Shown: positions 1-54,562 of the stretch, one piece after another | Numbering within the stretch: position 1 is the stretch's first letter | How the letters are laid out: each line of letters opens with the position of its first letter | IMG/VR virus record: IMGVR_UViG_2568526722_000002 | Coordinates: 1-54,562 of that record | Length of the DNA stretch: 54,562 nt | Reading direction: 5' to 3' (one strand) | DNA from: a virus | Taxonomy: Duplodnaviria; Heunggongvirae; Uroviricota; Caudoviricetes | Notes under the pieces: generated by a model | Seen by the model: the letters and a program-made list of their open reading frames with translations, nothing else | The model's database searches: none | Told to the model about the DNA's origin: nothing | Made by a program: the position numbers and the translations under genes

Positions 1-771
1 TCAATAAGTACCCTTCTTATTAGGATTCACACTAAATTTCCGTAAAGCATTCCCCGACTTAAGCACTTTTGAAGCCTGCTCATTAGCTGAGGCTGTGAAG
101 GTGCTCTCACCATTTTTAACGCTAACGCTCTTAGAGCACGTTACACGGGCTTTTAGCGCTTCATCTGATAACTCACTTGCCGAATAGCTAAAAAGCTCTT
201 TACAGGTCAGCATAGGGCTTCCAAGATTCGTTGTAGTGTTCCCTGTATTCTTTTTACTGGTAGCACCACCATCATTTGTGGTAGCCGTTTTGCCAGTGGC
301 TGCTGAAATATCAGTTTGCCCTACGATTGAACGAAACTCTACACCTTGGAAGGTCATCTGAATACGAAGACCATTAGCAATGGTATGCTCTTTACTCGCT
401 TTAAACTGAGTAATGATACTATCAGTGATAGATATTCCATCTTTACAAACAATAGTGATGATTTGCTTCTGGTCTCGCCATTGTTCAACCGTAGAAATAA
501 AGGTTTCTACAAGTTGCCCCTGTCTGGTTAATAGAACTGAACCCGTCGAATCAACCACTACAACACCGCTAATAGAGATGGTCTTAGGTGCTCTCTGAAC
601 ATTATCAGTGATAGTTTGCCCCGATTGCATAGCCTGAGTTGTCACCATCATCGGTGAGTCATAGTCCATCTGTTCAGTAGCTGTTAAGGCAAGAAAAGAT
701 TCTACATTATCTCGAAGATGAAAATAGATACCATCTTTACCTGAGTATCTAATTTGCTTTGTGTCAAACAT
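1..771 (-). CDS. phage tail protein of unknown role, directly downstream of the tape measure gene
   Basis: 256-aa ORF, complete (stop TGA is the reverse complement of positions 1-3); sits immediately 3' of the tape measure gene in a minus-strand operon; no motif recognised. Confidence 0.4.
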
Positions 772-944
772 TGTTGTTATTCCTATTCTGTTAAGCGTGA
801 GCTACGTGAAATCTAATTTTTGATGTTGGTATCTGTTCAGAAGAAATCACGTAGCATTCGACTATTCATAGTTGAATCGTCATACTAGATAAAGATTAAT
901 AGATTGCCATGTGTGGCAATAAATATTAGTAGTTCTAACATTGT

Positions 945-3011
945 TTATTCCTCTGGGTAAGCTGAGCTAATCAAGGTATCTTCCTGCATACGATTAATAT
1001 GTGATGTTGTCCTTTCATCAATAACTTTCCCATCAAGTACCGTCTGAGTTGTGATATTGATTGTCTGAGGCTGAATATTTACTGACGGCTTGATAAGCTT
1101 TAAATCTTGTGTGAATGTTTCCACTCGACCTTTCAGATTATTTAATGCTTCAGGTGAAAACTGTGGAACATCTTTTGATTTGCCCTGAACCATAGCCCAT
1201 AAAACAGTGGCTAAAGAGTTCATGTCACCAGTTAATGCTTGGTCTGTGGGTTCCACCTTTGACCTTACAACTTTATCAATTGGATTATCTGACTTACTCA
1301 TCTGACGTTCATAGAACGGTTTGACAATGGCATTAATCACATCAGTTGCCATACCGATAATCACTACTTTGGTAATTGCATCAGCTACAGATAATTTTCC
1401 TTTACCACCTTCAACACTACCGGAACGTGAATTAATTCTTCCTGCTGCTGTATTTGCTACATTTCCAAGCGTGGAAATAGCCCTAATTAAGTTCCAGATA
1501 CCACCTACAGCACCAATACCAGACCTTACAGCGACAATACCAGCAAGTCCCTTTAATGCACTTAACAGGCCATTTGCGATACCATCAGCTACAGCTTTTT
1601 GAGTGTCATTTAATTCTCTGTAAGCAAGGGTCACTCTGTCAAAGAATCCCTGCACTCGGTAGCTAATCGTGGTTAAATCATCAATACCGTTTGACATGCT
1701 TTTCATCAAGTCGCCAAAATGTTCACCAAGATTTTTAGCTTGACCACCCAGTGAATTAAGTAAATTAGTCAGTGACCTTGTAAAGTCTGTTAAACCTTCC
1801 TGTGAACCATCGAACATTAAGGCCAGATTATTATTCCATGAATTACTTAAGCGGCCTAACTGCGTCTGAGTAGAGTTAATAATCTTTTCCCATCCACCAG
1901 CTTTATCAATCATCCTTCCCATTTCAGCGGATACTTTAGGGAGAACATCTTTAGAAAGAACCTTACCGTCTTTCATGGCCTTGTCTAATTCTTCTGTAGT
2001 CATCCCAAGGCTTCTGGCAAATAACTGGAAAGCACCTGCCATTCTGTCACCTAATTGACCACGTAGCTCTTCAGCCTGAATCTTCCCTTTAGAAGCCATC
2101 TGCTCGAAAGCTTTCAGAATCCCGTTAATTTCATCAGTACTTAAACCCATTAATCTGGATGTGCCAATCACATTAGAAAATAGGGATTCTTTCTGGTCTG
2201 TATTCATATCACCAGCACCAGCGGAAAACTTAGCAAAACTGCTTAATGTTTCAATCTGGTCTACACCTGTATTATTAGCAAGATTCTTAACGAAGTCTGT
2301 AGCTCGTTTAGCGCCTTCATCGCCTAATACAAATTGTGCCGCTCGTTGTGATGCTTCTTTTTTCAGACCAACCTCCATAATCTTCCTATAAGCTTCTAAG
2401 GCTGTCTGAAAACTATAAATGGCTGTACCTGCTTTGATTGCACTTGTAGCTAATACATCTAAACCATTTGAAGCATTTTCACTGTGATTGTTTTTGCTGG
2501 TGGTCTTATTAAACTTAGAAAGTGTTTCACGTAGATTTTGATTTAACTTTGCTAACTCACGATTAAAAGCTTCGTTCCCAAGTGTCTTGGATTTACCGCT
2601 TAAGCTGTAATACTGGCTTCTAAAATACTTCTCAAGTAGAGGATTAAAGTCACGAAGCTTGCTCATATTCACGCTATGCGCTGCTGTGATTGCTCTGTTT
2701 CCGCTAATTCGTGGCTGTCTTGGCTGTCTAAGTGGCTTTAAAGTATCCTCAATTTCAGTTTTAATCTTAAACGCTTTAGTGTTTTTAAGACGCTGCTCAA
2801 TCTTGGAAACAGTCTTATCGACATTTCTTTCCATGACCTTGAGAGAATCATTTAAAGGCGTAGGGTTAACTCTGAATGCCTTATTTAGTCGTTTCTCAAT
2901 TCTTGATGCGATTTGCATCGTTTGTTTCTCGGCTTTTTCCAAGCCTTTTAAAACTTTCTGAGAGTTAAAACTTAACTCAATCAGAAAATCATCAACTTTA
3001 AACTGTGCCAT
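945..3011 (-). CDS. phage tail tape measure protein (lambda gpH-type core)
   Basis: 688 aa, coiled-coil rich; carries the conserved tape-measure core GILKAFEQMASKGKIQAEELRGQLGDRMAGAFQ...TTEELDKAMKDGKVL. Confidence 0.8.
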   Translation of the reverse strand: MAQFKVDDFLIELSFNSQKVLKGLEKAEKQTMQIASRIEKRLNKAFRVNPTPLNDSLKVMERNVDKTVSKIEQRLKNTKAFKIKTEIEDTLKPLRQPRQPRISGNRAITAAHSVNMSKLRDFNPLLEKYFRSQYYSLSGKSKTLGNEAFNRELAKLNQNLRETLSKFNKTTSKNNHSENASNGLDVLATSAIKAGTAIYSFQTALEAYRKIMEVGLKKEASQRAAQFVLGDEGAKRATDFVKNLANNTGVDQIETLSSFAKFSAGAGDMNTDQKESLFSNVIGTSRLMGLSTDEINGILKAFEQMASKGKIQAEELRGQLGDRMAGAFQLFARSLGMTTEELDKAMKDGKVLSKDVLPKVSAEMGRMIDKAGGWEKIINSTQTQLGRLSNSWNNNLALMFDGSQEGLTDFTRSLTNLLNSLGGQAKNLGEHFGDLMKSMSNGIDDLTTISYRVQGFFDRVTLAYRELNDTQKAVADGIANGLLSALKGLAGIVAVRSGIGAVGGIWNLIRAISTLGNVANTAAGRINSRSGSVEGGKGKLSVADAITKVVIIGMATDVINAIVKPFYERQMSKSDNPIDKVVRSKVEPTDQALTGDMNSLATVLWAMVQGKSKDVPQFSPEALNNLKGRVETFTQDLKLIKPSVNIQPQTINITTQTVLDGKVIDERTTSHINRMQEDTLISSAYPEE

Positions 3012-3136
3012 TGTTCATATTTCACCTCATAGACTTCGGATAGAAGACTATCTCATATACAAAAAAGGGAGAAACTACCGATATCACTCGATAATCTCTC
3101 CCGTTGATTTTTACCCAACCAATTCTATTAGAAGCT

Positions 3137-3346
3137 TTAATGGTAAACGTAAGAATACATCCCATCATCACCTAAAATCTGTGCGTCACATGGTAATTTA
3201 TCCAAGCACCATGAAGGAATCTTACGTACCTTTGGTTTGTGTGAGGTGATAACTCGACGTTGATTTCCAGTTCGTAGCTTTGGTTTGGTTTGTAACTTTA
3301 AGTTTTCACAAACAGACCGAATAGTCTCTAAACGTTCTTCAAACAT
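3137..3346 (-). CDS. hypothetical small basic protein
   Basis: 69-aa ORF between the 234-aa ORF and the tape measure gene, same strand. Confidence 0.25.
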   Translation of the reverse strand: MFEERLETIRSVCENLKLQTKPKLRTGNQRRVITSHKPKVRKIPSWCLDKLPCDAQILGDDGMYSYVYH

Positions 3347-3368
3347 TAATCACCTCACATATGCATAA

Positions 3369-4073
3369 TTAAATAACCTTACTAAATTCTCGTGGAACAC
3401 TCAAAAAGTCATTGAAGCTACTAATCTGTGCAAGCTCTTGTTTGTATTCCTTAGCGATTTTTTGATGGTCACGAATCAAATTAGCCAGAGTTGATTTCAC
3501 CAAATTAATCTCGGTTTCTCTTACCTTCATCAGTCGCTTTCTAGCCATTTCTTCAAGCTCAGCTTGTGATTTATCAGAAATAATTAAAGTCAGTTTATGT
3601 GGCGCTCTGACAGCTCTTTCTGTACGAACAACTCTTTGGCCTTCTGGTAAATCTGCAATCACTTTACCAATTTCTGAATGGTCATATCCCCAACCGTCAC
3701 GGTCTAGTCTTGTATAATAATCGTAGGTGTTTGTCTGAAGCTCCATCAAAATAGCCATTTCGTCAACTTCATTTTCAAGTTTGGACTGAAGTTTTTCGTA
3801 AACACGATTCATAGCTTTTTGAGAGTCTCGAAGGTCTTTGAAATATTTGCGTTGCAGCTTCAGTTTCAAATCAAGCTCACATTCCTCATTCATCGAAAAA
3901 TCAATTTCAACTCTTGGAATCTCAAATGGTTCTGGTGGAATATATGGACCTTTATTTACTTCGTGTGATTCCCGCCAAGCTCTATCAAAAGATTCACGCA
4001 AAGTTAATTCGTGAATATCAAGTGCACTTGGTCGGCTTTCAATAATCATTTCATTTTCATCACGGATAGCCAT
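3369..4073 (-). CDS. hypothetical phage protein upstream of tape measure gene (possibly a tail assembly chaperone)
   Basis: 234-aa ORF co-oriented with and just upstream of the tape measure gene; function inferred only from position. Confidence 0.3.
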   Translation of the reverse strand: MAIRDENEMIIESRPSALDIHELTLRESFDRAWRESHEVNKGPYIPPEPFEIPRVEIDFSMNEECELDLKLKLQRKYFKDLRDSQKAMNRVYEKLQSKLENEVDEMAILMELQTNTYDYYTRLDRDGWGYDHSEIGKVIADLPEGQRVVRTERAVRAPHKLTLIISDKSQAELEEMARKRLMKVRETEINLVKSTLANLIRDHQKIAKEYKQELAQISSFNDFLSVPREFSKVI

Positions 4074-4330
4074 TAATACCTTTCCTCTTCTAAGATAATT
4101 TATGTTTCAGTTTTTAAAAAGCACACCTGACAGCCTGCGAACTTAGAAGAGACTTAAAAGGCGTTTGCCAAGTATGCTTTTTAAAAGCTGAAAAAAGCCC
4201 TAAACATAGGTGATTCGGATATTCATGGAATCATCCTCATCTGTGAAGGGCTTTGGAGGTTTGCTTATAACGTTAACGAAGTTTCAGGAAAAACTTTCTT
4301 TAAAAGCTCTGTTTAAAACTCTTAAAGAAA

Positions 4331-4358
4331 ACGCCCTAACTCATGATTAGGGCAAAGC
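4331..4358 (-). terminator. candidate intrinsic terminator (minus strand)
   Basis: Inverted repeat GCCCTAA..TTAGGGC followed on the minus strand by a T-rich run, between two minus-strand genes. Confidence 0.3.
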
Positions 4359-4574
4359 TGTAAGGGTTCAATAATGAATGATTAAGCACTTTTTGAGATG
4401 ACCTCTCAGACTAAACTGAAAGGCCATGACGAAAAGCATTGCACCTTTCCAACTCAGAATATCCATCCATCGGATTATTGAAAATATGATTTTAGGAAAA
4501 ATTGCTCTTCCTATATATACAATTATGTCATGCTTAAGATTATTTGTCAACAGCTTTTTAACAGATTGGTAACA

Positions 4575-4652
4575 TCAATTTTTATTTACCGCGTTGCCCA
4601 CCCAGCAACCAACAAATAAACCTAAAGCTGTCCAAGCAATTATTAAGCCCAT
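4575..4652 (-). CDS. small hydrophobic peptide (25 aa, single predicted TM), translationally coupled
   Basis: Not in the ORF track (<60 aa). Reads MGLIIAWTALGLFVGCWVGNAVNKN; its ATG overlaps the stop of the upstream 107-aa ORF (TAATG); AGGTGG lies 6-11 nt upstream. Confidence 0.3.
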   Translation of the reverse strand: MGLIIAWTALGLFVGCWVGNAVNKN

Positions 4653-4975
4653 TAATGCACCACCTTCGAATCCGTAACCAAAACATTGTCAGCGTACAAA
4701 ATTACTATAGCCGCCTTGAGATATTTTTCAGGGCTAACGCTGTATCGGTTAGTTTCCTCAATAATAAGGCGCTTCATGTTTGAGTCGGTAACGGGAAACA
4801 TAAAACGTGGGTCACCAGTTTCAATTTCCTGAATAAAATCTTCAATTGTTTCTGAGTTATCAGCCATTAGCTTTAACAGCCTGTCAAAGTCAATGCTAAT
4901 ACCTGCATCAGTGAAGCTTTGCACCATCATAGCAGTGTCGGTATCAATAAAAATTTGTAATGGGTAACTGTTCAT
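4652..4975 (-). CDS. hypothetical protein
   Basis: 107-aa ORF in the minus-strand gene string of the AT-rich element. Confidence 0.4.
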   Translation of the reverse strand: MNSYPLQIFIDTDTAMMVQSFTDAGISIDFDRLLKLMADNSETIEDFIQEIETGDPRFMFPVTDSNMKRLIIEETNRYSVSPEKYLKAAIVILYADNVLVTDSKVVH

Positions 4976-4998
4976 TTCTTAAAATCTCCTTTTTCACC

Positions 4999-5118
4999 AG
5001 ACCTCCTCAATCGCTCTGTAACGAGCTAAACAGTCTTTTTCAGGGGTAGCCTGTACAGTGGTATTACCCACCCTAAAATAGGGTAGTTTTTTGCGTTAGA
5101 ATGCGATTGAGAGCGTCT
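4999..5118. repeat. structured repeat element, copy 1 (conserved arms CTCAATCGC / GCGATTGAG around a hairpin plus T-tract)
   Basis: Arms nearly identical to copy 2 at 6654-6750; internal hairpin ACCCTA-AAA-TAGGGT followed by TTTTTTG; lies just 3' of the HNH gene. Confidence 0.6.
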
Positions 5119-5132
5119 GAGAAGCTGTTTTT

Positions 5133-5420
5133 CTAATTTCTCTTAAAGTCTCGGACTTGCATAAGATTTTTTGGTCTGGTATCGGCTCTGTTACCATTTC
5201 GATGGATAATTTGCTTATTGGATTGATAGCCATGATAAAGGAACCAGACAACATATTTCACGTAGAAAGTGTATCGGCCTATATTAAATGTTTTGTTGCC
5301 GTAGTCGTCGGTATTTATCGTGACCGACTCTCCATCAGACCAGCACAGGGAATCACTGGATTCATCATAGATAAGGTGTTCTGTAAAATATCGTCTAACA
5401 TCTTCATGCCAAGGTTTCAT
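5133..5420 (-). CDS. HNH homing-type endonuclease (HNH_3-like)
   Basis: 95 aa; C-terminal pattern YVKYVVWFLYHGY...IIHRNGNRADTRPKNL parallels the HRLAW..HG..IDHxNGN..DNRxENL signature of the second HNH gene at 47704. Confidence 0.6.
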   Translation of the reverse strand: MKPWHEDVRRYFTEHLIYDESSDSLCWSDGESVTINTDDYGNKTFNIGRYTFYVKYVVWFLYHGYQSNKQIIHRNGNRADTRPKNLMQVRDFKRN

Positions 5421-5632
5421 AAAACCTCCTCACCCCAATAACCTAATTCAATCTTGTGACGCTCAAACCATTCCGGTTTAACTGCTGTTTTCAGTGCTTC
5501 ATTTGGGCCAATGGCTTTAATGAAAATATCTTTTGAGTTATGGATGTCACCGAATCCGTTTCCTTCAATCAGGAGGTCGGAGATGTAGCGAATCATTTTA
5601 TCTGTGTGGTATTCAAAGGTAACGCATAGCAT
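5417..5632 (-). CDS. hypothetical protein
   Basis: 71-aa ORF, start overlaps the stop of the downstream HNH gene. Confidence 0.35.
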   Translation of the reverse strand: MLCVTFEYHTDKMIRYISDLLIEGNGFGDIHNSKDIFIKAIGPNEALKTAVKPEWFERHKIELGYWGEEVL

Positions 5633-5913
5633 TAAACCTCCATCGCTAATTTGTGAATTTTGATACTCATTAGACGGGAAATATCAATTTTAAAGTTGTT
5701 AAGTCCCTTCAAAGTATCTAAAGCGTCCTGAGTAATTCGGATGTGTTTACGACCTTTAGAGACTGGATATTTCAGTAAATCCGACTCAGTGACCTCTTTA
5801 GCAATCGCAAGTTGCATAATAGTTTGATGAGGCAGGCTAGTTGTCTGTTTAATTCGGGTAAGCTCGTTAAAAGCTTCCTCTGAAATACGGGTTAATGTGT
5901 GTCTGCTTTTCAT
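5632..5913 (-). CDS. hypothetical small protein, possibly DNA-binding
   Basis: ORF track gives 5632-5994; the internal ATG at 5913 has a GGAGGAA Shine-Dalgarno and sits 1 nt after the stop of the upstream 183-aa ORF. Confidence 0.35.
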   Translation of the reverse strand: MKSRHTLTRISEEAFNELTRIKQTTSLPHQTIMQLAIAKEVTESDLLKYPVSKGRKHIRITQDALDTLKGLNNFKIDISRLMSIKIHKLAMEV

Positions 5914-5914
5914 T

Positions 5915-6466
5915 TTAAAATTCCTCCAAAATATACGGGTCAAACTCAAAGTCTGGTTCACTGGTCGTAAGGCTAATATTGCCCACTTCCACATGATGAT
6001 TGATTGTCTCGATAACTTTATTGCAAATGGTGGCTAAGTTAGCGCAATATTTATCGCTTGGTAGCTCATGGCTTAATCGGGTCGCTTGACGCTGAAGACA
6101 ATTTGTTATTGTGCTTGAGCTAATTTTGTCAATATTTCGTAATAGATAGAAAACTTTCCGGTGATAATTATCCCTTCCAAGACTGCGACAAGTACCGATA
6201 ATTATATCTTCAATTTTTGATGGTAATTGCTCGTAAGAATCAAAGCTCATCAGGAAAGTCTTTAAAGTGTTCTCTTTTTCTTTGCGTGTTGGCATGTGTC
6301 TTACCCGTGGCGTAATGCTACGAATGACCGCTTCAATGTTTCTACGTTCGGATTTGGTAAAGGCTGGGACTTCGTAGCTGGTGGGGGTGTCTGTGTAGCT
6401 GTAACCGTTGTGTCTGTTGCGTCTCTTGGATTCTTCAAGAAACTTTTGAAATTCTCTGTCGTTCAT
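5915..6466 (-). CDS. hypothetical protein
   Basis: 183-aa ORF; no recognised motif. Confidence 0.4.
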   Translation of the reverse strand: MNDREFQKFLEESKRRNRHNGYSYTDTPTSYEVPAFTKSERRNIEAVIRSITPRVRHMPTRKEKENTLKTFLMSFDSYEQLPSKIEDIIIGTCRSLGRDNYHRKVFYLLRNIDKISSSTITNCLQRQATRLSHELPSDKYCANLATICNKVIETINHHVEVGNISLTTSEPDFEFDPYILEEF

Positions 6467-6549
6467 TCATATTCTGACCCTCATAAGATGTTATTATTCT
6501 GTTAACTCATATATACAATACTAGCAGTTTCAAAGACTAATGTCAAGTA

Positions 6550-6582
6550 TTTTTTAACATTTTATTAACATTTGTGGTATAA
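6550..6582 (+). promoter_or_regulatory. candidate sigma70 promoter with extended -10 (TGgTATAAT)
   Basis: TATAAT at 6577-6582 preceded by TG one base upstream; AT-rich upstream region; points rightward into repeat copy 2. Confidence 0.4.
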
Positions 6583-6653
6583 TGGTCCTATGGGGAGAGT
6601 AAAATATAAAGGCGTGGCCATGTATTTGGTCACATGGTTATTGCATTGCACAC

Positions 6654-6750
6654 AGACCTCTTCAATCGCCCTGTAACGAGTTAAACGACCTCTTCAGGTC
6701 AACTCATAAGGTCAGGTACTTTTTGTGTCAGAATGCGATTGAGAGCGTCT
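6654..6750. repeat. structured repeat element, copy 2
   Basis: Same conserved arms as copy 1; different internal hairpin (GACCT-CTTC-AGGTC) followed by TTTTTG. Confidence 0.6.
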
Positions 6751-6764
6751 TACAAGGAAATTTA

Positions 6765-6953
6765 ATGGTAAATCTCCCTCCTGAGCTGGGGTCACCTGAT
6801 GTATGGGCTGGTGGAGGTATTGGACTTATTGCAGGTCTGCTGCTTCGCTATTTCATCGTCAGAGTGTTTATCGTGTTCAGATTGTTTGGTCGTGAATGGT
6901 CGTTTGACCTCAAGGACAGAGGCCGTGAAGACAATCACACAGAACCCCGCTAA
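6765..6953 (+). CDS. candidate small membrane protein (62 aa)
   Basis: Internal start of track ORF 6723-6953; AAGGAAA Shine-Dalgarno before the ATG at 6765; hydrophobic stretch GGGIGLIAGLLLRYFIVRVFIVF; downstream of the promoter and repeat copy 2. Confidence 0.25.
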   Translation: MVNLPPELGSPDVWAGGGIGLIAGLLLRYFIVRVFIVFRLFGREWSFDLKDRGREDNHTEPR

Positions 6954-7071
6954 ACTCCCTCCAAAACCCCCTGTACGAGATGGTATAGGGGTATCTTTAG
7001 CATTTTGTGCTATCCATGAAAAAATAACTTGACAGAACCGGAAAGCTGTATCTATCAAGTATTCACCCTTC

Positions 7072-7226
7072 TAACAGTAATTTCTAAAAGTTCTTATTTT
7101 TCAATAAGTTGTAATTAGCCATATATAGAGAACTGACAAGTCTCTTCACAGACAACTCTGCAACCTTAACAGTAACTTCTAAAAATGCTTATTTTTCAAC
7201 GAGTTGTAATCACCCAATATATAAGG
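7072..7226. repeat. two imperfect ~60-bp direct repeats (period ~95 bp) in a non-coding region
   Basis: TAACAGTAAyTTCTAAAA..CTTATTTTTCAAyrAGTTGTAAT..ATATATA occurs at 7072-7131 and 7167-7226. Confidence 0.6.
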
Positions 7227-8029
7227 CTGTCCAGCACCTTCACAGAGAAACTTCAGAGGTCTTCTTAATCAATCCACTAAGCGGGAGAGAGCGATAACCC
7301 CAGAGAGGGAAGCTCCCTTCTTAATCGGCCTCCTAACCAGTCTTTACAAACCTTGTTCAAGGTAATCACAATAGATTTTTCTTCCCTCGTTCTTCGTGTT
7401 CCTCGGTTTGCCTATTGAGACTTGAAAGACCTCTGTAACTTCCCTCTTAGACAGGGAAGAATAATATTGGTGACACAAGCGAAGCGCCCCTCTAAAAAGA
7501 TTTTTTAGCTATTTTGTTTAAAAACACATCAAACGATACATTTTATTGATTTAGGTCAAAGACAAAAGCATTGACAAAATGGTAAGATTGTTCACATGAC
7601 CTTACTTAACAGACTTTTAAGAGGCTTTGAAACGACCTACTTAACAAGGTCACTACATCTGGTCTTATCGTTCCCTGTCTTCTTGGTAGTTCTGTTAAGT
7701 ATCTTTTCAGGTATCTCTTACAGTCACTGTTAAGATGATACTCTCCCTTCGGGTTATATCGTATCTCTTCCCCCGTTAAACACTCCTTCCTAACAACTTC
7801 ATAGTTATCTGTCAAGTACCTTTGAAGATTCTATCAAGACCTCTAAATCTGACCTGATATAGATGCTGTGAAGGCATGTTCTCTAGGTCTGTGTAGCTTA
7901 CTTAGCGGGAAAAGAGGATATGGTGACCATAGGGGAACCCCTCCTGTTAAAAGTTTCTTGATGTTATCATCACAATATGTATAATCACCAACTGTACAGA
8001 CACCTTAACGGTTTCTCTACACCTCACTA

Positions 8030-8095
8030 TGGCTAGGTAGGGTATGGTTTAGCTTGGTACGGCTAGGTTAGGTCTGGTTTGGTTAGGTATGGGTG
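8030..8095. repeat. G/T-rich iterated short repeats (GGTTAGGT / GGCTAGGT / GGTCTGG units)
   Basis: Run of 7-8-bp GGT-rich units read directly from the sequence; iteron-like. Confidence 0.5.
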
Positions 8096-8127
8096 GATTG
8101 TCGTAGCCACGTTAAAAATCGACTTAT

Positions 8128-8152
8128 AGGGACTCTTTCGGGAGTCCTTTTT
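8128..8152 (+). terminator. candidate intrinsic terminator
   Basis: Hairpin GGGACTC-TTTCG-GGAGTCC followed by TTTTTAG. Confidence 0.35.
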
Positions 8153-8381
8153 AGTTTGTATAAAATCTGTACAGTAACTTTTCAGAGTCTGAAAATTTTT
8201 ATAAAAAATGACTAGCCCTCTTTGAATCTCATCTTCCCCGAATCTTCGAAAATATCTGTCTAGTTGATTCGGTAGAATCTACCTCATGATGTATACCTGC
8301 TAAGTACCCGTCACACCAGCTATGTGACCCCCTTTGCAAAAAAGCCAAATATCAGCTACATCCATGTAACTATTCGGTAAC

Positions 8382-8930
8382 TTATTTAGCAAGTCTGTAA
8401 TAAGTTGCTTTAGAGATTCCTAATTCTTCCTGAATCTGCAACCTCGTTTTACCTTGTGAAATAAGCGTCTGTACAGCCTCTGAAGAAGCTTTTACAGGCC
8501 TCCCCATATGTACCCCTTCAGCTTTAGCACGTTCAATACCAGCCTTTCTACGTTCACTGATAAGGTCTTTTTCAAGGTCAGCTAAACCAGCCATCATAGT
8601 AAGCATTGCTCTACCGATTGGTGTTAATAAGTCGAAACCTTCACGCAAAGAAACAACTCTCACACCTTTAGTCTGTAGTGCCTCCACGTTAGAGAGCACA
8701 TCAACGGTATTACGCCCTAAACGGTCAATAGCTACCACAACTAACGTATCGTCACACCTTACATAGTTCATCATGTCTCTAAAACCATCTCTGCTGGTGG
8801 CCTTTGTAGCTCCTGAGACAGCCTCATCAATAAACCATTTATCGACCTTGTGAACCTTCTCTATCTGTAGTTTCTGGTTGTCTACAGTCTGGTCTTGTGT
8901 TGATACCCTGCAATAACCAATCACCGCCAT
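8382..8930 (-). CDS. small serine recombinase (resolvase/invertase family)
   Basis: 182 aa; N-terminal catalytic block IGYCRVSTQDQ (Ser nucleophile), VVAIDRLGRN, and a C-terminal HTH; typical resolvase size. Confidence 0.85.
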   Translation of the reverse strand: MAVIGYCRVSTQDQTVDNQKLQIEKVHKVDKWFIDEAVSGATKATSRDGFRDMMNYVRCDDTLVVVAIDRLGRNTVDVLSNVEALQTKGVRVVSLREGFDLLTPIGRAMLTMMAGLADLEKDLISERRKAGIERAKAEGVHMGRPVKASSEAVQTLISQGKTRLQIQEELGISKATYYRLAK

Positions 8931-8945
8931 ACATCCCCCTTAGAA

Positions 8946-9050
8946 GTCTCAAAAGTTGGTCTCATAAGTTTAGCTGTCTCACAATCCAAAAACAACCTTT
9001 TGAGACACTTGGAAGGTGCATTCTACCGTTACGTTGAAAGTGTCTCAAAA
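8946..9050. promoter_or_regulatory. res-like array of recombinase half-sites upstream of the serine recombinase gene
   Basis: Five GTCTCA / TGAGAC motifs in both orientations within ~100 bp immediately 5' of the recombinase gene; resembles the TGTCyNNTA half-sites of Tn3-type res sites. Confidence 0.4.
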
Positions 9051-17768: not shown

Positions 17769-18913
17769 GTGTAGTTCACCTCGCCACGAACAGCCAGCTC
17801 CCCAACTCCCGGCTCAATATTCGCAGAAGGCGACACAAGGATATAACCTGAAGTACCGGCAACATCCCCTATCGCGCGGTTGAGATCTGAAAGGTAAATT
17901 TTCCCTGTGCCGAGCGGGTTAGCAGATTCAAACAATACCCCGTCAATCGCATCAGCAATGGCCGCAGTCGTTGCGCTGTCGGCATCAGATATCCCGCTTA
18001 TTTCAAAATCGATAACGCGTTCGATGGGAGAGCAGACATAGTTAAGGGAGGTAACCGGCGCAAGCGGATACATATAATCGGCAACTCTCCCCTGATCCCC
18101 GGTGGCTTTTACAGCCCCCCACTCTTCCAGTTGAGAGACACCGTCAGTTCCTGCAGGGAATCCATGATTGGTTTTATCATCGCCGTCGCACATGATGTAA
18201 ATCACCACGGTACCCGGCCCCATCCCCCGGCGCCGTATCCATGCCCTGGTGATCCCCGACACGGATAAAGCCCAGCTTTTATAATCAGTGTCACTCCCGC
18301 CCTGCGGGGGATTCTGATACGCCAGCAGACCACGTAATCGGAAATCCTCTTCACTTTCAATGTTGGCGCCGCCGGTGGCGGGCTCAATCAGCGTAACCGA
18401 GCTGTCTATGCCGGGGGCATTAGCATCCAGTGTAAGAATGGTGCCAGCATCGGCATTTCCGGAAGCGCCTCCTCCTGTCACATCGTCTGTGATATCCGGC
18501 AAAACCGCTGTTACAGCAACCGACGCACTGCCAGCAGTGTTTATCGTTATGGCATCATCGGTTGTGTACTGGTAACCATCATCACGGTTTAACACCGCCC
18601 CTTTTGACAGTGTTTTCCCCGGCGTTCCGGTAACGGTCGCCGCCGGAGAGCGTGCTGCCGTTGCGGCTTTTCGGTAAATCTGCTTTAGCGCCATCCATCC
18701 GGCAAGCCACTCATCGGTAGAGGTGAAAGGCGTGCTCTGACGGGCAATATAATCCAGGTAGGCGTAGTGCAGATGGGCCATGCCCGCATCCATATCAGCG
18801 AGCACCTTAAGGTTGCCAAACCGTAACAACGCGCCAACACTTTCAAGCTCTGCCTGCATAAACTGGCGATTCTCCTGCCGGAGCTCGCTCAGTGTTTTCC
18901 GCTTAAATGGCAT
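17765..18913 (-). CDS. baseplate J-like protein (Mu gp47-like)
   Basis: 382 aa; synteny W-J-gp48 in the Mu-type baseplate module. Confidence 0.7.
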   Translation of the reverse strand: MPFKRKTLSELRQENRQFMQAELESVGALLRFGNLKVLADMDAGMAHLHYAYLDYIARQSTPFTSTDEWLAGWMALKQIYRKAATAARSPAATVTGTPGKTLSKGAVLNRDDGYQYTTDDAITINTAGSASVAVTAVLPDITDDVTGGGASGNADAGTILTLDANAPGIDSSVTLIEPATGGANIESEEDFRLRGLLAYQNPPQGGSDTDYKSWALSVSGITRAWIRRRGMGPGTVVIYIMCDGDDKTNHGFPAGTDGVSQLEEWGAVKATGDQGRVADYMYPLAPVTSLNYVCSPIERVIDFEISGISDADSATTAAIADAIDGVLFESANPLGTGKIYLSDLNRAIGDVAGTSGYILVSPSANIEPGVGELAVRGEVNYT

Positions 18914-19352
18914 TATTCAGTTGCTCCCATAGCCAGAAGAATTTGAACTCCTGCCAGTCCCCCGTCGGCGGCAAATACCGGATGATGAGGTTCAGCCTGT
19001 TCGGGAAAACAATCTCTGACTGAGCCTCTATCGCTGCTGCAATACCATCCGACTTCATCCAGGCCAGAGCCTCTTCGGCGTAATCTTCAGCTCTCATCGC
19101 CACTTCGCGCGTCAGTTTTTCACGCCGCAGTAGCCACAGCCTTGAGCCAATATTCCGGTCGTTGTCCAGATCCCCCCACCAGCCGCGGCGGTCAGTTCCT
19201 TCATAATCATCATCAGCGCGCGCCAGTCCGTCAGTAAACAAACTGATAATAATGGCCGTGTGCATATCATTCTCAGATGCCAGTACGCCGTTACCGGTTT
19301 GCCAGTCAGCATGAATGGCATCCACATCCCAGAATGAGGAAATATCACTCAT
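18903..19352 (-). CDS. baseplate protein, GP46/W family
   Basis: 149 aa; GDW...SLFTD...RRGWWGD...GSRLWLL pattern typical of the phage GP46 family. Confidence 0.75.
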   Translation of the reverse strand: MSDISSFWDVDAIHADWQTGNGVLASENDMHTAIIISLFTDGLARADDDYEGTDRRGWWGDLDNDRNIGSRLWLLRREKLTREVAMRAEDYAEEALAWMKSDGIAAAIEAQSEIVFPNRLNLIIRYLPPTGDWQEFKFFWLWEQLNNAI

Positions 19353-19930
19353 ACCTGACTCTCTGTTTTTTCGCTTGTGATCGTGCTATCGCCGGACTGA
19401 ACTTCTTTAACGTCATGGTCATGATCGTTGTGAGCATCCCGCAGCGCTTTGAGCGTTGAATTGTTCGTCTCGCAGTTATCGATGATGTCACCCGTCACCA
19501 GGAGTTTGGGGGTAACCAGCTTTACCTGTTCCGTTGCCGTCGCGGTGATGTTTCGGGCATTGTTGATCTCTACATCTTTGCCTTTCGCATCAATGAAAAT
19601 TCCCGCCTCAGTCAGATGAATATTCATCCCCTGCTGGTTATAGACCACGGTTTCGCCTGGCTTAAGCCCGGTATGCCGGTAGCTTTGATGGTTAGAGGCA
19701 ATGACGACGGGACTGGAGCGGTCCCCGCCGAGAAAGGCAATAACCACATCCGATCCCGCCGGCAACCCCGATGAAAAACCAAAATCAGAGAGCCGTGGGG
19801 CGCTGGCCACTTCCAGCGGAGTCTGGTACTGGATTTCCTGCACAACCCCGCTATCTTTCTGCGTGGTAATACGGCCAATGCCCAGCATGCCGGCGATGCG
19901 CGTGGTCGATTTCTTTAAATTTTGATTCAT
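19349..19930 (-). CDS. baseplate assembly protein V (spike)
   Basis: 193 aa; gpV-like size, sequence pattern and position. Confidence 0.7.
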   Translation of the reverse strand: MNQNLKKSTTRIAGMLGIGRITTQKDSGVVQEIQYQTPLEVASAPRLSDFGFSSGLPAGSDVVIAFLGGDRSSPVVIASNHQSYRHTGLKPGETVVYNQQGMNIHLTEAGIFIDAKGKDVEINNARNITATATEQVKLVTPKLLVTGDIIDNCETNNSTLKALRDAHNDHDHDVKEVQSGDSTITSEKTESQV

Positions 19931-21012
19931 TGGTTTAGTCCGGGTATTTGCTGGTAGAAAGCATAAGGCTGGACAGCGAAAGCCTCCGGGGGCATCAGAT
20001 AAAGGCGCGCATGGGTGCCGTCACTGTCTCTGATATAAGTCACCTCTGCGATAAGCAATTCGGTGTCAGGCAGCTGCAGACTCGGGATGTTGACCGGGAT
20101 AAGCGTATTCGGCTCCCATAATTTCCCGGATTTATCGCGCCAGGAATCAATCGTCACCGTTAACTGACGGGAACGGCCGTATCGGCGGTTCATCTCCCAG
20201 TCAATCGCTCGCTGAGCCTGTTGTGAAGCCATCAGTGTACTTTCAACAATAATGATCCGTTTTCGGTAACGCATACTGGCCGCCTCAGGATCGCGGGCCG
20301 TCGCCAGCGTCACCGAATCATAAGCCGTATCTGGCGAGAATCCTGCAATCGGCGAAATGCTCATCGATACGCCGACGTAATCAGAAAAGCGGTCAGCCAT
20401 CGAACGGCGGTAATAAGCCTGTTCGATATTTACCCCTTCTGCGATACCGCTGGCCGCGCGCTTTGTCCCCACCCGGGTCAGAAATAAGTTACCGTCAGGC
20501 TGATCGTAATAAAGCAATGCCGACCAGCGGGAGACACGATCAAGTATTTCCTGTGGCGATTCCCCCCAGTTCAGGGAAAATTGCGGAACTTTCACCAGAT
20601 CATCAACGTCTGTACTTACGCCAATGTTGTAATGGGATGCGAGGCGGGAGGCAATATCAAGCGCATTACTGTTATTGATGACGTTATTTGGCCATTCAGC
20701 AGAGCAATCAACGAGATCTGCGCACTTACTGCGGCCTGAGGCTCTGACTTCATGGCGCGAACGGGAAATAGCAGGCGACCAGTCATCAACATACCCCGTC
20801 ACTACCAGGTCGTTACCAAGCTTTACCTGACAAGGCATCCCTTCCTTTACCAGCTGCTTCTGGTCACTTCCCGGAAAATAATCCATCAGTCCCAGGTCAA
20901 AATCGGAGGGAAAACGCTCAATGCCACGGGTCACCCGCACAGAGTCCCATCCTTCAATGATTTTTCCGCCCACTGTCAGGGAGACAATATCCTGATCATT
21001 ATCCGTACTCAT
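19927..21012 (-). CDS. Mu gp44 (P)-like baseplate hub protein
   Basis: 361 aa; sits between the DNA-circularisation-like gene and gpV as in Mu. Confidence 0.6.
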   Translation of the reverse strand: MSTDNDQDIVSLTVGGKIIEGWDSVRVTRGIERFPSDFDLGLMDYFPGSDQKQLVKEGMPCQVKLGNDLVVTGYVDDWSPAISRSRHEVRASGRSKCADLVDCSAEWPNNVINNSNALDIASRLASHYNIGVSTDVDDLVKVPQFSLNWGESPQEILDRVSRWSALLYYDQPDGNLFLTRVGTKRAASGIAEGVNIEQAYYRRSMADRFSDYVGVSMSISPIAGFSPDTAYDSVTLATARDPEAASMRYRKRIIIVESTLMASQQAQRAIDWEMNRRYGRSRQLTVTIDSWRDKSGKLWEPNTLIPVNIPSLQLPDTELLIAEVTYIRDSDGTHARLYLMPPEAFAVQPYAFYQQIPGLNQ

Positions 21013-22409
21013 TGTCTCAACACCTTCATCGTCGTCGGCATAAATGCCGGATGCGGTACGCTGGCCTCCTGTATCAGTTCATTTGCCCGCGAGGCATCCT
21101 GATACAGGCGGTTGGCCAGTACCAGGGCAGGAACCGGCACCGCAGTATTGATTTGCATCAACTCACTCAGTCCGGATGAAGTCTGAGCCATGGTATTCAG
21201 AAAAGCGGTTCTCACGTCCATCAATGCCGTATAAAGATCATCATCGCCACGGTCGCCCGCCAGTAGTAACGCGGTATCCAGTTGCCCGGCCACGCGTTGA
21301 GTGATTTCTTCGGCCTCATTACGACTGGTTGGGTTGTAATCTGCAGCAGCATCCGTCATGGCTCCGGTACATAGCACTACGATCAGCGTGTTCATGGTGC
21401 CAGCCAGTTGCTGGCTGCTTTCGGAACGCTGGTATCCGGTACTGGTTGAAGCCGCCAGTTTTTCAAATGCGGCAATTTTGTCACTCACGCTACCGGCGCT
21501 GGACAGAATGCGATTAATCACATCGGCAACGCCCTGAACAAATTCCTCGACCGATACAGATTCATTCAGTGCAGCCGTTGTATCGAGCACAGCCTGGCGA
21601 TCCATCACCGCCCGGGCGGTAACCTGTTCAGACAATGCCTGATGGTCTTCTGAGTCATCGGCATCACGATTGCCGTTAATACCCGAAGAGCTCCCGCCTA
21701 CGGTCCCCTTGCTGTACCGCCCGTAACGATTATTCCCGAAAGTAGAATCCAGCACGTTACTGACGTTTGTTACCTCACTGATGGTGTTATCCACCATATT
21801 GGTCCAGAACGTCACGGTTCCCCTGATGGTCTGAATCCCCTGCGACACACCGCGGATCTCGCTTTTAATTCTCGCGAGGGTACTGGCAACCGTCGTACTA
21901 ACCAGCTTCAGATAGTTGGTGCCAACGGTATCCCCCGCGGCGGCACTGTCGGTAACGGCAAAGACCTTTAACCCCGACTCAATGACCATCAGGGTAAATT
22001 CAAACGAACGGCCGTTGTCGGCGGAACCGGAAAGCCTTAAACCATTCTCAGGTATGGAAACGGTCATCTCCCCCAGCGTGGGGTGAATGAGCGTACCACT
22101 CCCCTTAGCTTCACACGCATTGATCAATGACTGGCGCTGAGAAATAACGTCGCCACCGCCGTATACCAGACTGTTCTGGACGATAAAGCCACGGATAATA
22201 AATCGCCGTGTCCCGCGCCCCATATCCTCAATCCAGGCGGTATCACGGTATGGATATTCATGAACCGCCTGCCGCCGGCCATGACTGCCTTCCTCATTCA
22301 CCACAGCAAAAGGCACGCCCCGGAACGAGCCGGGACGTAGCTGGCTCAACCAGTCCTCACTACCACCGCCCCTCATCAGAGAAGTTATTGCATCCTGGAT
22401 AATTGCCAT
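21009..22409 (-). CDS. Mu N-like (DNA circularisation) tail protein
   Basis: 466 aa; immediately downstream of the tape measure gene as in Mu (gp43). Confidence 0.65.
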   Translation of the reverse strand: MAIIQDAITSLMRGGGSEDWLSQLRPGSFRGVPFAVVNEEGSHGRRQAVHEYPYRDTAWIEDMGRGTRRFIIRGFIVQNSLVYGGGDVISQRQSLINACEAKGSGTLIHPTLGEMTVSIPENGLRLSGSADNGRSFEFTLMVIESGLKVFAVTDSAAAGDTVGTNYLKLVSTTVASTLARIKSEIRGVSQGIQTIRGTVTFWTNMVDNTISEVTNVSNVLDSTFGNNRYGRYSKGTVGGSSSGINGNRDADDSEDHQALSEQVTARAVMDRQAVLDTTAALNESVSVEEFVQGVADVINRILSSAGSVSDKIAAFEKLAASTSTGYQRSESSQQLAGTMNTLIVVLCTGAMTDAAADYNPTSRNEAEEITQRVAGQLDTALLLAGDRGDDDLYTALMDVRTAFLNTMAQTSSGLSELMQINTAVPVPALVLANRLYQDASRANELIQEASVPHPAFMPTTMKVLRQ

Positions 22410-22455
22410 CAGGCCTCCTGAATTAAAAAACCGCCAGGGTGGCGGTTTAATAGGG

Positions 22456-24309
22456 TTAGTAATTCATGGCGGTTGTTATTCTGCCGTTATCCTCGACGTT
22501 ATAGGTTTTCTTCTCCCCCTTATCATTGACCAGGGTGATTTCCAGCTTCATTTTCTGATCGGCCATCGCCTCTTTGAGGGACCGGGTCAGGTTTTCACTG
22601 ACAGTGTCTCTCCCATTACCGGAAGCTGTCAGGATTGAGGAACTGTCAAACTTGTCCGGTTGCGGTACGAGGATGTTCTCTCTCTGCTGGCTGAGCACTC
22701 GGCTGTCACGAAGACCAGACCAGCGCGGATCACTGATAGCCGTCTGAATTGCCGCCCGTATCTCATCTTCAGAATATGGCTGCGCCCCATTCTCATGCTG
22801 AATCATGGCCGCCATGACTGACTTCAGCACCTCCGGGTTATGCAGATCCACCCGCTGCTGGGGTTGAATACCTGTCGCGGCCGATACTGAATTGATATAG
22901 GACTGCGTATCATTTTCCGAGCGTGGCGCATAAGTGTGGATCATGCTGTTCAGCGTGTTATTCCCACGATCGCCATATAACATCAGTTGCCGGGCCATTG
23001 CCGCCAGCCCGTCGCTGCTGTTGTCATAAGTGACGAAACCACGATTCACCCCGGTCGCATTAGGCGCTATCCGGAGATTGCCGGGGTTATTATTTCTCAG
23101 GCCCAGTGCCTGGTTAGATGGCTGGCTGTAATTCACTTCTCTGCGTGGAACTGCTGCACCTGCTGGCAGGATGACAGACAAATCATTTCGGAGTTGTTCA
23201 GCTCTGTCCCCGGCGCCATATTGCGCGTCGTAGCGTTTACGGACGGCATCAGTCATAAAGCCGGCATCCACCGCTCCGCGCTCGCGCCGGGAAAGGGTGT
23301 TATACAGCGCCTTATCACCCTGAATGCGGCGTAGCTTCCCGGCATCCTTGCTACTGATAAACCCCAGCGCATGCGACAGCCCGGTGAAATCGCCATTCGT
23401 GAACAAGTCGGTCACTCCTTCAAGGCCGTCTTTCACCGAACCATCGGAAAGCAATCCCTTAAACAGAGAGTTTTTCGAACGGTTTTTCAGCCCATCCCAT
23501 GCAGCGCCCAGCTCATTCATGGAGCCGTTAACCTCGGACAATTGCCGGTTAAGTTCCGGATCAACCGTCAGGCCAAGTTCATCAGATTTAGCCAGCAATG
23601 CTTTCATCCGTACGCCTTCACGCATCAGCGCCAGCATTTCCGGCGTCAACCCGAGGGCATCGGAAACTGATTTCTGCTGGTCCGGTCGCAGACTCGGGAA
23701 AACGCGTGCTATCGACTCCAGCGTTCTCAGCGTATCAACGGATCCATCGTTGTTTTTCTGGATCTGAACGCCAATCTGTGACAATGCGCCGAGCACCTGG
23801 CTGTTGGCACCACTGGCGGCCTCCTTCAGGCTTTTAGCCATCCCCTCGATGGAGGAATTTGCACTGTCGCCATCAGCACCCAGTATCCGCATGGCACCGG
23901 ACAGGCGGGAAAAATCGTCCACTCGCATACCCGCATTTTTCGCGGCGACATCGAGGTTATAGGCTTCCCTTGAAGCCTCATGGAAACCGTAGGCAATCTG
24001 TTTTAGCCCATATCCCGCCGCTCCAACAACCCCCAGTGATGCCAGCTTACCGGAGAGCTCACCGACCATCTTCAGCGGTGGTACCATGTCCCCGATGTAC
24101 TGAACATTATCACGGGCATTTTTGGACAGATTTTCGAAGCGGGAAATAAAGCCGTTCAGTCCATCGAGGGTCTCCTGCCCTCCTAACTGGAGTCCCTCTT
24201 TGGTTTTATCCAGCTTTGGTTCCAGATCACGGATAGCCTCATTGATACGCTCAATGGCTTCCGTCGCCTGGTCGCTGGCCACCAGCTCAAAGTCGAAAGA
24301 ATTACTCAT
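22456..24309 (-). CDS. tail tape measure protein (Mu-type tail)
   Basis: 617 aa, alpha-helical and repeat-rich; follows the frameshifted chaperone pair. Confidence 0.8.
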   Translation of the reverse strand: MSNSFDFELVASDQATEAIERINEAIRDLEPKLDKTKEGLQLGGQETLDGLNGFISRFENLSKNARDNVQYIGDMVPPLKMVGELSGKLASLGVVGAAGYGLKQIAYGFHEASREAYNLDVAAKNAGMRVDDFSRLSGAMRILGADGDSANSSIEGMAKSLKEAASGANSQVLGALSQIGVQIQKNNDGSVDTLRTLESIARVFPSLRPDQQKSVSDALGLTPEMLALMREGVRMKALLAKSDELGLTVDPELNRQLSEVNGSMNELGAAWDGLKNRSKNSLFKGLLSDGSVKDGLEGVTDLFTNGDFTGLSHALGFISSKDAGKLRRIQGDKALYNTLSRRERGAVDAGFMTDAVRKRYDAQYGAGDRAEQLRNDLSVILPAGAAVPRREVNYSQPSNQALGLRNNNPGNLRIAPNATGVNRGFVTYDNSSDGLAAMARQLMLYGDRGNNTLNSMIHTYAPRSENDTQSYINSVSAATGIQPQQRVDLHNPEVLKSVMAAMIQHENGAQPYSEDEIRAAIQTAISDPRWSGLRDSRVLSQQRENILVPQPDKFDSSSILTASGNGRDTVSENLTRSLKEAMADQKMKLEITLVNDKGEKKTYNVEDNGRITTAMNY

Positions 24310-24493
24310 CGGGTTCGGGATTCCTGAGTTTATTGATACGGGAGGCCTGCGATACCCACCACTTCAGACGGGCATAGGTCATGCCCCATGCCCTGTCTTC
24401 TGTCCAGCGGAAATAAAATGTGACGTCAGCGGCCGTTTCCTGCCAGGCGGTCAGGGCTTCCAGGTCAAAAAACCGAGCAAAAACTCCTCGCAT
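24302..24493 (-). CDS. tail assembly chaperone -1 frameshift extension (GT-like)
   Basis: 63-aa ORF in the -1 frame overlapping the chaperone 3' end; slippery heptamer T_TTT_TTG (minus strand, about 24466-24474). Confidence 0.55.
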   Translation of the reverse strand: MRGVFARFFDLEALTAWQETAADVTFYFRWTEDRAWGMTYARLKWWVSQASRINKLRNPEPDE

Positions 24494-24729
24494 TTTCGGA
24501 AGTCGATAAAATCCATCGGCTGAAGCACACTTTCCCGCGTATCCGTGACCAGCGAGATCAGCAGGCGCATCGCCGCCAGTGAAGTGGACGATGCCTGCTT
24601 TTCGTAGAACTGCTCTGCCTGGCTGAGCGTCGGCGCCTTCAGCTCCAGTTGCTCATAGCGTGTTTTTTGCGCCTCATCGACCAGAGGCTTGATGAGGGGA
24701 ATGACTTTGGTGCGTTCAAGTTCTGCCAT
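24451..24729 (-). CDS. tail assembly chaperone (G-like)
   Basis: 92 aa between the tube and tape measure genes; ends at the slippery site. Confidence 0.65.
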   Translation of the reverse strand: MAELERTKVIPLIKPLVDEAQKTRYEQLELKAPTLSQAEQFYEKQASSTSLAAMRLLISLVTDTRESVLQPMDFIDFRKCEEFLLGFLTWKP

Positions 24730-24730
24730 C

Positions 24731-25102
24731 TTAGTTCTCCGTTACGTCCCGGCCTTCCCAGCGAACATCAAACACTGCATCTTCGCTTTCCACTTCCTGA
24801 ACGTTCACCGTCCATAGCGCGCGACCGATAATAGTCTTTCCGTTCGCCAGTTCGGCGATCACGTTGACGTTCGTCTGTTTGTTAAAACCCAGTACGTTGG
24901 TACCGCCGCTGTCGCGAAGACGGGCAGAAATATACGGGGCAACCGGCTTTTCTTTGTAGCCATGCACACCGTCCATGCCTGTCAGTGTGGTACGGTTAAC
25001 AGTGGAGGTCTGATACTTGAATGAGCCCTCCACCATAACGGTCACCCCGTTTACGGTGACATAAGCGGTACCTGCCAGGCGATTAGTGGTATCTCCAGCC
25101 AT
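24731..25102 (-). CDS. tail tube protein (Mu M-like)
   Basis: 123 aa, directly downstream of the sheath gene. Confidence 0.7.
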   Translation of the reverse strand: MAGDTTNRLAGTAYVTVNGVTVMVEGSFKYQTSTVNRTTLTGMDGVHGYKEKPVAPYISARLRDSGGTNVLGFNKQTNVNVIAELANGKTIIGRALWTVNVQEVESEDAVFDVRWEGRDVTEN

Positions 25103-25105
25103 GTT

Positions 25106-26617
25106 TTATGCTCCTGTTGATTCAGCCTGCAGGCGAAACTGGTTAAGCAGCGCGAAGATGCGCAACTGGTTCATAAGCGTTCCCGGCCACAACACATCGA
25201 CGCGGTTCGGATTTGTTTTGTTCTGCTCCACGATAATGTTTCTGGCGAAGGCCTCAGCGTCCTGCGCGTAGCCGTTAAAGACCAGCGTCTGGTATTCCGC
25301 GATCTGATCGGCTCTGATGATGTTTGGCGTCACAATCGCCGCCCCCGGCGCAAAACGCGTGCCATCCGCGGCCAGCTTCATGCGACCAAATTTACTGGTC
25401 ACTGCAGTGCGGAGATATCGTGTGACAAACATCAGGCTGAAGAGCGTTTCCACCTGCAGGTAACTGTCGTCTTCGTCGCCATAGCTGTTTTTCTGGTAGG
25501 TGGTAATCAGGTTTTCAATCATCACCGTCCCGTCATCACCCACGGTGTAAGTGGAGATGCCGCTGTACAGCAGGTTATTGCGCTCTGTCAGTTCAAAGCG
25601 ATCCGCCAGGTCCGGTGCCAGCACGCCATAAACAGGCAGACTTTGTAGCGGGCGTCCGGGGTCATTACGCAGGCTGGGTGCAGCGGCCCCTGTCAGTGCC
25701 GCCGCCCAGATATAACGCGGTGATGGTGAGCGGTACACGCCAAGCAGTGACTCATGCTGGTTATTACGGGTTTCCCCTTTGGTGCCAAGCTCGGCGTAAG
25801 TGCCGTTGGTGGTGGTGAATGCGTGGCCATAAAGCTGTTTATCCCATGCCCAGCGGCCGGTTGCATCGTTCAGAAATTCTCTGATGGCATCCAGTGATGC
25901 GGTGTCATCATAAGGGTTGATGACAAAATCAAAGGTCTTATCCTGCAGGTTGCCAAGGGCATCAACAAAATCCGGCGCGCCGGCGCCGCCGGTCATGCCC
26001 GTGATGGTGAGTGTCAGGCCCGCGGGCGTCACCTCACCACCCTGAACACCGAGATAATTCAGCCTGATATCAATACCATTGCCCAGCAACCCGGCATTTT
26101 TGGCCGTCAGTGTCACGGTATCCGTTGCATCGGCTTTTACAGCAGCTGTCACCGGCAGTTCCGTTTTGCGGGTAATCGCCGCGACCAGCGCAGTGGCAAT
26201 CTGAGCCGGAGTGTCAGTCGCCAGTACGGTCAGTTGTACGCGAACGCCAGCAATATAAAGAGAGATAACGCCGGTTTCTGCCGCCTGTGTGGCAACCTTG
26301 ATACTGCCAGTTGCCACTGCCATCGAATCCGCATCATCAGCCAGCGGAAGGATCCAGACCTCCGCAGCAGTATCGTTTTTTTGATACGCCGTCATCATGC
26401 CATGCAGCATTGATCCTTTTCCGGTGAGCTCACCCACCGCATTGGGAGAGGAGACTTTTACCGGGATTTTTTCCTGTGCAGAGCCTGATGCCAGCATCTG
26501 ACCAATCAACAGCGTTCGTTGTGTAGCCGTCGCCGTGTTGGCCATGGAGTTATCAAACTCCACATAAAAAAGCGGCACACGTAAATTGCCGGGAACTCGC
26601 GAAAATGGAACGGTCAT
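25106..26617 (-). CDS. tail sheath protein (contractile tail)
   Basis: 503 aa; size and position typical of Mu L-type sheath proteins. Confidence 0.8.
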   Translation of the reverse strand: MTVPFSRVPGNLRVPLFYVEFDNSMANTATATQRTLLIGQMLASGSAQEKIPVKVSSPNAVGELTGKGSMLHGMMTAYQKNDTAAEVWILPLADDADSMAVATGSIKVATQAAETGVISLYIAGVRVQLTVLATDTPAQIATALVAAITRKTELPVTAAVKADATDTVTLTAKNAGLLGNGIDIRLNYLGVQGGEVTPAGLTLTITGMTGGAGAPDFVDALGNLQDKTFDFVINPYDDTASLDAIREFLNDATGRWAWDKQLYGHAFTTTNGTYAELGTKGETRNNQHESLLGVYRSPSPRYIWAAALTGAAAPSLRNDPGRPLQSLPVYGVLAPDLADRFELTERNNLLYSGISTYTVGDDGTVMIENLITTYQKNSYGDEDDSYLQVETLFSLMFVTRYLRTAVTSKFGRMKLAADGTRFAPGAAIVTPNIIRADQIAEYQTLVFNGYAQDAEAFARNIIVEQNKTNPNRVDVLWPGTLMNQLRIFALLNQFRLQAESTGA

Positions 26618-26799
26618 TTAATTACGCCCTCTTTTTTTACGGCGTTTTTAACGCCCTTTTCCGGTACCAGACTGACGTCACCATCCTTCAGGCGGCGACG
26701 CCAGAACGTATTATCAGGTACCTCCGCGCCATCTTTGGGCAAAGGCTCCCCCCTGACAGGGCAGCGAACGCTGAGCCCGTCCTTCGGTTTTACAAACAT
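26614..26799 (-). CDS. small Mu-like virion protein (DUF2635-like)
   Basis: 61 aa immediately upstream of the sheath gene. Confidence 0.45.
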   Translation of the reverse strand: MFVKPKDGLSVRCPVRGEPLPKDGAEVPDNTFWRRRLKDGDVSLVPEKGVKNAVKKEGVIK

Positions 26800-26801
26800 G
26801 A

Positions 26802-27347
26802 TTACTCCTGAAGGTCTATTTTTACGCCCGGCTGCGGCGTACCGTCCGGCATGTCGATGGTGATGTCGATCCCCGCCAGCGGCACCGTATCGACCGGATA
26901 AAAGTCTTCCGGTCCCTGATAGTGCTCAATATCAATTTCGATAAGCAGCTGGCCCATATGCGCTTCACCATCCGCATCAACATCAATCGTCGAGCGGACC
27001 TCCGCATATTTCTGGATGTTCCGGGTTAACTCGTAGCTGTTAATCACCGCCCTTTCTACCTGTTCCCGGAGCTCTTCCAGCGCAACCTCCGCGCGCATGG
27101 CGCCATCATCAGTGGTTTCACTGTCGTACTCCTGAACCCGGCCAGTAATGCGAACGGTGGTCAAAGAGGTAAAGGCCGGGACATTTCTCCCCTGCGCCTT
27201 TTTGTGATCAAATGGCGTCTGAACAAGCAACGCTGGGTACAGGTCCGGCGAAGTTGCCCAGTCACGCGGGGAATACACACGATCGGCGGCAGCCGTTTTA
27301 TCTTTCAGCGCGGCCACGACCATGTGTCGTATTGCGGAAGCATTCAT
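26802..27347 (-). CDS. tail completion / virion morphogenesis protein
   Basis: 181 aa between the head-tail joining genes and the sheath; function from position only. Confidence 0.4.
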   Translation of the reverse strand: MNASAIRHMVVAALKDKTAAADRVYSPRDWATSPDLYPALLVQTPFDHKKAQGRNVPAFTSLTTVRITGRVQEYDSETTDDGAMRAEVALEELREQVERAVINSYELTRNIQKYAEVRSTIDVDADGEAHMGQLLIEIDIEHYQGPEDFYPVDTVPLAGIDITIDMPDGTPQPGVKIDLQE

Positions 27348-27703
27348 CGGGTTTTCGCCACATTGAGAACAAGACGTGAGCCGCCATGGCTGTCCGGTTC
27401 GACGTTGGACACAACAAATAACTGATTGATGATCTGACCTCCGACCGTTTTGATAAACACACGGTCAGATACGGCAGGTTGCGGTTTACCCAACTGACGA
27501 AATTCAGCATCGCGCACCCCAAGCATTGGGCTGGAGGTGTTAATTTCTGAATCACCATCAAGATTTTCTGCAACCTGCGCATAGCCACGGTCAAAAATAC
27601 CGTTAATCGTAAAAGGAGTACCGTTGCGGGGACGGTACTCATGCTCATCGCCAAACACGCCATGGAGCGGACTCAGAAGATGTAAATCCCAGTCCACGCC
27701 CAT
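27344..27703 (-). CDS. head-tail joining protein (lambda FII-like)
   Basis: 119 aa; FII-like size and position after the capsid and FI-like genes. Confidence 0.5.
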   Translation of the reverse strand: MGVDWDLHLLSPLHGVFGDEHEYRPRNGTPFTINGIFDRGYAQVAENLDGDSEINTSSPMLGVRDAEFRQLGKPQPAVSDRVFIKTVGGQIINQLFVVSNVEPDSHGGSRLVLNVAKTR

Positions 27704-27707
27704 ATGC

Positions 27708-28085
27708 TCACTCCGTTGTTATTTTCACACCACGCGCAGCAGATAACGCGCGCTGTCGCAGAGCATGGACATCGGCAATTACACCTGCGGCCAGCAGACG
27801 CTCGGCATCCTTACCGGAGACCGGAATTAGGGAGTTTTCCCGGTAAACCTCACCGTCATGGCGAATGCAGTTCCCTTTCAGGACCACAAACTCAGGTTCC
27901 GCTACTTCCTGAAAATCTTCTTCATCGTCATCCTGATCATCAGATGAATCGCCGTCTTTTTCGTCATACTGATGCGTCATCTGAACGCTGCCGCCGGCAT
28001 TCAGGTCGTCGATATTCAGGGCGTCTTCGGTGGCGCCTTCAGCATTCAGATCATCGACCTGCTCGGTTTTAGAGATTTTTGCCAT
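27708..28085 (-). CDS. lambda FI-like DNA packaging accessory protein
   Basis: 125 aa with an acidic stretch; directly downstream of the major capsid gene. Confidence 0.4.
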   Translation of the reverse strand: MAKISKTEQVDDLNAEGATEDALNIDDLNAGGSVQMTHQYDEKDGDSSDDQDDDEEDFQEVAEPEFVVLKGNCIRHDGEVYRENSLIPVSGKDAERLLAAGVIADVHALRQRALSAARGVKITTE

Positions 28086-28086
28086 A

Positions 28087-29136
28087 TCAGACCACCGTCG
28101 CGCAGAGGGATGCGTTTACCCGGCTCGGAATAACCAGCGGGGAGGATTGCATCAGGATAAGACGCTGGGCCGGATCTTCTTTCACCCAGGATTTTGGCGC
28201 ATAGGCCAGGGGACCGTAGTTAAATGCCGGGTCCAGGATAACGCCAAAAGCGCGGGTACCCATCAGATCAGCGCCAGACATAATAACGGCGCCGTCGGGG
28301 ATCATCGGCTTCTCGACATTATCAAGTGGGTCAATAAACCAGTCGTTATATAACCAGAGGTCAAAGTTACCCCAGCGACCTTTATAAATAGCGCCCTTCA
28401 TCGCCTGTGGACCAGCATTAATCTGGTTACCAAACGGGCTCAGCGCCGGGAACGTGATGGCGTTATCTTTGATGGTGGTGTCCAGTCGGAAAGCACGCCA
28501 TGACTTGCTTGTGAACACCAGATCTGTCGCGACGGAACCGGATTCTTTCAGGAAAAGCGTCTGCCAGATTTCAATATCATCAGAGGGCTGGGTATTAGTG
28601 GCACCCGCGGCAACCGTCAACGGCCACTTATCTGAACCACTCAGAGTGATAGTCAAATCCGGAGAGCGCCCGAAATCCACCACTTTGGTTTCATAGCCTT
28701 CCCCGGCAACCGTGACGGTACCGGACACCAGCGCGCTGGCCGCCATCCATTCCAGCCGACGGTTGATCATGTCAATCTGATCAGTCATCTCAAACTGCAG
28801 GTTCAACATTTCGCGTTCTGCGGCGGTATATTCACCGCCAATACGCTCACCAATCTGGCGGCGGATAGGTTTACGCAGGTCCGGCGCCCGCTTGTCTTTG
28901 ATGTACGCCGGTTTGAACGTATTGGTCTGGTATTTACGGGACTCGACCAGCTTACCTTCCACCAGCGGGGAGACGAATGGCGCCATACGACGTAGGCCGA
29001 CATCCACGTCAATCGCTACTTCTTCGGTCTCATAAGTCACGACGTTCGGGAAGAAGCGATCAAGCAGCCAGTTCTGACTGGTTTTCAGGTTAGGAACGAC
29101 CTGCGCCAGCACACTGGTATCATAAATATTTTCCAT
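28087..29136 (-). CDS. major capsid protein (lambda gpE family)
   Basis: 349 aa; C-terminus resembles lambda E; preceded by a D-like decoration gene. Confidence 0.85.
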   Translation of the reverse strand: MENIYDTSVLAQVVPNLKTSQNWLLDRFFPNVVTYETEEVAIDVDVGLRRMAPFVSPLVEGKLVESRKYQTNTFKPAYIKDKRAPDLRKPIRRQIGERIGGEYTAAEREMLNLQFEMTDQIDMINRRLEWMAASALVSGTVTVAGEGYETKVVDFGRSPDLTITLSGSDKWPLTVAAGATNTQPSDDIEIWQTLFLKESGSVATDLVFTSKSWRAFRLDTTIKDNAITFPALSPFGNQINAGPQAMKGAIYKGRWGNFDLWLYNDWFIDPLDNVEKPMIPDGAVIMSGADLMGTRAFGVILDPAFNYGPLAYAPKSWVKEDPAQRLILMQSSPLVIPSRVNASLCATVV

Positions 29137-29234
29137 ATTCAGTCTCTTGATAATGCCAGCTAGACGCTGGCATAAATTTTAAATAGGTCAGCGCCTGCCG
29201 GTTAAAGCATTCGCCAGGATAAATGAGGGATAAA

Positions 29235-29642
29235 TCAGGAGGTGGTTAAAGGTGCCTGGGCGCTGTCTTTCAGGAAGATGGCCAGCGGACGTAGTGCTGT
29301 TTTCAGTTCCGGCGCAGTCCAGGAATCGTCAAAAATAATATGATTCTGGTTGAACTCGCCCATCAGGTACAGGCCGCCGGACTGATCGCCATGGGTGGAA
29401 GCGTCAACATCATCAACCAGAATGGCCGCTGGCGTCTCGCTACCATCCGTTGCGGTTTTCACACTGGCTGTATATTTGCCACTGGCGGTGATCATGCCAA
29501 GCACAGTGCCACGCTTATACACACCGCCGGTGATCGTGCCGGTGTCAGTGACCAGTTGCAGCGTACCGGCAATTAACTGATCCGGCACAAACACTGAACT
29601 CTTCATGCCAGGTGCAAAGGCATTCTGACCAAATTGATCCAT
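29235..29642 (-). CDS. head decoration protein (lambda gpD-like)
   Basis: 135 aa; position between scaffold-like and capsid genes. Confidence 0.7.
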   Translation of the reverse strand: MDQFGQNAFAPGMKSSVFVPDQLIAGTLQLVTDTGTITGGVYKRGTVLGMITASGKYTASVKTATDGSETPAAILVDDVDASTHGDQSGGLYLMGEFNQNHIIFDDSWTAPELKTALRPLAIFLKDSAQAPLTTS

Positions 29643-30232
29643 TATTTCTCTCCTTTAATGGAGTTGTAGAGGCCGGTCATCTGGTTTACCAGTGCCGATT
29701 TACCGTTCTCTTTCTTGCCGCCATCCGGATTCAGACGGACATCATGGCTTTCCTGCATGCGCTGATCGAGAGAGCGCCCGCGCGTTGCCTTTGGTTGCAA
29801 GGCTGGCGCCGTGGATGCCAGAACATCGATAGCGGCGGCAGAGCTCATCCCGGTATTGAATGCGAGTGAAGCGGCCAGTGACGGATTCGCCGCAGCGTGC
29901 TTACTGCCGAAGATACGGGCGCAACGTTTACGCTCGGCGGCGCGGGCATTTTTCACCGCTTTGCTTTCTTTGCGGTCATCGTCGCCGTCATCTTCGGAAT
30001 CGTCATCGTCTTCAGCCGCATCCGGGTCGTCACCGTCATCTTCAGCGTCATCATCACGATCGTCGTTTTCCGCGTCATCTTCGCGTTCATCGTCCCCGGC
30101 ATCATCTTCGCGCTCATCCTCTTCCGCGCGACGGCCTTTCGCTTTTTTGGCCTTTTTGTCCTCTTCCTCTTCGGAAGCAGTCGCGCCACGGCCAATAAGA
30201 TGAGCAAAACTAAAAGTCTTTTTCTTCGCCAT
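29642..30232 (-). CDS. putative scaffolding protein (highly acidic)
   Basis: Internal start of track ORF 29642-30316 (ATG at 30232, just after the protease stop); long D/E-rich tract. Confidence 0.4.
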   Translation of the reverse strand: MAKKKTFSFAHLIGRGATASEEEEDKKAKKAKGRRAEEDEREDDAGDDEREDDAENDDRDDDAEDDGDDPDAAEDDDDSEDDGDDDRKESKAVKNARAAERKRCARIFGSKHAAANPSLAASLAFNTGMSSAAAIDVLASTAPALQPKATRGRSLDQRMQESHDVRLNPDGGKKENGKSALVNQMTGLYNSIKGEK

Positions 30233-30233
30233 T

Positions 30234-31100
30234 TCAGGCTCCTGTTTTTTCAAGTAAGTTTCTGAACGCAGCATCAGGAGGACACACCTCATCAGCCAGT
30301 CCAAGTTCCACACCATCAGCAGCCATAAAACAGGCAGCCTGAGTACTTTTGATAACCTTTGCGCTAATCCCCCGATTTCTGGCGACGGTATTCACAAACA
30401 ATTCGCCCATGGTGTTGATGTCCTGCTGAATAGCCGCCAGCGCTTCATCTGACAGCTCTCTCAGCGGTGCCCCCTCAGCCTTACGGGAACCGTAGGTGAT
30501 GATGGTGACTTTGAGGCCGTCATCTTTTATCCGCTGGGTCCAGTCAAGGTGCATAGTGATCACACCAACTGAACCCACACCACCGGTTCGGGGAACAGAA
30601 ATCCGGTCCGCCGCACTGGCAATCGCATAGGCGGCGGAATAGGCGCTTTCCGTCAGAATGGCATGGATGGGCTTTTTCCCGCGGGCGCCATAAATGACAT
30701 CGACCAGATCGAAACATCCGGCGACCTCGCCTCCTGGCGAATCAATATCCAGGCAGATCCCTGTAATATCGGGGTCTTCCATCGCAGTCAGGAAGGCCTG
30801 GCGAATGCCGTCATAGCCTGTCATGCCACTGTATGGGCGCAGGCTACCCAGCTTCTGCACCAGGGTCCCACATATCGGAATGACAGCGACGCCCAACACA
30901 TTGTCATAACCCGGGTCGCTACGGGATTCCCGCCCCCGGTTATCATCGTATCCATACCAGTCATCATCCATGGCAAGAGAGGATTCGATTTTACTGATGC
31001 CAAACCGGTCCATAACGGATGCCATGATGACTTCAGCTTTACTTGGGTGCAGCGCCAGCGGTGTATTAAAAAGGCGCTGGGCCAGATGAGGTAGATTCAC
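30234..31100 (-). CDS. head maturation protease (S49 / ClpP-like peptidase)
   Basis: 288 aa; S49-type core; directly downstream of the portal gene. Confidence 0.8.
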   Translation of the reverse strand: MNLPHLAQRLFNTPLALHPSKAEVIMASVMDRFGISKIESSLAMDDDWYGYDDNRGRESRSDPGYDNVLGVAVIPICGTLVQKLGSLRPYSGMTGYDGIRQAFLTAMEDPDITGICLDIDSPGGEVAGCFDLVDVIYGARGKKPIHAILTESAYSAAYAIASAADRISVPRTGGVGSVGVITMHLDWTQRIKDDGLKVTIITYGSRKAEGAPLRELSDEALAAIQQDINTMGELFVNTVARNRGISAKVIKSTQAACFMAADGVELGLADEVCPPDAAFRNLLEKTGA

Positions 31101-32731
31101 TTTTCCTCCGGATCGGTAATTGTCTGGCTGGCGAACTGGTCCGCCTGCGCCCAGCTAGGTAATGGAAGTCCGCGCTTCAGGCAGGACTCAATTTCCCGCT
31201 GGCGCTGATCAAGTATCTCTTCCCAGTCCTCACCCACGTTTTCACCCACTTCAATTTCGAGAGTGGAAAGGCCCGCATCGAGGCCGAGGATGGCGCCTTT
31301 TTTCTCTGCCACCGGATCAACCCATCCTCGTCCCGGCCCCATCCAGCGCGCACGTGAATACGCTGCCCGGGCCTCAACAAAATCGGGGGCATTCGACGGA
31401 AGAGGCAAATCCTCATTATCGTGGACCTCTTCAACAAAGGCTGTCAGCACAGGCTGCGCGGTACCCATGGAAAAATCATCGCGCCGGCGGGTGAGTGTTT
31501 TCCATGCCTCGAGCAAGGAGGAGCGTGCAGAGCTGTAATTCACATCAGACCAGTCCTGTGTAACCTGCTGCGGAGATAACCCCGTGCCGGAAGAGAAATT
31601 ACGCAGAACTGCAGACTCGAAAACCTCAAAGTTGCTGTACGGACGGGCTGCATTGACCGTTGTTATTTTCTCGCCGGGGTACAGAATTGGCATGCGGGCG
31701 CCATTCTGCAGCGTTAAACGACGATCATTATGAAATTCAGCCCGGCCGTCCTGATATGCCCCTAACCCTTCCTCGAAGTTTTCCCCCAGCGCGGACTGGA
31801 TCATTTCGGGATCGTATGGAGACTCAATATACGCGGCGAAGATAGCATTCAGAATTGCTGCTTCCAGCTCGCTCTGGTCGTACTTCACCAGCATCTTCAG
31901 ACGTTGCACCACTGGAGTCAGAATGCCATTCCCCCGATGCTGAGCTCCACGCTCATGGTCAAAGTCGTGCACAACGTGCGGGCGCCCCCAGTCGGTTTCC
32001 CGCGGTATCCTCCGCCATGTCATCGTTTTGGCGCCACTCCACCAGTCACCGATATGTGCTTCACGTATGTGATAAGCCACAGGTGCGCCGTCAGCATCAA
32101 TTTCAACGCCGCCGCGAATATTGGGCATATCAAAATTCTGCTGTGGGTTGCTGAGTCTGTCGGGATCAACAACCTGCACCGTCGTGGCATAACGCCCCTT
32201 ACCTGGTCCAAGGCGATCGGTGCGATACTGGAGCACCATCAGGGCGTCGCCATCTATCAGCTTGTGGCGAAAAGCCAGGCGCAACATTTGTGGAACGGTT
32301 AGCTTGCGCTCAACGTCACAATAACGGCCTGTGTCGTATGCCCAGGTTCTCCAGTGGGAGGCGAGTGCTTTTCCGTACTCTTCCGCCCATACTGCGTCAA
32401 AACTTTTATTGCCTGTCATCATCCGTAATACACGATAGTCAGGCTTCATGATCGGACGGAAATTGGCGCCGACCGCATTATCAAGCAGGCGAGTTATGGC
32501 ACCATTGGCCCATCCATCATTTCGGACCAGATCCCGCGCACGGGAAACTATACGGTCACGGTAGATATTAATTTCGTTATCCGGTGACCATAGTGCGGGC
32601 TGCCAGTTCGCCAGTTGATCGCTGAAGGAATCCGCGGCGTCATATGGCACCCGGCTACCGCCCGTCAACATGCTGGGTTTTGGTGCCTGATAAGGTCTCC
32701 CGTCAGGACCAAGGATTTGCACTTTATTCAT
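31097..32731 (-). CDS. portal protein (lambda gpB family)
   Basis: 544 aa; position between the gpW-like and protease genes. Confidence 0.85.
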   Translation of the reverse strand: MNKVQILGPDGRPYQAPKPSMLTGGSRVPYDAADSFSDQLANWQPALWSPDNEINIYRDRIVSRARDLVRNDGWANGAITRLLDNAVGANFRPIMKPDYRVLRMMTGNKSFDAVWAEEYGKALASHWRTWAYDTGRYCDVERKLTVPQMLRLAFRHKLIDGDALMVLQYRTDRLGPGKGRYATTVQVVDPDRLSNPQQNFDMPNIRGGVEIDADGAPVAYHIREAHIGDWWSGAKTMTWRRIPRETDWGRPHVVHDFDHERGAQHRGNGILTPVVQRLKMLVKYDQSELEAAILNAIFAAYIESPYDPEMIQSALGENFEEGLGAYQDGRAEFHNDRRLTLQNGARMPILYPGEKITTVNAARPYSNFEVFESAVLRNFSSGTGLSPQQVTQDWSDVNYSSARSSLLEAWKTLTRRRDDFSMGTAQPVLTAFVEEVHDNEDLPLPSNAPDFVEARAAYSRARWMGPGRGWVDPVAEKKGAILGLDAGLSTLEIEVGENVGEDWEEILDQRQREIESCLKRGLPLPSWAQADQFASQTITDPEEK

Positions 32732-32994
32732 CAGAATCTGAACCTCACTGGCTTCCGTGGCCGGGCGACAATTCCCAGTTGCGCCTGCAGCAACTGAATC
32801 AGCGCCAGCAGGTCGGCGAGAGAGCTTTGCTGATAGGAGACAGAGCGCGTCCCATCACCCTGCGTATAGGAGAATGAGACGCCACGGCTGCCGGTAGTCA
32901 GGTCGATATAAGCCTGCTGCGCTTTCTGCAGAGCGTCTCTGAGCTGCTCATCAGTCATCCCACCAGCAAGTAAGCTCGTGTTTCGGTTAAACAT
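32731..32994 (-). CDS. head-tail joining protein gpW-like
   Basis: 87 aa between terminase large subunit and portal genes, as lambda W. Confidence 0.7.
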   Translation of the reverse strand: MFNRNTSLLAGGMTDEQLRDALQKAQQAYIDLTTGSRGVSFSYTQGDGTRSVSYQQSSLADLLALIQLLQAQLGIVARPRKPVRFRF

Positions 32995-33002
32995 GGTTTT
33001 CC

Positions 33003-35135
33003 TTATTGCGGCAGGAGTTTAGAAATGTTCTTACGCTTAACAGGAGCCATAGCCTCATCCACGATGGCACCCGGTAATTCGTAATTGATTTTTTCTTCTG
33101 GCTCGGCTGGCGCCGGCAGGAACTTATCGGGATCGGCCTGAAGGTTAGCGGCCCGAACATTGAGTTTTAATCCCATATGTTTCAGCCCACACAACGCGGC
33201 ATAGCTGTAAACGAGGCAGTCGAGTGCTTCGTTCGCCCGTCCGGGGATAGGCTCCCAGACACTGAATCGCTGTCCGGCCACCACTTTGTAAACCAGTCGC
33301 TCAGCCAGTAGCTGGTTGAAATATCCGAGGTCACGATCATCCGGGAAGTGCATATAGCCCGCACCGGCAGTACCTAAAGCTGGCGGTTCAAGATGCAGAC
33401 GACCACGGATAACATCTTTCGCAGAGTTCACGCCAAGTATAATTGGCCTGAAGCTGGCTTTACTTTTCGATGTCGGTCGCTTGGTTGGCCAGACGGGGTT
33501 GCGTTTCCCACCCTGCGCAGATTCGCCCTTGATAGCCCAGACGCGGCGCCCAAGGCGATCTTTGCAGAACTCATAAACCTTTTGCGTGTGGTGACCGCCG
33601 GAGTCCATACATGCAGCCAGAATATTCAGCCCTCGCCCGTCGCCGCGCCGCCATATCTGTTTCAGGTACGCATCGAGGCGCTTCCACGGTTCCTCAGTCT
33701 CCAGATCGCCATAAATGACGTCATGCGCAACTGACCACGATTCCTCGTCCCGTCCCCAGCCAGTGATCGTGATTTCGAATCGGTCATCCTGGGTATCGAC
33801 GCCCGCAGTTAACAATGCCACGCCATCAGGAACGACGGCCGGGAAGACTTCACGGCGCGCCAGCAGGACATCAACCGGGAGCTGTTTCCCGTGGTTAGGT
33901 CGGTGCGGCAACCCCATCTGGGTGTTCCACCAGGCCTGTTCCTTATCCGGATCCCCTTTCGCATCGAGGTATTTCTTTGCAATGTCCGACGGCTTGTCTT
34001 TCTGCCAGGGACTAAACAGCTTTGACGCCTGGTACCCGGCGTGGTGATTATCCAGCGCCTCGGCCCCACAGTCCGGGCAAATCGCCCGGTATACGGCATG
34101 CCGTTCCGACTCCGACCAGCGCCAGACAGTATCAACACTCCCCTCATCGCCTTCATGCCATTTCTGGTCGTATTCCATTAATGGAGAATGGCGGGAACCG
34201 CAGCATTCAAACGGTTTGGTCTGATGCCAGCGGATTGTCTGTAATGCCCGCAGGCGCTCACCTTCCGACCAGCCAGCGCCACAACATTCACAATGGATCA
34301 TGGCCGCTTTGGTCAGGTGCTTATCGCCTTCTTTCGGCCATTGAACATGTTTGAAGAAATCAAGGAACTGTCGATGCCCGCAGTGGGGGCAAACTACAGA
34401 GGCCCGCCGCTGATCAGAATCTTCGTAACTGTCAGCAATCCGGCTTTCGTCCTCAACAGTCGGTGAACAAGCCCGCACTGAAAGCCAGTTAAGGCCAAAT
34501 GTGGCGGTTCGTTCTTCCGCCAGAGCAATGGGATCACCTTCACGTGTAATCGGATATTTATCCACCTCATCCGCCAGCAGAACACGGATAGGACGGCGCG
34601 CAAGGTTATCTGGACTACCGGCACCGGCCAGCGCCAGAAATCCGCCCGTGAAAGCTTTATACAGAATGGTTTCTTTCGAACTCTTCTGCTTTGAGTCACC
34701 GATAATGTTACGCAAGACAGGCGTTACGCGAACCAACGGGCTGATGCGTTCTTTGGAAAACTGCTCGGCAGCCTCTTCCTTCGGCTGCAGTAGCAGAATC
34801 GGGCATGGATCGAGGTGCGCGAAATAACCAAACAGGTTTTCCAGCAGCGCGGTTTTCATTAACTGGGTACAGCACATCACGGTAATAATGTGGACGCCCG
34901 ATTCCGTCGCGGCGAGCATCGGCCCGCGGGCAATCTCAACCGTTGATGTTTCCCAGTTCCCGGAGGTGCTGCCAGCTTCTTTCGCCAGCTTCCGGTAGTC
35001 ATCGGCCCATTGCGGGACGCTGATGCGTGGCGGCGGTGTCCATCCCTTACGGACACTCAGTTGAAGACGCTCAATCTTCCGCTGGGTTAAACTCTGGTTC
35101 TCCGAGGACTGAGATATGTTTGTGGACATGTTCAA
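33003..35135 (-). CDS. terminase large subunit (lambda gpA family)
   Basis: 710 aa; lambda-type A-W-B gene order; overlaps the end of the small subunit gene. Confidence 0.9.
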   Translation of the reverse strand: MNMSTNISQSSENQSLTQRKIERLQLSVRKGWTPPPRISVPQWADDYRKLAKEAGSTSGNWETSTVEIARGPMLAATESGVHIITVMCCTQLMKTALLENLFGYFAHLDPCPILLLQPKEEAAEQFSKERISPLVRVTPVLRNIIGDSKQKSSKETILYKAFTGGFLALAGAGSPDNLARRPIRVLLADEVDKYPITREGDPIALAEERTATFGLNWLSVRACSPTVEDESRIADSYEDSDQRRASVVCPHCGHRQFLDFFKHVQWPKEGDKHLTKAAMIHCECCGAGWSEGERLRALQTIRWHQTKPFECCGSRHSPLMEYDQKWHEGDEGSVDTVWRWSESERHAVYRAICPDCGAEALDNHHAGYQASKLFSPWQKDKPSDIAKKYLDAKGDPDKEQAWWNTQMGLPHRPNHGKQLPVDVLLARREVFPAVVPDGVALLTAGVDTQDDRFEITITGWGRDEESWSVAHDVIYGDLETEEPWKRLDAYLKQIWRRGDGRGLNILAACMDSGGHHTQKVYEFCKDRLGRRVWAIKGESAQGGKRNPVWPTKRPTSKSKASFRPIILGVNSAKDVIRGRLHLEPPALGTAGAGYMHFPDDRDLGYFNQLLAERLVYKVVAGQRFSVWEPIPGRANEALDCLVYSYAALCGLKHMGLKLNVRAANLQADPDKFLPAPAEPEEKINYELPGAIVDEAMAPVKRKNISKLLPQ

Positions 35136-35634
35136 TCAGCACCTCTGTCATCCTGTCCGCCGGCACATTCAGATCGGCAGCCATCAATGGTGCCACGCGT
35201 GAAGGCCAGTTAAGCCATGCATCACGCTGCTGGCGAAAGGCGTTAAACAGAACCTCCTCGGCGATGGCCAATTCAATTGTCTGGCCGCTGTCTTTTTCAT
35301 ACTGGAGCTTTGCCTGCAGGGCCATATAATTTTCACGGATCCGCGCGGCCTCTTCCCTGGAAAGGTCAGCACCTTCTGTAAGCATTATCTGGCGAACGGT
35401 TTCATCAATTTCATCGTCGCCATCATTCCGGGGGTCTGAGGCTTTTTTCTTCTTCGCGTTTGATGCCCGCGGATCTTTTCCATCGCGGTTTTTCTTCAAC
35501 GCCGCATCGCTGGCTTCAACATCTATCAGGTCACCGTCCATAACGATAAACCGACCGGCTTTAATCCAGCGGCCAATGGTCTTGCGGTCAACGCCTGAAT
35601 GTTGTGCGTACTGACTCTGGTTCATCGTGGTCAT
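35071..35634 (-). CDS. terminase small subunit (Nu1-like, HTH DNA-binding)
   Basis: 187 aa; N-terminal HTH (SQYAQHSGVDRKTIGRWIKAG); immediately upstream of the large subunit gene and preceded by a repeat block. Confidence 0.7.
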   Translation of the reverse strand: MTTMNQSQYAQHSGVDRKTIGRWIKAGRFIVMDGDLIDVEASDAALKKNRDGKDPRASNAKKKKASDPRNDGDDEIDETVRQIMLTEGADLSREEAARIRENYMALQAKLQYEKDSGQTIELAIAEEVLFNAFRQQRDAWLNWPSRVAPLMAADLNVPADRMTEVLIEHVHKHISVLGEPEFNPAED

Positions 35635-35782
35635 GGGACATTACCTGGGACATTTTTAGGGATGGGACATTTACCTGGGACATTTTTGCAATGTCCCACA
35701 TGAATGTCCCACTGGAATAAATGGAATAATCCGTGCTGGCTCTGGCGTGGCTGGCGATCCCTTGGGGTGGGACATGGGACAC
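35635..35782. promoter_or_regulatory. cosB-like block of GGGACAT repeats (candidate terminase small-subunit binding sites)
   Basis: At least seven GGGACA(T) / ATGTCCC motifs in both orientations, including a ~26-bp tandem duplicate, directly 5' of the small terminase start. Confidence 0.5.
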
Positions 35783-35872
35783 AAAATAAAAGTTTGTAGC
35801 TAGGAAAACACTGCGGTGCGCAATGCCCGTGCCTTACAAAAGGCTCAGGAAGGACCCAAAACCCCTGGGGGG

Positions 35873-36526
35873 CTATCTGGCCGAGCTGATCGCCTCAGCA
35901 ATCGCCTGGTGCAGCGCTGAGGGTAACAATGCGTTGGCCATGGTGTTTGCCCTGTCCATATAGCCGAGCGTTGGTTTGACTGGAAGCGAGTCTCCAAACC
36001 GAATGAGCAATTTTGGTGCAGGTTGCTTAATCTTGTCTCTGCGCGTGCCGTTCGGAGAACGTTTTGCCCGTTTCTTCCCTTTTTTGGTTTTCGGCTTTTT
36101 TCTCTGCCACACGGCATTCACGCCACCAACGTCACCAATAAATACGTTTGGCTTTGCTTTGAGCTGAGAGAGCTTATTACGCGGCAGGTTGCCGTATTTA
36201 TTAAGCTTTATGTCTTTCGGGTTAAGCAAAGCACTACCATTAAGCTTGTGCTCTCCGCCGAACTCGAAGGGTTCAAGGTAACCAGCAGCAGTATCACGAA
36301 CAAACACCTTCGCACGAAGGCTGTTTTTCCTGGCACCAACTGACCCAACCGATTTAACTGTAAAAGGTGTTGGATTATCCAGATTCCGCTCAAATGCTGT
36401 TTTTTGGGCCGCTTCTATCTGGCGAACCACTTTAGTCATAGCCTGGGCAGTCGCAAACGGTATTTGCTTCTGCAGCTGTCTTAACTGACTGGAAAGGTCC
36501 TTAAGCGTTGCCATATCATTGACCAC
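35873..36526 (-). CDS. hypothetical phage protein
   Basis: 217-aa ORF between the lysis cassette and the cos region; lysine-rich central segment. Confidence 0.4.
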   Translation of the reverse strand: MVNDMATLKDLSSQLRQLQKQIPFATAQAMTKVVRQIEAAQKTAFERNLDNPTPFTVKSVGSVGARKNSLRAKVFVRDTAAGYLEPFEFGGEHKLNGSALLNPKDIKLNKYGNLPRNKLSQLKAKPNVFIGDVGGVNAVWQRKKPKTKKGKKRAKRSPNGTRRDKIKQPAPKLLIRFGDSLPVKPTLGYMDRANTMANALLPSALHQAIAEAISSAR

Positions 36527-36590
36527 CTAGTTACAGTAATTAAGATCAGTTTGCTCATAAAGTTGACAATAAAAAACCGCCCGTAGGCGG

Positions 36591-36995
36591 TTAGTCGAAC
36601 ATTTTATCAAGTTGCTTAGCTAGAGCTCGGTTAAACAGCTCCTTCGAAACTGTCATCAGCGTGCCCATACTGGCATCTTTGAATCCGGTTTTTAATGTTG
36701 CCCAAACCTCTTTGTTACGGAGAGCATCCAAGAAGTCATGCCCCATCGCGGTCAATCGCAAGGGCATTACAGCCCAGTGAGTCATTCCGTCTAAAGACTG
36801 AATAGCACCAAAGCCGGGCTCCCCATCACTCCTGATAATCAGCCCTCTATCCTCAAGCAAACGCATATGAAACACAAATGTGTCAGTTTCACAATTGAAC
36901 CCTAAATCCTTTAATCGAATAATATCGGTATCAGGTGAATCCGATGCCTCGAAAGCCTCGAGCAAACCTTTAAGGTATTCTTGATCTATTTGCAT
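36591..36995 (-). CDS. hypothetical phage protein
   Basis: 134-aa ORF downstream of Rz. Confidence 0.4.
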   Translation of the reverse strand: MQIDQEYLKGLLEAFEASDSPDTDIIRLKDLGFNCETDTFVFHMRLLEDRGLIIRSDGEPGFGAIQSLDGMTHWAVMPLRLTAMGHDFLDALRNKEVWATLKTGFKDASMGTLMTVSKELFNRALAKQLDKMFD

Positions 36996-37027
36996 AACCC
37001 CTCCGTATGTAAAAGGTTAATTTAACA

Positions 37028-37498
37028 TCAATTTAAGCACTGCTCTTTGATGTATTCCTGCAAATATCCAACCTGTTTCGTCACTGTGACGATTCGCTCT
37101 CTGAGGGTGAAATAATCCCGTTCAGCGGAGTCAGTAAGTCGGGGGCCGGTAACATCGCCCAGGCCGCCGGTGCTGGTCGTTCCGTTCGCGGGACAGTTTG
37201 CGTTGAGCTGCAGCCGCTTACGGCCAGCAATGACATCGCTATGCAGACGCTCAATGGTTTCTTTCGCATCAGCCAGTTCTCCGGTGTATTTGGCATCCAG
37301 TGCAGCGACATCACGCTGGCGGGTCTGCATGTCTTTAATGGTGGCGGTCGCCAGGAGGAGTTTCTCAGTGGCCTTATCGCGCTGGTCTCTGTAAGTGATG
37401 GCGTTGTCGCGGTAGTGGTTCACGAAGAAAGCCAGTGCGCCGATTAACGCCAGCACCAGCAACTGCAGCCAGTAACGCTTAACCAGTGCGCTAATCAT
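37028..37498 (-). CDS. Rz: i-spanin Rz
   Basis: 156 aa; N-terminal TM then coiled-coil; follows the endolysin gene; contains an embedded Rz1 frame. Confidence 0.75.
37081..37269 (-). CDS. Rz1: o-spanin Rz1 (lipoprotein) embedded in Rz
   Basis: +1-frame ORF inside Rz; lipobox LLAVSGC; proline-rich mature part. Confidence 0.65.
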
Positions 37499-37935
37499 GA
37501 CAGGAACAGAGCTCGCTCTGCCTCCCGCCGACGTGTCAGCCCATTCAGCACCTTCCCACCAGCTTTATTCCAGCGCAGGAACTCATCGGCTGCACCAGCG
37601 TAATCTCCGGCGTTGAGTTTTCGCAGGAGAGTCGATGTCGACAATGACCGCGCACCGAGGTTATACGTGAACGACACCAGGGCATCGAATTGCCCCTGAG
37701 TCAGGCCAACTTTAACCAGTCGTGACACGTCACTTTCGTAACTGACCATTCCTGTCTTCAGCAGGCGTTCTGCCGTTTCCTGCTTAATTGTCATCCCGGC
37801 ACGGATTGGTTTCCCGTCGACGGGCTGAGTCCAGCCATAACCGATCGTCCAAACGCCGACGCTGTCCTGATAGGCAGTGAGCTTGCAACCTTCGAACTCT
37901 TTGATCAGGGCAATGCCTTTATCACTGGTTTGCAT
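37495..37935 (-). CDS. endolysin (phage lysozyme)
   Basis: 146 aa; [27 protein letters not shown] lysozyme signature. Confidence 0.85.
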
Positions 37936-38239
37936 TCTTCATCCCCGTCAAGCGTTCCCAGAAATAGGTCAGAGCCACTGAACCCATCGCCCCGCTAATG
38001 CCGGACGTGACAAGGATCATGTGAAAACTCAACCCACTCTCCACGCTTATCAACCCGCCAATCAAACCGGTAAAGCCGGAGACAGCGATCTGTGCCAGCG
38101 CGTTTATCCAGCTCCATGTCGCTTTATTCTGCTTTACGTCGATCAGGTAGCGAACTAAACCGCCCCAGCATGCAATGCCGAGCAGGACTAACCAGGACAG
38201 GCCTACAATTTTGTGGTCGTCATTCATACGCTTTGCCAT
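37922..38239 (-). CDS. holin
   Basis: Internal start of track ORF 37922-38431 (ATG at 38239 with GGAGGTG Shine-Dalgarno); ~105 aa with multiple TM segments; first gene of the lysis cassette. Confidence 0.7.
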   Translation of the reverse strand: MAKRMNDDHKIVGLSWLVLLGIACWGGLVRYLIDVKQNKATWSWINALAQIAVSGFTGLIGGLISVESGLSFHMILVTSGISGAMGSVALTYFWERLTGMKNANQ

Positions 38240-38311
38240 ATCACCTCCGAAGGAACGGGGTGCTGTTTGTGTAGAGTGGAAGGATGCCAGGAAACAACGA
38301 CCGGACATCGC

Positions 38312-47000: not shown

Positions 47001-47067
47001 TTAAGCCTGAAACTTACAATCACATTTCGCCTGGAGCTTGACATGATTTAAGTCTCAGGCTTAATAT
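47001..47067 (+). promoter_or_regulatory. OL/pL-like operator-promoter
   Basis: TTGACA (47038-47043), 17-bp spacer, TTAATA; spacer contains the operator TTAAGTCTCAGGCTTAA; half-site copies upstream (ATTAAGCCTGAAAC). Confidence 0.6.
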
Positions 47068-47318
47068 GCAATCACCAAGACGCACCACGAACCACCCAGG
47101 CATGGAGCCCACGAAGAAGCCGTCCGGGGCATACGAAGACCGGAATGAGGTGGTGAGATTAACGCGCAGTAGGTTTGAAACGTTCCGCCAGCCTGGCGAC
47201 AAGGGCAAAGCACAGAGTGAGCTTCGCGGTGGTGAATTGCAGAGTTAAAACGCTCAACCGTGAAGATCAGCGCCGCGGCACCACCAGCGAAGTTCACTCA
47301 GAAAAACTGGAGAACATC

Positions 47319-47525
47319 ATGGTTCATCAGCACTACGGTACACAGACAGTAAACCGCGGCGCAGTTCAGCCGGGGATGCTCGTCAAACACAAAGACTCAA
47401 CCTGGACGGCATCAGCTAACGCTCGCGGACGTTTGTATCTGCATCGCGGCGTAGAAATGACTTACACCAAGGATTTGCTGGTTGAAGTTTATCTGAACGG
47501 TCTGGGGCATGGACTCAGCCACTAG
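47319..47525 (+). CDS. hypothetical early-left-operon protein
   Basis: 68-aa internal start of track ORF 47175-47525; GGAGA before the ATG. Confidence 0.3.
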   Translation: MVHQHYGTQTVNRGAVQPGMLVKHKDSTWTASANARGRLYLHRGVEMTYTKDLLVEVYLNGLGHGLSH

Positions 47526-47536
47526 CGGAGGATGTC

Positions 47537-47698
47537 ATGTTAGACAAGAAATGCGGATATTGCGGCAAGCCGGTTAAAACGGAGGAAGTAATCAAGAGCA
47601 CCCTTCTCTATCGCAACGGCTCACAGCTGGCGCGCAAAGAAAAAGAGTATTGCTCCAAACGTTGCGCTTCGCACGACCAGATGGCTCACGAAGGCTAA
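47537..47698 (+). CDS. small zinc-ribbon protein (CxxC...C...C)
   Basis: 53-codon ORF not in the track; GGAGG 6 nt upstream of the ATG; encodes [14 protein letters not shown]...[12 protein letters not shown]. Confidence 0.4.
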
Positions 47699-47703
47699 CG
47701 GTG

Positions 47704-48207
47704 ATGAATATGCGAGAAAAATTATCACTGGCACGACTGAAGGAATTGCTCAGCTACTCGCCTGAAACAGGAGCATTCACATGGCTCAAAAATCGCGGAC
47801 GGATAACCGCAGGTGATTTTGCTGGAAATTTAGATACGCGCGGCTATGTACGAATCATCATCGATGGAAAGAAATACAGAGCACACCGCTTGGCCTGGCT
47901 TTATACACACGGAAAATGGCCTTAAGACCAGATTGACCATGTGAATGGAAATTGCTCTGACAACAGGCTGGAGAATCTCCGCGAGGCTACTTGCTCACAG
48001 AATAACTTCAATAAACCGCTTCAGAAAAATAATACGAGCGGAGTGAAAGGAGTTTATTGGCACAAAGGGAAACAACGCTGGACAGCCATGTGCCGAGTTA
48101 ATGGCAAAAGATTCACGGTAGGAACTTTTATTGAATTAGAAAAGGCTGCGGAAGCAATACGCGACTTCCGCAAAGCGAATCATGGTTCATTTGCCAGGAA
48201 TTCATAA
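47704..48207 (+). pseudogene. HNH-AP2 homing-type endonuclease gene interrupted by a single in-frame TAA
   Basis: Track ORFs 47650-47925 and 47941-48207 share one frame; TAA at 47923-47925 falls between ..[14 protein letters not shown] and DQIDHVNGNCSDNRLENL (catalytic HNH motif); AP2-like domain follows. Confidence 0.65.
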
Positions 48208-48338
48208 CCCAGCGCAATGCTGAAAGGCTCCGGTGGTACCGACCAAAGTTACACCGGAAACAACATTAAAACCAAAGTTAACCCAATGGGCGCTATCAAT
48301 GGTCCGGGGATTCTAACACCCAAAAATGAGGATCTCAC

Positions 48339-51300
48339 ATGGAATTCTTTAATGTGGTTAAAGCCACTCAGAAATCCGGAAAGCAAGATGCAGTGGTCTG
48401 GTTCACTGCTAAAACCGAGGCTCGCGCCAATCTGATGCTGGATGTTGCGCTGGAAGATGCAGGTATCGAAACAGGTCGGGGTAAGGACTACGCCAAACCG
48501 ATTCGCACTGATTTCCCAGTTGTCGACGGCCTGCCGAAAGAAGGTGAAGTTGATTTTACCTGGTGTGATCGCTACGAGCTTCAGGACGATGGGCGCACCT
48601 GGCTGCCAAAAGCCGCTGGTGTGTCTACTGGTTCCGTTGACGCCCCCTACACACCTACTCCGACCGTAATCGTTGAAGATGCGACTGCGTCCGAAATTGT
48701 CCCGGTTGAAAACCGTACTCCAGCGGTCCGCTTTGCCGTCCATCTGATGAACGATAAATACCAAACCCACGTCACTAAAGAGCAGCAGTTGGCTGCCAGC
48801 GAAATGTCACTGGATGAAGGCAATACATATCTCCATAGCCTGCTTGTGGCAAGGAACGATGTGCCCGCGACCGCCAAACTCAGCCTGAATGCTGAGTGGA
48901 AAATGATTCGGGCGGTTAAGGACATTTTCACACCAGACGAAGAGCACGAACCAAGATTGATCGCTGCATTCATGTCTGACTGGGTGAACACCGATGCCGG
49001 TGACCGCAATCAACTGGTAGAAGACTGGCGCAGTGGTAAGTTGCAGTTGCTCAAAACTGAAACCAGCAACGCTGCTGACGTTACAACGGGTCAAGATCTC
49101 ACTGTTGAGGACGGTATCCAGACCGACGAGAACGGCCGGGCAGAAGGTGGCGTCGTTGATGGTGAAGTCGATACCGAAGAGCAATCCCAGCAGACACAGC
49201 AACCGAACCTGATCGTTGTTGCCACCCTGCCATTCCGCCAGCGCGTACTGGCTCAGTTCATCGGTGATGGTGAATATCTCTATCACATCGACGCAGGGCA
49301 GAAAAATGAGATTGTCCGCCTTGAGATGGACACCGATGACGCGTACGTCCAGAACCTGCTGCTGGCAGCTGAGAATGTGGAAGCATTCAAAAAAGCCATT
49401 GAGCACGATATTCATAAAGTCGTGAATGCCGTTAAGAAAGTCTTCCCTGTCGATGGAAAAATCCCTGAACTCGCAACCTTAATCCAGTTTTTGAAATTGT
49501 GGTTCGCTACAGATCACATCGACCGCGGTATCTTCGTTCGCGAATGGGCCGCCGGTAATCGCATCAGTAGTGTGCAGCGTACTGATTCCGGCACTAATGC
49601 CGACGGCGGTTACGTCACTGACCGTGGACCTGACGCACACCACACACTGGACACTCTCGATTTAGAGATTGCGTGTGCCCTTCTGCCTATGGACTTCAAC
49701 CACTTCGAGATCCCGGGCAGCATTCTTCGTCGCGCTAAAGAAATCGTGACCAAAAAAGAAGAACCATGGAAATCATGGAGCAACATCCTGCGCAATCAGC
49801 CAGGCGTTCTGGGTGTTAACCGCACGGCTATTTTTAACCTGGTACGTATCGCACCGGAAAATATTCATTTAACTCCTGTCGCTCACCTGGAATTTGTTAA
49901 CCAGACCATGACAGCCGCGTTCAATTCCGCGGTCGAGTTATTGCCGTTGCATGAGGCTGAACCCGCAGCACAGGAAATTCCCCAACCTGAAGGTAAGGAG
50001 TCTCCGCGCAAATCCTTCTGCACTCACGAAGAGAACCTGCAACGCGTGCGTGAAGAAGGAGCACGCCGCCGCGCAGAGGAAGCGGCAGCACAACCGCAGA
50101 AAGTCGAACAAGAACTGGTTAAAAATGTCGGCAACGGAATATTCGACGTTACGGCTTTGCTGCAGAACTCAGCAACTCATGGCACGAAAAAGGCTACGGA
50201 GACCACCAGCAATGTGCAGGTTCAAGAAACTGTCAGTGATGAAAAACAAGCTGGTGATGAAGTACAGCCAGGCGAAAGCAGTCTGGAGTCTGGTGAAGAG
50301 TCAGATACCAGCCAGAAGGACGATGTAAACCAGAATACGGATTCTGTCGCCAAAAATAGCGATTCTGTAAGCCAAACCGAACCAGTTGCAGCACAAACCG
50401 AGCCAGAAGCGCAATCTGACGAACCGGCTGTTGTTTATCCCGCTTATTTCGAGCCAGGCCGCTATGAAGGGCTGCCAAACGAGGTTTACCACGCCGCCAA
50501 CGGCATCAGCTCAACCCAGGTGAAAGATGCGCGCGTTTCGCTGATGTACTTCAATGCGCGCCACGTAGAGAAAACCATCGTCAAAGAGCGCTCAGCGGTG
50601 CTGGACATGGGCAACTTGGTGCATGCGCTGGCGTTGCAGCCTGAACTACTGGACGCAGAATTCAGCGTTGAACCGGTGATCCCTGAAGGCGCATTCACAA
50701 CGGCCGCGACCCTGCGCGCCTTTATCGATGAGCACAATGCCAGCCTGCCGGCGCTGCTGTCTGCCGACGACATCAAGGTGTTACTGGAAGAGTACAACGC
50801 CACCCTGCCGCCGCAGGTTCCGCTTGGCGCTAACCTGGAAGAAACGGCACAGAACTATATGGCGCTGCCAGCTGACTTCCAGCGTATTGATGGTGACCAG
50901 AAGCAGACGGCGACGGCAATGAAGGCATGCATTAAAGAGTACAACGCCACCCTGCCGCCGCCGGTTAAAACCAGCGGCAGCCGTGACGCGCTGCTGGAGC
51001 AGTTGGCAATCATCAACCCTGACCTTGTGGCTCAGGAAGCACAGAAACCGGCACCACTGAAAGTGTCCGGTACCAAAGCAGACATGATCCAGGCCGTGAA
51101 GGCAGTCAAACCAGATGCCGTATTTGCCGACGAACTGCTGGATGCCTGGCGCGATAACCCGGAAGGAAAAGTGCTGGTCACCCGCCAGCAGCTGAGCACC
51201 GCGCTGAATATTCAAAAAGCGCTTCTGGCACACCCGACCGCCGGCATGCTGCTGACCCACCCTAGCCGAGCCGTTGAGGTGAGCTACTTTGGTTTTGACG

Positions 51301-51728
51301 AGGAGACGGGCTTGGAAGTTCGTGTGCGCCCTGACCTTGAGATCGACCTGGATGGCGTGCGTATAGGTGCAGACCTGAAAACCATCAGCATGTGGAATGT
51401 TAAGCAGGAAAGCCTGCGCGCCAGGCTACACCGGGAAATTATTGAACGTGATTATCACCTGAGCGCGGCTATGTACTGCGAAACCGCAGCGCTGGATCAG
51501 TTCTTCTGGATTTTCGTCAACAAAGACGAGAACTACCACTGGATCGCCATCATCGAGGCATCCGCTGAACTACTGGAGCTGGGTATGCTCGAGTACCGCA
51601 AAGCGATGCGCAATATCGCAACCGGATTCGACACAGGTGAATGGCCAGCGCCAATCACTGCTGACTACACCGACGAACTGAACGACTTCGACCTGCGCCG
51701 CCTTGAAGCGCTGCGTACTCAGGCATAA
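48339..51728 (+). CDS. recE: RecE-like exonuclease (exonuclease VIII family) with long N-terminal and acidic linker regions
   Basis: 1129 aa; C-terminal ~250 aa looks like a PD-(D/E)xK-type nuclease domain; directly followed by a RecT-like gene. Confidence 0.55.
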   Translation: MEFFNVVKATQKSGKQDAVVWFTAKTEARANLMLDVALEDAGIETGRGKDYAKPIRTDFPVVDGLPKEGEVDFTWCDRYELQDDGRTWLPKAAGVSTGSVDAPYTPTPTVIVEDATASEIVPVENRTPAVRFAVHLMNDKYQTHVTKEQQLAASEMSLDEGNTYLHSLLVARNDVPATAKLSLNAEWKMIRAVKDIFTPDEEHEPRLIAAFMSDWVNTDAGDRNQLVEDWRSGKLQLLKTETSNAADVTTGQDLTVEDGIQTDENGRAEGGVVDGEVDTEEQSQQTQQPNLIVVATLPFRQRVLAQFIGDGEYLYHIDAGQKNEIVRLEMDTDDAYVQNLLLAAENVEAFKKAIEHDIHKVVNAVKKVFPVDGKIPELATLIQFLKLWFATDHIDRGIFVREWAAGNRISSVQRTDSGTNADGGYVTDRGPDAHHTLDTLDLEIACALLPMDFNHFEIPGSILRRAKEIVTKKEEPWKSWSNILRNQPGVLGVNRTAIFNLVRIAPENIHLTPVAHLEFVNQTMTAAFNSAVELLPLHEAEPAAQEIPQPEGKESPRKSFCTHEENLQRVREEGARRRAEEAAAQPQKVEQELVKNVGNGIFDVTALLQNSATHGTKKATETTSNVQVQETVSDEKQAGDEVQPGESSLESGEESDTSQKDDVNQNTDSVAKNSDSVSQTEPVAAQTEPEAQSDEPAVVYPAYFEPGRYEGLPNEVYHAANGISSTQVKDARVSLMYFNARHVEKTIVKERSAVLDMGNLVHALALQPELLDAEFSVEPVIPEGAFTTAATLRAFIDEHNASLPALLSADDIKVLLEEYNATLPPQVPLGANLEETAQNYMALPADFQRIDGDQKQTATAMKACIKEYNATLPPPVKTSGSRDALLEQLAIINPDLVAQEAQKPAPLKVSGTKADMIQAVKAVKPDAVFADELLDAWRDNPEGKVLVTRQQLSTALNIQKALLAHPTAGMLLTHPSRAVEVSYFGFDEETGLEVRVRPDLEIDLDGVRIGADLKTISMWNVKQESLRARLHREIIERDYHLSAAMYCETAALDQFFWIFVNKDENYHWIAIIEASAELLELGMLEYRKAMRNIATGFDTGEWPAPITADYTDELNDFDLRRLEALRTQA

Positions 51729-51733
51729 GGGGA

Positions 51734-52852
51734 ATGATGATGGAAAACACGAATATCGTAACCGCTGAACAGCAGACTCCAAACACGATCTCAGCCAGCA
51801 ATGCCATTTTCAACGTGCAGGCTTTAACCCAGCTTCAGTCTGTCGCCGGGTTGATGGCACAGGCAGCCGTAACGGTGCCTGAGCACCTCCGCGGCAATCC
51901 GGCAGACTGCATGGCCATCATCATGCAGGCGATGCAGTGGGGTATGAACCCTTACGCCGTGGCGCAAAAGACGCACCTGGTTAACGGTGTCCTGGGATAC
52001 GAAGCGCAACTGGTTAATGCGGTGATCTCCAGCTCAAACGCCATCGTTGGCCGCTTTCACTATGAGTACGAGGGCGACTGGTCGAAATGTGCCAGCAGCC
52101 GCGAGATAACCGTTAAAAAGCCTGCGAAAGGTGGCGGGACGTACGACAAGAAAGAAATGGTACGCGGTTGGGAAAGTGCTGATGAACAAGGACTGTCGGT
52201 ACGGGTAGGTGCCGTTATTCGCGGTGAAAGTGATATCACCTGGGGAGAGCCTGTTTTCCTCTCCAGCGTAATCACACGTAATTCTCCACTTTGGGTATCA
52301 AACCCGAAACAGCAGATCGCTTATCTGGCACTCAAATACTGGGCGCGCCTGTATTGCCCTGCAGTTGTTCTTGGTGTGTACACCCCTGATGAGATTGAAC
52401 AGCGCACAGAAAAAGAGATCAACCCAACGCCGCAACGCGTTAGCCTGGCTGATATCTCAGGTGACACCGTCACAACCACGCAAAGCGCACAGGAATCGTC
52501 GGTAAATGTCGACTCTCTTGCCGATGATTTCCGCGAACGCATCGAATCTGCTCAGGACGTGGATAGCGCCAAATCGCTGCGTGCCGACATTGAAACGGCG
52601 AAAGCTACGCTGGGATCCGCACTATTCACCGAGCTGAAAAACAAAGCCGTAAAGCGTTATTACCTAGTGGATGCACGCAACAAGGTTGAGGAGGCTATTA
52701 AATCCCTGCCCCAGCCCGACGAGCCGCATGCAGCCGAACGGTTCGCTGAAGCCGAGCGCATGCTTGCATCTTCAAAGCGTCACTTAGGCGATGAACTGCA
52801 CGATCAATTCAGCATCACCCTGGCGGATATGAAACCGGAATACGTGGCCTGA
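51734..52852 (+). CDS. recT: ssDNA-annealing recombinase (RecT/Red-beta-like)
   Basis: 372 aa; position after the exonuclease gene; PLWVSNPKQQIAYLALKYWARLY resembles the conserved RecT segment. Confidence 0.5.
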   Translation: MMMENTNIVTAEQQTPNTISASNAIFNVQALTQLQSVAGLMAQAAVTVPEHLRGNPADCMAIIMQAMQWGMNPYAVAQKTHLVNGVLGYEAQLVNAVISSSNAIVGRFHYEYEGDWSKCASSREITVKKPAKGGGTYDKKEMVRGWESADEQGLSVRVGAVIRGESDITWGEPVFLSSVITRNSPLWVSNPKQQIAYLALKYWARLYCPAVVLGVYTPDEIEQRTEKEINPTPQRVSLADISGDTVTTTQSAQESSVNVDSLADDFRERIESAQDVDSAKSLRADIETAKATLGSALFTELKNKAVKRYYLVDARNKVEEAIKSLPQPDEPHAAERFAEAERMLASSKRHLGDELHDQFSITLADMKPEYVA

Positions 52853-52890
52853 CGAGACCGGGAGGGGTAACCCTCCCTCAAGGAGATTAT

Positions 52891-53133
52891 ATGCGACTGA
52901 TCAATCGAGGAAGTAAGCAATCACCTTTAGCTCGCCAAGCATGCGACATCGCGCTGGCAGCTCACTTGCAAACATATGGCGACTATGGGCGAAGCAAGAT
53001 GAAAGAGACTTATACGGTGAAGGTTGAAGGCGTGAAAGTCTGGGTGGAGGTGGTGAACCGAAAGGCGAGCTACGTGGCCACAGCGATGACCGGCATGCGC
53101 CGTCTCCGCTCCCTGCCCGGGCAGGTTGGTTGA
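52891..53133 (+). CDS. hypothetical protein
   Basis: 80-aa ORF between the recT-like and xis-like genes. Confidence 0.35.
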   Translation: MRLINRGSKQSPLARQACDIALAAHLQTYGDYGRSKMKETYTVKVEGVKVWVEVVNRKASYVATAMTGMRRLRSLPGQVG

Positions 53134-53372
53134 AAAAGATTTTGAATGGCCCGAACGGGCAACTGGAGAGAGCTATGGATGATATTTTGGTAACGTCAGA
53201 CCTGACCAGTCGCTACAAAATTTCACGCAAAACCCTTTGGTCATGGCAAAGTGCAGACACAATGCCTCGGGGCTTCGTATGCCCGTTCCCACCCCCTGAC
53301 TGGCCCGGCAACCCTAACCGCTGGCGCTCTGAGTCAATCAAAGAGTGGGAGGATAAAAAGAAGATAAATTAA
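53130..53372 (+). CDS. excisionase / AlpA-family HTH protein
   Basis: [24 protein letters not shown]...PRGF...[11 protein letters not shown] fits the AlpA/Xis pattern; true start may be the internal Met (about 53175). Confidence 0.6.
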
Positions 53373-54562
53373 CTGAAGGGCTCTCCGATGATCTCTTCAA
53401 GATGGCTCTGCCAAACGCGGAGCCAGTGTTTCTGATCATCGATATAGTCATGAAGGTTGTAATGCGCCATAACCCCCACCATCTGATGCCCGAGCAGCTT
53501 TTCAATTACGTGCGGCGGGCAACCTAACTCAGAGAGATTTGTGGCTATCGTCCGCCTCATATCATGAAGCGACCACTCTGCCATACCTGTTCCATTCCAA
53601 ATAGAACGGGCGTAATTGGATGCCACAGGTGAATGAACGGGCGAATCTTTGATCCCGCCATCAATTTTACGTTGTGAAGTCACCAGGTGATTGGTGTTTA
53701 TTTTCTTGAGGTGATTTCTGACCAGGTTAACGGCGGCGTCTGAGAGTCCCCTTCTAATATGTACCCGAGTTTTATAACTGCCCGCAGGCACGACCCACTC
53801 ATTATCATCCAATCGAAACCATGATCTCTCACTAAGTCGAATCTCAGCCGTACGGCATCCGGTAAGCATAATAAATTTCACCAGGAAAACGGACTCTATC
53901 GACATATGGCTTTTCAACCACTGATAGATTTTGCGCAGATCGTCATCGTCCATCCTGCGAGTTCTCTTTTTAGGCTTTTGCCCGACATCAGATGGCAGTA
54001 ATCCCTCGAGTGGGTTTGAGGCGATCACACTTCTGTTAACGCAGAACCTAAACGCCCGTTTGCACAGCGAAAGCATGTAATGAGCCATCACCCTGCTTTC
54101 TATAGAATCGAAGACGTTGATCCAGTGCATTTTCGCTGTGTTATCGACTTTGACATTCTTCATCGGTTCGGCGATATGTTTCTCAAACACCTGGCGATAG
54201 TAATCGACTTTAACTAGCCCGTTAGCGATACAGTGCCTTTCAATCCAGTAATTGAACGCTTCGGCAACGGACATCGCTTCCTGTCGGGTCTGCTTATCCA
54301 GCTTCACCTGCTCTCGCGGATCCAGTCCCTCAGTTAACCAGTTTCTGAATTGTTGGCGACGCTCTCTTGCCTGGGTGATACTCATTGCAGGATAATCACC
54401 AACATTGAGTTTTACCGCTTTACCGGCCCAGCGATACCGATAGAAAAATGATATTTTTCCGGCCTGGCTGATTCTGGCGTTGAGCCCGTGCGAATCAGAA
54501 ATAATCTCGATATCATCTCTTTTCTTGCCGAGCGCCTTCCTGAGCTTTGTGTCGGTGATCAT
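53369..54562 (-). CDS. int: tyrosine integrase (P4-type)
   Basis: 397 aa; N-terminal [10 protein letters not shown]...[20 protein letters not shown] and C-terminal catalytic R...HDMRRT...LLGH...Y residues; ATG is the last three bases of the window. Confidence 0.9.

Follow-up and report, generated by a model that had tools for sequence, protein, structure and literature searches.

Two direct copies of a palindromic module lie on the + strand of the window, by which we mean the whole 54.5-kb stretch of DNA analysed. Copy 1 spans positions 4999–5118 (left arm 4999–5031, T-tract 5087–5092, right arm 5098–5118) and copy 2 spans 6654–6750 (left arm 6654–6686, right arm 6730–6750). Their pairing arms are near-identical and their centres differ: the left-arm repeat (4998–5031 versus 6653–6686) covers 34 nt at 91% identity and the right-arm repeat (5088–5124 versus 6720–6756) 37 nt at 89%, with each arm pattern occurring twice in the window against an expectation of zero (100 shuffles). 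The arms pair through CTCAATCGC/GCGATTGAG together with AGAC/GTCT, the terminal inverted repeats being AGACCTCCTCAATCGC / GCGATTGAGAGCGTCT, and on folding each copy forms one long hairpin (−47.8 kcal/mol, z = −6.2 for copy 1; −33.2 kcal/mol, z = −3.9 for copy 2). The repeat identities, folds and shuffles bear out an earlier, sequence-only reading of this DNA, which had described a two-copy structured element with near-identical pairing arms and a different centre. The covariance-model search proposed alongside that reading returned no Rfam match at the element, either at the gathering threshold or at E ≤ 10, and ARAGORN found no tRNA-like gene there, which rules out a known Rfam family or a tRNA identity. 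By eye, only partial matches were seen to boxA/nut (CGCTCT), integron attC boxes, Tn3-type inverted repeats and IHF sites.

Genomic setting of the two copies

Copy 1 lies between an HNH gene (5133–5420, − strand) and a gene for a 107-aa protein (4652–4975, −), and it moves together with its flank (5119–5157) as one module (4997–5157), the HNH-gene indel beginning at 5158. The same operon holds a second hairpin with 28-bp arms (4105–4193), which is more stable on the operon strand. Copy 2 is followed directly on its 3′ side by a conserved small membrane-protein ORF (6765–6953, +; 62 aa here and 58 aa in other islands) and is preceded by a predicted sigma-70-type promoter with an extended −10 (6554–6583, +; TTAACA-18-TATAAT with a TG extension, 11/12 match), which would transcribe both copy 2 and the small ORF; the promoter scan also placed a divergent promoter at 6546–6518 (−). 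Diversity is low across the promoter region (6500–6559) when islands are compared. The strong promoter and the small ORF, both named in the sequence-only reading, thus hold up, the ORF being kept as a 58/62-aa protein in relatives. The two copies share the + orientation while the strands of their neighbour genes differ, and a Shine-Dalgarno sequence begins 5–9 nt past the end of each.

The surrounding island is present in 336 of 5426 complete E. coli genomes. Its tail genes (TMP_3 and Dit_like) we take to be of siphovirus type; searches of the island proteins in PADLOC, NCBIfam and PHROGs assigned no functions other than TMP, Dit, HNH and recombinase, and the homologues of a 183-aa island protein are all annotated 'hypothetical'. 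The element is accompanied by a small serine recombinase in the island, in L004 and in plasmid L126. The res sites of this recombinase were considered as an identity for the element and rejected, as there are no further copies of the arm motif and no deletion product of copy 1 with copy 2.

Copy 2 is precisely absent from 13 of 46 islands (28%), as a clean indel of 101–103 nt whose limits coincide with the arm ends; the junctions of two empty alleles are offset by 1–2 nt, with a junction ambiguity of only 1–2 nt (AG). Xer-mediated insertion of the IMEX or CTX-like kind was rejected on two grounds: no XerD-like arm stands at the left junction, and the junctions of the two empty alleles are not the same. 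A type I toxin–antitoxin leader sequestering the ribosome-binding site, in line with the toxin-like arrangement suggested earlier, is likewise not supported, because the Shine-Dalgarno sequence of the small ORF (AAGGA) lies outside the copy-2 helix and the ORF is kept in the 13 islands that lack copy 2.

The terminator-like internal hairpins of the same early reading survived only in part. The copy-1 hairpin (ACCCTA-AAA-TAGGGT) with its T-run does exist in the window, but it is private to this variant: the TAGGGT form occurs in only 5 of the ~60 copy-1 loci recovered, the same place in other islands mostly reading ACCCTAAAATAAGATAG or ..AAGGTAG, and most islands carry TAAGATAG/TAAGGTAG where the window has the hairpin. 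In copy 2, 19 nt lie between GACCT-CTTC-AGGTC and the T-run, which therefore do not form a terminator-like unit. An intrinsic terminator or attenuator is thus rejected, by lack of conservation in copy 1 and by spacing in copy 2. In the alignment, the T-runs of both copies fall on the T-tracts of cer-like sites from plasmids.

Selection on the hairpin

Covariation was assessed in an alignment of 22 sequences comprising island and phage members and 13 from plasmids. Pairing cells made up 71%, compared with 35–40% when the partners were slid, and two-sided changes were found in 44 cells versus 24 ± 3.3 after shuffling (none of 500 shuffles reached as high a value). In the L143 orthologue of copy 1, the right arm has changed from ATTG to TTAC and the left arm has changed too, and GCTCTGTAACG/CGTTACAGAGC now pair (−44 kcal/mol); in this L143/L141 island lineage both arms are re-paired in a new register, while the L139/L140 islands carry a rearranged hairpin in the same place. 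The family covariation and this re-pairing uphold the proposal that the long-range helix of a discrete structured element is conserved.

Across 32 islands, diversity is 0.06–0.08 in the arms versus 0.22–0.27 in the flanking genes. Part of the low arm diversity could come from co-conversion with the HNH homing gene next to copy 1, which itself has a diversity of 0.025; the arms are also conserved in HNH-less islands. In the right arm, 19–24 nt are identical across islands, jumbo phages and L004, a degree of conservation beyond what the helix alone needs and one that is partly inflated by ascertainment, because the collection scans used the right-arm 19-mer. With whole-element BLAST queries, other families were matched only through the right arm.

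The two copies differ in strand preference. The + strand of copy 2 is more stable by 6.4 kcal/mol, in 21 of 23 variants, and carries 51 G-U pairs versus 21 on the − strand, which supports the earlier placement of copy 2 in the leader of the small-ORF transcript. Copy 1 has no such preference (14/22). We conclude with high confidence that the hairpin itself is under selection.

Relationship to plasmid cer sites and to jumbo phages

The sequence-only reading had overlooked a homology to plasmid cer/Xer sites, as well as a likeness to intergenic DNA of jumbo phages. An nhmmer profile built from seven plasmid cer-like Xer sites only, ColE1 included, matched copy 2 at 6720–6776 (E = 1.7e−6), extending through the XerD arm, and copy 1 at 5086–5120 (E = 2.2e−3), with no other match below 0.1 in the 54.5-kb window. 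The profile also matches L004 and L054, and it aligns with both arms of the element in Asteriusvirus (L125, E = 2.4e−4; L002, E = 4.1e−4). In 1443 PLSDB plasmids a related stretch adjoins the canonical core GGTGCGTACAA-N6–8-TTATGGTAAAT. The counterpart of the element in cer-type sites is the palindrome that separates the ArgR box from the XerC arm; in ColE1, the matching stretch would form the body of the Rcd RNA. The homology to cer is strong only in the 3′ half of the element.

Past the right arm, copy 2 continues into an apparent remnant of an Xer core (6745–6773, +), of uncertain function and overlapping the ATG of the small ORF at 6765. It comprises a XerC-like arm GCGTCTTACAA (6745–6755; 7/11 to cer, 6/7 over the inner 7 nt), a 7-bp spacer GGAAATT (6756–6762) and a XerD-like arm TAATGGTAAAT (6763–6773; 10/11 to cer TTATGGTAAAT). 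In the profile alignment, by contrast, an 11-nt deletion stands at the XerC arm, where the GGTGCGTACAA-like match is 7/11. The XerD-arm consensus tested was TTATG(G/T)TAAAT after a 6–8-bp central region, which copy 2 fits with its 7-bp spacer; since four XerD-like 11-mers occur in the window against ~1.8 expected by chance, it is the position of this one that matters. A TTGCAT half-site (6641–6646, +), an exact match to the left half of the ArgR box / Pcer −35 of ColE1 (L128), lies ~98 nt upstream of the XerC-like arm, a spacing near that of ColE1, in a region that the cer profile leaves unaligned. A complete ArgR box ~100 bp upstream of the core was not found at copy 2, the right half being missing, and neither an Xer core nor a XerD arm adjoins copy 1.

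On this sequence evidence, both copies very probably trace back to the accessory region of a cer-type XerCD site on a plasmid. The source would have been a XerCD multimer-resolution site of ColE2/Col156-like and ColE1-like plasmids, and the copies would be diverged duplicates of one imperfect palindrome. Copy 2 would then have retained a decayed recombination core, now overlapped by the start of the small membrane-protein gene, and copy 1 would have come to stand core-less.

Beyond the island, related elements are found in Asteriusvirus jumbo phages and in one further type of phage-like contig, each genome having a single copy. Further copies, sought genome-wide as the sequence-only reading had suggested, are not dispersed: 5426 complete E. 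coli genomes have a median of one place each, the copies belonging either to the island or to cer sites of plasmids, and a search of genome contigs gave, beyond chance matches, E. albertii only. Phage-type members with a different right arm were sought by a gapped pattern scan, which yielded chance matches only. In the literature, nothing relevant turned up on cer-like sites in satellites or jumbo phages, and searching by sequence string returned an irrelevant primer match only. A helper-phage packaging or regulatory site common to the island and Asteriusvirus was rejected, given that the phage copy lies in the middle of a 21.5-kb terminal repeat and not at its boundary and that island and phage flanks share no protein homology.

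Candidate roles and comparison with known systems

A MITE-like mobile element inserting in the intergenic DNA of phage-related genomes would fit the inverted-repeat ends, the clean copy-2 indel bounded by the arm ends, the occurrence of copies in three places and in either orientation among different islands, and the relatives in phages and plasmids. We nevertheless consider a classical element of this kind, which had been raised earlier, very improbable: no target duplication accompanies the 1–2-nt junction ambiguity, the offset junctions of the empty alleles fit hairpin-stimulated deletion better than insertion, and the right flank of copy 2 (the XerD arm) is plasmid-homologous along with the element and is kept in empty alleles. 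Moreover, the third copy brings ~40 nt of copy-1 flank, and is therefore a segmental copy; most matches in complete E. coli genomes fall in the island, and there is no associated transposase. It is also unlikely, if somewhat less so, that the element is a neutral relic of plasmid–island recombination, its apparent conservation stemming from youth or from repeated homogenisation through recombination and HNH-driven gene conversion, and its main effect being to offer a homologous junction for module shuffling. The point at which homology between island variants breaks does coincide exactly with the right end of copy 1 (L010/L012) or fall within the element (L089, L071), and the adjacent HNH gene is a recent spreader (diversity 0.025) inserted at the module border, 5157/5158. 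However, neutrality would not lead one to expect the compensated re-pairing in L143/L141 or the G-U strand bias of copy 2, and the conservation extends to islands without the HNH gene.

Two further readings keep a plasmid-like function for the module. Copy 2 may be a working XerCD DNA site and copy 1 its inert core-less leftover, such that the island would be excised by its large serine recombinase and circle multimers resolved by host XerC/XerD, perhaps with PepA, as at ColE1 cer. The XerD arm, the 7-bp spacer and the inner XerC match stand at the expected position past the right arm, TTGCAT lies about where the ArgR box belongs, the T-tracts are as in cer, and the lack of any copy 1/copy 2 hybrid among >90 copies fits a core present in one copy only. 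This is still rather unlikely, as the profile alignment requires a deletion taking most of the XerC arm, only part of an ArgR box is present, and the XerD-like arm is the start of a conserved ORF that is kept in palindrome-less islands, where coding alone may constrain it; the conserved core-less copy 1 and the phage copies would be left unexplained, and an 11.5-kb contig, examined with a view to circular replication of the island, has no end overlap. As a last alternative, the module might encode a + strand, Rcd-like trans-acting small RNA with which island and jumbo phages manipulate the host. ColE1 Rcd binds tryptophanase, raises indole and arrests division. By analogy, homology to the ColE1 region transcribed as Rcd, the + orientation of both island copies despite their differing neighbour strands, right-arm conservation among otherwise unrelated genomes and the + strand preference of copy 2 would all be in keeping with such an RNA. 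We give it little credence: ColE1 (L128) has TTGCAT-15 nt-TAAAAT just upstream of the palindrome, in agreement with the 15-bp Pcer spacer described for the 70-nt, single stem-loop Rcd (PMC5935869, PMC2831885, PMC4393325), whereas the island lacks a Pcer-like promoter, having CTCAATCG at the plasmid −10 position, where no promoter was called. Nor does copy 1 have a convincing + promoter (its TTGTAA-19 nt-TAAAAT was not called by the promoter scan); the plasmid-element end GCGTTTTA is replaced by GCGTCTGA/GCGTCTTA in the island, and the loops are unrelated to that of ColE1.

The reading we prefer, tentatively and at slightly less than even confidence when taken whole, is that of a cer-derived, duplicated palindrome whose hairpin is selected and acts as an RNA stem-loop in island transcripts. 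The cis-acting RNA role by itself is our best guess at a function, though somewhat less likely than not; transcription, processing and any effect of the element on expression are what we infer from the sequence. The site of action would be, for copy 2, the 5′ leader of the mRNA that the 6554–6583 promoter produces for the small ORF and, for copy 1, the stretch between two cistrons of the leftward operon, the irregular 20–30-bp helix just upstream of a ribosome-binding site serving as a processing (RNase III-type) or stability determinant. Being conserved, the module doubles as a recombination junction between island variants. Several observations weigh against this reading: the wobble pairs of copy 1 do not point to an RNA on the operon strand, copy 2 is missing from 28% of islands, the right arm is conserved in sequence beyond the needs of a helix, co-conversion may contribute to the low diversity, and the cer homology is strong in the 3′ half only.

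Plasmid stability is the textbook setting of cer/Xer sites and Rcd. Here a cer palindrome is found under selection where no complete recombination site accompanies it, with two copies in a widespread E. coli island and a single copy in each Asteriusvirus jumbo phage, and this suggests that the hairpin has a function of its own, detachable from Xer recombination; RNA processing, an Rcd-like effect and PepA/Xer binding are candidates. The data also document the exchange of a non-coding module among plasmid, phage and island, as well as its place as a breakpoint for shuffling that adjoins a homing endonuclease gene. It would be surprising, though of some consequence, if phage-related genomes (the ~11-kb serine-recombinase island with tail proteins, the Asteriusvirus jumbo phages and another phage type) had captured the Rcd hairpin as a host-manipulating RNA acting, for instance, through tryptophanase/indole or division arrest, or used a XerCD/PepA-dependent DNA site; cer/Rcd biology would then be part of phage and satellite life cycles, beyond plasmids.

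Plasmid cer sites (ColE1 cer; ColE2/Col156-like and ColRNAI-like) are the closest relatives. Their stretch TTTTTTGCGTCAGAAAGCGATTGAGRGCGTTTTA, just upstream of the XerC arm, is near-identical to the right arm and T-tract of the element, AACGATTCTGACGCATT is homologous to its left arm, the same long hairpin appears in the same register in the alignment, and the XerD arm and spacer that follow the palindrome are also seen at copy 2. Unlike them, the island element has no complete ArgR box, most of its XerC arm has been deleted or replaced, copy 1 lacks a core altogether, and the outer stem is extended (CTCAATCGC/GCGATTGAG); it sits in a chromosomal phage-related island and in jumbo-phage DNA, and in the island two direct copies coexist without recombining. 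With respect to ColE1 Rcd/Pcer, the element has the same position and orientation as the Rcd-coding palindrome (PMC5935869, PMC2831885) and, from folds and covariation, is likewise a single long stem-loop of 70–120 nt. It differs in having no Pcer-like promoter, no GCGTTTTA 3′ end and an unrelated loop, in that copy 2 forms part of an mRNA leader and copy 1 is antisense to an operon, and any tryptophanase binding is putative.

The Asteriusvirus element (121Q, PBECO4, EJP2 and others) shares a 23–24-nt exact match with the island right arm, is alignable over both arms, matches the cer profile and is non-coding. Unlike in the island, it is single-copy and lies within the 21.5-kb terminal repeat, with a terminator on one side and an early promoter on the other, its centre holds a Chi site, it has no Xer core, and its flanking genes are unrelated to those of the island. 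ERIC/IRU and Correia elements are also ~100–130-bp imperfect palindromes in transcribed intergenic DNA with presence/absence polymorphism; to our knowledge, their consensus sequences have no sequence similarity to that of the element, which unlike them is neither dispersed through the chromosome nor flanked by a target duplication. As a working analogy, we take the intercistronic RNase III hairpins of the T7 R sites and the lambda N leader. No sequence relationship links them to the element, and its cleavage is putative, but they are likewise long irregular helices in leaders or between cistrons, just upstream of ribosome-binding sites.

Structure and setting of the two copies

The element occurs twice in direct orientation (copy 1, 4999-5118; copy 2, 6654-6750; both +), and the near-identical arms described in the sequence-only reading were recovered in full: the left arms (4998-5031 and 6653-6686, 34 nt) share 91% identity and the right arms (5088-5124 and 6720-6756, 37 nt) 89%; at ≤3 mismatches each arm pattern has exactly two occurrences in the 54.5 kb and none in 100 shuffles. 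The centres are not alignable, copy 1 being longer by 23 nt. As that reading had also proposed, the arms pair as mutual inverted repeats, giving a single long irregular hairpin per copy (−47.8 kcal/mol, z = −6.2, for copy 1; −33.2 kcal/mol, z = −3.9, for copy 2), and both copies fold well on either strand. The element is real and structured. The terminator-like hairpins assigned to the centres proved largely wrong: ACCCTA/TAGGGT in copy 1 is a variant of the window, most islands having TAAGATAG or TAAGGTAG there, and the small hairpin of copy 2 is separated from its T-run by 19 nt. In the suggested Rfam search the element matched no family, whether the gathering threshold was applied or hits up to E ≤ 10 were admitted; nor was a tRNA-like gene found there; the sole gathering-level RNA match in the window is isrJ, an Hfq-binding sRNA, at 38420-38493 (−, 68.7 bits).

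Both copies belong to an island of ~11 kb (window 1 to ~9500), which in E. coli O55:H7 (locus L001) lies between tonB and yciI; window positions 1-10023 are 98% identical to this locus, and beyond 10023 collinearity with that genome is lost. The island encodes a Dit-like protein, a tape-measure protein, an HNH_3 endonuclease (5133-5420, −), a small serine recombinase (8382-8930, −) and, in E. coli immediately left of the window start, a large serine recombinase; the rest are small proteins, several of them giving no family match. It looks like a satellite or minimal phage-derived element, carried by ~8% of complete E. coli genomes in variants 10-25% divergent. At ≥80% coverage, copy 1 is present in 336 and copy 2 in 190 of 5426 such genomes.

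Copy 1 is flanked by two − strand genes, the HNH gene and one of 107 aa, and 9 nt separate its end from the Shine-Dalgarno sequence of the 107-aa gene. Copy 2 is part of the leader in a + strand unit consisting of promoter, leader, 62-aa ORF and a terminator-like site (6968-6991). The strong extended −10 promoter predicted ahead of it is the region's best sigma-70 match (TTAACA-18-TATAAT with TG, 6554-6583, +), next to a divergent promoter (6546-6518, −), and the small hydrophobic ORF behind it is indeed kept, as a conserved 58- or 62-aa one-helix membrane protein. The leader itself (6600-6650) is an indel hotspot when set against L001 and the island variants L005 and L008, other islands having an extra ~55-nt hairpin-containing segment (GGGGTTGGTACAAGCCCAAC...) that is missing from the window. 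Chi, GCTGGTGG(AG), lies within the small ORF just 3' of copy 2 (6807-6814) and again in the centre of the related element of Asteriusvirus jumbo phages (L002, ~2483-2490; L003), which may be coincidence.

Several other features of the island were recorded. A long inverted repeat at 4105-4193 (28-nt arms, 86% complementary), upstream of a 234-aa gene (3369-4073, −), is stabler as RNA on the operon (−) strand (−36.1 versus −29.6 kcal/mol) and may be another island hairpin of the processing or terminator type. A promoter-like TTGACA-17-CATAAT with TG (4550-4522, −) is followed ~170 nt on by a terminator-like hairpin (4354-4332), with no convincing ORF between them, and may mark a small RNA gene. 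Some 1.4 kb (7000-8380) are free of ORFs ≥60 aa and contain 50-nt repeats (7072-7121 and 7167-7216), part of which recurs at 9333-9353. Three pairs of inverted repeats (7691-7711/9305-9325, 7785-7806/9127-9148 and 8251-8273/9119-9141) bracket the gene of the small serine recombinase. The stretches 7000-8380 and 9100-9350 could represent an iteron-bearing origin or an invertible segment.

Relationship to cer-type plasmid sites

When whole copy 1 was compared with phage genomes by BLAST, matches ran through the right arm only (23-24 nt exact) and fell in intergenic DNA of Asteriusvirus. There the element is present once per genome, or twice in records holding both 21.5-kb terminal repeats, within which it lies; it is flanked by a terminator and an early promoter, and the surrounding genes are unrelated. 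From metagenomes, exact-pattern scans recovered numerous island copies; E. albertii was the sole other species represented, and a second phage-like contig type (L004) and a more distant phage-type member (L054) were also found. One E. coli match was on a plasmid, where the right-arm sequence is followed after 10 nt by GGTACGTACAA-ACAGATG-TTATGTTTAAT, which we take to be a XerC-spacer-XerD core. A related stretch is found on 1443 PLSDB plasmids, mostly small mobilisable Col-type, and the architecture is constant in the 13 compared, ColE1 included: an ArgR-box-like TGCATAG..TATGCA, a 5' arm (AACGATTCTGACGCA), a T-rich centre, a 3' arm (TTTTTTGCGTCAGAAAGCGATTGAGRGCGTTTTA) and a canonical Xer core.

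A profile HMM derived solely from seven plasmid sites, island and phage sequences being excluded, was searched unfiltered against the entire window. It matched copy 2 at 6720-6776 (E = 1.7e−6) and copy 1 at 5086-5120 (E = 2.2e−3), the next-best place reaching E = 0.18; on the jumbo-phage element both arms aligned (E = 2-4e−4), and L004 and L054 were matched as well. Because of these alignments, the element can be equated with the palindrome that, in cer-type sites, separates the ArgR box from the XerC arm, and homology at this level shows its descent from such a palindrome. In ColE1, TTGCAT-15 nt-TAAAAT precedes the palindrome, in agreement with published descriptions of Pcer, which has a 15-bp spacer and is transcribed from the ArgR side towards XerCD, and of Rcd, a 70-nt single stem-loop (PMC5935869, PMC2831885, PMC4393325). 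Taken together with the sequence, these statements point to the palindrome as the body of Rcd.

The profile alignment at copy 2 crosses a gap of 11 nt where the XerC arm should be and extends through the XerD arm (TAATGGTAAAT versus TTATGGTAAAT). The putative core remnant there consists of GCGTCTTACAA (6745-6755; matching the XerC arm of cer at 7/11, and at 6/7 over the inner 7 nt), the spacer GGAAATT (6756-6762) and the XerD-like TAATGGTAAAT (6763-6773), and is overlapped by the ATG of the small ORF. TTGCAT stands near the expected place of the ArgR box, the rest of which is absent. Copy 1 in the window has no Xer core; in L012-type islands it is followed by AGTGGGTAAAA (8/11 to a XerC arm), a possible trace of a decayed one. 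Elsewhere, an ArgR-box-like TGCATAGTCATTCA near the island's right end (9427-9440) was not significant (profile E = 3.3), and variant L005 has a dif-like core, GTGCGTAAAA-CAGCTA-TTATGTTAAA (10389-10422, −), that the window lacks.

Mobility of the module and selection on pairing

Copy 2 is precisely absent from 13 of 46 islands. The two empty haplotypes have junctions 1-2 nt apart, with an ambiguity of just 1-2 nt, and retain the XerD-like arm, so that they are best read as independent deletions of the palindrome by hairpin-stimulated slippage, which long inverted repeats are known to undergo, and not as insertions. Between island variants, homology breaks off precisely where copy 1 ends on its right side (L010, L012) or within the element (L089, L071); in the L141 and L142 lineages a third, inverted copy, including ~40 nt of copy-1 flank, replaces ~240 nt of the right-hand non-coding region; the indel border of the HNH gene (5157/5158) coincides with the edge of the copy-1 module; and no copy 1/copy 2 hybrid, the expected deletion product, was seen among more than 90 copies. 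The module therefore spreads and recombines as a segment, not as a transposon. The third copy is diverged (L141, 2501-2662; L142, ~3886, −), and the same lineages have a rearranged hairpin at the copy-1 position. The HNH_3 gene is itself polymorphic for presence (5158-5434 missing in L007, L143 and others), and its diversity is very low, 0.025 versus ~25% difference among other island genes; it has the look of a homing endonuclease that spread recently and was inserted at the module edge.

Within islands the arms are too conserved for compensation to be visible, single transitions yielding wobble pairs in equal numbers on either strand. Across 22 aligned island, phage and plasmid sequences, one continuous 27-pair helix fits all, with pairing in 71% of cells versus 35-40% when partners are slid by 1-3 columns, a control that keeps relatedness. 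Both sides have changed at 10 pairs, several positions are divided between C-G and G-C, and double-change cells number 44 versus 24 ± 3.3 after shuffling (reached in 0 of 500 shuffles), although the groups are phylogenetically clustered and events hence poorly counted. In L143, a diverged island 70% identical overall, the copy-1 orthologue has GCGTTACAGAGCG in place of the right-arm GCGATTGAGAGCG and has lost the left CTCAATC; GCTCTGTAACG there pairs with CGTTACAGAGC in a new register (−44 kcal/mol). L139/L140-type islands have at this position a rearranged hairpin of recognisable element pieces. Nucleotide diversity over 32 island variants is 0.06-0.08 in the arms versus 0.22-0.27 in flanking protein genes, the left-arm value being free of ascertainment bias because that arm was in no search pattern. 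These comparisons show that selection acts on the pairing.

A candidate role in RNA and its alternatives

The + (transcribed) strand of copy 2 is the stabler in 21 of 23 variants, by a mean of 6.4 kcal/mol, with 51 G-U pairs in the outer stem versus 21 on the − strand; copy 1 has no strand preference. For copy 2 this bias speaks for a role in RNA, within the leader of the small ORF; it is uninformative on copy 1. Both copies sit just 5' of ribosome-binding sites, with a promoter upstream of copy 2. The hairpin would act in RNA, copy 2 as a leader stem-loop and copy 1 as an intercistronic stem-loop of the leftward operon that also holds the 28-nt-arm helix, in each case likely as a processing or stability determinant. 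We hold this cis-acting role tentatively, as the leading candidate.

That copy 2 is still a functional Xer site, as its retained XerD-like arm might suggest, is unlikely given the gapped XerC arm and the incomplete ArgR box. A neutral relic or recombination junction would accommodate the homology breaks; it is improbable beside the re-pairing in L143 and the strand bias of copy 2. The right arm is conserved among unrelated genomes more strictly than a plain helix would require, which leaves room for protein binding and, at a quite low probability, for an Rcd-like trans-acting RNA. The earlier alternative of a structured RNA or a MITE-like element is borne out as regards structure; a MITE, which the paired arms and multiple copies recall, is very improbable for a module that moves as a segment and whose empty alleles read as deletions. 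The element amounts to a cer/Rcd-type palindrome that, without a complete recombination site, is maintained both in jumbo phages and in an island related to phages.

Follow-up and report, generated by a model that had tools for sequence, protein, structure and literature searches.

A conserved regulatory region in a chromosomal island of Escherichia coli carries a copy of the genome-end sequence of Felix O1-like phages

Several described phage satellites carry the packaging site of their helper, which allows the helper terminase to package them: P4 has the cos site of P2, and cos-type SaPIs (SaPIbov5, for example) and E. coli PICIs (EcCICFT073) are further cases. In some of these cos-carrying systems, cleavage at cos is aided by HNH nucleases. 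The replication origin of the satellite PLE is acted on by its own initiator, RepA, through iterons. In Vibrio cholerae, PLE parasitizes the virulent myovirus ICP1 (PMC13595925, PMC10945586). PICMI satellites are ~6 kb in size, about one-eighth of the genome of their virulent helper; they integrate beside fis and have genes for AlpA, an integrase, and a primase. Their DNA fills full-size capsids as 8-mers, with random (headful) ends and no pac or cos site found (PMC10803314). A full-text search of the literature returned no paper linking satellites to Felix O1-like phages. Here we analyzed positions 6500–8380 of IMG/VR virus record IMGVR_UViG_2568526722_000002 (the window, 54,562 nt in length). 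Window positions 1–9507 make up most of a ~11-kb integrative island, within which the region lies. Our favored reading, in which we place about as much belief as doubt, is that this is a conserved cis-acting and regulatory region, that the island around it most likely lives as a satellite on virulent Felix O1-like myoviruses (Ounavirinae), and that a copy of the phage terminal-repeat boundary inside it would be the packaging signal.

The island was detected in 532 of 5426 complete E. coli genomes, at up to 5 places per genome, and all 653 places were chromosomal. A search using one genome per species matched only E. albertii, and the plasmid comparison proposed in the initial annotation returned no PLSDB plasmid carrying the region. 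At least three attachment sites are used, namely tonB/yciI, within yecE, and ymdF/rutG. Homologous islands encode a large serine recombinase at their left end (the gene lies just outside the present window), while the right end is formed by the attachment-site core TCAAGGGTCATTG (9495–9507), a 13-bp sequence common to attL and attR that is also found at the reconstituted attP junction of a circular contig. Excised circles are present in two metagenome assemblies: contig L030 has a 126-bp terminal overlap, giving a circle of 11,015 bp, and in contig L032 the recombinase end is joined to the island right end by the same join. These contigs show that the island is excised as a circle through the large serine recombinase. 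The sample accessions are mentioned in no paper. Island-sized stand-alone contigs were rejected as evidence of packaging, as those examined were mostly integrated copies (with chromosome flanks, or cut at attachment sites), apart from the two with the circular junction. IMG/VR yielded three matches, all on larger contigs (25–52 kb) with no evidence of packaging, and none in a protein-based scan.

Searches of the island open reading frames (ORFs) against Pfam and PHROGs recovered only tape-measure, Dit-like, HNH, and recombinase domains; capsid, portal, and terminase genes were not found. Nor did any island ORF match a replication-initiator or capsid-scaffold family in Pfam, PHROGs, or NCBIfam, and there are no tRNA genes in the window. 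The element is thus integrated, has a recombinase and attachment sites, is able to excise, and has no full set of virion genes, as is general for phage satellites. Adjacent to the region, a small serine recombinase of the resolvase/invertase type (182 aa; 8382–8930, minus strand) represents variable cargo outside the conserved part, with different genes at this position in other islands. Likely res-like repeats (TGTCTCA...TGAGACA) occur upstream of this gene, at about 8940–9060.

Links to a particular phage group come from both proteins and DNA. The Dit-like protein (1–771) and tape-measure protein (945–3011), encoded on the minus strand at 1–3011, have their closest relatives in adjacent genes of Felixounavirus. 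The former is 67% identical in amino acids and 70% in nucleotides to the next phage gene after that for the tape measure, while the best full-length matches of the latter, at 28%–30% amino acid identity, are Felixounavirus tape-measure proteins. All phage matches of region 6500–8380 were to Felixounavirus or Mooglevirus, and the homology consists of three pieces (7625–7698, 8028–8123, and 8162–8354) found only in Felix O1-like phages, with detectable homology over ~330 nt of 1.9 kb. By both sequence and protein, these matches link the island specifically to Felix O1-like phages, of which it is probably a satellite (parasite) not described before.

The phage-homologous segment at 8162–8354 is the most informative feature of the region, and had been missed in the initial annotation. 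On the plus strand, it aligns across the boundary of the Felixounavirus terminal repeat, with the equivalent of the genome-end cut falling between 8302 and 8303. Phage ends were taken from two independent records in which both ends carry a direct terminal repeat, of 581 bp and 580 bp, respectively, and in which the boundaries coincide; these are submitters' annotations, one of the two being reported from PhageTerm analysis (PMC8303462). A third phage record is linearized at the same base as the annotated boundary. The mature phage genome end is a cut at the boundary of the terminal repeat, and it is this sequence that is copied at 8162–8354; by alignment, the putative satellite has a copy of the sequence where the genome ends of its candidate helper are cut, as would a helper packaging-site mimic.

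The boundary copy is present in every island examined, and is retained even where neighboring modules differ between islands. Only its left half was matched by blastn in two islands (L017 and L018), in which the boundary motifs were also seen in the MAFFT alignment. Its core of 53 nt (56 nt in some matches) is 93%–98% identical to several phages, in contrast to island proteins, which are only 30%–67% identical to those of the phage. Motifs AAAATATC, CTGCTnnGTAnCC, CCCCTTTGCAAAA, and AAATATC are common to all islands and all phages at the boundary, while several bases around the cut (marked by a slash) differ, being CTGCTA/AGTACCC in the island versus CTGCTT/GGTAGCCC in the phage. A 24-nt mini-hairpin, GTTGATTCGGTAGAATCTACCTCAT, at about 8264–8287 in the boundary copy exhibits a presence/absence polymorphism at the same spot in islands and phages, and this shared polymorphism points to repeated DNA exchange between them. 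A further segment (7625–7698, plus strand) has its homologue within the Felixounavirus direct terminal repeat, with 78%–80% identity over 55–65 nt, and matches positions 255–318 of Pr103Blw, inside the annotated repeat at 1–581. We looked for a counterpart of the second terminal-repeat boundary in the island and found none; with only one boundary-like site, the two-cut mechanism of the phage is not fully mimicked.

Non-coding DNA around these segments is also enriched in a motif, YTAACAR, which occurs 5.75 times per kb at 6990–8380 versus 1.05 times elsewhere in the island, a count reached in none of 2000 shuffles. The motif also fills the phage terminal region, and the related 6-mer TTAACA has 19 copies in the first kb of the phage versus a genome mean of 1.7 per kb.

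If the island is a satellite of Felix O1-like phages, infection by the helper would lead to its excision and multiplication. The helper terminase would recognize the boundary copy, together with YTAACAR-rich DNA, as a packaging signal, and helper capsids would then be filled with island DNA, perhaps in concatemers of about eight units, given that 8 × 11.0–11.5 kb approximates the 88-kb helper genome. Timing of island gene expression would be set by promoter-like sites, a conserved leader (element A), and repeats containing the motif TTTCAAYRAGTTGTAAT, each described below. The boundary sequence or YTAACAR motifs could instead act in replication or transcription rather than in terminase recognition. 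We more tentatively propose, with somewhat less confidence than doubt, that the region serves for packaging and induction in a new and common satellite family of E. coli and Shigella, which may have copied one terminal-repeat boundary of a virulent Felix O1-like helper and brought its own tape-measure and Dit tail proteins.

Conservation of the region is consistent with a role in cis. About 1 kb of it is truly non-coding, and across 11 diverged islands this non-coding part has 70%–98% identity per 30-nt block, compared with 83%–85% for flanking coding sequence; its conservation thus equals or exceeds that of flanking coding sequence, which is more than chance. The best-conserved blocks are 6970–7150 and 7480–7630, of which the latter (90%–97%) is the most conserved truly non-coding block, lacking any conserved ORF or strong conserved RNA fold. 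Sliding RNAalifold analysis identified conserved structure only around element A and the terminator after the small ORF described below, and was weak elsewhere. The remainder of the region, conserved yet neither coding nor strongly folded as RNA, is as expected for protein-binding DNA. The suggestion in the initial annotation that this stretch is regulatory rather than junk is therefore supported in a general sense, as the region appears to be conserved, functional, and mostly cis-acting, with promoter- and terminator-like sites, although two of its premises need amendment. The region is AT-rich relative to the host chromosome only, its GC content (0.38–0.41) being equal to that of the rest of the island (0.37–0.41), and it is not gene-free. 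A 62-codon ORF (6765–6953, plus strand; RefSeq WP_044863321.1) with an ATG start and the ribosome-binding site AAGGAA is intact in 11 of 11 islands, at 58–62 aa with an in-frame indel, and its variable columns are distributed over the three codon positions as 14/3/29. By these signatures the small ORF is a real gene. Its product had no family match, and reading of its sequence suggests a putative membrane protein with one predicted hydrophobic helix. No other ORF at 6470–7960 is conserved or has codon-position bias.

Upstream of this gene are divergent promoter-like sites (6518–6583), identified by consensus matches and coinciding with a block (6520–6579) that is 94% conserved across the 11 islands. 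The leftward site (6546 to 6518; TTGACA-17-TAGTAT with TG) faces the operon of a 183-aa gene, and the rightward site (6554–6583; TTAACA-18-TATAAT with TG) faces the region. A further predicted promoter is located at about 7030. Overall, promoter-like sites in the region (7 versus 5.1 in shuffled sequence) and terminator-like sites (4 versus 1.6) are not well above the numbers obtained by shuffling. Element A, the conserved leader (6646–6765, plus strand), is closed by an 8-bp stem, TCAATCGC/GCGATTGA, and has a T run after its inner hairpin; its single-sequence fold (z = −1.7) is not clearly above shuffles. In some islands it is replaced by a different 57-nt module (window 9081–9133). A paralogue of element A, element B, lies between two leftward genes (4991–5132). 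The idea of trans-antisense pairing between elements A and B meets with the absence of B from three islands, and the copies are too conserved for a covariation test. Following the small ORF is a terminator-like hairpin with a weak T run (6968–6991, plus strand), in a 96%-conserved block (6970–6999), and the consensus fold of 6950–7069, which includes it, has an energy of −30.7 kcal/mol (z = −4.8).

Several repeats and hairpins had been reported in the initial annotation. The ~95-bp-period direct repeat is real, comprising two 50-nt copies (7072–7121 and 7167–7216, plus strand) that are 86% identical and spaced by 95 bp, each with the motif TTTCAAYRAGTTGTAAT. A third copy of this motif occurs at 9337–9353, near the island right end, giving three in the island and none in the phage genome, and we infer that it is an island-specific candidate operator or promoter. 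Likewise, the G/T-rich run was recovered at 8041–8092 by TRF and at 8028–8087 by a repeat-family search, and the terminator-like hairpin downstream of it (8128–8149) has a 9-bp stem followed by a T run. Together with a promoter-like site at 7958–7985, the G/T-rich element (8028–8123) and this intrinsic terminator constitute an accessory module (7958–8149, plus strand) that could be expressed as a ~165-nt transcript, whose single-sequence fold (z = −1.9) is not clearly above shuffles. Phage garuso and its relatives have two elements between early-region genes to which the G/T element is 74%–79% identical; the element is absent from several islands (L012, L013, L018, and L019). The G/T run had been interpreted as iterons, but it is a module common to intergenic regions of Felix O1-like phages rather than a regular iteron array. 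A perfect 7-bp stem, CTTCCCT/AGGGAAG, does exist (7439–7445 and 7453–7459), but has no notable consensus fold, and about one such stem is expected by chance (1900 positions × 8 loop sizes × 4^−7, or about 0.9 in 1.9 kb).

What these phage-like sequences do is a matter on which other readings compete. Rather than a packaging site, the region could be an origin of replication dependent on the helper, or a transcription hub responsive to phage, in which YTAACAR arrays, boundary-flanking DNA, and the G/T element bind replication or transcription proteins of the helper, such that the island is copied or switched on only during infection, and is packaged headful or via another site. We regard this as unlikely, yet as the most serious competitor. 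The 1.7-kb gene-free terminal region of the phage could hold the phage origin, and the G/T element derives not from the genome end but from early-gene intergenic regions, downstream of a sigma-70-type promoter. The island has no recognizable replication protein, and so would need helper or host functions; promoter- and terminator-like sites are present, some in highly conserved blocks, albeit in numbers little above shuffled sequence. However, the strongest and most widely kept homology is at the mapped genome-end cut and not at a known origin or promoter, the region has neither DnaA boxes nor a regular iteron array, and several islands lack the G/T module. The plasmid-type origin or partition site first proposed for this stretch was rejected: its supposed iterons amount to two copies of one repeat, where at least three at regular spacing would be expected, no DnaA box occurs within one mismatch, no Rep or Par protein domain is encoded adjacently, and PLSDB contained no match.

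It is improbable, in our estimation, that the island is instead a decayed temperate relative of Felix O1-like phages, its region a leftover terminal region kept mainly for the island's own promoters and with no current phage interaction. Such descent would account for the few phage-type genes left (tape measure, Dit, and HNH) in an island with no capsid or terminase genes, and for the lack of detectable phage homology in most of the region. A relic is nonetheless difficult to reconcile with an island that is widespread, occupies up to 5 places per genome and several attachment sites, and also occurs as an excised circle, or with a boundary copy that is conserved in all members and has a core 93%–98% identical to present-day phages, and the insertion polymorphism shared by islands and phages indicates ongoing exchange and not ancient decay. 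Far less probable still, and already largely refuted, are an invertible DNA switch, in which ~1.5 kb would be flipped by the small serine recombinase, and a long structured non-coding RNA. In favor of a switch of the Hin/Gin/Pin type are a perfect 13-bp inverted repeat (6435–6447 and 7949–7961) and the adjacent invertase-type gene, but all 10 homologous loci examined were collinear, the repeat arms are not conserved even in islands carrying the recombinase, and the recombinase itself is variable cargo. A structured RNA is contradicted by weak consensus folds across 7100–7950 (−4 to −10 kcal/mol per 120 nt), and known families were rejected in the absence of any Rfam covariance-model match in the region at gathering score or E ≤ 5.

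Should the satellite interpretation be correct, mimicry of a terminal-repeat boundary would be seen in a satellite for the first time, and a phage group in wide use for typing and biocontrol of Salmonella and E. coli would have its first known satellite. Diagnostics, biocontrol, and therapy directed at these two bacteria rely heavily on Felix O1-like phages, and both phage efficacy and gene transfer would be affected by an island that hijacks or blocks such phages and is carried by ~10% of complete E. coli genomes. The system would also be a tractable E. coli counterpart of Vibrio PLE/ICP1. To our knowledge, genome-end definition in direct-terminal-repeat phages is poorly understood outside T7, and the shared boundary sequence offers a handle on it. 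Moreover, satellite-borne tape-measure and Dit genes suggest remodeling of, or interference with, the tail and not the capsid.

Compared with known systems, the island resembles P4, cos-type SaPIs, and PICIs in being a small integrated element without its own terminase that has a copy of the helper genome-end sequence and, as in some of those systems, an HNH-domain protein. Unlike these satellites, whose helpers are temperate cos phages and which mimic a cohesive-end site, it would exploit a virulent myovirus whose genome has direct terminal repeats of ~580 bp, and only one of the two repeat boundaries is copied. Core genes of P4 and PICIs are not in evidence, with no match among island ORFs to a primase or replication initiator, tyrosine integrase, capsid, or terminase. 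Membership of the PICI, PICMI, or P4 families is likewise contradicted by the absence from these ORFs of AlpA, primase/replicase, and psu, delta, sid, or alpha domains, and by a recombinase of the serine type. As with PICMI, the island is a putative satellite of a virulent phage, has no capsid-remodeling gene, and is about one-eighth the size of the helper genome; unlike PICMI, it has a specific helper-end sequence. With PLE it shares a chromosomal location, a large serine recombinase, a virulent myovirus as its (here putative) victim, and a sizeable non-coding cis-acting region. PLE, however, is ~18 kb and has its own iteron-acting initiator and a capsid-remodeling protein, neither of which is detectable in the island, where no match to a RepA-type initiator or TcaP-like capsid scaffold was obtained with Pfam, PHROGs, or NCBIfam; the island has instead tape-measure and Dit homologues of its putative helper, and host (Escherichia) and phage lineages differ. 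The terminal non-coding region of Felixounavirus and Mooglevirus, about 1.7–1.9 kb without genes, is similarly YTAACAR-rich and shares the boundary sequence and the 24-nt mini-hairpin with the island. Unlike that region, the island has only three short homologous blocks in a different order, with the repeat-interior piece upstream of the boundary piece, accompanied by promoter-like sites, a small gene, and island-specific repeats of its own.

Of 5426 complete E. coli genomes, 532 carry a match to the region at 6500-8380, always on the chromosome and never on a plasmid, and a search of PLSDB found none. In strain TB182A, tonB and yciI are separated by an insert of ~11 kb that contains it. A large serine recombinase comes first in the insert, followed by a 'baseplate' (Dit-like) protein and a tape-measure protein; then come several unknown genes, an HNH protein and another three unknown genes, and last the region itself and a small serine recombinase. 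The window begins just past the large recombinase gene, with the Dit-like and tape-measure genes on the minus strand at 1-3011. Other island copies sit inside yecE or beside ymdF/rutG, and their right-end genes differ (AP2/HNH protein, Dam-type methylase and others). The domains that Pfam and PHROGs recognised in the island were limited to Dit-like, tape-measure, HNH_3 and resolvase; NCBIfam contributed nothing beyond weaker matches of the small recombinase to recombinase families, and PADLOC nothing at all.

The island excises as a circle, assembled in two independent public datasets, as found in a survey of contigs encoding the neighbouring 183-aa protein. One metagenome contig (L030, ENA ERZ27241592 k141_307676) is 11,141 bp long with a 126-bp terminal overlap, and therefore represents an 11,015-bp circle; both there and in a contig from the other dataset (L032, Logan SRR13378612_144159), the recombinase end is joined directly to the right end. 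The attP junction has a 13-bp core, TCAAGGGTCATTG, common to attL and attR, with inverted repeats, CCGAATAG and CTATTCGG, on either side. As this core occupies 9495-9507 of the window, the island ends at 9507. The other contigs of island size that were examined represent integrated copies: they either include chromosomal DNA next to the island or end at the attachment sites.

Direct inspection of 6200-8700, with ORFs listed, recovered features described in the initial annotation, namely the direct repeat at 95-bp spacing (7072-7121 and 7167-7216, 86% identical), the G/T-rich run (about 8028-8092) and a hairpin with a T run (8128-8149). The reported 7-bp stem is present at 7439-7459, but by our estimate 1.9 kb should contain roughly one by chance alone. 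The AT-richness is real relative to the rest of the window (GC 0.38-0.41 versus about 0.53) but equal to that of the surrounding 9.5 kb. The description of the whole stretch as non-coding held only in part. In an alignment of 11 diverged island copies, an ORF at 6765-6953 starts with ATG and is unbroken in every copy (58-62 aa; an in-frame indel occurs), and its variable columns number 14/3/29 by codon position, which marks it as a real small gene; the central segment of its product is hydrophobic. No further ORF of at least 20 codons was both preserved and codon-position-biased within 6470-7960 in these copies, so 6990-7960 (about 1 kb) and 8150-8380 are truly non-coding.

Across the 11 copies, identity in the non-coding part is 0.68-0.98 per 30-nt block, with peaks at 6520-6579, 6970-7149 and 7480-7629, and 0.83-0.85 in adjoining coding sequence. 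In consensus folding, only element A (6646-6765) and the hairpins that follow the small ORF show strong RNA structure; the signal is weak over 7100-7950, and Rfam had no match in the region; conservation without a strong RNA fold would fit protein-bound DNA. The segments 5900-7950, about 8156-8341 and 9150-9467 were found in every island examined, while 7950-8155 and the cargo genes differ from island to island.

All matches in the phage collection were to Felix O1-like phages (Felixounavirus and Mooglevirus), in three blocks. Positions 8162-8354 match the central part of a phage region of ~1.7 kb that has no genes, with a core of 53 nt (56 nt in some matches) 93-98% identical to several phages; 7625-7698 match a second place in that region; and the G/T element (8028-8123) matches early-region intergenic elements downstream of the ligase gene. 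The best full-length matches of the island tape-measure protein were Felixounavirus tape-measure proteins, at 28-29% identity (the island protein, 688 aa, is 54 aa shorter than the 742-aa phage protein, to which it is only about 30% identical), and the Dit-like protein has 67% aa and 70% nt identity to the Pr103Blw gene following the tape-measure gene. A diverged tape-measure protein with a close Dit-like protein suggests that the island may interfere with or remodel tails, not capsids.

Phage Pr103Blw is reported to be packaged by 581-bp direct terminal repeats (PMC8303462), and both ends of its record show the repeat. The independent record of phage E9, part of a set reported to have direct terminal repeats (PMC11737134), has a 580-bp repeat with the same boundaries, and a third record (pEP20) has its linearisation point at the same base. 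The repeat occupies 3058-3648 in the coordinates of phage JH2 (locus L003); thus, 8162-8354 spans one boundary, with the cut equivalent between 8302 and 8303, and 7625-7698 lies inside the repeat. The phage reads GATGTATATCTGCTT up to the cut and GGTAGCCCTTAACA after it, and the island GATGTATACCTGCTA and AGTACCCGTCACA. Short motifs around the cut (AAAATATC, CTGCTnnGTAnCC, CCCCTTTGCAAAA and AAATATC) are common to the 11 islands and 5 phages aligned. A counterpart of the second repeat boundary was looked for in the island and not found. Islands and phages alike vary in whether they have a 24-nt mini-hairpin at one shared position, a polymorphism we read as pointing to repeated DNA exchange between them.

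In the Felixounavirus repeat, the two ends are related by inverted symmetry (L009/L010, L036/L037), beginning GGTAGCCCTTAACA and GCCCCCTTAACA when read inward, suggesting that the two boundaries share a cleavage motif. A 24-nt palindromic mini-element, GATTCGRTAGAATCTAYCTCAT, occurs in 0-3 copies in the terminal non-coding region across Felix O1-like phages (L002, L003, L005, L006), is absent from Pr103Blw and behaves like a tiny mobile insertion.

The evidence best supports reading 6500-8380 as the cis-acting region of a satellite-like island with ties to Felix O1-like phages; excision, the phage links, the region's conservation and homology positioned on an annotated genome-end boundary are all established here. 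YTAACAR density is 5.75 per kb in 6990-8380 versus 1.05 per kb elsewhere in the island, a count reached by none of 2000 shuffles, and the first kb of Pr103Blw contains 19 TTAACA versus a genome mean of 1.7 per kb. The helper terminase would use the boundary copy (8162-8354) and YTAACAR-rich DNA to package island DNA, possibly as concatemers of about eight units, given 8 x 11.0-11.5 kb versus the 88-kb helper and the precedent of PICMI, an element 1/8 the size of its helper's genome that is packaged as 8-mers (PMC10803314). The main rival is a helper-fired origin or phage-responsive promoter hub. A decayed relic is unlikely, as the island is widespread, is seen as an excised circle and keeps the boundary copy with a core so close to present-day phages. 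An invertible switch is also unlikely, since the 10 homologous loci examined all share one orientation and the 13-bp inverted-repeat arms are not conserved. The region has a strong pair of divergent promoter-like sites (6518-6583, by sequence match). Three copies of the motif TTTCAAYRAGTTGTAAT lie in the island (7099, 7194, 9337) and none in the phage.

Element A, a rightward leader, has a paralogue, element B (4991-5132), between two leftward genes. Each is ~120 nt, and their shared orientation means that transcripts of opposite strands would have complementary sequence close to where ribosomes bind for the 107-aa gene. Trans-antisense control is thus possible; element B is missing in 3 of 10 islands. 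A 57-nt module near the recombinase here (9081-9133) stands at the element A position in L001, L022, L027, L030 and L031, and small non-coding modules are shuffled between positions across the island family. A further ~580 bp of the island (4074-4651), between the 234-aa and 107-aa genes, is also free of genes; a long hairpin there (about 4103-4196) drew only sub-threshold Rfam matches, to eukaryotic miRNA precursor models. Outside the region, TGTCTCA...TGAGACA-type repeats (about 8940-9060) upstream of the small serine recombinase gene are likely its res or crossover site, and this recombinase with its repeats is variable cargo.

Beyond the island, a second invertase-type recombinase (182 aa; 10144-10692, minus strand) lies right after yciI and adjoins prophage tail/baseplate genes (10899-20000). 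These genes seem to belong to a separate prophage that has a Pin/Gin-like tail-fibre switch. The island/yciI/invertase/tail-gene arrangement recurs in metagenome contig L033. Rfam matched the isrJ Hfq-binding sRNA at 38420-38493 (minus strand; 68.7 bits versus a gathering score of 37).

In its proposed mode of working, the island resembles P4, cos-type SaPIs and PICIs, satellites carrying their helper's cos site. In the literature searched, mostly outside subscription journals, we found neither a mimic of a terminal-repeat boundary nor tape-measure and Dit genes in a satellite. On core genes the island falls outside PLE, PICI, P4 and PICMI; its likeness to PLE and PICMI lies in its putative preying on a virulent phage.

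Follow-up and report, generated by a model that had tools for sequence, protein, structure and literature searches.

The res site of the Tn3 and gamma-delta resolvases is laid out as 28-22-34-5-25, that is, three subsites (I, II and III) of 28, 34 and 25 bp separated by gaps of 22 and 5 bp. The whole site measures 114 bp, and the half-sites are separated by 1 bp in site III and by a spacer 9 bp longer in site II (PMC2602789, PMC9943657). Site III is gene-proximal and site I gene-distal in Tn3, Tn501 and SGI1 (PMC7157771, PMC12217951). In the island SGI1, a res of 28-22-30-2-25 lies upstream of the resolvase gene, and work from 2025 shows that the SGI1 resolvase, Res, resolves cointegrates at close to 100% efficiency and removes tandem SGI1 arrays in transconjugants (PMC12217951). 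For the Sin recombinase, F52 and R54 have been demonstrated to be regulatory, and Mouw et al. suggested that site III of Tn3 plays the role of Sin site II, with site II of Tn3 serving mainly as a bending site (PMC2428073).

The locus compared here with these systems lies in a window of 54,562 bp (the whole stretch of DNA analysed), which is E. coli chromosome; the region is 99.8% identical to the O55:H7 strain TB182A. A gene for a small serine recombinase of the resolvase type occupies positions 8382-8930 on the minus strand, with its ATG start at 8930 and a probable, Shine-Dalgarno-like ribosome-binding site (AAGGGGGA on the gene strand, judged from the sequence) at 8935-8942. Upstream of the gene is a 122-bp array of half-sites at 8946-9067, and the two together probably constitute an active resolvase-type small serine recombinase and its cognate tripartite res.

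The 182-aa protein combines a catalytic domain containing the serine nucleophile with a C-terminal helix-turn-helix (HTH) in the ~180-200 aa size range. The two parts match Resolvase (PF00239, E 3.8e-41) and HTH_7 (PF02796, E 2.4e-05), the latter at 24.8 bits against a cutoff of 23.8. The residues of Tn3 resolvase catalysis (PMC2794168) served as the checklist for an alignment of 19 family members, 87% down to 56% identical to the window protein, and all are invariant there: Y6, R8, S10, D35, R47, D69, R70, R73, E120, E126 and R127. With an intact open reading frame, both domain matches and an invariant catalytic set, the resolvase-type serine recombinase of the original prediction is borne out. 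Relatives number in the hundreds at 50-99% identity, in Enterobacterales, Aeromonas, Halomonas, Pseudomonas, Chromobacteriales and others, and nearly all of them are annotated only as 'recombinase family protein'. Among characterised recombinases the protein is about equidistant from Gin, gamma-delta resolvase (30% identity) and Sin (31%).

Where the regulatory inter-dimer interface (the 'R' or 2-3' interface) is located, the family carries an invariant N-Y-V-R, whose alignment partner is the N-F-V-R of Sin rather than the K-V-E of gamma-delta. The family-invariant Y56 and R58 are aligned to Sin F52 and R54 and to gamma-delta K54 and E56; in terms of the Tn3 R-interface, residues R2, K54 and E56 are replaced by A2, Y56 and R58 in the window protein. 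The Sin sequence in this alignment gives S9, F52, R54, T77 and I100 at the numbers stated in PMC2428073.

The array was originally described as five GTCTCA motifs in mixed orientation upstream of the recombinase gene. The hexamer occurs 14 times in the window when both strands are counted, which is rarer than the 21.6 copies expected from shuffled sequences, and five of the 14 copies are clustered within 8946-9047, at 8946 (+), 8959 (+), 8976 (+), 9001 (-) and 9042 (+). The Poisson probability of at least five copies in a 102-bp interval is 1e-10, or at most 5e-6 when corrected for every start position, and none of 2,000,000 random placements reproduced the cluster. The five exact motifs are therefore confirmed as a cluster beyond chance. 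That a short AT-rich word happens to be clustered in front of an unrelated gene, an idea with the AT-richness of the island in its favour and nothing further, is ruled out for practical purposes by these placement statistics, by conservation in dozens of genera and by covariation with the protein; its probability is vanishingly small.

The 'mixed orientation' can be refined: the arrangement is ordered. The true repeat unit is the 12-mer GTCTCAAAAGKT rather than the hexamer, and there is a sixth half-site of the GTCTTA type, GTCTTAAAAGGA, on the minus strand at 9056-9067, so that the array ends 17 bp beyond the end coordinate first proposed. Two inverted pairs (9042-9053 with 9056-9067, and 8976-8987 with 8995-9006) are followed by a head-to-tail pair (8946-8957 with 8959-8970). 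A scan of the window and the remaining part of the island with a half-site weight matrix turned up only isolated single half-sites outside the array, at 5752, 6747, 7410 and 29027, and nowhere a further group of half-sites in pairs.

The three pairs correspond to three subsites: (i) site III, gene-proximal, 25 bp at 8946-8970, in which the head-to-tail half-sites GTCTCAAAAGTT (8946-8957) and GTCTCATAAGTT (8959-8970) are separated by 1 bp, (ii) site II, 31 bp at 8976-9006, in which the inverted half-sites GTCTCACAATCC (8976-8987) and GTCTCAAAAGGT (8995-9006, read on the reverse strand) flank a 7-bp spacer, (iii) site I, gene-distal, 26 bp at 9042-9067, or 28 bp with the flanking T/A, in which the inverted half-sites 9042-9053 and 9056-9067 surround the dinucleotide AG at 9054-9055. 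This centre of site I is the predicted crossover point; its dinucleotide is non-palindromic (CT/AG) and differs among clades. In the register of 12-mer half-sites, sites III and II are 5 bp apart and sites II and I 35 bp apart. Counted in the Tn3 manner from the conserved flanking T, site I is 28 bp (12-4-12), site II 33 bp (12-9-12) and site III 25 bp (12-1-12), with gaps of 5 bp between II and III and 33 bp between I and II. [quoted passage not shown] Measured between centres, sites II and III are 34 bp apart (34.5 bp in Tn3) and sites I and II 63.5 bp apart (53 bp in Tn3), the latter distance being one helical turn more than in Tn3.

The same architecture recurs in relatives. In a comparative set of 80 homologous loci, with one genome per species, the layout of six half-sites upstream of the gene is visible by eye. 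In a quantitative scan, the sixth half-site was the reference for scoring the other five, with the pairs in the order inverted, inverted, direct; 160 control windows came from the same loci. The window scores 42 out of 45; the layout beats all 160 controls in 52 of 81 regions and exceeds the 99th percentile of the controls in 65 of them. Of the 52 loci with the best scores, 39 have a site II of 31 bp, and the head-to-tail pair of site III is conserved, with a periodicity of 13-14 bp. In the enterobacterial clade the half-sites are conserved while the spacers drift. From centre to centre, sites I and II are 51.5-53.5 bp apart in 28 loci, 62.5-63.5 bp in 18 (among them the window, at 63.5) and 73.5-74.5 bp in five, and successive classes differ by one helical turn. 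Such whole-turn spacing is expected of a phased, interwound synaptic complex, and a mere operator would not demand it.

The outer six bases of the half-site vary by clade, jointly with the recognition helix of the protein: ISKATFYRL is found with TGAGAC, ISxASVKRAC with TGAGCCA, GKTTIYRF with ACGAAC, and LSKATVCNY with TTAGAC. Conserved layout, helical phasing and this covariation together show the array to be the putative cognate binding site of the adjacent recombinase, with an architecture under selection. The proposal that the motifs form a res site with multiple subsites is supported on the same grounds, namely three subsites of Tn3/gamma-delta-like sizes and spacing, a layout conserved upstream of homologues, and half-sites that covary with the HTH recognition helix.

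The best sigma-70-like promoter for the recombinase gene is at 9020-9048 on the minus strand, with a -35 element TTGAGA (9048-9043), a spacer of 17 nt and a -10 element TAGAAT (9025-9020), amounting to 10 of 12 matches. It is only predicted, since promoter-like matches are no more numerous in this region than shuffled sequence would give; the sequence AGAATGC is kept in several enterobacterial clades. The predicted -35 lies within the inner half of site I and the predicted -10 within the I-II spacer, so that the transcript would begin upstream of sites II and III and pass through them. Protein bound at the res sites should then also repress the recombinase promoter.

That overlap of the sites with a predicted promoter and 5' leader would also suit an array that is an operator and nothing else, the protein having been retained chiefly to bind DNA and repress its own promoter, and perhaps island genes as well, with recombination having no role. 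Each island has a single site array, and TnpR of Tn3 is itself a repressor as well as a resolvase. However, even relatives only 56% identical to the window protein have every catalytic residue unchanged, and repression needs neither subsite sizes equal to those of a recombination synaptosome nor a I-II spacing in whole helical turns; homology breakpoints located at site I also speak against it. Catalytic conservation and helical phasing together make a purely repressive function unlikely, and a resolvase acting at a res, with autorepression in addition, is preferred.

The similarity searches by themselves could be taken to indicate a DNA invertase, with site I as the end of an invertible segment (Hin/Gin) or as one of several dispersed targets (the Mpi 'master invertase'). 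The top PDB matches of the protein are Gin (the best, E 2.8e-22) and gamma-delta, the best NCBIfam match is the Mpi family (NF009949), PHROG 125, which the protein matches, is labelled 'DNA invertase', and site I is a 26-bp, 12-2-12 site with a non-palindromic centre, like hix and gix. The Mpi score of 102.8 bits is nevertheless far under the curated cutoff of 272. A second paired site is absent from the island and the window in either orientation, nearly all E. coli carriers have one copy per genome, and 127 genomes align collinearly to the region and show no inversion polymorphism. The accessory sites II and III, moreover, are a hallmark of resolvases that is missing in the Hin/Gin systems. 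Inversion is accordingly a very improbable function for this protein, more so than repression alone.

The resolvase and its res belong to an AT-rich island of ~11.2 kb that separates tonB from yciI and is integrated at the start codon of tonB. The right 9.5 kb of the island occupies positions 1-9494, and its left end, with a gene for a 506-aa large serine recombinase, is outside the window. The small recombinase thus sits at the right end and the large one at the far end, and between the island ends are a Dit-like tail protein, a tape-measure protein, an HNH endonuclease and unknown ORFs. The attR core TCAAGGGTCATTG, 13 bp at 9495-9507, holds the tonB start codon (CAT on this strand) and is duplicated at the other island end, where comparison with the empty K-12 site and O55:H7 TB182A places the second copy at 2298-2310 of locus L001. 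A non-coding right arm runs from res to attR (9068-9494) and falls largely within a right-end block shared with a second E. coli island. This other island is inserted in the 5' end of mdtG and has an unrelated large serine recombinase and different cargo, yet its right end is a 1.3-kb block 85% identical to window positions 8158-9469. Scans of positions 1-12000 for Rfam families (E up to 1) and tRNAs gave nothing relevant, and PADLOC models matched none of the island proteins.

Most of the homologous loci have a similar setting, with an integrase gene 2-9 kb from the module, of the tyrosine type in 42 loci and of the large serine type in 12; the Klebsiella examples are islands of 11-12 kb that lie by proA or sodB and carry a capsid-like gene as well as a tyrosine integrase. 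The res is present in 228 of 5426 complete E. coli genomes as 242 copies, all chromosomal, with one copy per island and, per genome, one in nearly all cases and two at most. The module is part of small chromosomal islands that are integrated by large serine or tyrosine integrases. An excised circle would carry, one after the other, the recombinase gene, res, ~400 bp, attP and the integrase gene, a predicted arrangement that recalls the tnpR-res-tnpA order of Tn3. The predicted circular attP junction was not found in viral and metagenome contigs searched with exact patterns of 30 and 21 nt, a weak negative given that exact matching was required.

It is likely, by analogy with SGI1, that the recombinase resolves island multimers or tandem arrays and represses its own gene, the precise substrate being less sure than the assignment as res and resolvase. 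Dimers would bind site I (crossover, gene-distal), site II (inverted repeat) and site III (head-to-tail, gene-proximal) of two island copies repeated directly on one supercoiled molecule. Intertwining of the accessory sites would then trigger strand exchange in the middle of site I. Suitable substrates would be tandem arrays arising from integration or multimers of an excised, replicating circle, and exchange would reduce either to single copies. With one res per island and usually one per genome, no natural substrate with two res sites was observed, nor was a tandem array of the island found in public data; a single res without a partner implies that the substrate must be transient.

Site I also marks discontinuities between related islands. 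Homology ends exactly at its outer edge in five island pairs, and a 454-bp segment adjoins it in two loci and is absent there in their relatives. Together with a right-end module common to islands that differ in integrase and cargo, this pattern raises the question of whether recombination at site I serves mainly to exchange or capture segments between islands, or between an island and a phage. Such mosaics are, however, a known by-product of res systems in Tn3-family elements (PMC4133298), wild-type resolvases disfavour intermolecular reactions, and no site I-like pair occurs in the 48 kb examined of phage Moogle. Exchange or capture as the main role is thus distinctly improbable, and multimer resolution remains the preferred reading.

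The original prediction also took the recombinase as a hint of phage-plasmid or integrated plasmid ancestry, and here the evidence points elsewhere. All 242 E. coli copies of the res are chromosomal, and in the INPHARED phage collection, searched with tblastn, no homologue exceeds 42% identity. Only two records labelled 'plasmid' match above 60% (at 69%), and both are chromosomal fragments with sodB, purR and cfa. The island holds no Tn3-family transposase, and the neighbours of the module are integrases. Scanning IMG/VR for the enterobacterial site I pattern returned three contigs only, one of them duplicating the res array of the window.

The AT-rich, 'phage-like' character of the island is instead explained by kinship with virulent Felix-O1-like phages, not with a plasmid. 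The Dit-like protein is ~70% identical to a protein of some 250 such phages, the tape-measure and Dit-like genes are syntenic with theirs at ~74% nucleotide identity across aligned segments, and the non-coding patches 8249-8354 and 7631-7693 match a 1.6-kb gene-free region of these phages. In the 48 kb examined of Moogle, a Felix-O1-like phage, there are no paired half-sites. This kinship in tail genes and non-coding DNA suggests that the island is possibly a satellite or parasite of Ounavirinae. A bolder and rather doubtful extension, tentatively put forward here, is that the recombinase-res module is a conserved backbone of undescribed PLE-like satellites or parasites of virulent Felix-O1-like (Ounavirinae) phages. 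Such islands would integrate via a large serine recombinase, with the start codon of tonB as the exact target here, and would bring their own tape-measure and Dit-like tail genes; the copies of phage non-coding DNA would be cis-acting signals, the resolvase would process replicated multimers, and the res would stand as a natural intermediate between the synaptosomes of Tn3 and Sin. No description of Felix-O1 satellites was found in the searchable literature, from which most subscription journals are absent.

The assignment turns ~600 E. coli entries for a 'recombinase family protein' into a defined resolvase with a mapped res site, and reaches many more entries across Gamma- and Betaproteobacteria. 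The recombinase-res pair can serve as a marker of a recurrent backbone module in small integrative islands. Mechanistically, the family joins the three-site geometry of Tn3 to two Sin-like features, a head-to-tail terminal site and a regulatory patch; with this mixed design and natural variants of the I-II spacer that differ by whole helical turns, it offers a ready comparative series for synaptosome models. As the island looks tied to virulent Felix-O1-like phages, it could matter for phage resistance in carrier strains, and as it displaces the tonB promoter, it could matter for their iron uptake.

Compared with the invertases Hin, Gin, Cin and Pin, the protein belongs to the same superfamily and is of similar size, and the crossover-type site has the same 26-bp, 12-2-12 form. 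The differences are that accessory sites are present here and that there is no partner site, invertible segment or sign of an enhancer requirement; identity to Gin in the PDB-match alignment is low.

The likeness to Tn3 and gamma-delta extends to a small, HTH-bearing serine recombinase, three subsites for dimers upstream of its gene with site I distal and site III proximal, subsites of 28/33/25 bp against 28/34/25 bp, a II-III gap of 5 bp in both, centres of sites I and II that are whole helical turns apart, TGTC-type half-sites, and sites that overlap the recombinase promoter (a predicted one here). Site III, in contrast, is inverted in Tn3 and gamma-delta and head-to-tail in the window and throughout the family. 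The I-II spacer measures 33 bp in the window against 22 bp in Tn3 and the majority of the family's other clades; the central dinucleotide is AT there and CT/AG here; and the regulatory interface residues are K54/E56 in gamma-delta and Y56/R58 here. The island, furthermore, is borne by an integrase and lacks both the transposase and the terminal inverted repeats (38 bp) of the Tn3 family.

With Sin and beta, of staphylococcal and streptococcal plasmids, the locus shares a terminal accessory site made of head-to-tail half-sites, opposite site I (PMC2428073), and with Sin an aromatic-x-Arg regulatory patch at the aligned position. Sin uses two recombinase sites with an HU/IHF spacer, where the present res has site II as a third, inverted-repeat recombinase site; Sin is also plasmid-borne rather than island-borne. 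The family, with site III head-to-tail, looks like the idea of Mouw et al. realised in nature. Neither the recombinase family nor a three-site res with a head-to-tail site III was found described in the searchable literature, a weak absence because key subscription papers lie outside it.

SGI1 Res (S027) provides the closest functional precedent. In both cases a tripartite res lies directly upstream of a small serine resolvase gene in an integrative chromosomal island, bounded here by a 13-bp duplication and with a large serine recombinase at the far end. The SGI1 half-site is TGTTAAGAAAAT-like, as compared via the box sequences of published oligonucleotides, and its spacers are 22 and 2 bp; SGI1 has a backbone of 27 kb and a tyrosine integrase, and is mobilised by IncA/C plasmids. 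On this precedent, the recombinase here most likely serves to clear tandem multimers, and the system as a whole is most likely an ordinary resolution job done by a slightly unusual res layout, in which Tn3 geometry is combined with a head-to-tail site III.

The ∼11.2-kb AT-rich island between tonB and yciI has its insertion point exactly at the tonB start codon. Its two ends carry the same 13-bp core, TCAAGGGTCATTG, as attR at 9495-9507 and as attL at 2298-2310 of L001, the homologous locus that covers the left end of the island. As the ATG lies within this duplicated core, the native promoter and 5' leader of tonB now lie at a distance of 11 kb, on the side of yciI, and tonB in island carriers faces 88 bp that belong to the island, together with the divergent gene for the large serine recombinase.

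A second member of the island family is found in E. coli 2013C-3492 (L094, 12277-20543), inserted into the 5' end of mdtG. Here the large serine recombinase is interrupted by an IS, and the cargo consists of a DNA adenine methyltransferase and an HTH gene in place of the tail genes; what this island has in common with that of the window is the right end, composed of the small serine recombinase and its res array. In E. coli O111:H- 11128 (L086, 10717-13700) the recombinase end lies beside yciI and is 88.9% identical; it is all that is left of the island in the O111 strains, where a lambdoid prophage with IS1203 fills the remaining locus. A further copy comes from a 120-kb record listed as a Klebsiella plasmid (L087, NZ_CP084170.1), in which the island is surrounded by the chromosomal housekeeping genes cfa, purR and sodB; the record is probably a mislabelled chromosomal fragment.

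In five pairs of homologous loci, the edge of site I, the subsite distal to the gene, is precisely where sequence similarity begins. In L004 and L005 a 454-bp segment (9399-9852) touches the outer edge of site I, where the close relatives L003, L006 and L007 have only 59 bp (9795-9853). In Pantoea dispersa (L014, about 9830-9960) the end of an insertion takes the place of sites I and II, leaving site III, next to the recombinase gene, as the only part of res. The first ORF of this insertion reads MSGKRYPEEFKIEAVKQV..., which we interpret as an IS3-family OrfA.

Between res and attR, the non-coding arm (9068-9494) is conserved (85%) in the mdtG island (20152-20522 of L094), whose integrase and insertion site are different. 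Three TGCATAG repeats occur in this arm, at about 9374-9434, and its final ∼25 bp before the att core diverge between the two islands. Downstream of the recombinase gene, ∼1.9 kb (6467-8381) holds few genes. This gene-poor stretch includes six tandem ∼10-bp units of roughly TWNGGYTAGG (8028-8087) as well as two repeats of 50 nt that share 86% identity (7072-7121 and 7167-7216). It could serve as an origin, as a packaging signal or as an array of promoters.

Just past yciI, a second small serine recombinase (10144-10692), with the Pfam domains Resolvase and HTH_7, marks the edge of a prophage whose recombination genes are Rac-like: a recE-like gene (48339-51728), recT (51734-52852) and ydaT (44037-44576). 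No inverted repeats of at least 20 nt were found around this recombinase within 10000-15200, which makes it a possible orphan invertase similar to PinR. Beside the recombinase-proximal prophage end are genes for a 614-aa protein with a GDSL lipase/esterase domain (13072-14916) and then an acyltransferase-3 (15212-16303), for which O-antigen modification or tailspike functions are possible.

The Dit-like and tape-measure genes of the island (1-3011) show synteny with their counterparts in virulent Felix-O1-like phages of the Ounavirinae, with ∼74% nucleotide identity over the aligned segments of the gene pair and ∼70% identity between the Dit-like proteins. Two non-coding patches of the island (7631-7693 and 8249-8354) match a 1.6-kb gene-free region of these phages; in several records this region falls at the ends of the genome as deposited. 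No PLE-like satellite or parasite of Felix-O1-like phages was found in the literature searched, and the island may itself be such an element.

Follow-up and report, generated by a model that had tools for sequence, protein, structure and literature searches.

The window, by which we mean the whole 54,562-nt stretch of DNA analysed (IMG/VR record IMGVR_UViG_2568526722_000002), belongs to a prophage of a temperate E. coli myovirus. All features of the locus are on the minus strand, a point missing from the preliminary description. The genes are ordered tail sheath, tail tube, chaperone, -1 ORF and tape measure, followed by Mu-type DNA-circularisation and hub proteins, as assigned by Pfam and PHROG. 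The tail sheath gene (503 aa; 25106..26617) was identified by matches to PF04984, PF17482 and phrog_165 (E 2e-190), and the tail tube gene (123 aa; 24731..25102), directly upstream of the chaperone, by matches to PF10618 (E 1.1e-35) and phrog_185 (E 3.4e-31). The tape measure gene (617 aa; 22456..24309), annotated as tmp in phage phiNP, matched phrog_2276 over its full length (E 4.7e-142).

Two overlapping ORFs separate the tube gene from the tape measure gene, as in G/GT-type cassettes. The first is a short ORF of 92 aa (24451..24729, with its TGA at 24453..24451), the analogue of lambda G and P2 gpE. The second is a 63-aa ORF (24493..24302) taken from the ORF list, and its TAA (24304..24302) overlaps the tape measure ATG at 24309 (ATGAGTAA).

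Identity and annotation of the chaperone ORFs

The 92-aa ORF was present in the ORF list and was named 'phage tail assembly protein' by PGAP. It matched PF10109 (Phage_TAC_7), a family described as covering P2 gpE, Mu gp41 and gp14, with 29.9 bits (E 5.6e-7; gathering threshold 25 bits), residues 11-88 aligning to profile positions 3-78 of 79. It also matched phrog_166, 'tail protein' (E 1.8e-25). These family matches identify the upstream ORF as a tail assembly chaperone.

The peptide encoded by the -1 frame matched phrog_10636 (E 2.8e-20), and no significant match was found in Pfam or NCBIfam, including PF06528, the family of P2 E'. With PF06528 (Phage_P2_GpE; threshold 23 bits), neither the fusion of the two frames nor its T part gave a match even at E <= 10, and P2 E+E' scored 76.3 bits in the same search. 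A weak match of the -1 part to DUF6760 (E 0.14) was disregarded. The only match in a PDB profile search, to PSRP-3 (E 0.0033), was judged spurious, and a single-sequence AlphaFold2 model of the fusion was unusable (mean pLDDT 46.8). No Rfam family matched at the locus. In RefSeq and GenBank only the 92-aa protein is annotated; the fusion is absent and a gap of 141 nt is left, which is occasionally miscalled as a small hypothetical ORF.

A slippery heptamer precedes the chaperone stop codon

The sequence TTTTTTG occurs at 24472..24466, at offset 257 of the 92-aa ORF, and is read there as T_TTT_TTG in the X_XXY_YYZ phase. The zero-frame codons over it, GGT TTT TTG, encode G86, F87 and L88. Between L88 and the TGA are four sense codons (ACC TGG AAG CCC), in agreement with the preliminary description, which had the chaperone ORF ending a few codons beyond this heptamer. 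The -1 frame, entered at the GAC at 24466, continues for 54 codons to the TAA as a T-type extension (24302..24466), so the 63-aa ORF does run on in the -1 frame past the heptamer, as had been proposed. Joining the two frames gives a predicted fusion of 142 aa (24302..24729), the GT or E+E' analogue.

The motif itself is not enriched in the window, with 17 copies on both strands compared to 16.98 expected from shuffles. The significance of the heptamer therefore rests on its position, phase and conservation rather than on motif count. A survey of 213 mechanical ORFs picked out the chaperone as the sole real gene that combines an in-frame slippery heptamer no more than 15 codons from its stop with a -1 extension of 30 codons or longer. 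A nearby G_TTT_TTG (24484..24478) was considered as an alternative slip site and rejected; it is not conserved, and relatives mostly have TAT CTG or TAC CTG there.

Conservation was examined in 94 homologous stretches: the window, the copy of the prophage in E. coli and 92 related loci. As these relatives are not phylogenetically independent, fewer independent observations underlie the counts than the numbers suggest. Among complete E. coli genomes, 19 of 5,426 carry the lineage, which also occurs in hundreds of enterobacterial contigs and in two cultured phages, BZS1 and phiNP, the latter cultivable on E. coli K-12. The heptamer is in frame and invariant in all 94 stretches, down to 50% chaperone protein identity. 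Twelve codon pairs can encode Phe-Leu, and TTT TTG is the pair used in every stretch; Serratia phage BZS1, read separately from the 94, has TTT TTA, giving T_TTT_TTA. Zero-frame third-position diversity falls from 0.3-0.5 along the gene to 0.04 over the heptamer and 0.02 in the overlap. Collectively, the evidence points strongly to the tail assembly chaperone gene being the site of programmed -1 ribosomal frameshifting, a reading we hold with high confidence; the slippage itself is inferred from these patterns.

Because the slip site is a homopolymer run, the same fusion (G-F-F-D...) could in principle come from transcriptional slippage, in which RNA polymerase adds one U at the six-T run to give a U7 mRNA. 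The protein made from such an mRNA would be indistinguishable from the product of a P-site slip, and a one-T insertion in the DNA does yield a contiguous fusion ORF, as in a Raoultella assembly with seven T. However, known productive transcriptional slippage in bacteria involves runs of ~9 A or T (PMC5009743), compared to six here, and the T-run stays at six without drift to 7-9 in any of the 94 stretches. Furthermore, what is conserved is not a bare T-run but a phase-specific X_XXY_YYZ heptamer including its final G (A in BZS1), and the homologous P2 site is ascribed to translational frameshifting. We thus regard transcriptional slippage as improbable. The Raoultella ORF (P0001, 134 aa) was also considered as a natural in-frame fusion and set aside: it has a second frameshift further on besides the seven T, most probably reflects an assembly error in a homopolymer and hence lends no support.

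The -1 frame is coding and is probably entered at the heptamer

Access to the -1 frame was examined in 60 distinct relatives. In 33 of these, a -1-frame stop lies 0-5 codons 5' of the heptamer with no start codon between the two, which leaves a frame change at this site as the only way into the -1 frame. The change is confined to 22-37 nt in these relatives (55 nt in one), and the heptamer is always inside this interval. In the window itself, 10 codons of open -1 frame precede the heptamer, and an ATG located 7 codons before it starts the 63-aa ORF. Similar ORFs are sometimes called by gene callers in relatives (P0101 and P0120), and the 63-aa ORF could on these grounds be translated from its own ATG as a separate small protein. 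The ATG is not preceded by a Shine-Dalgarno (SD) sequence, however (preceding sequence ATCGACTTCCGAAAATG), and is one case of an NTG that arises as a by-product of the TGY codon of an invariant chaperone Cys. The stop between NTG and heptamer in 33 of 60 relatives, with no later start, also argues against this, since T codons 1-28 are still strongly conserved with coding periodicity, and a free T domain would be without the part that binds the tape measure. Independent initiation is therefore very unlikely. Of the 63-aa ORF as first described, the continuation in the -1 frame stands, whereas its ATG start is incidental.

Past the heptamer, the -1 frame is the sole stop-free frame in 55 of 55 relatives, both other frames being stopped. 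Its diversity by codon position is 0.143/0.064/0.319, and that of T codons 6-28 is 0.095/0.053/0.359, the periodicity of coding sequence. As in G/GT pairs, then, the downstream ORF is coding and has no independent translation start. That no recoding occurs, the heptamer and -1 ORF being kept for other reasons (the FL residues and an untranslated spacer) and the 92-aa protein being made alone, would agree with present annotations and with the chance frequency of the heptamer in the window, but it is scarcely credible, since an untranslated spacer would not give periodicity and freedom from stops in one frame only, TTT TTG is retained despite the 12 codon pairs available, and the -1 peptide matches a PHROG family.

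In contrast to these alternatives, a conserved -1 frameshift of the G/GT type fits the comparative evidence of an invariant heptamer, -1 periodicity and, in most relatives, no other entry. Gene order, family match, heptamer and periodicity together support the G/GT arrangement upstream of the tape measure gene that the preliminary description had put forward. Its proposal of a programmed -1 frameshift signal in the chaperone pair likewise gains support from geometry, phase and conservation, and from likeness to the P2 E/E+E' site.

Candidate stimulators of frameshifting

An SD-like GAGGAG (24484..24489), formed by the codons for E81 and E82, ends 11 nt 5' of the heptamer, close to the ~10-nt spacing of the internal SD of dnaX, and is a candidate 5' stimulator. 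Its predicted anti-SD duplex is the strongest in the G-T region (-8.4 kcal/mol vs -6.9 for the next best). The AGG of the element is invariant in the 60 distinct relatives. Codon 81 is always NAG (GAG in 56, AAG in 3 and CAG in 1), while 52% of other Glu codons are GAA, and, away from the slip and overlap region, no other degenerate codon has a third position that never varies. Phage BZS1 has GAGGAC at the same 11-nt spacing.

No support was obtained for a 3' stimulatory structure such as the stem-loop of dnaX, and this candidate was rejected. The 86 nt 3' of the heptamer fold at -22 kcal/mol, which does not improve on shuffled sequences (z = +0.85), and the consensus from RNAalifold on 12 diverse relatives was -7.15 kcal/mol, without covariation (covariation term +0.13). 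We tentatively suggest, at less than even confidence, that the invariant GAGG(AG) is a genuine dnaX-type 5' stimulator that sets the G:GT ratio in the phiNP/BZS1-like lineage. If so, tail-chaperone frameshifting would be tuned here by rRNA-mRNA pairing, and the lineage would be a natural setting in which SD-only stimulation of -1 frameshifting could be studied cleanly.

Comparison with known frameshift systems

Frameshifting of the G/GT type in tail assembly chaperone genes is reported as a class by Xu, Hendrix & Duda (2004). For P2, the -1 frameshift that yields gpE and gpE+E' within the FETUD tail operon is experimentally established, as reported by Christie et al. (2002) and Xu, Hendrix & Duda (2004). 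The GenBank record of P2 E/E+E' annotates a -1 frameshift at GGT TTT TTG, with products of 91 and 142 aa, and the shift at TTTTTTG occurs without a downstream hairpin (PMC3091744). The locus studied here resembles P2 in several respects. The short product falls in PF10109 in both; the slip context GGT TTT TTG is identical; the products are 92 and 142 aa here and 91 and 142 aa in P2, from 428 nt in both. In both, the cassette lies between the tube and tape measure genes, the extension stop overlaps the tape measure start in the same way (ATGAGTAA), and a downstream hairpin is lacking. The family profile is colinear with P2 E+E' (residues 6-132 vs 3-136; hhalign E 2e-4). By these profile and sequence comparisons, the chaperone fusion is distantly homologous to P2 E+E'.

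The two systems also differ. Identity is only ~25-28%, and the -1 domain here has no PF06528 score, its distant similarity being seen by BLASTP and hhalign only. The zero-frame stop is 4 codons past the heptamer here and 6 in P2, and the SD-like element is 11 nt upstream here, whereas the AAGGTGG of P2 is ~4-7 nt upstream. Furthermore, the tail module is Mu-type (PF10618 tube, DNA-circularisation protein and gp44-like hub), not P2-type.

In Mu, a -2 shift at a different sequence has been verified (PMC5009743). The chaperone gene holds the same position in the homologous Mu module (sheath, tube, chaperone, tape measure, gp43, gp44), and Mu gp41 scores 24.7 bits against PF10109, just under the 25-bit cut-off. 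However, Mu gp41 is a 144-aa protein of PF23746 with a -2 shift, while here the extension occupies the -1 frame. A PF23746-type relationship was not found, since gp41 had no detectable similarity to the chaperone family profile (hhalign E 0.74).

In lambda, a low level of -1 slippage yields the long form gpGT alongside gpG, and tail assembly depends critically on the ratio between them (PMC5009743). As in the locus studied here, two chaperones share a common N-terminus and their genes lie between the major tail and tape measure genes. The lambda heptamer is G_GGA_AAG, and lambda is a siphovirus rather than a phage with a contractile tail; the two are likened by arrangement and not by sequence. 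E. coli dnaX (A_AAA_AAG) likewise combines an X_XXY_YYZ heptamer with an SD-like element 10-11 nt upstream, but it has a 3' stem-loop, for which no support was obtained here, and differs in gene and purpose.

Proposed mechanism

We propose that the majority of ribosomes would read 24729..24451 and stop at the TGA, giving the 92-aa chaperone. A minority would slip back by one nucleotide on U_UUU_UUG (24472..24466), with P-site tRNA-Phe and A-site tRNA-Leu re-pairing to UUU UUU. The slipped ribosomes would then read 54 further codons in the -1 frame to give the 142-aa fusion, composed of chaperone residues 1-87, a residue 88 whose identity, Leu or Phe, is set by how the slip occurs, and 54 residues from the -1 frame. 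The predicted junction peptide is CEEFLLGFLDLEALTAWQETAADVTFYFR (...GFLDLE...) for a tandem slip in which Leu is kept, or CEEFLLGFFDLEALTAWQETAADVTFYFR (...GFFDLE...) for a P-site slip or transcriptional slippage. Apparently no 3' RNA structure would be involved, and the internal SD-like GAGGAG may make slippage more efficient, as the internal SD does in dnaX.

On the model of lambda G/GT and P2 E/E+E', the N-terminal domain shared by both products may bind the tape measure protein and the -1-encoded domain may recruit the tube protein. The frameshift would thus determine in what proportion the two chaperones are supplied to the assembling tail; as chaperones, they would not be expected in the virion. 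In the related phage phiNP, particles are viable and have contractile tails (PMC6456863), indicating that the tail module works.

Biological significance

The frameshift is an unremarkable case of a familiar device, strongly conserved and absent from database annotation, and it leaves the current understanding of phage tail assembly and recoding unchanged. The cassette provides a small example of mosaicism, with a P2-type chaperone cassette (-1, TTTTTTG) inside a Mu-type tail module in place of the -2 site of Mu. The conserved SD-like element offers a testable hypothesis for how frameshift efficiency may be set without RNA structure. The main value of the finding is for annotation: the 142-aa product is missing across the prophage lineage, and with the fusion recognised, the set of tail-assembly genes is complete.

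Organisation of the tail assembly chaperone pair

The preliminary description had proposed a programmed -1 frameshift in the tail assembly chaperone pair. Coordinates and phase were re-read, and its account of both ORFs and the heptamer was correct, all three lying on the minus strand. In the ORF list, the 92-aa chaperone ORF spans 24729..24451 and the 63-aa -1-frame ORF 24493..24302. The reverse complement at the chaperone 3' end reads ...TGC GAG GAG TTT TTG CTC GGT TTT TTG ACC TGG AAG CCC TGA. The heptamer TTTTTTG (24472..24466) lies at offset 257 of the 92-aa ORF, which sets its phase as T_TTT_TTG (X_XXY_YYZ pattern), with four sense codons between it and the stop. From the heptamer G, the -1 frame (GAC CTG GAA...) continues for 54 codons to a TAA at 24304..24302, and this stop overlaps the start codon of the gene that follows (ATG, 24309) in ATGAGTAA. 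The product predicted for a -1 slip is a 142-aa fusion.

The 92-aa protein matched Pfam PF10109 ('Phage tail assembly chaperone proteins, E, or 41 or 14'; 29.9 bits, cut-off 25) and phrog_166, and the -1 peptide matched phrog_10636, a family of unknown function (E 2.8e-20). Genes for the tail sheath (PF04984, phrog_165) and tail tube (PF10618, phrog_185) lie upstream. The downstream neighbours encode a tape measure protein of 617 aa (phrog_2276, E 4.7e-142), a DNA-circularisation protein resembling Mu gp43 and a baseplate hub resembling Mu gp44. This is the canonical location of a G/GT pair, as had been claimed. Towards its C-terminus (residues ~388-530), the tape measure protein (window 22456-24309 (-)) also matched phrog_873, labelled endolysin (E 1.7e-42), and phrog_7182, labelled tail injection transglycosylase (E 5.1e-15), which suggests a domain that degrades the cell wall; the motif LGLRNNNPGNLR is present in the protein.

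Elsewhere in the window, the Hfq-binding sRNA isrJ (Rfam RF01393) was matched over its full length at 38420-38493 (-) (68.7 bits, gathering 37, E 1.3e-10), between small minus-strand ORFs within the prophage region. A 224-aa ORF (29642-30316 (-)) with a very acidic, low-complexity centre of D and E runs shares 83 nt with the 3' end of a 288-aa ORF (30234-31100 (-)), and ORFs of 135 and 349 aa follow downstream. From their positions, these neighbours look like genes for a protease, a decoration protein and a capsid protein, and the acidic ORF like a scaffold.

Position and conservation of the slippery heptamer

Counting both strands, the window contains 17 copies of TTTTTTG; shuffles predict 16.98. 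The motif by itself is no more than chance, and its position and phase carry the weight. We screened 213 mechanical ORFs for slippery heptamers that are in frame, lie at most 15 codons from the stop and open into a -1 extension of 30 codons or more; three cases emerged, including the chaperone. The remaining two appear to be artefacts: one ORF is nested in another reading frame of a 1129-aa gene, and the other is on the plus strand where the region otherwise has minus-strand ORFs. An imperfect G_TTT_TTG at 24478-24484 (-), in the same phase and 12 nt upstream of the real heptamer, was rejected as unconserved, most relatives having TAT CTG there. In one relative (locus L030) it is a perfect T_TTT_TTG, giving that phage two tandem in-frame slip sites.

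Relatives were drawn from genome contigs (12 loci) and viral contigs (80 loci). With the E. coli prophage copy, Citrobacter phage phiNP and the window, the comparison set comprised 94 homologous stretches (60 distinct nucleotide sequences). The heptamer was present and in phase in 94/94, down to 50% chaperone identity; in Serratia phage BZS1, read separately (L098 1740-1765), T_TTT_TTA takes the place of T_TTT_TTG. Zero-frame third-position diversity, 0.3-0.5 along the chaperone gene, fell to 0.04 at the heptamer and 0.02 at the dual-coding overlap. Transcriptional slippage on the T6 run would yield the same protein as a ribosomal shift, but is unlikely, since known bacterial cases involve runs of about nine (PMC5009743) and it is the phase-specific heptamer, rather than T-run length, that is conserved.

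In 33 of the 60 distinct relatives, a stop closes the -1 frame 0-5 codons before the heptamer, and neither ATG, GTG nor TTG occurs in between. The change of frame is therefore confined to 22-37 nt (55 nt in one), a stretch that reads exactly TAG|TTTTTTGACCTGGAAGGCCTGA in five sequences. Independent initiation of the -1 ORF, for which the window offers a start, is thus contradicted as the general route of expression, the extension being nevertheless conserved as coding, and the start of the window's 63-aa ORF is incidental. The absence of any recoding is contradicted by the extension itself: 3' of the chaperone stop, -1 is the only stop-free frame in 55/55 same-length relatives, and its diversity by codon position (0.143/0.064/0.319) is the signature of a translated frame, with -1 codons 6-28 alone giving the same pattern (0.095/0.053/0.359). 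Collectively, the invariant in-phase heptamer, the coding -1 frame and the lack of another entry in 33/60 uphold the proposed programmed -1 ribosomal frameshift, which we consider very probable.

A single 134-aa ORF joining chaperone and extension (P0001; L095 1501-1905, Raoultella ornithinolytica GCA_901420735.1) was examined as a natural in-frame fusion. Its T-run has seven T versus six in relatives, and a second indel near the 3' end truncates the ORF; it is probably a homopolymer assembly error.

Candidate stimulatory elements

A 3' structure is unsupported at the frameshift site. The 86 nt after the heptamer folded no better than shuffles (z = +0.85), and a 12-sequence consensus fold was weak, with covariation absent. 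The absence of downstream structure has likewise been reported for P2 and P2-like phages (PMC3091744). On the 5' side, a Shine-Dalgarno (SD)-like GAGGAG (24489..24484, minus strand) ends 11 nt before the heptamer and is the strongest predicted anti-Shine-Dalgarno partner across the G-T region (-8.4 vs -6.9 kcal/mol for the next best). Its AGG was invariant in 60/60 distinct sequences, and codon 81, whose residue varies (E, K or Q) yet which is always NAG, is the only degenerate codon among the 92 outside the slip/overlap region with a never-varying third position, statistics that are weakened by the phylogenetic non-independence of the sequences. Elsewhere in the chaperone gene, GAA makes up 52% of Glu codons. 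BZS1 has GAGGAC at the same 11-nt spacing. These patterns point to nucleotide-level constraint. The -1 frameshifting of dnaX is stimulated by an internal SD located 10 nt 5' of the shift site, and an estimated 56% of IS-element frameshifts have elements of this kind (PMC5009743). Because of these precedents and the apparent constraint, we propose GAGGAG as a candidate 5' stimulator.

Relationship to known systems

The record for P2 gpE/gpE+E' annotates a -1 frameshift, the site having the sequence GTC GGT TTT TTG TCG. In P2, a span of 428 nt encodes products of 91 and 142 aa, and the stop of E' and the start of gene T overlap in ATGAGTAA; the window's site has exactly this geometry. P2 E+E' matches PF10109 and PF06528, whereas the window's extension falls short of PF06528. 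BLASTP across the junction aligned the fusion with P2 E+E' at 25% identity (E 2e-4), and a 15-sequence family profile was colinear with it across the two domains, pairing residues 6-132 with 3-136 (28% identity, E 2e-4, probability 47%). Mu gp41 differs in using a verified -2 shift (PMC5009743), and no similarity was detected between it and the window's chaperone family, although the surrounding tail genes are Mu-like. The window's pair, embedded in a Mu-type tail module, and the P2 pair are probably distantly homologous. PDB and NCBIfam searches returned nothing informative, and a single-sequence AlphaFold model was unusable (pLDDT 46.8).

Occurrence and annotation

Among 5,426 complete E. 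coli genomes, the 531-bp region was found at >=95% identity in 18 and at 60-80% in one more, always chromosomally. In RefSeq/PGAP annotation (E. coli NZ_CP041110.1), the 92-aa 'phage tail assembly protein' is the sole product called from the pair, leaving 141 nt unannotated (L001 3331-3471, equivalent to window 24310-24450) ahead of the tape measure gene, itself labelled 'hypothetical protein'. In other genomes the -1 frame is sometimes called as a stand-alone hypothetical ORF (P0101, P0120). The annotations of the cultured relatives phiNP (75% nucleotide identity) and BZS1 (vB_SspM_BZS1; 48% protein identity, the most distant) include the short chaperone only and no frameshift product. The tail module is functional, as phiNP particles are viable and have contractile tails (PMC6456863).

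Proposed mechanism and significance

Most likely, tRNA-Phe and tRNA-Leu slip in tandem into the -1 frame on U_UUU_UUG, which would give a product of ~142 aa with the junction ...LLGFL-DLEAL...; slippage of the P-site tRNA alone would give ...GFF-DLEAL.... The site would work like P2 E/E+E' and lambda G/GT. By analogy with lambda (PMC5009743), binding to the tape measure protein would fall to the shared N-terminal domain and recruitment of the tube protein to the -1 domain. The recoding device is ordinary and well understood, while this instance of it is new and unannotated; only the conserved SD-like sequence at dnaX-like spacing is mildly new.

Follow-up and report, generated by a model that had tools for sequence, protein, structure and literature searches.

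Among the homing endonucleases of phages, the HNH-AP2 genes form an established class (PMC10448857), and HNH-AP2 enzymes from phages, cyanobacteria and protists are the subject of Magnani et al. (2004), as that study is cited in PMC10448857. In one such gene of phage ICP1, the HNH part is split from the AP2 part by a frameshift (gp115/gp116; PMC10448857). Free-standing endonucleases, co-conversion and the defunct I-TevIII of T4 are treated in a review (PMC2988022).

The locus described here lies in a stretch of 54,562 nt that was analysed over its whole length (the window). Very probably, an E. coli RecET prophage carries here, between ydaE and recE, a free-standing HNH-AP2 homing-endonuclease gene that has been inactivated by a recent and inherited G-to-T exchange (Glu72 to ochre). 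Both the kind of element and the stage of its life cycle are already known, with precedents for the domain architecture, the genomic behaviour and the mode of decay, and fragments of this particular allele are already present in public protein databases.

Prophage, neighbouring genes and the rest of the window

The RecET prophage is lambdoid and Rac-like and additionally carries an HTH repressor, YdaS/YdaT, and O and P replication genes; the integrase is found at the right end of the window. The genes of the early operon are arranged in the order kilR (47319-47525), ydaE (47537-47698, + strand, 53 aa, PF27493 YdaE), the HNH-AP2 gene, recE (48339-51728, + strand, exonuclease VIII, 1129 aa) and recT (51734-52852). 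The stop of ydaE lies 5-11 nt upstream of the start of the HNH-AP2 gene. A scan for promoters and terminators gave nothing particular to the HNH-AP2 gene. The Rfam scan of the whole window returned only the Hfq-binding sRNA isrJ (38420-38493, - strand, 68.7 bits, gathering score 37), far from the HNH-AP2 locus.

The gene at 45438-46742 (+ strand), situated between the repressor gene and kilR and followed by a terminator-like hairpin (46946-46969), is AT-rich (31-35% GC, against 50-55% around it) and encodes a protein of 434 aa. No match to this protein was obtained in Pfam, PADLOC or a PDB sequence search, and its sole match was full-length to PHROG 5990 (unknown function). Its N-terminus (MTAEIVVINNTGIALAADSAVT...) resembles, by eye, Ntn-hydrolase/HslV-like starts. 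In KMi029, OW1E2 (DUF3037 protein) and KL53 (IS3), other cargo is found at this place, which therefore has the look of a variable slot for morons or defence genes.

At the left of the window (1-16303), a Dit-like protein of the siphovirus type (1-771) and a tape measure with TMP_3 (945-3011) are encoded, together with a gene judged by eye to be serine invertase-like (8382-8930), a 614-aa protein with a GDSL-lipase domain (13072-14916) and an acyltransferase (15212-16303). Next comes a complete tail module of the myovirus type, with a tape measure (22456-24309), tube and sheath (25106-26617). Because two tail modules are present, the window may span parts of two elements or a mosaic.

Reading frame, intact alleles and domains

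The ORFs listed at 47650-47925 and 47941-48207 had been predicted to form one frame, with TAA at 47923-47925 as the sole interruption, and re-reading of the sequence agrees on both points. This TAA (+ strand) is in frame, is flanked by CCT (47920-47922, Pro71) and by DQIDHVNGNCSDNRLENL from GAC at 47926, and is the single stop between ATG 47704/47710 and the original stop of the gene (TAA, 48205-48207). The interrupted ORF consists of 165 codons from ATG 47710 (alternative start 47704), and its C-terminus reads ...FARNS before the stop; in intact alleles, the RefSeq start is ATG 47710, not 47704. The 5' fragment (47710-47925, + strand, premature stop included) encodes 71 aa ending in ...HGKWP, or 73 aa from ATG 47704, and is expected to be the sole part of the gene due for translation. 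The 3' part (47926-48207, + strand) contains the catalytic Asp76-His77 (47935-47940), Asn98 (48001-48003), the remainder of the HNH_3 domain (ending at 48006), the AP2 domain (48037-48186) and the original stop. The premature stop thus lies four codons upstream of Asp76-His77, just ahead of the DH motif, as had also been predicted.

Intact alleles were searched for by megablast of positions 47500-48400 against 5426 complete E. coli genomes. The gene was found in three of these (KMi029, OZ510750 and OW1E2), where it is annotated as HNH endonuclease and in no case as a pseudogene. KMi029 and OW1E2 carry the RefSeq 165-aa "HNH endonuclease" WP_024192363.1, with its start at window position 47710, and their alignment with the window gave a single difference over the whole gene, namely G instead of T at 47923 (GAA, Glu72, vs TAA). 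The exchange removes GAAGAC and creates CTTAAG. For H2/OZ510750, the megablast match itself contained 1 mismatch in 901 nt. Two IMG/VR prophage contigs (L059 and L060) likewise read GAA at 47923 and differ nowhere else in the gene; between about 47300 and 49500, base 47923 is the only one at which L060 departs from the window. Intact alleles were thus found in five other E. coli prophage records. By exact-sequence look-up, the intact protein was located on 132 contigs as the 165-aa form and on 246 contigs as a 167-aa form (the same sequence with an MNM start), about 378 together.

Domain tests were performed on the reconstructed 165-aa ORF, in which the stop was replaced by Glu. Pfam HNH_3 (PF13392) matched residues 56-99 in one stretch over the stop (59.4 bits, cut-off 24.8), Pfam AP2 (PF00847) matched residues 110-159 (35.0 bits, a small margin above the cut-off of 33.3), and PHROG 99 ("HNH endonuclease") covered residues 2-164 in one stretch (E 3.5e-70). 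The claim that the remainder of the gene, including the AP2 domain, is intact holds: the gene is otherwise the same as the intact alleles, and AP2 scores above its cut-off. Homologues were found in 3705 phage records; in 2544 of these, a homologue at one place covers no less than 80% of the protein. The annotation is in many cases that of a homing endonuclease, and several copies per genome are frequent, e.g., in T5-like phages. A scan of genome contigs with residues 73-165 gave distant relatives only (at most 57% identity, mostly Firmicutes MAGs), which were set aside. In an alignment of eight homologues, D76, H77, N89 and N98 were invariant, and the position of the stop was occupied by E, A or N, with a gap in one sequence. 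The comparison with intact homologues that the original prediction had proposed was therefore run on both levels, with GAA in the prophage relatives and sense codons in the phage homologues; natural termination at this codon was seen in none of the relatives examined (prophage alleles and aligned phage homologues). A PDB sequence search gave I-HmuI (1U3E) as its only match, in which D74/H75/N96 are aligned with D76/H77/N98, at an E value of 0.59 that is non-significant alone. In I-HmuI, these residues are the metal ligands and the general base.

Tested alone, the 71-aa fragment reached 16.7 bits with HNH_3 and ends ahead of D76/H77/N98, and the 88-aa piece, a mechanical GTG ORF (47941-48207, + strand, HNH tail and AP2), reached 20.0 bits and begins after D76/H77; the cut-off is 24.8 bits in both cases. 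A whole HNH_3 domain with Asp-His and Asn was not found in either of the translatable products of the window (71-aa and 88-aa ORFs). Automatic annotations give two proteins here, as would be expected if the locus naturally consisted of two genes, one for an HNH-like peptide and one for AP2. However, neither piece reaches the HNH_3 cut-off, since the domain is cut midway by the stop, and relatives both close and distant are all single ORFs. The probability of a natural two-gene arrangement is accordingly practically nil, and it was ruled out.

The nonsense allele: inheritance and consequences

Exact-sequence look-up located the N-terminal product on seven contigs as 71 aa and on five contigs as 73 aa; 12 contigs carry the C-terminal ORF of 88 aa. 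The fragments bear several NCBI protein accessions, under the names "HNH endonuclease" and "AP2 domain-containing protein". Of the 12 contigs, five TAA loci were examined, each of which has its own assembly accession and WGS prefix (GCA_049863265.1, GCA_000492275.1, GCA_001893125.1, GCA_016791925.1 and GCA_049865265.1). All of them read GGCCTTAAGACC, and over about 12 kb they match the window at 99.975-100% identity (0-3 SNPs); scaffold KI535406.1 of GCA_000492275.1 shows no difference over 12,267 nt.

One of the five, GCA_001893125.1 (L006, MOIJ01000088.1), contains a decayed copy of the same prophage in which the TAA is still present. Window position 26046 is joined there to 47567; the deletion, of about 21.5 kb, takes away the genes for head, lysis, replication and immunity as well as the beginning of ydaE. 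Further internal deletions leave recE as a remnant of 103 aa, and the integrase abuts chromosomal kch, yciY and cls.

A sequencing or assembly error, with G as the true base at 47923 and an intact gene, would fit a difference of one single base and the absence of the TAA allele from the 5426 complete E. coli genomes searched. Against it stand the same TAA on 12 contigs, the 0-3 SNPs per 12 kb that separate the TAA loci, one of which lies in a differently structured, deleted prophage, and the location of 47923 outside any homopolymer run. The probability of such an error is close to negligible. The TAA allele is thus real and inherited; a one-off base-calling error is very unlikely, since 12 contigs share the TAA and five assembly accessions were seen among them, and the sequencing effect that had been mentioned as a lesser alternative can be dropped on the same grounds.

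The mutation appears to have had a single origin, or to have spread with the prophage, in a small lineage, and the allele is young, since no second change is found in the gene. The original prediction, that a nonsense mutation had very recently inactivated an HNH-AP2 endonuclease of the homing type, is borne out in that the intact alleles differ within the gene solely at 47923. "Recent" is to be read as the lack of a second mutation so far; the age of the allele still allows it to be shared across a small lineage, including a prophage that later became more than 20 kb shorter. A further truncated form (protein P0015, 98 aa, six Logan contigs) ends in ...REATCS, just ahead of Gln97 (CAG), and may be an independent CAG-to-TAG nonsense allele or merely reflect contig ends.

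In this lineage, a single G-to-T transversion at 47923 converted GAA (Glu72) into TAA (ochre), and translation would be expected to end after Pro71. The 71-aa product would retain just the first strands of the beta-beta-alpha-metal fold and would lack Asp76, His77, Asn98 and the entire AP2 domain, so that neither binding nor cutting of DNA would be expected. From the missing catalytic residues and AP2 domain we infer a loss of function; the truncated product would be non-functional, and the mutation would presumably be selectively neutral in a repressed prophage. A C-terminal proline tends to provoke tmRNA tagging, and the 71-aa fragment is for this reason probably also unstable. A polar effect of the nonsense codon on recE and recT is conceivable. 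The exchange would represent the decay step within the usual cycle of homing endonucleases (invasion, fixation, decay and loss).

Production of a full-length active endonuclease by reading through or suppressing the stop (host ochre suppressor tRNA or programmed readthrough) was also considered. The last sense codon is Pro, and a C-terminal Pro slows termination in E. coli. On the other hand, termination at UAA is efficient in E. coli when G follows, and the relatives examined have GAA or other sense codons instead of a conserved stop. No tRNA gene was found in the 54,562 nt of the window, and the RNA after the stop has no unusual structure, as it folds no better than shuffled sequences (z -1.15). 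Readthrough is therefore regarded as extremely improbable. Suppression, the other lesser alternative raised at the outset, likewise loses its footing through the missing tRNA gene in the window, the unconserved stop and the lack of a special fold downstream.

The stop might instead have freed the AP2 domain as a nuclease-dead DNA-binding protein of 88 aa, re-initiated at GTG 47941 and retained either for regulation or to block the homing site. This GTG is in frame and only 15 nt past the stop, the 88-aa piece (named "AP2 domain-containing protein" in other assemblies) contains a complete AP2 domain (37.3 bits, cut-off 33.3), and AP2 and other DNA-binding domains of endonucleases have been co-opted as repressors elsewhere (PMC10448857; 10.64898/2026.02.23.707548). 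However, no Shine-Dalgarno pairing was found before GTG 47941: the anti-Shine-Dalgarno pairing energy of -1.4 kcal/mol is weaker than the background mean (-2.2), with values of -6.1 to -9.5 for kilR, ydaE and recE. Out-of-frame ATGs at 47939 (ATG-TGA) and 47945 would compete for initiation. The allele is moreover rare (12 vs about 378 contigs) and shows no follow-up adaptation, and the only stand-alone AP2 genes of this sequence are products of the same mutation or contig ends. Such a functional split is very improbable, and the 88-aa GTG ORF is probably not expressed.

A more specific version would take the allele as an early snapshot of the transition from a homing endonuclease to a DNA-binding regulator, in which the re-initiated 88-aa AP2 protein would bind its homing site at ydaE-recE, or a GC-rich site akin to it, as a repressor or blocker. 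Its chance is extremely slender, as a ribosome-binding site is missing, the allele is rare and no secondary adaptation is seen; if true, it would parallel the origin of plant AP2 factors and of the CapR and CasPR proteins. Simple inactivation by the nonsense codon is preferred.

Mobility of the cassette and relation to known systems

The gene belongs to a cassette of 528 bp (47701-48228, + strand; ribosome-binding region, gene and a 21-nt tail) that is either present or absent between ydaE and recE. Four empty sites (KL53, phage mEp237, 23CRST046 and Z142-1) were aligned with occupied ones; where occupied alleles have 47701-48228, the empty sites have 27 nt, TAAAACCCGCGCAAGGCGGGATCTACG. The same ydaE/recE flanks, up to 100% identical, occur without the gene in phage mEp237 and in 24 or more complete E. 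coli genomes. The backbone of OW1E2 is diverged from the window, and the tract 47674-48319 (+ strand) is nevertheless the same in both except for 47923; the flanks of the tract in OW1E2 differ at 18-34 of 100 nt on the left and at 15-95 of 100 nt on the right. L059 has a pattern similar to that of OW1E2, with the cassette kept and the flanks diverged. The tract 47674-48319 is thus the footprint of a recent transfer of the cassette with short flanks, and the cassette moves independently of the prophage backbone.

At the same locus, L061 carries a diverged ortholog (76% nucleotide identity, in a backbone that is about 78% identical) with Glu72. The dN/dS value against L061 is about 0.045, with dS saturated, and the protein has accordingly been under purifying selection in the past. 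The gene behaves like a free-standing homing endonuclease, and the intact protein would be expected to act as a nuclease and to home; this assignment is drawn from the presence or absence at a fixed site, the carried flanking tracts and the location at a mosaic boundary.

Empty ydaE-recE junctions (L003, L009, L010 and L011) contain a GC-rich hairpin (CCCGC-GCAAG-GCGGG) inside the 27-nt segment, and occupied alleles have a diverged counterpart (CAGC-GCAAT-GCTG) just past the stop of the gene. AP2 domains are reported to prefer GC-rich sites (PMC10448857; CasPR preprint 10.64898/2026.02.23.707548). It might be speculated that the GC-rich hairpin is part of the homing site and is altered in alleles that carry the endonuclease. 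In an unrelated phage, Escherichia phage ClaudiaMuster_Bas77 (L014, 1372-2939), a 47.8%-identical HNH homologue is located immediately upstream of an exonuclease VIII gene, which may point to the region 5' of recE-type exonuclease genes as a place where this endonuclease family has landed repeatedly.

The finding has little significance beyond annotation. Both small ORFs should be annotated as one pseudogene and not as "HNH endonuclease" and "AP2 domain-containing protein". The locus also offers a natural triplet of alleles (empty site, intact gene and one-base null) that could suit homing tests of HNH-AP2 endonucleases in temperate RecET phages, and it is an example of nuclease genes marking the recombination boundaries of prophages as they do in lytic phages.

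Among the known systems, the HNH homing endonuclease I-HmuI (PDB 1U3E, Bacillus phage SPO1) shares the motif ...DH.(N)G......NL.......N, which aligns in a pairwise comparison of non-significant score; it is intron-encoded and has other C-terminal DNA-binding modules, whereas AP2 is found here. [quoted passage not shown] The present gene also agrees with the HNH-AP2 class, including the "IPA-HNH" genes of ICP1: an N-terminal HNH_3 nuclease is joined to a C-terminal AP2 domain in a small free-standing gene between conserved phage genes, at a boundary of genetic exchange. The HNH part matches the Pfam model here, whereas HHsearch was required for the ICP1 genes, and the gene resides in a temperate RecET prophage, not in a lytic phage. 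As in gp115/gp116 of ICP1, the inactivating mutation parts HNH from AP2, by a single nonsense codon in this prophage and by a frameshift in ICP1.
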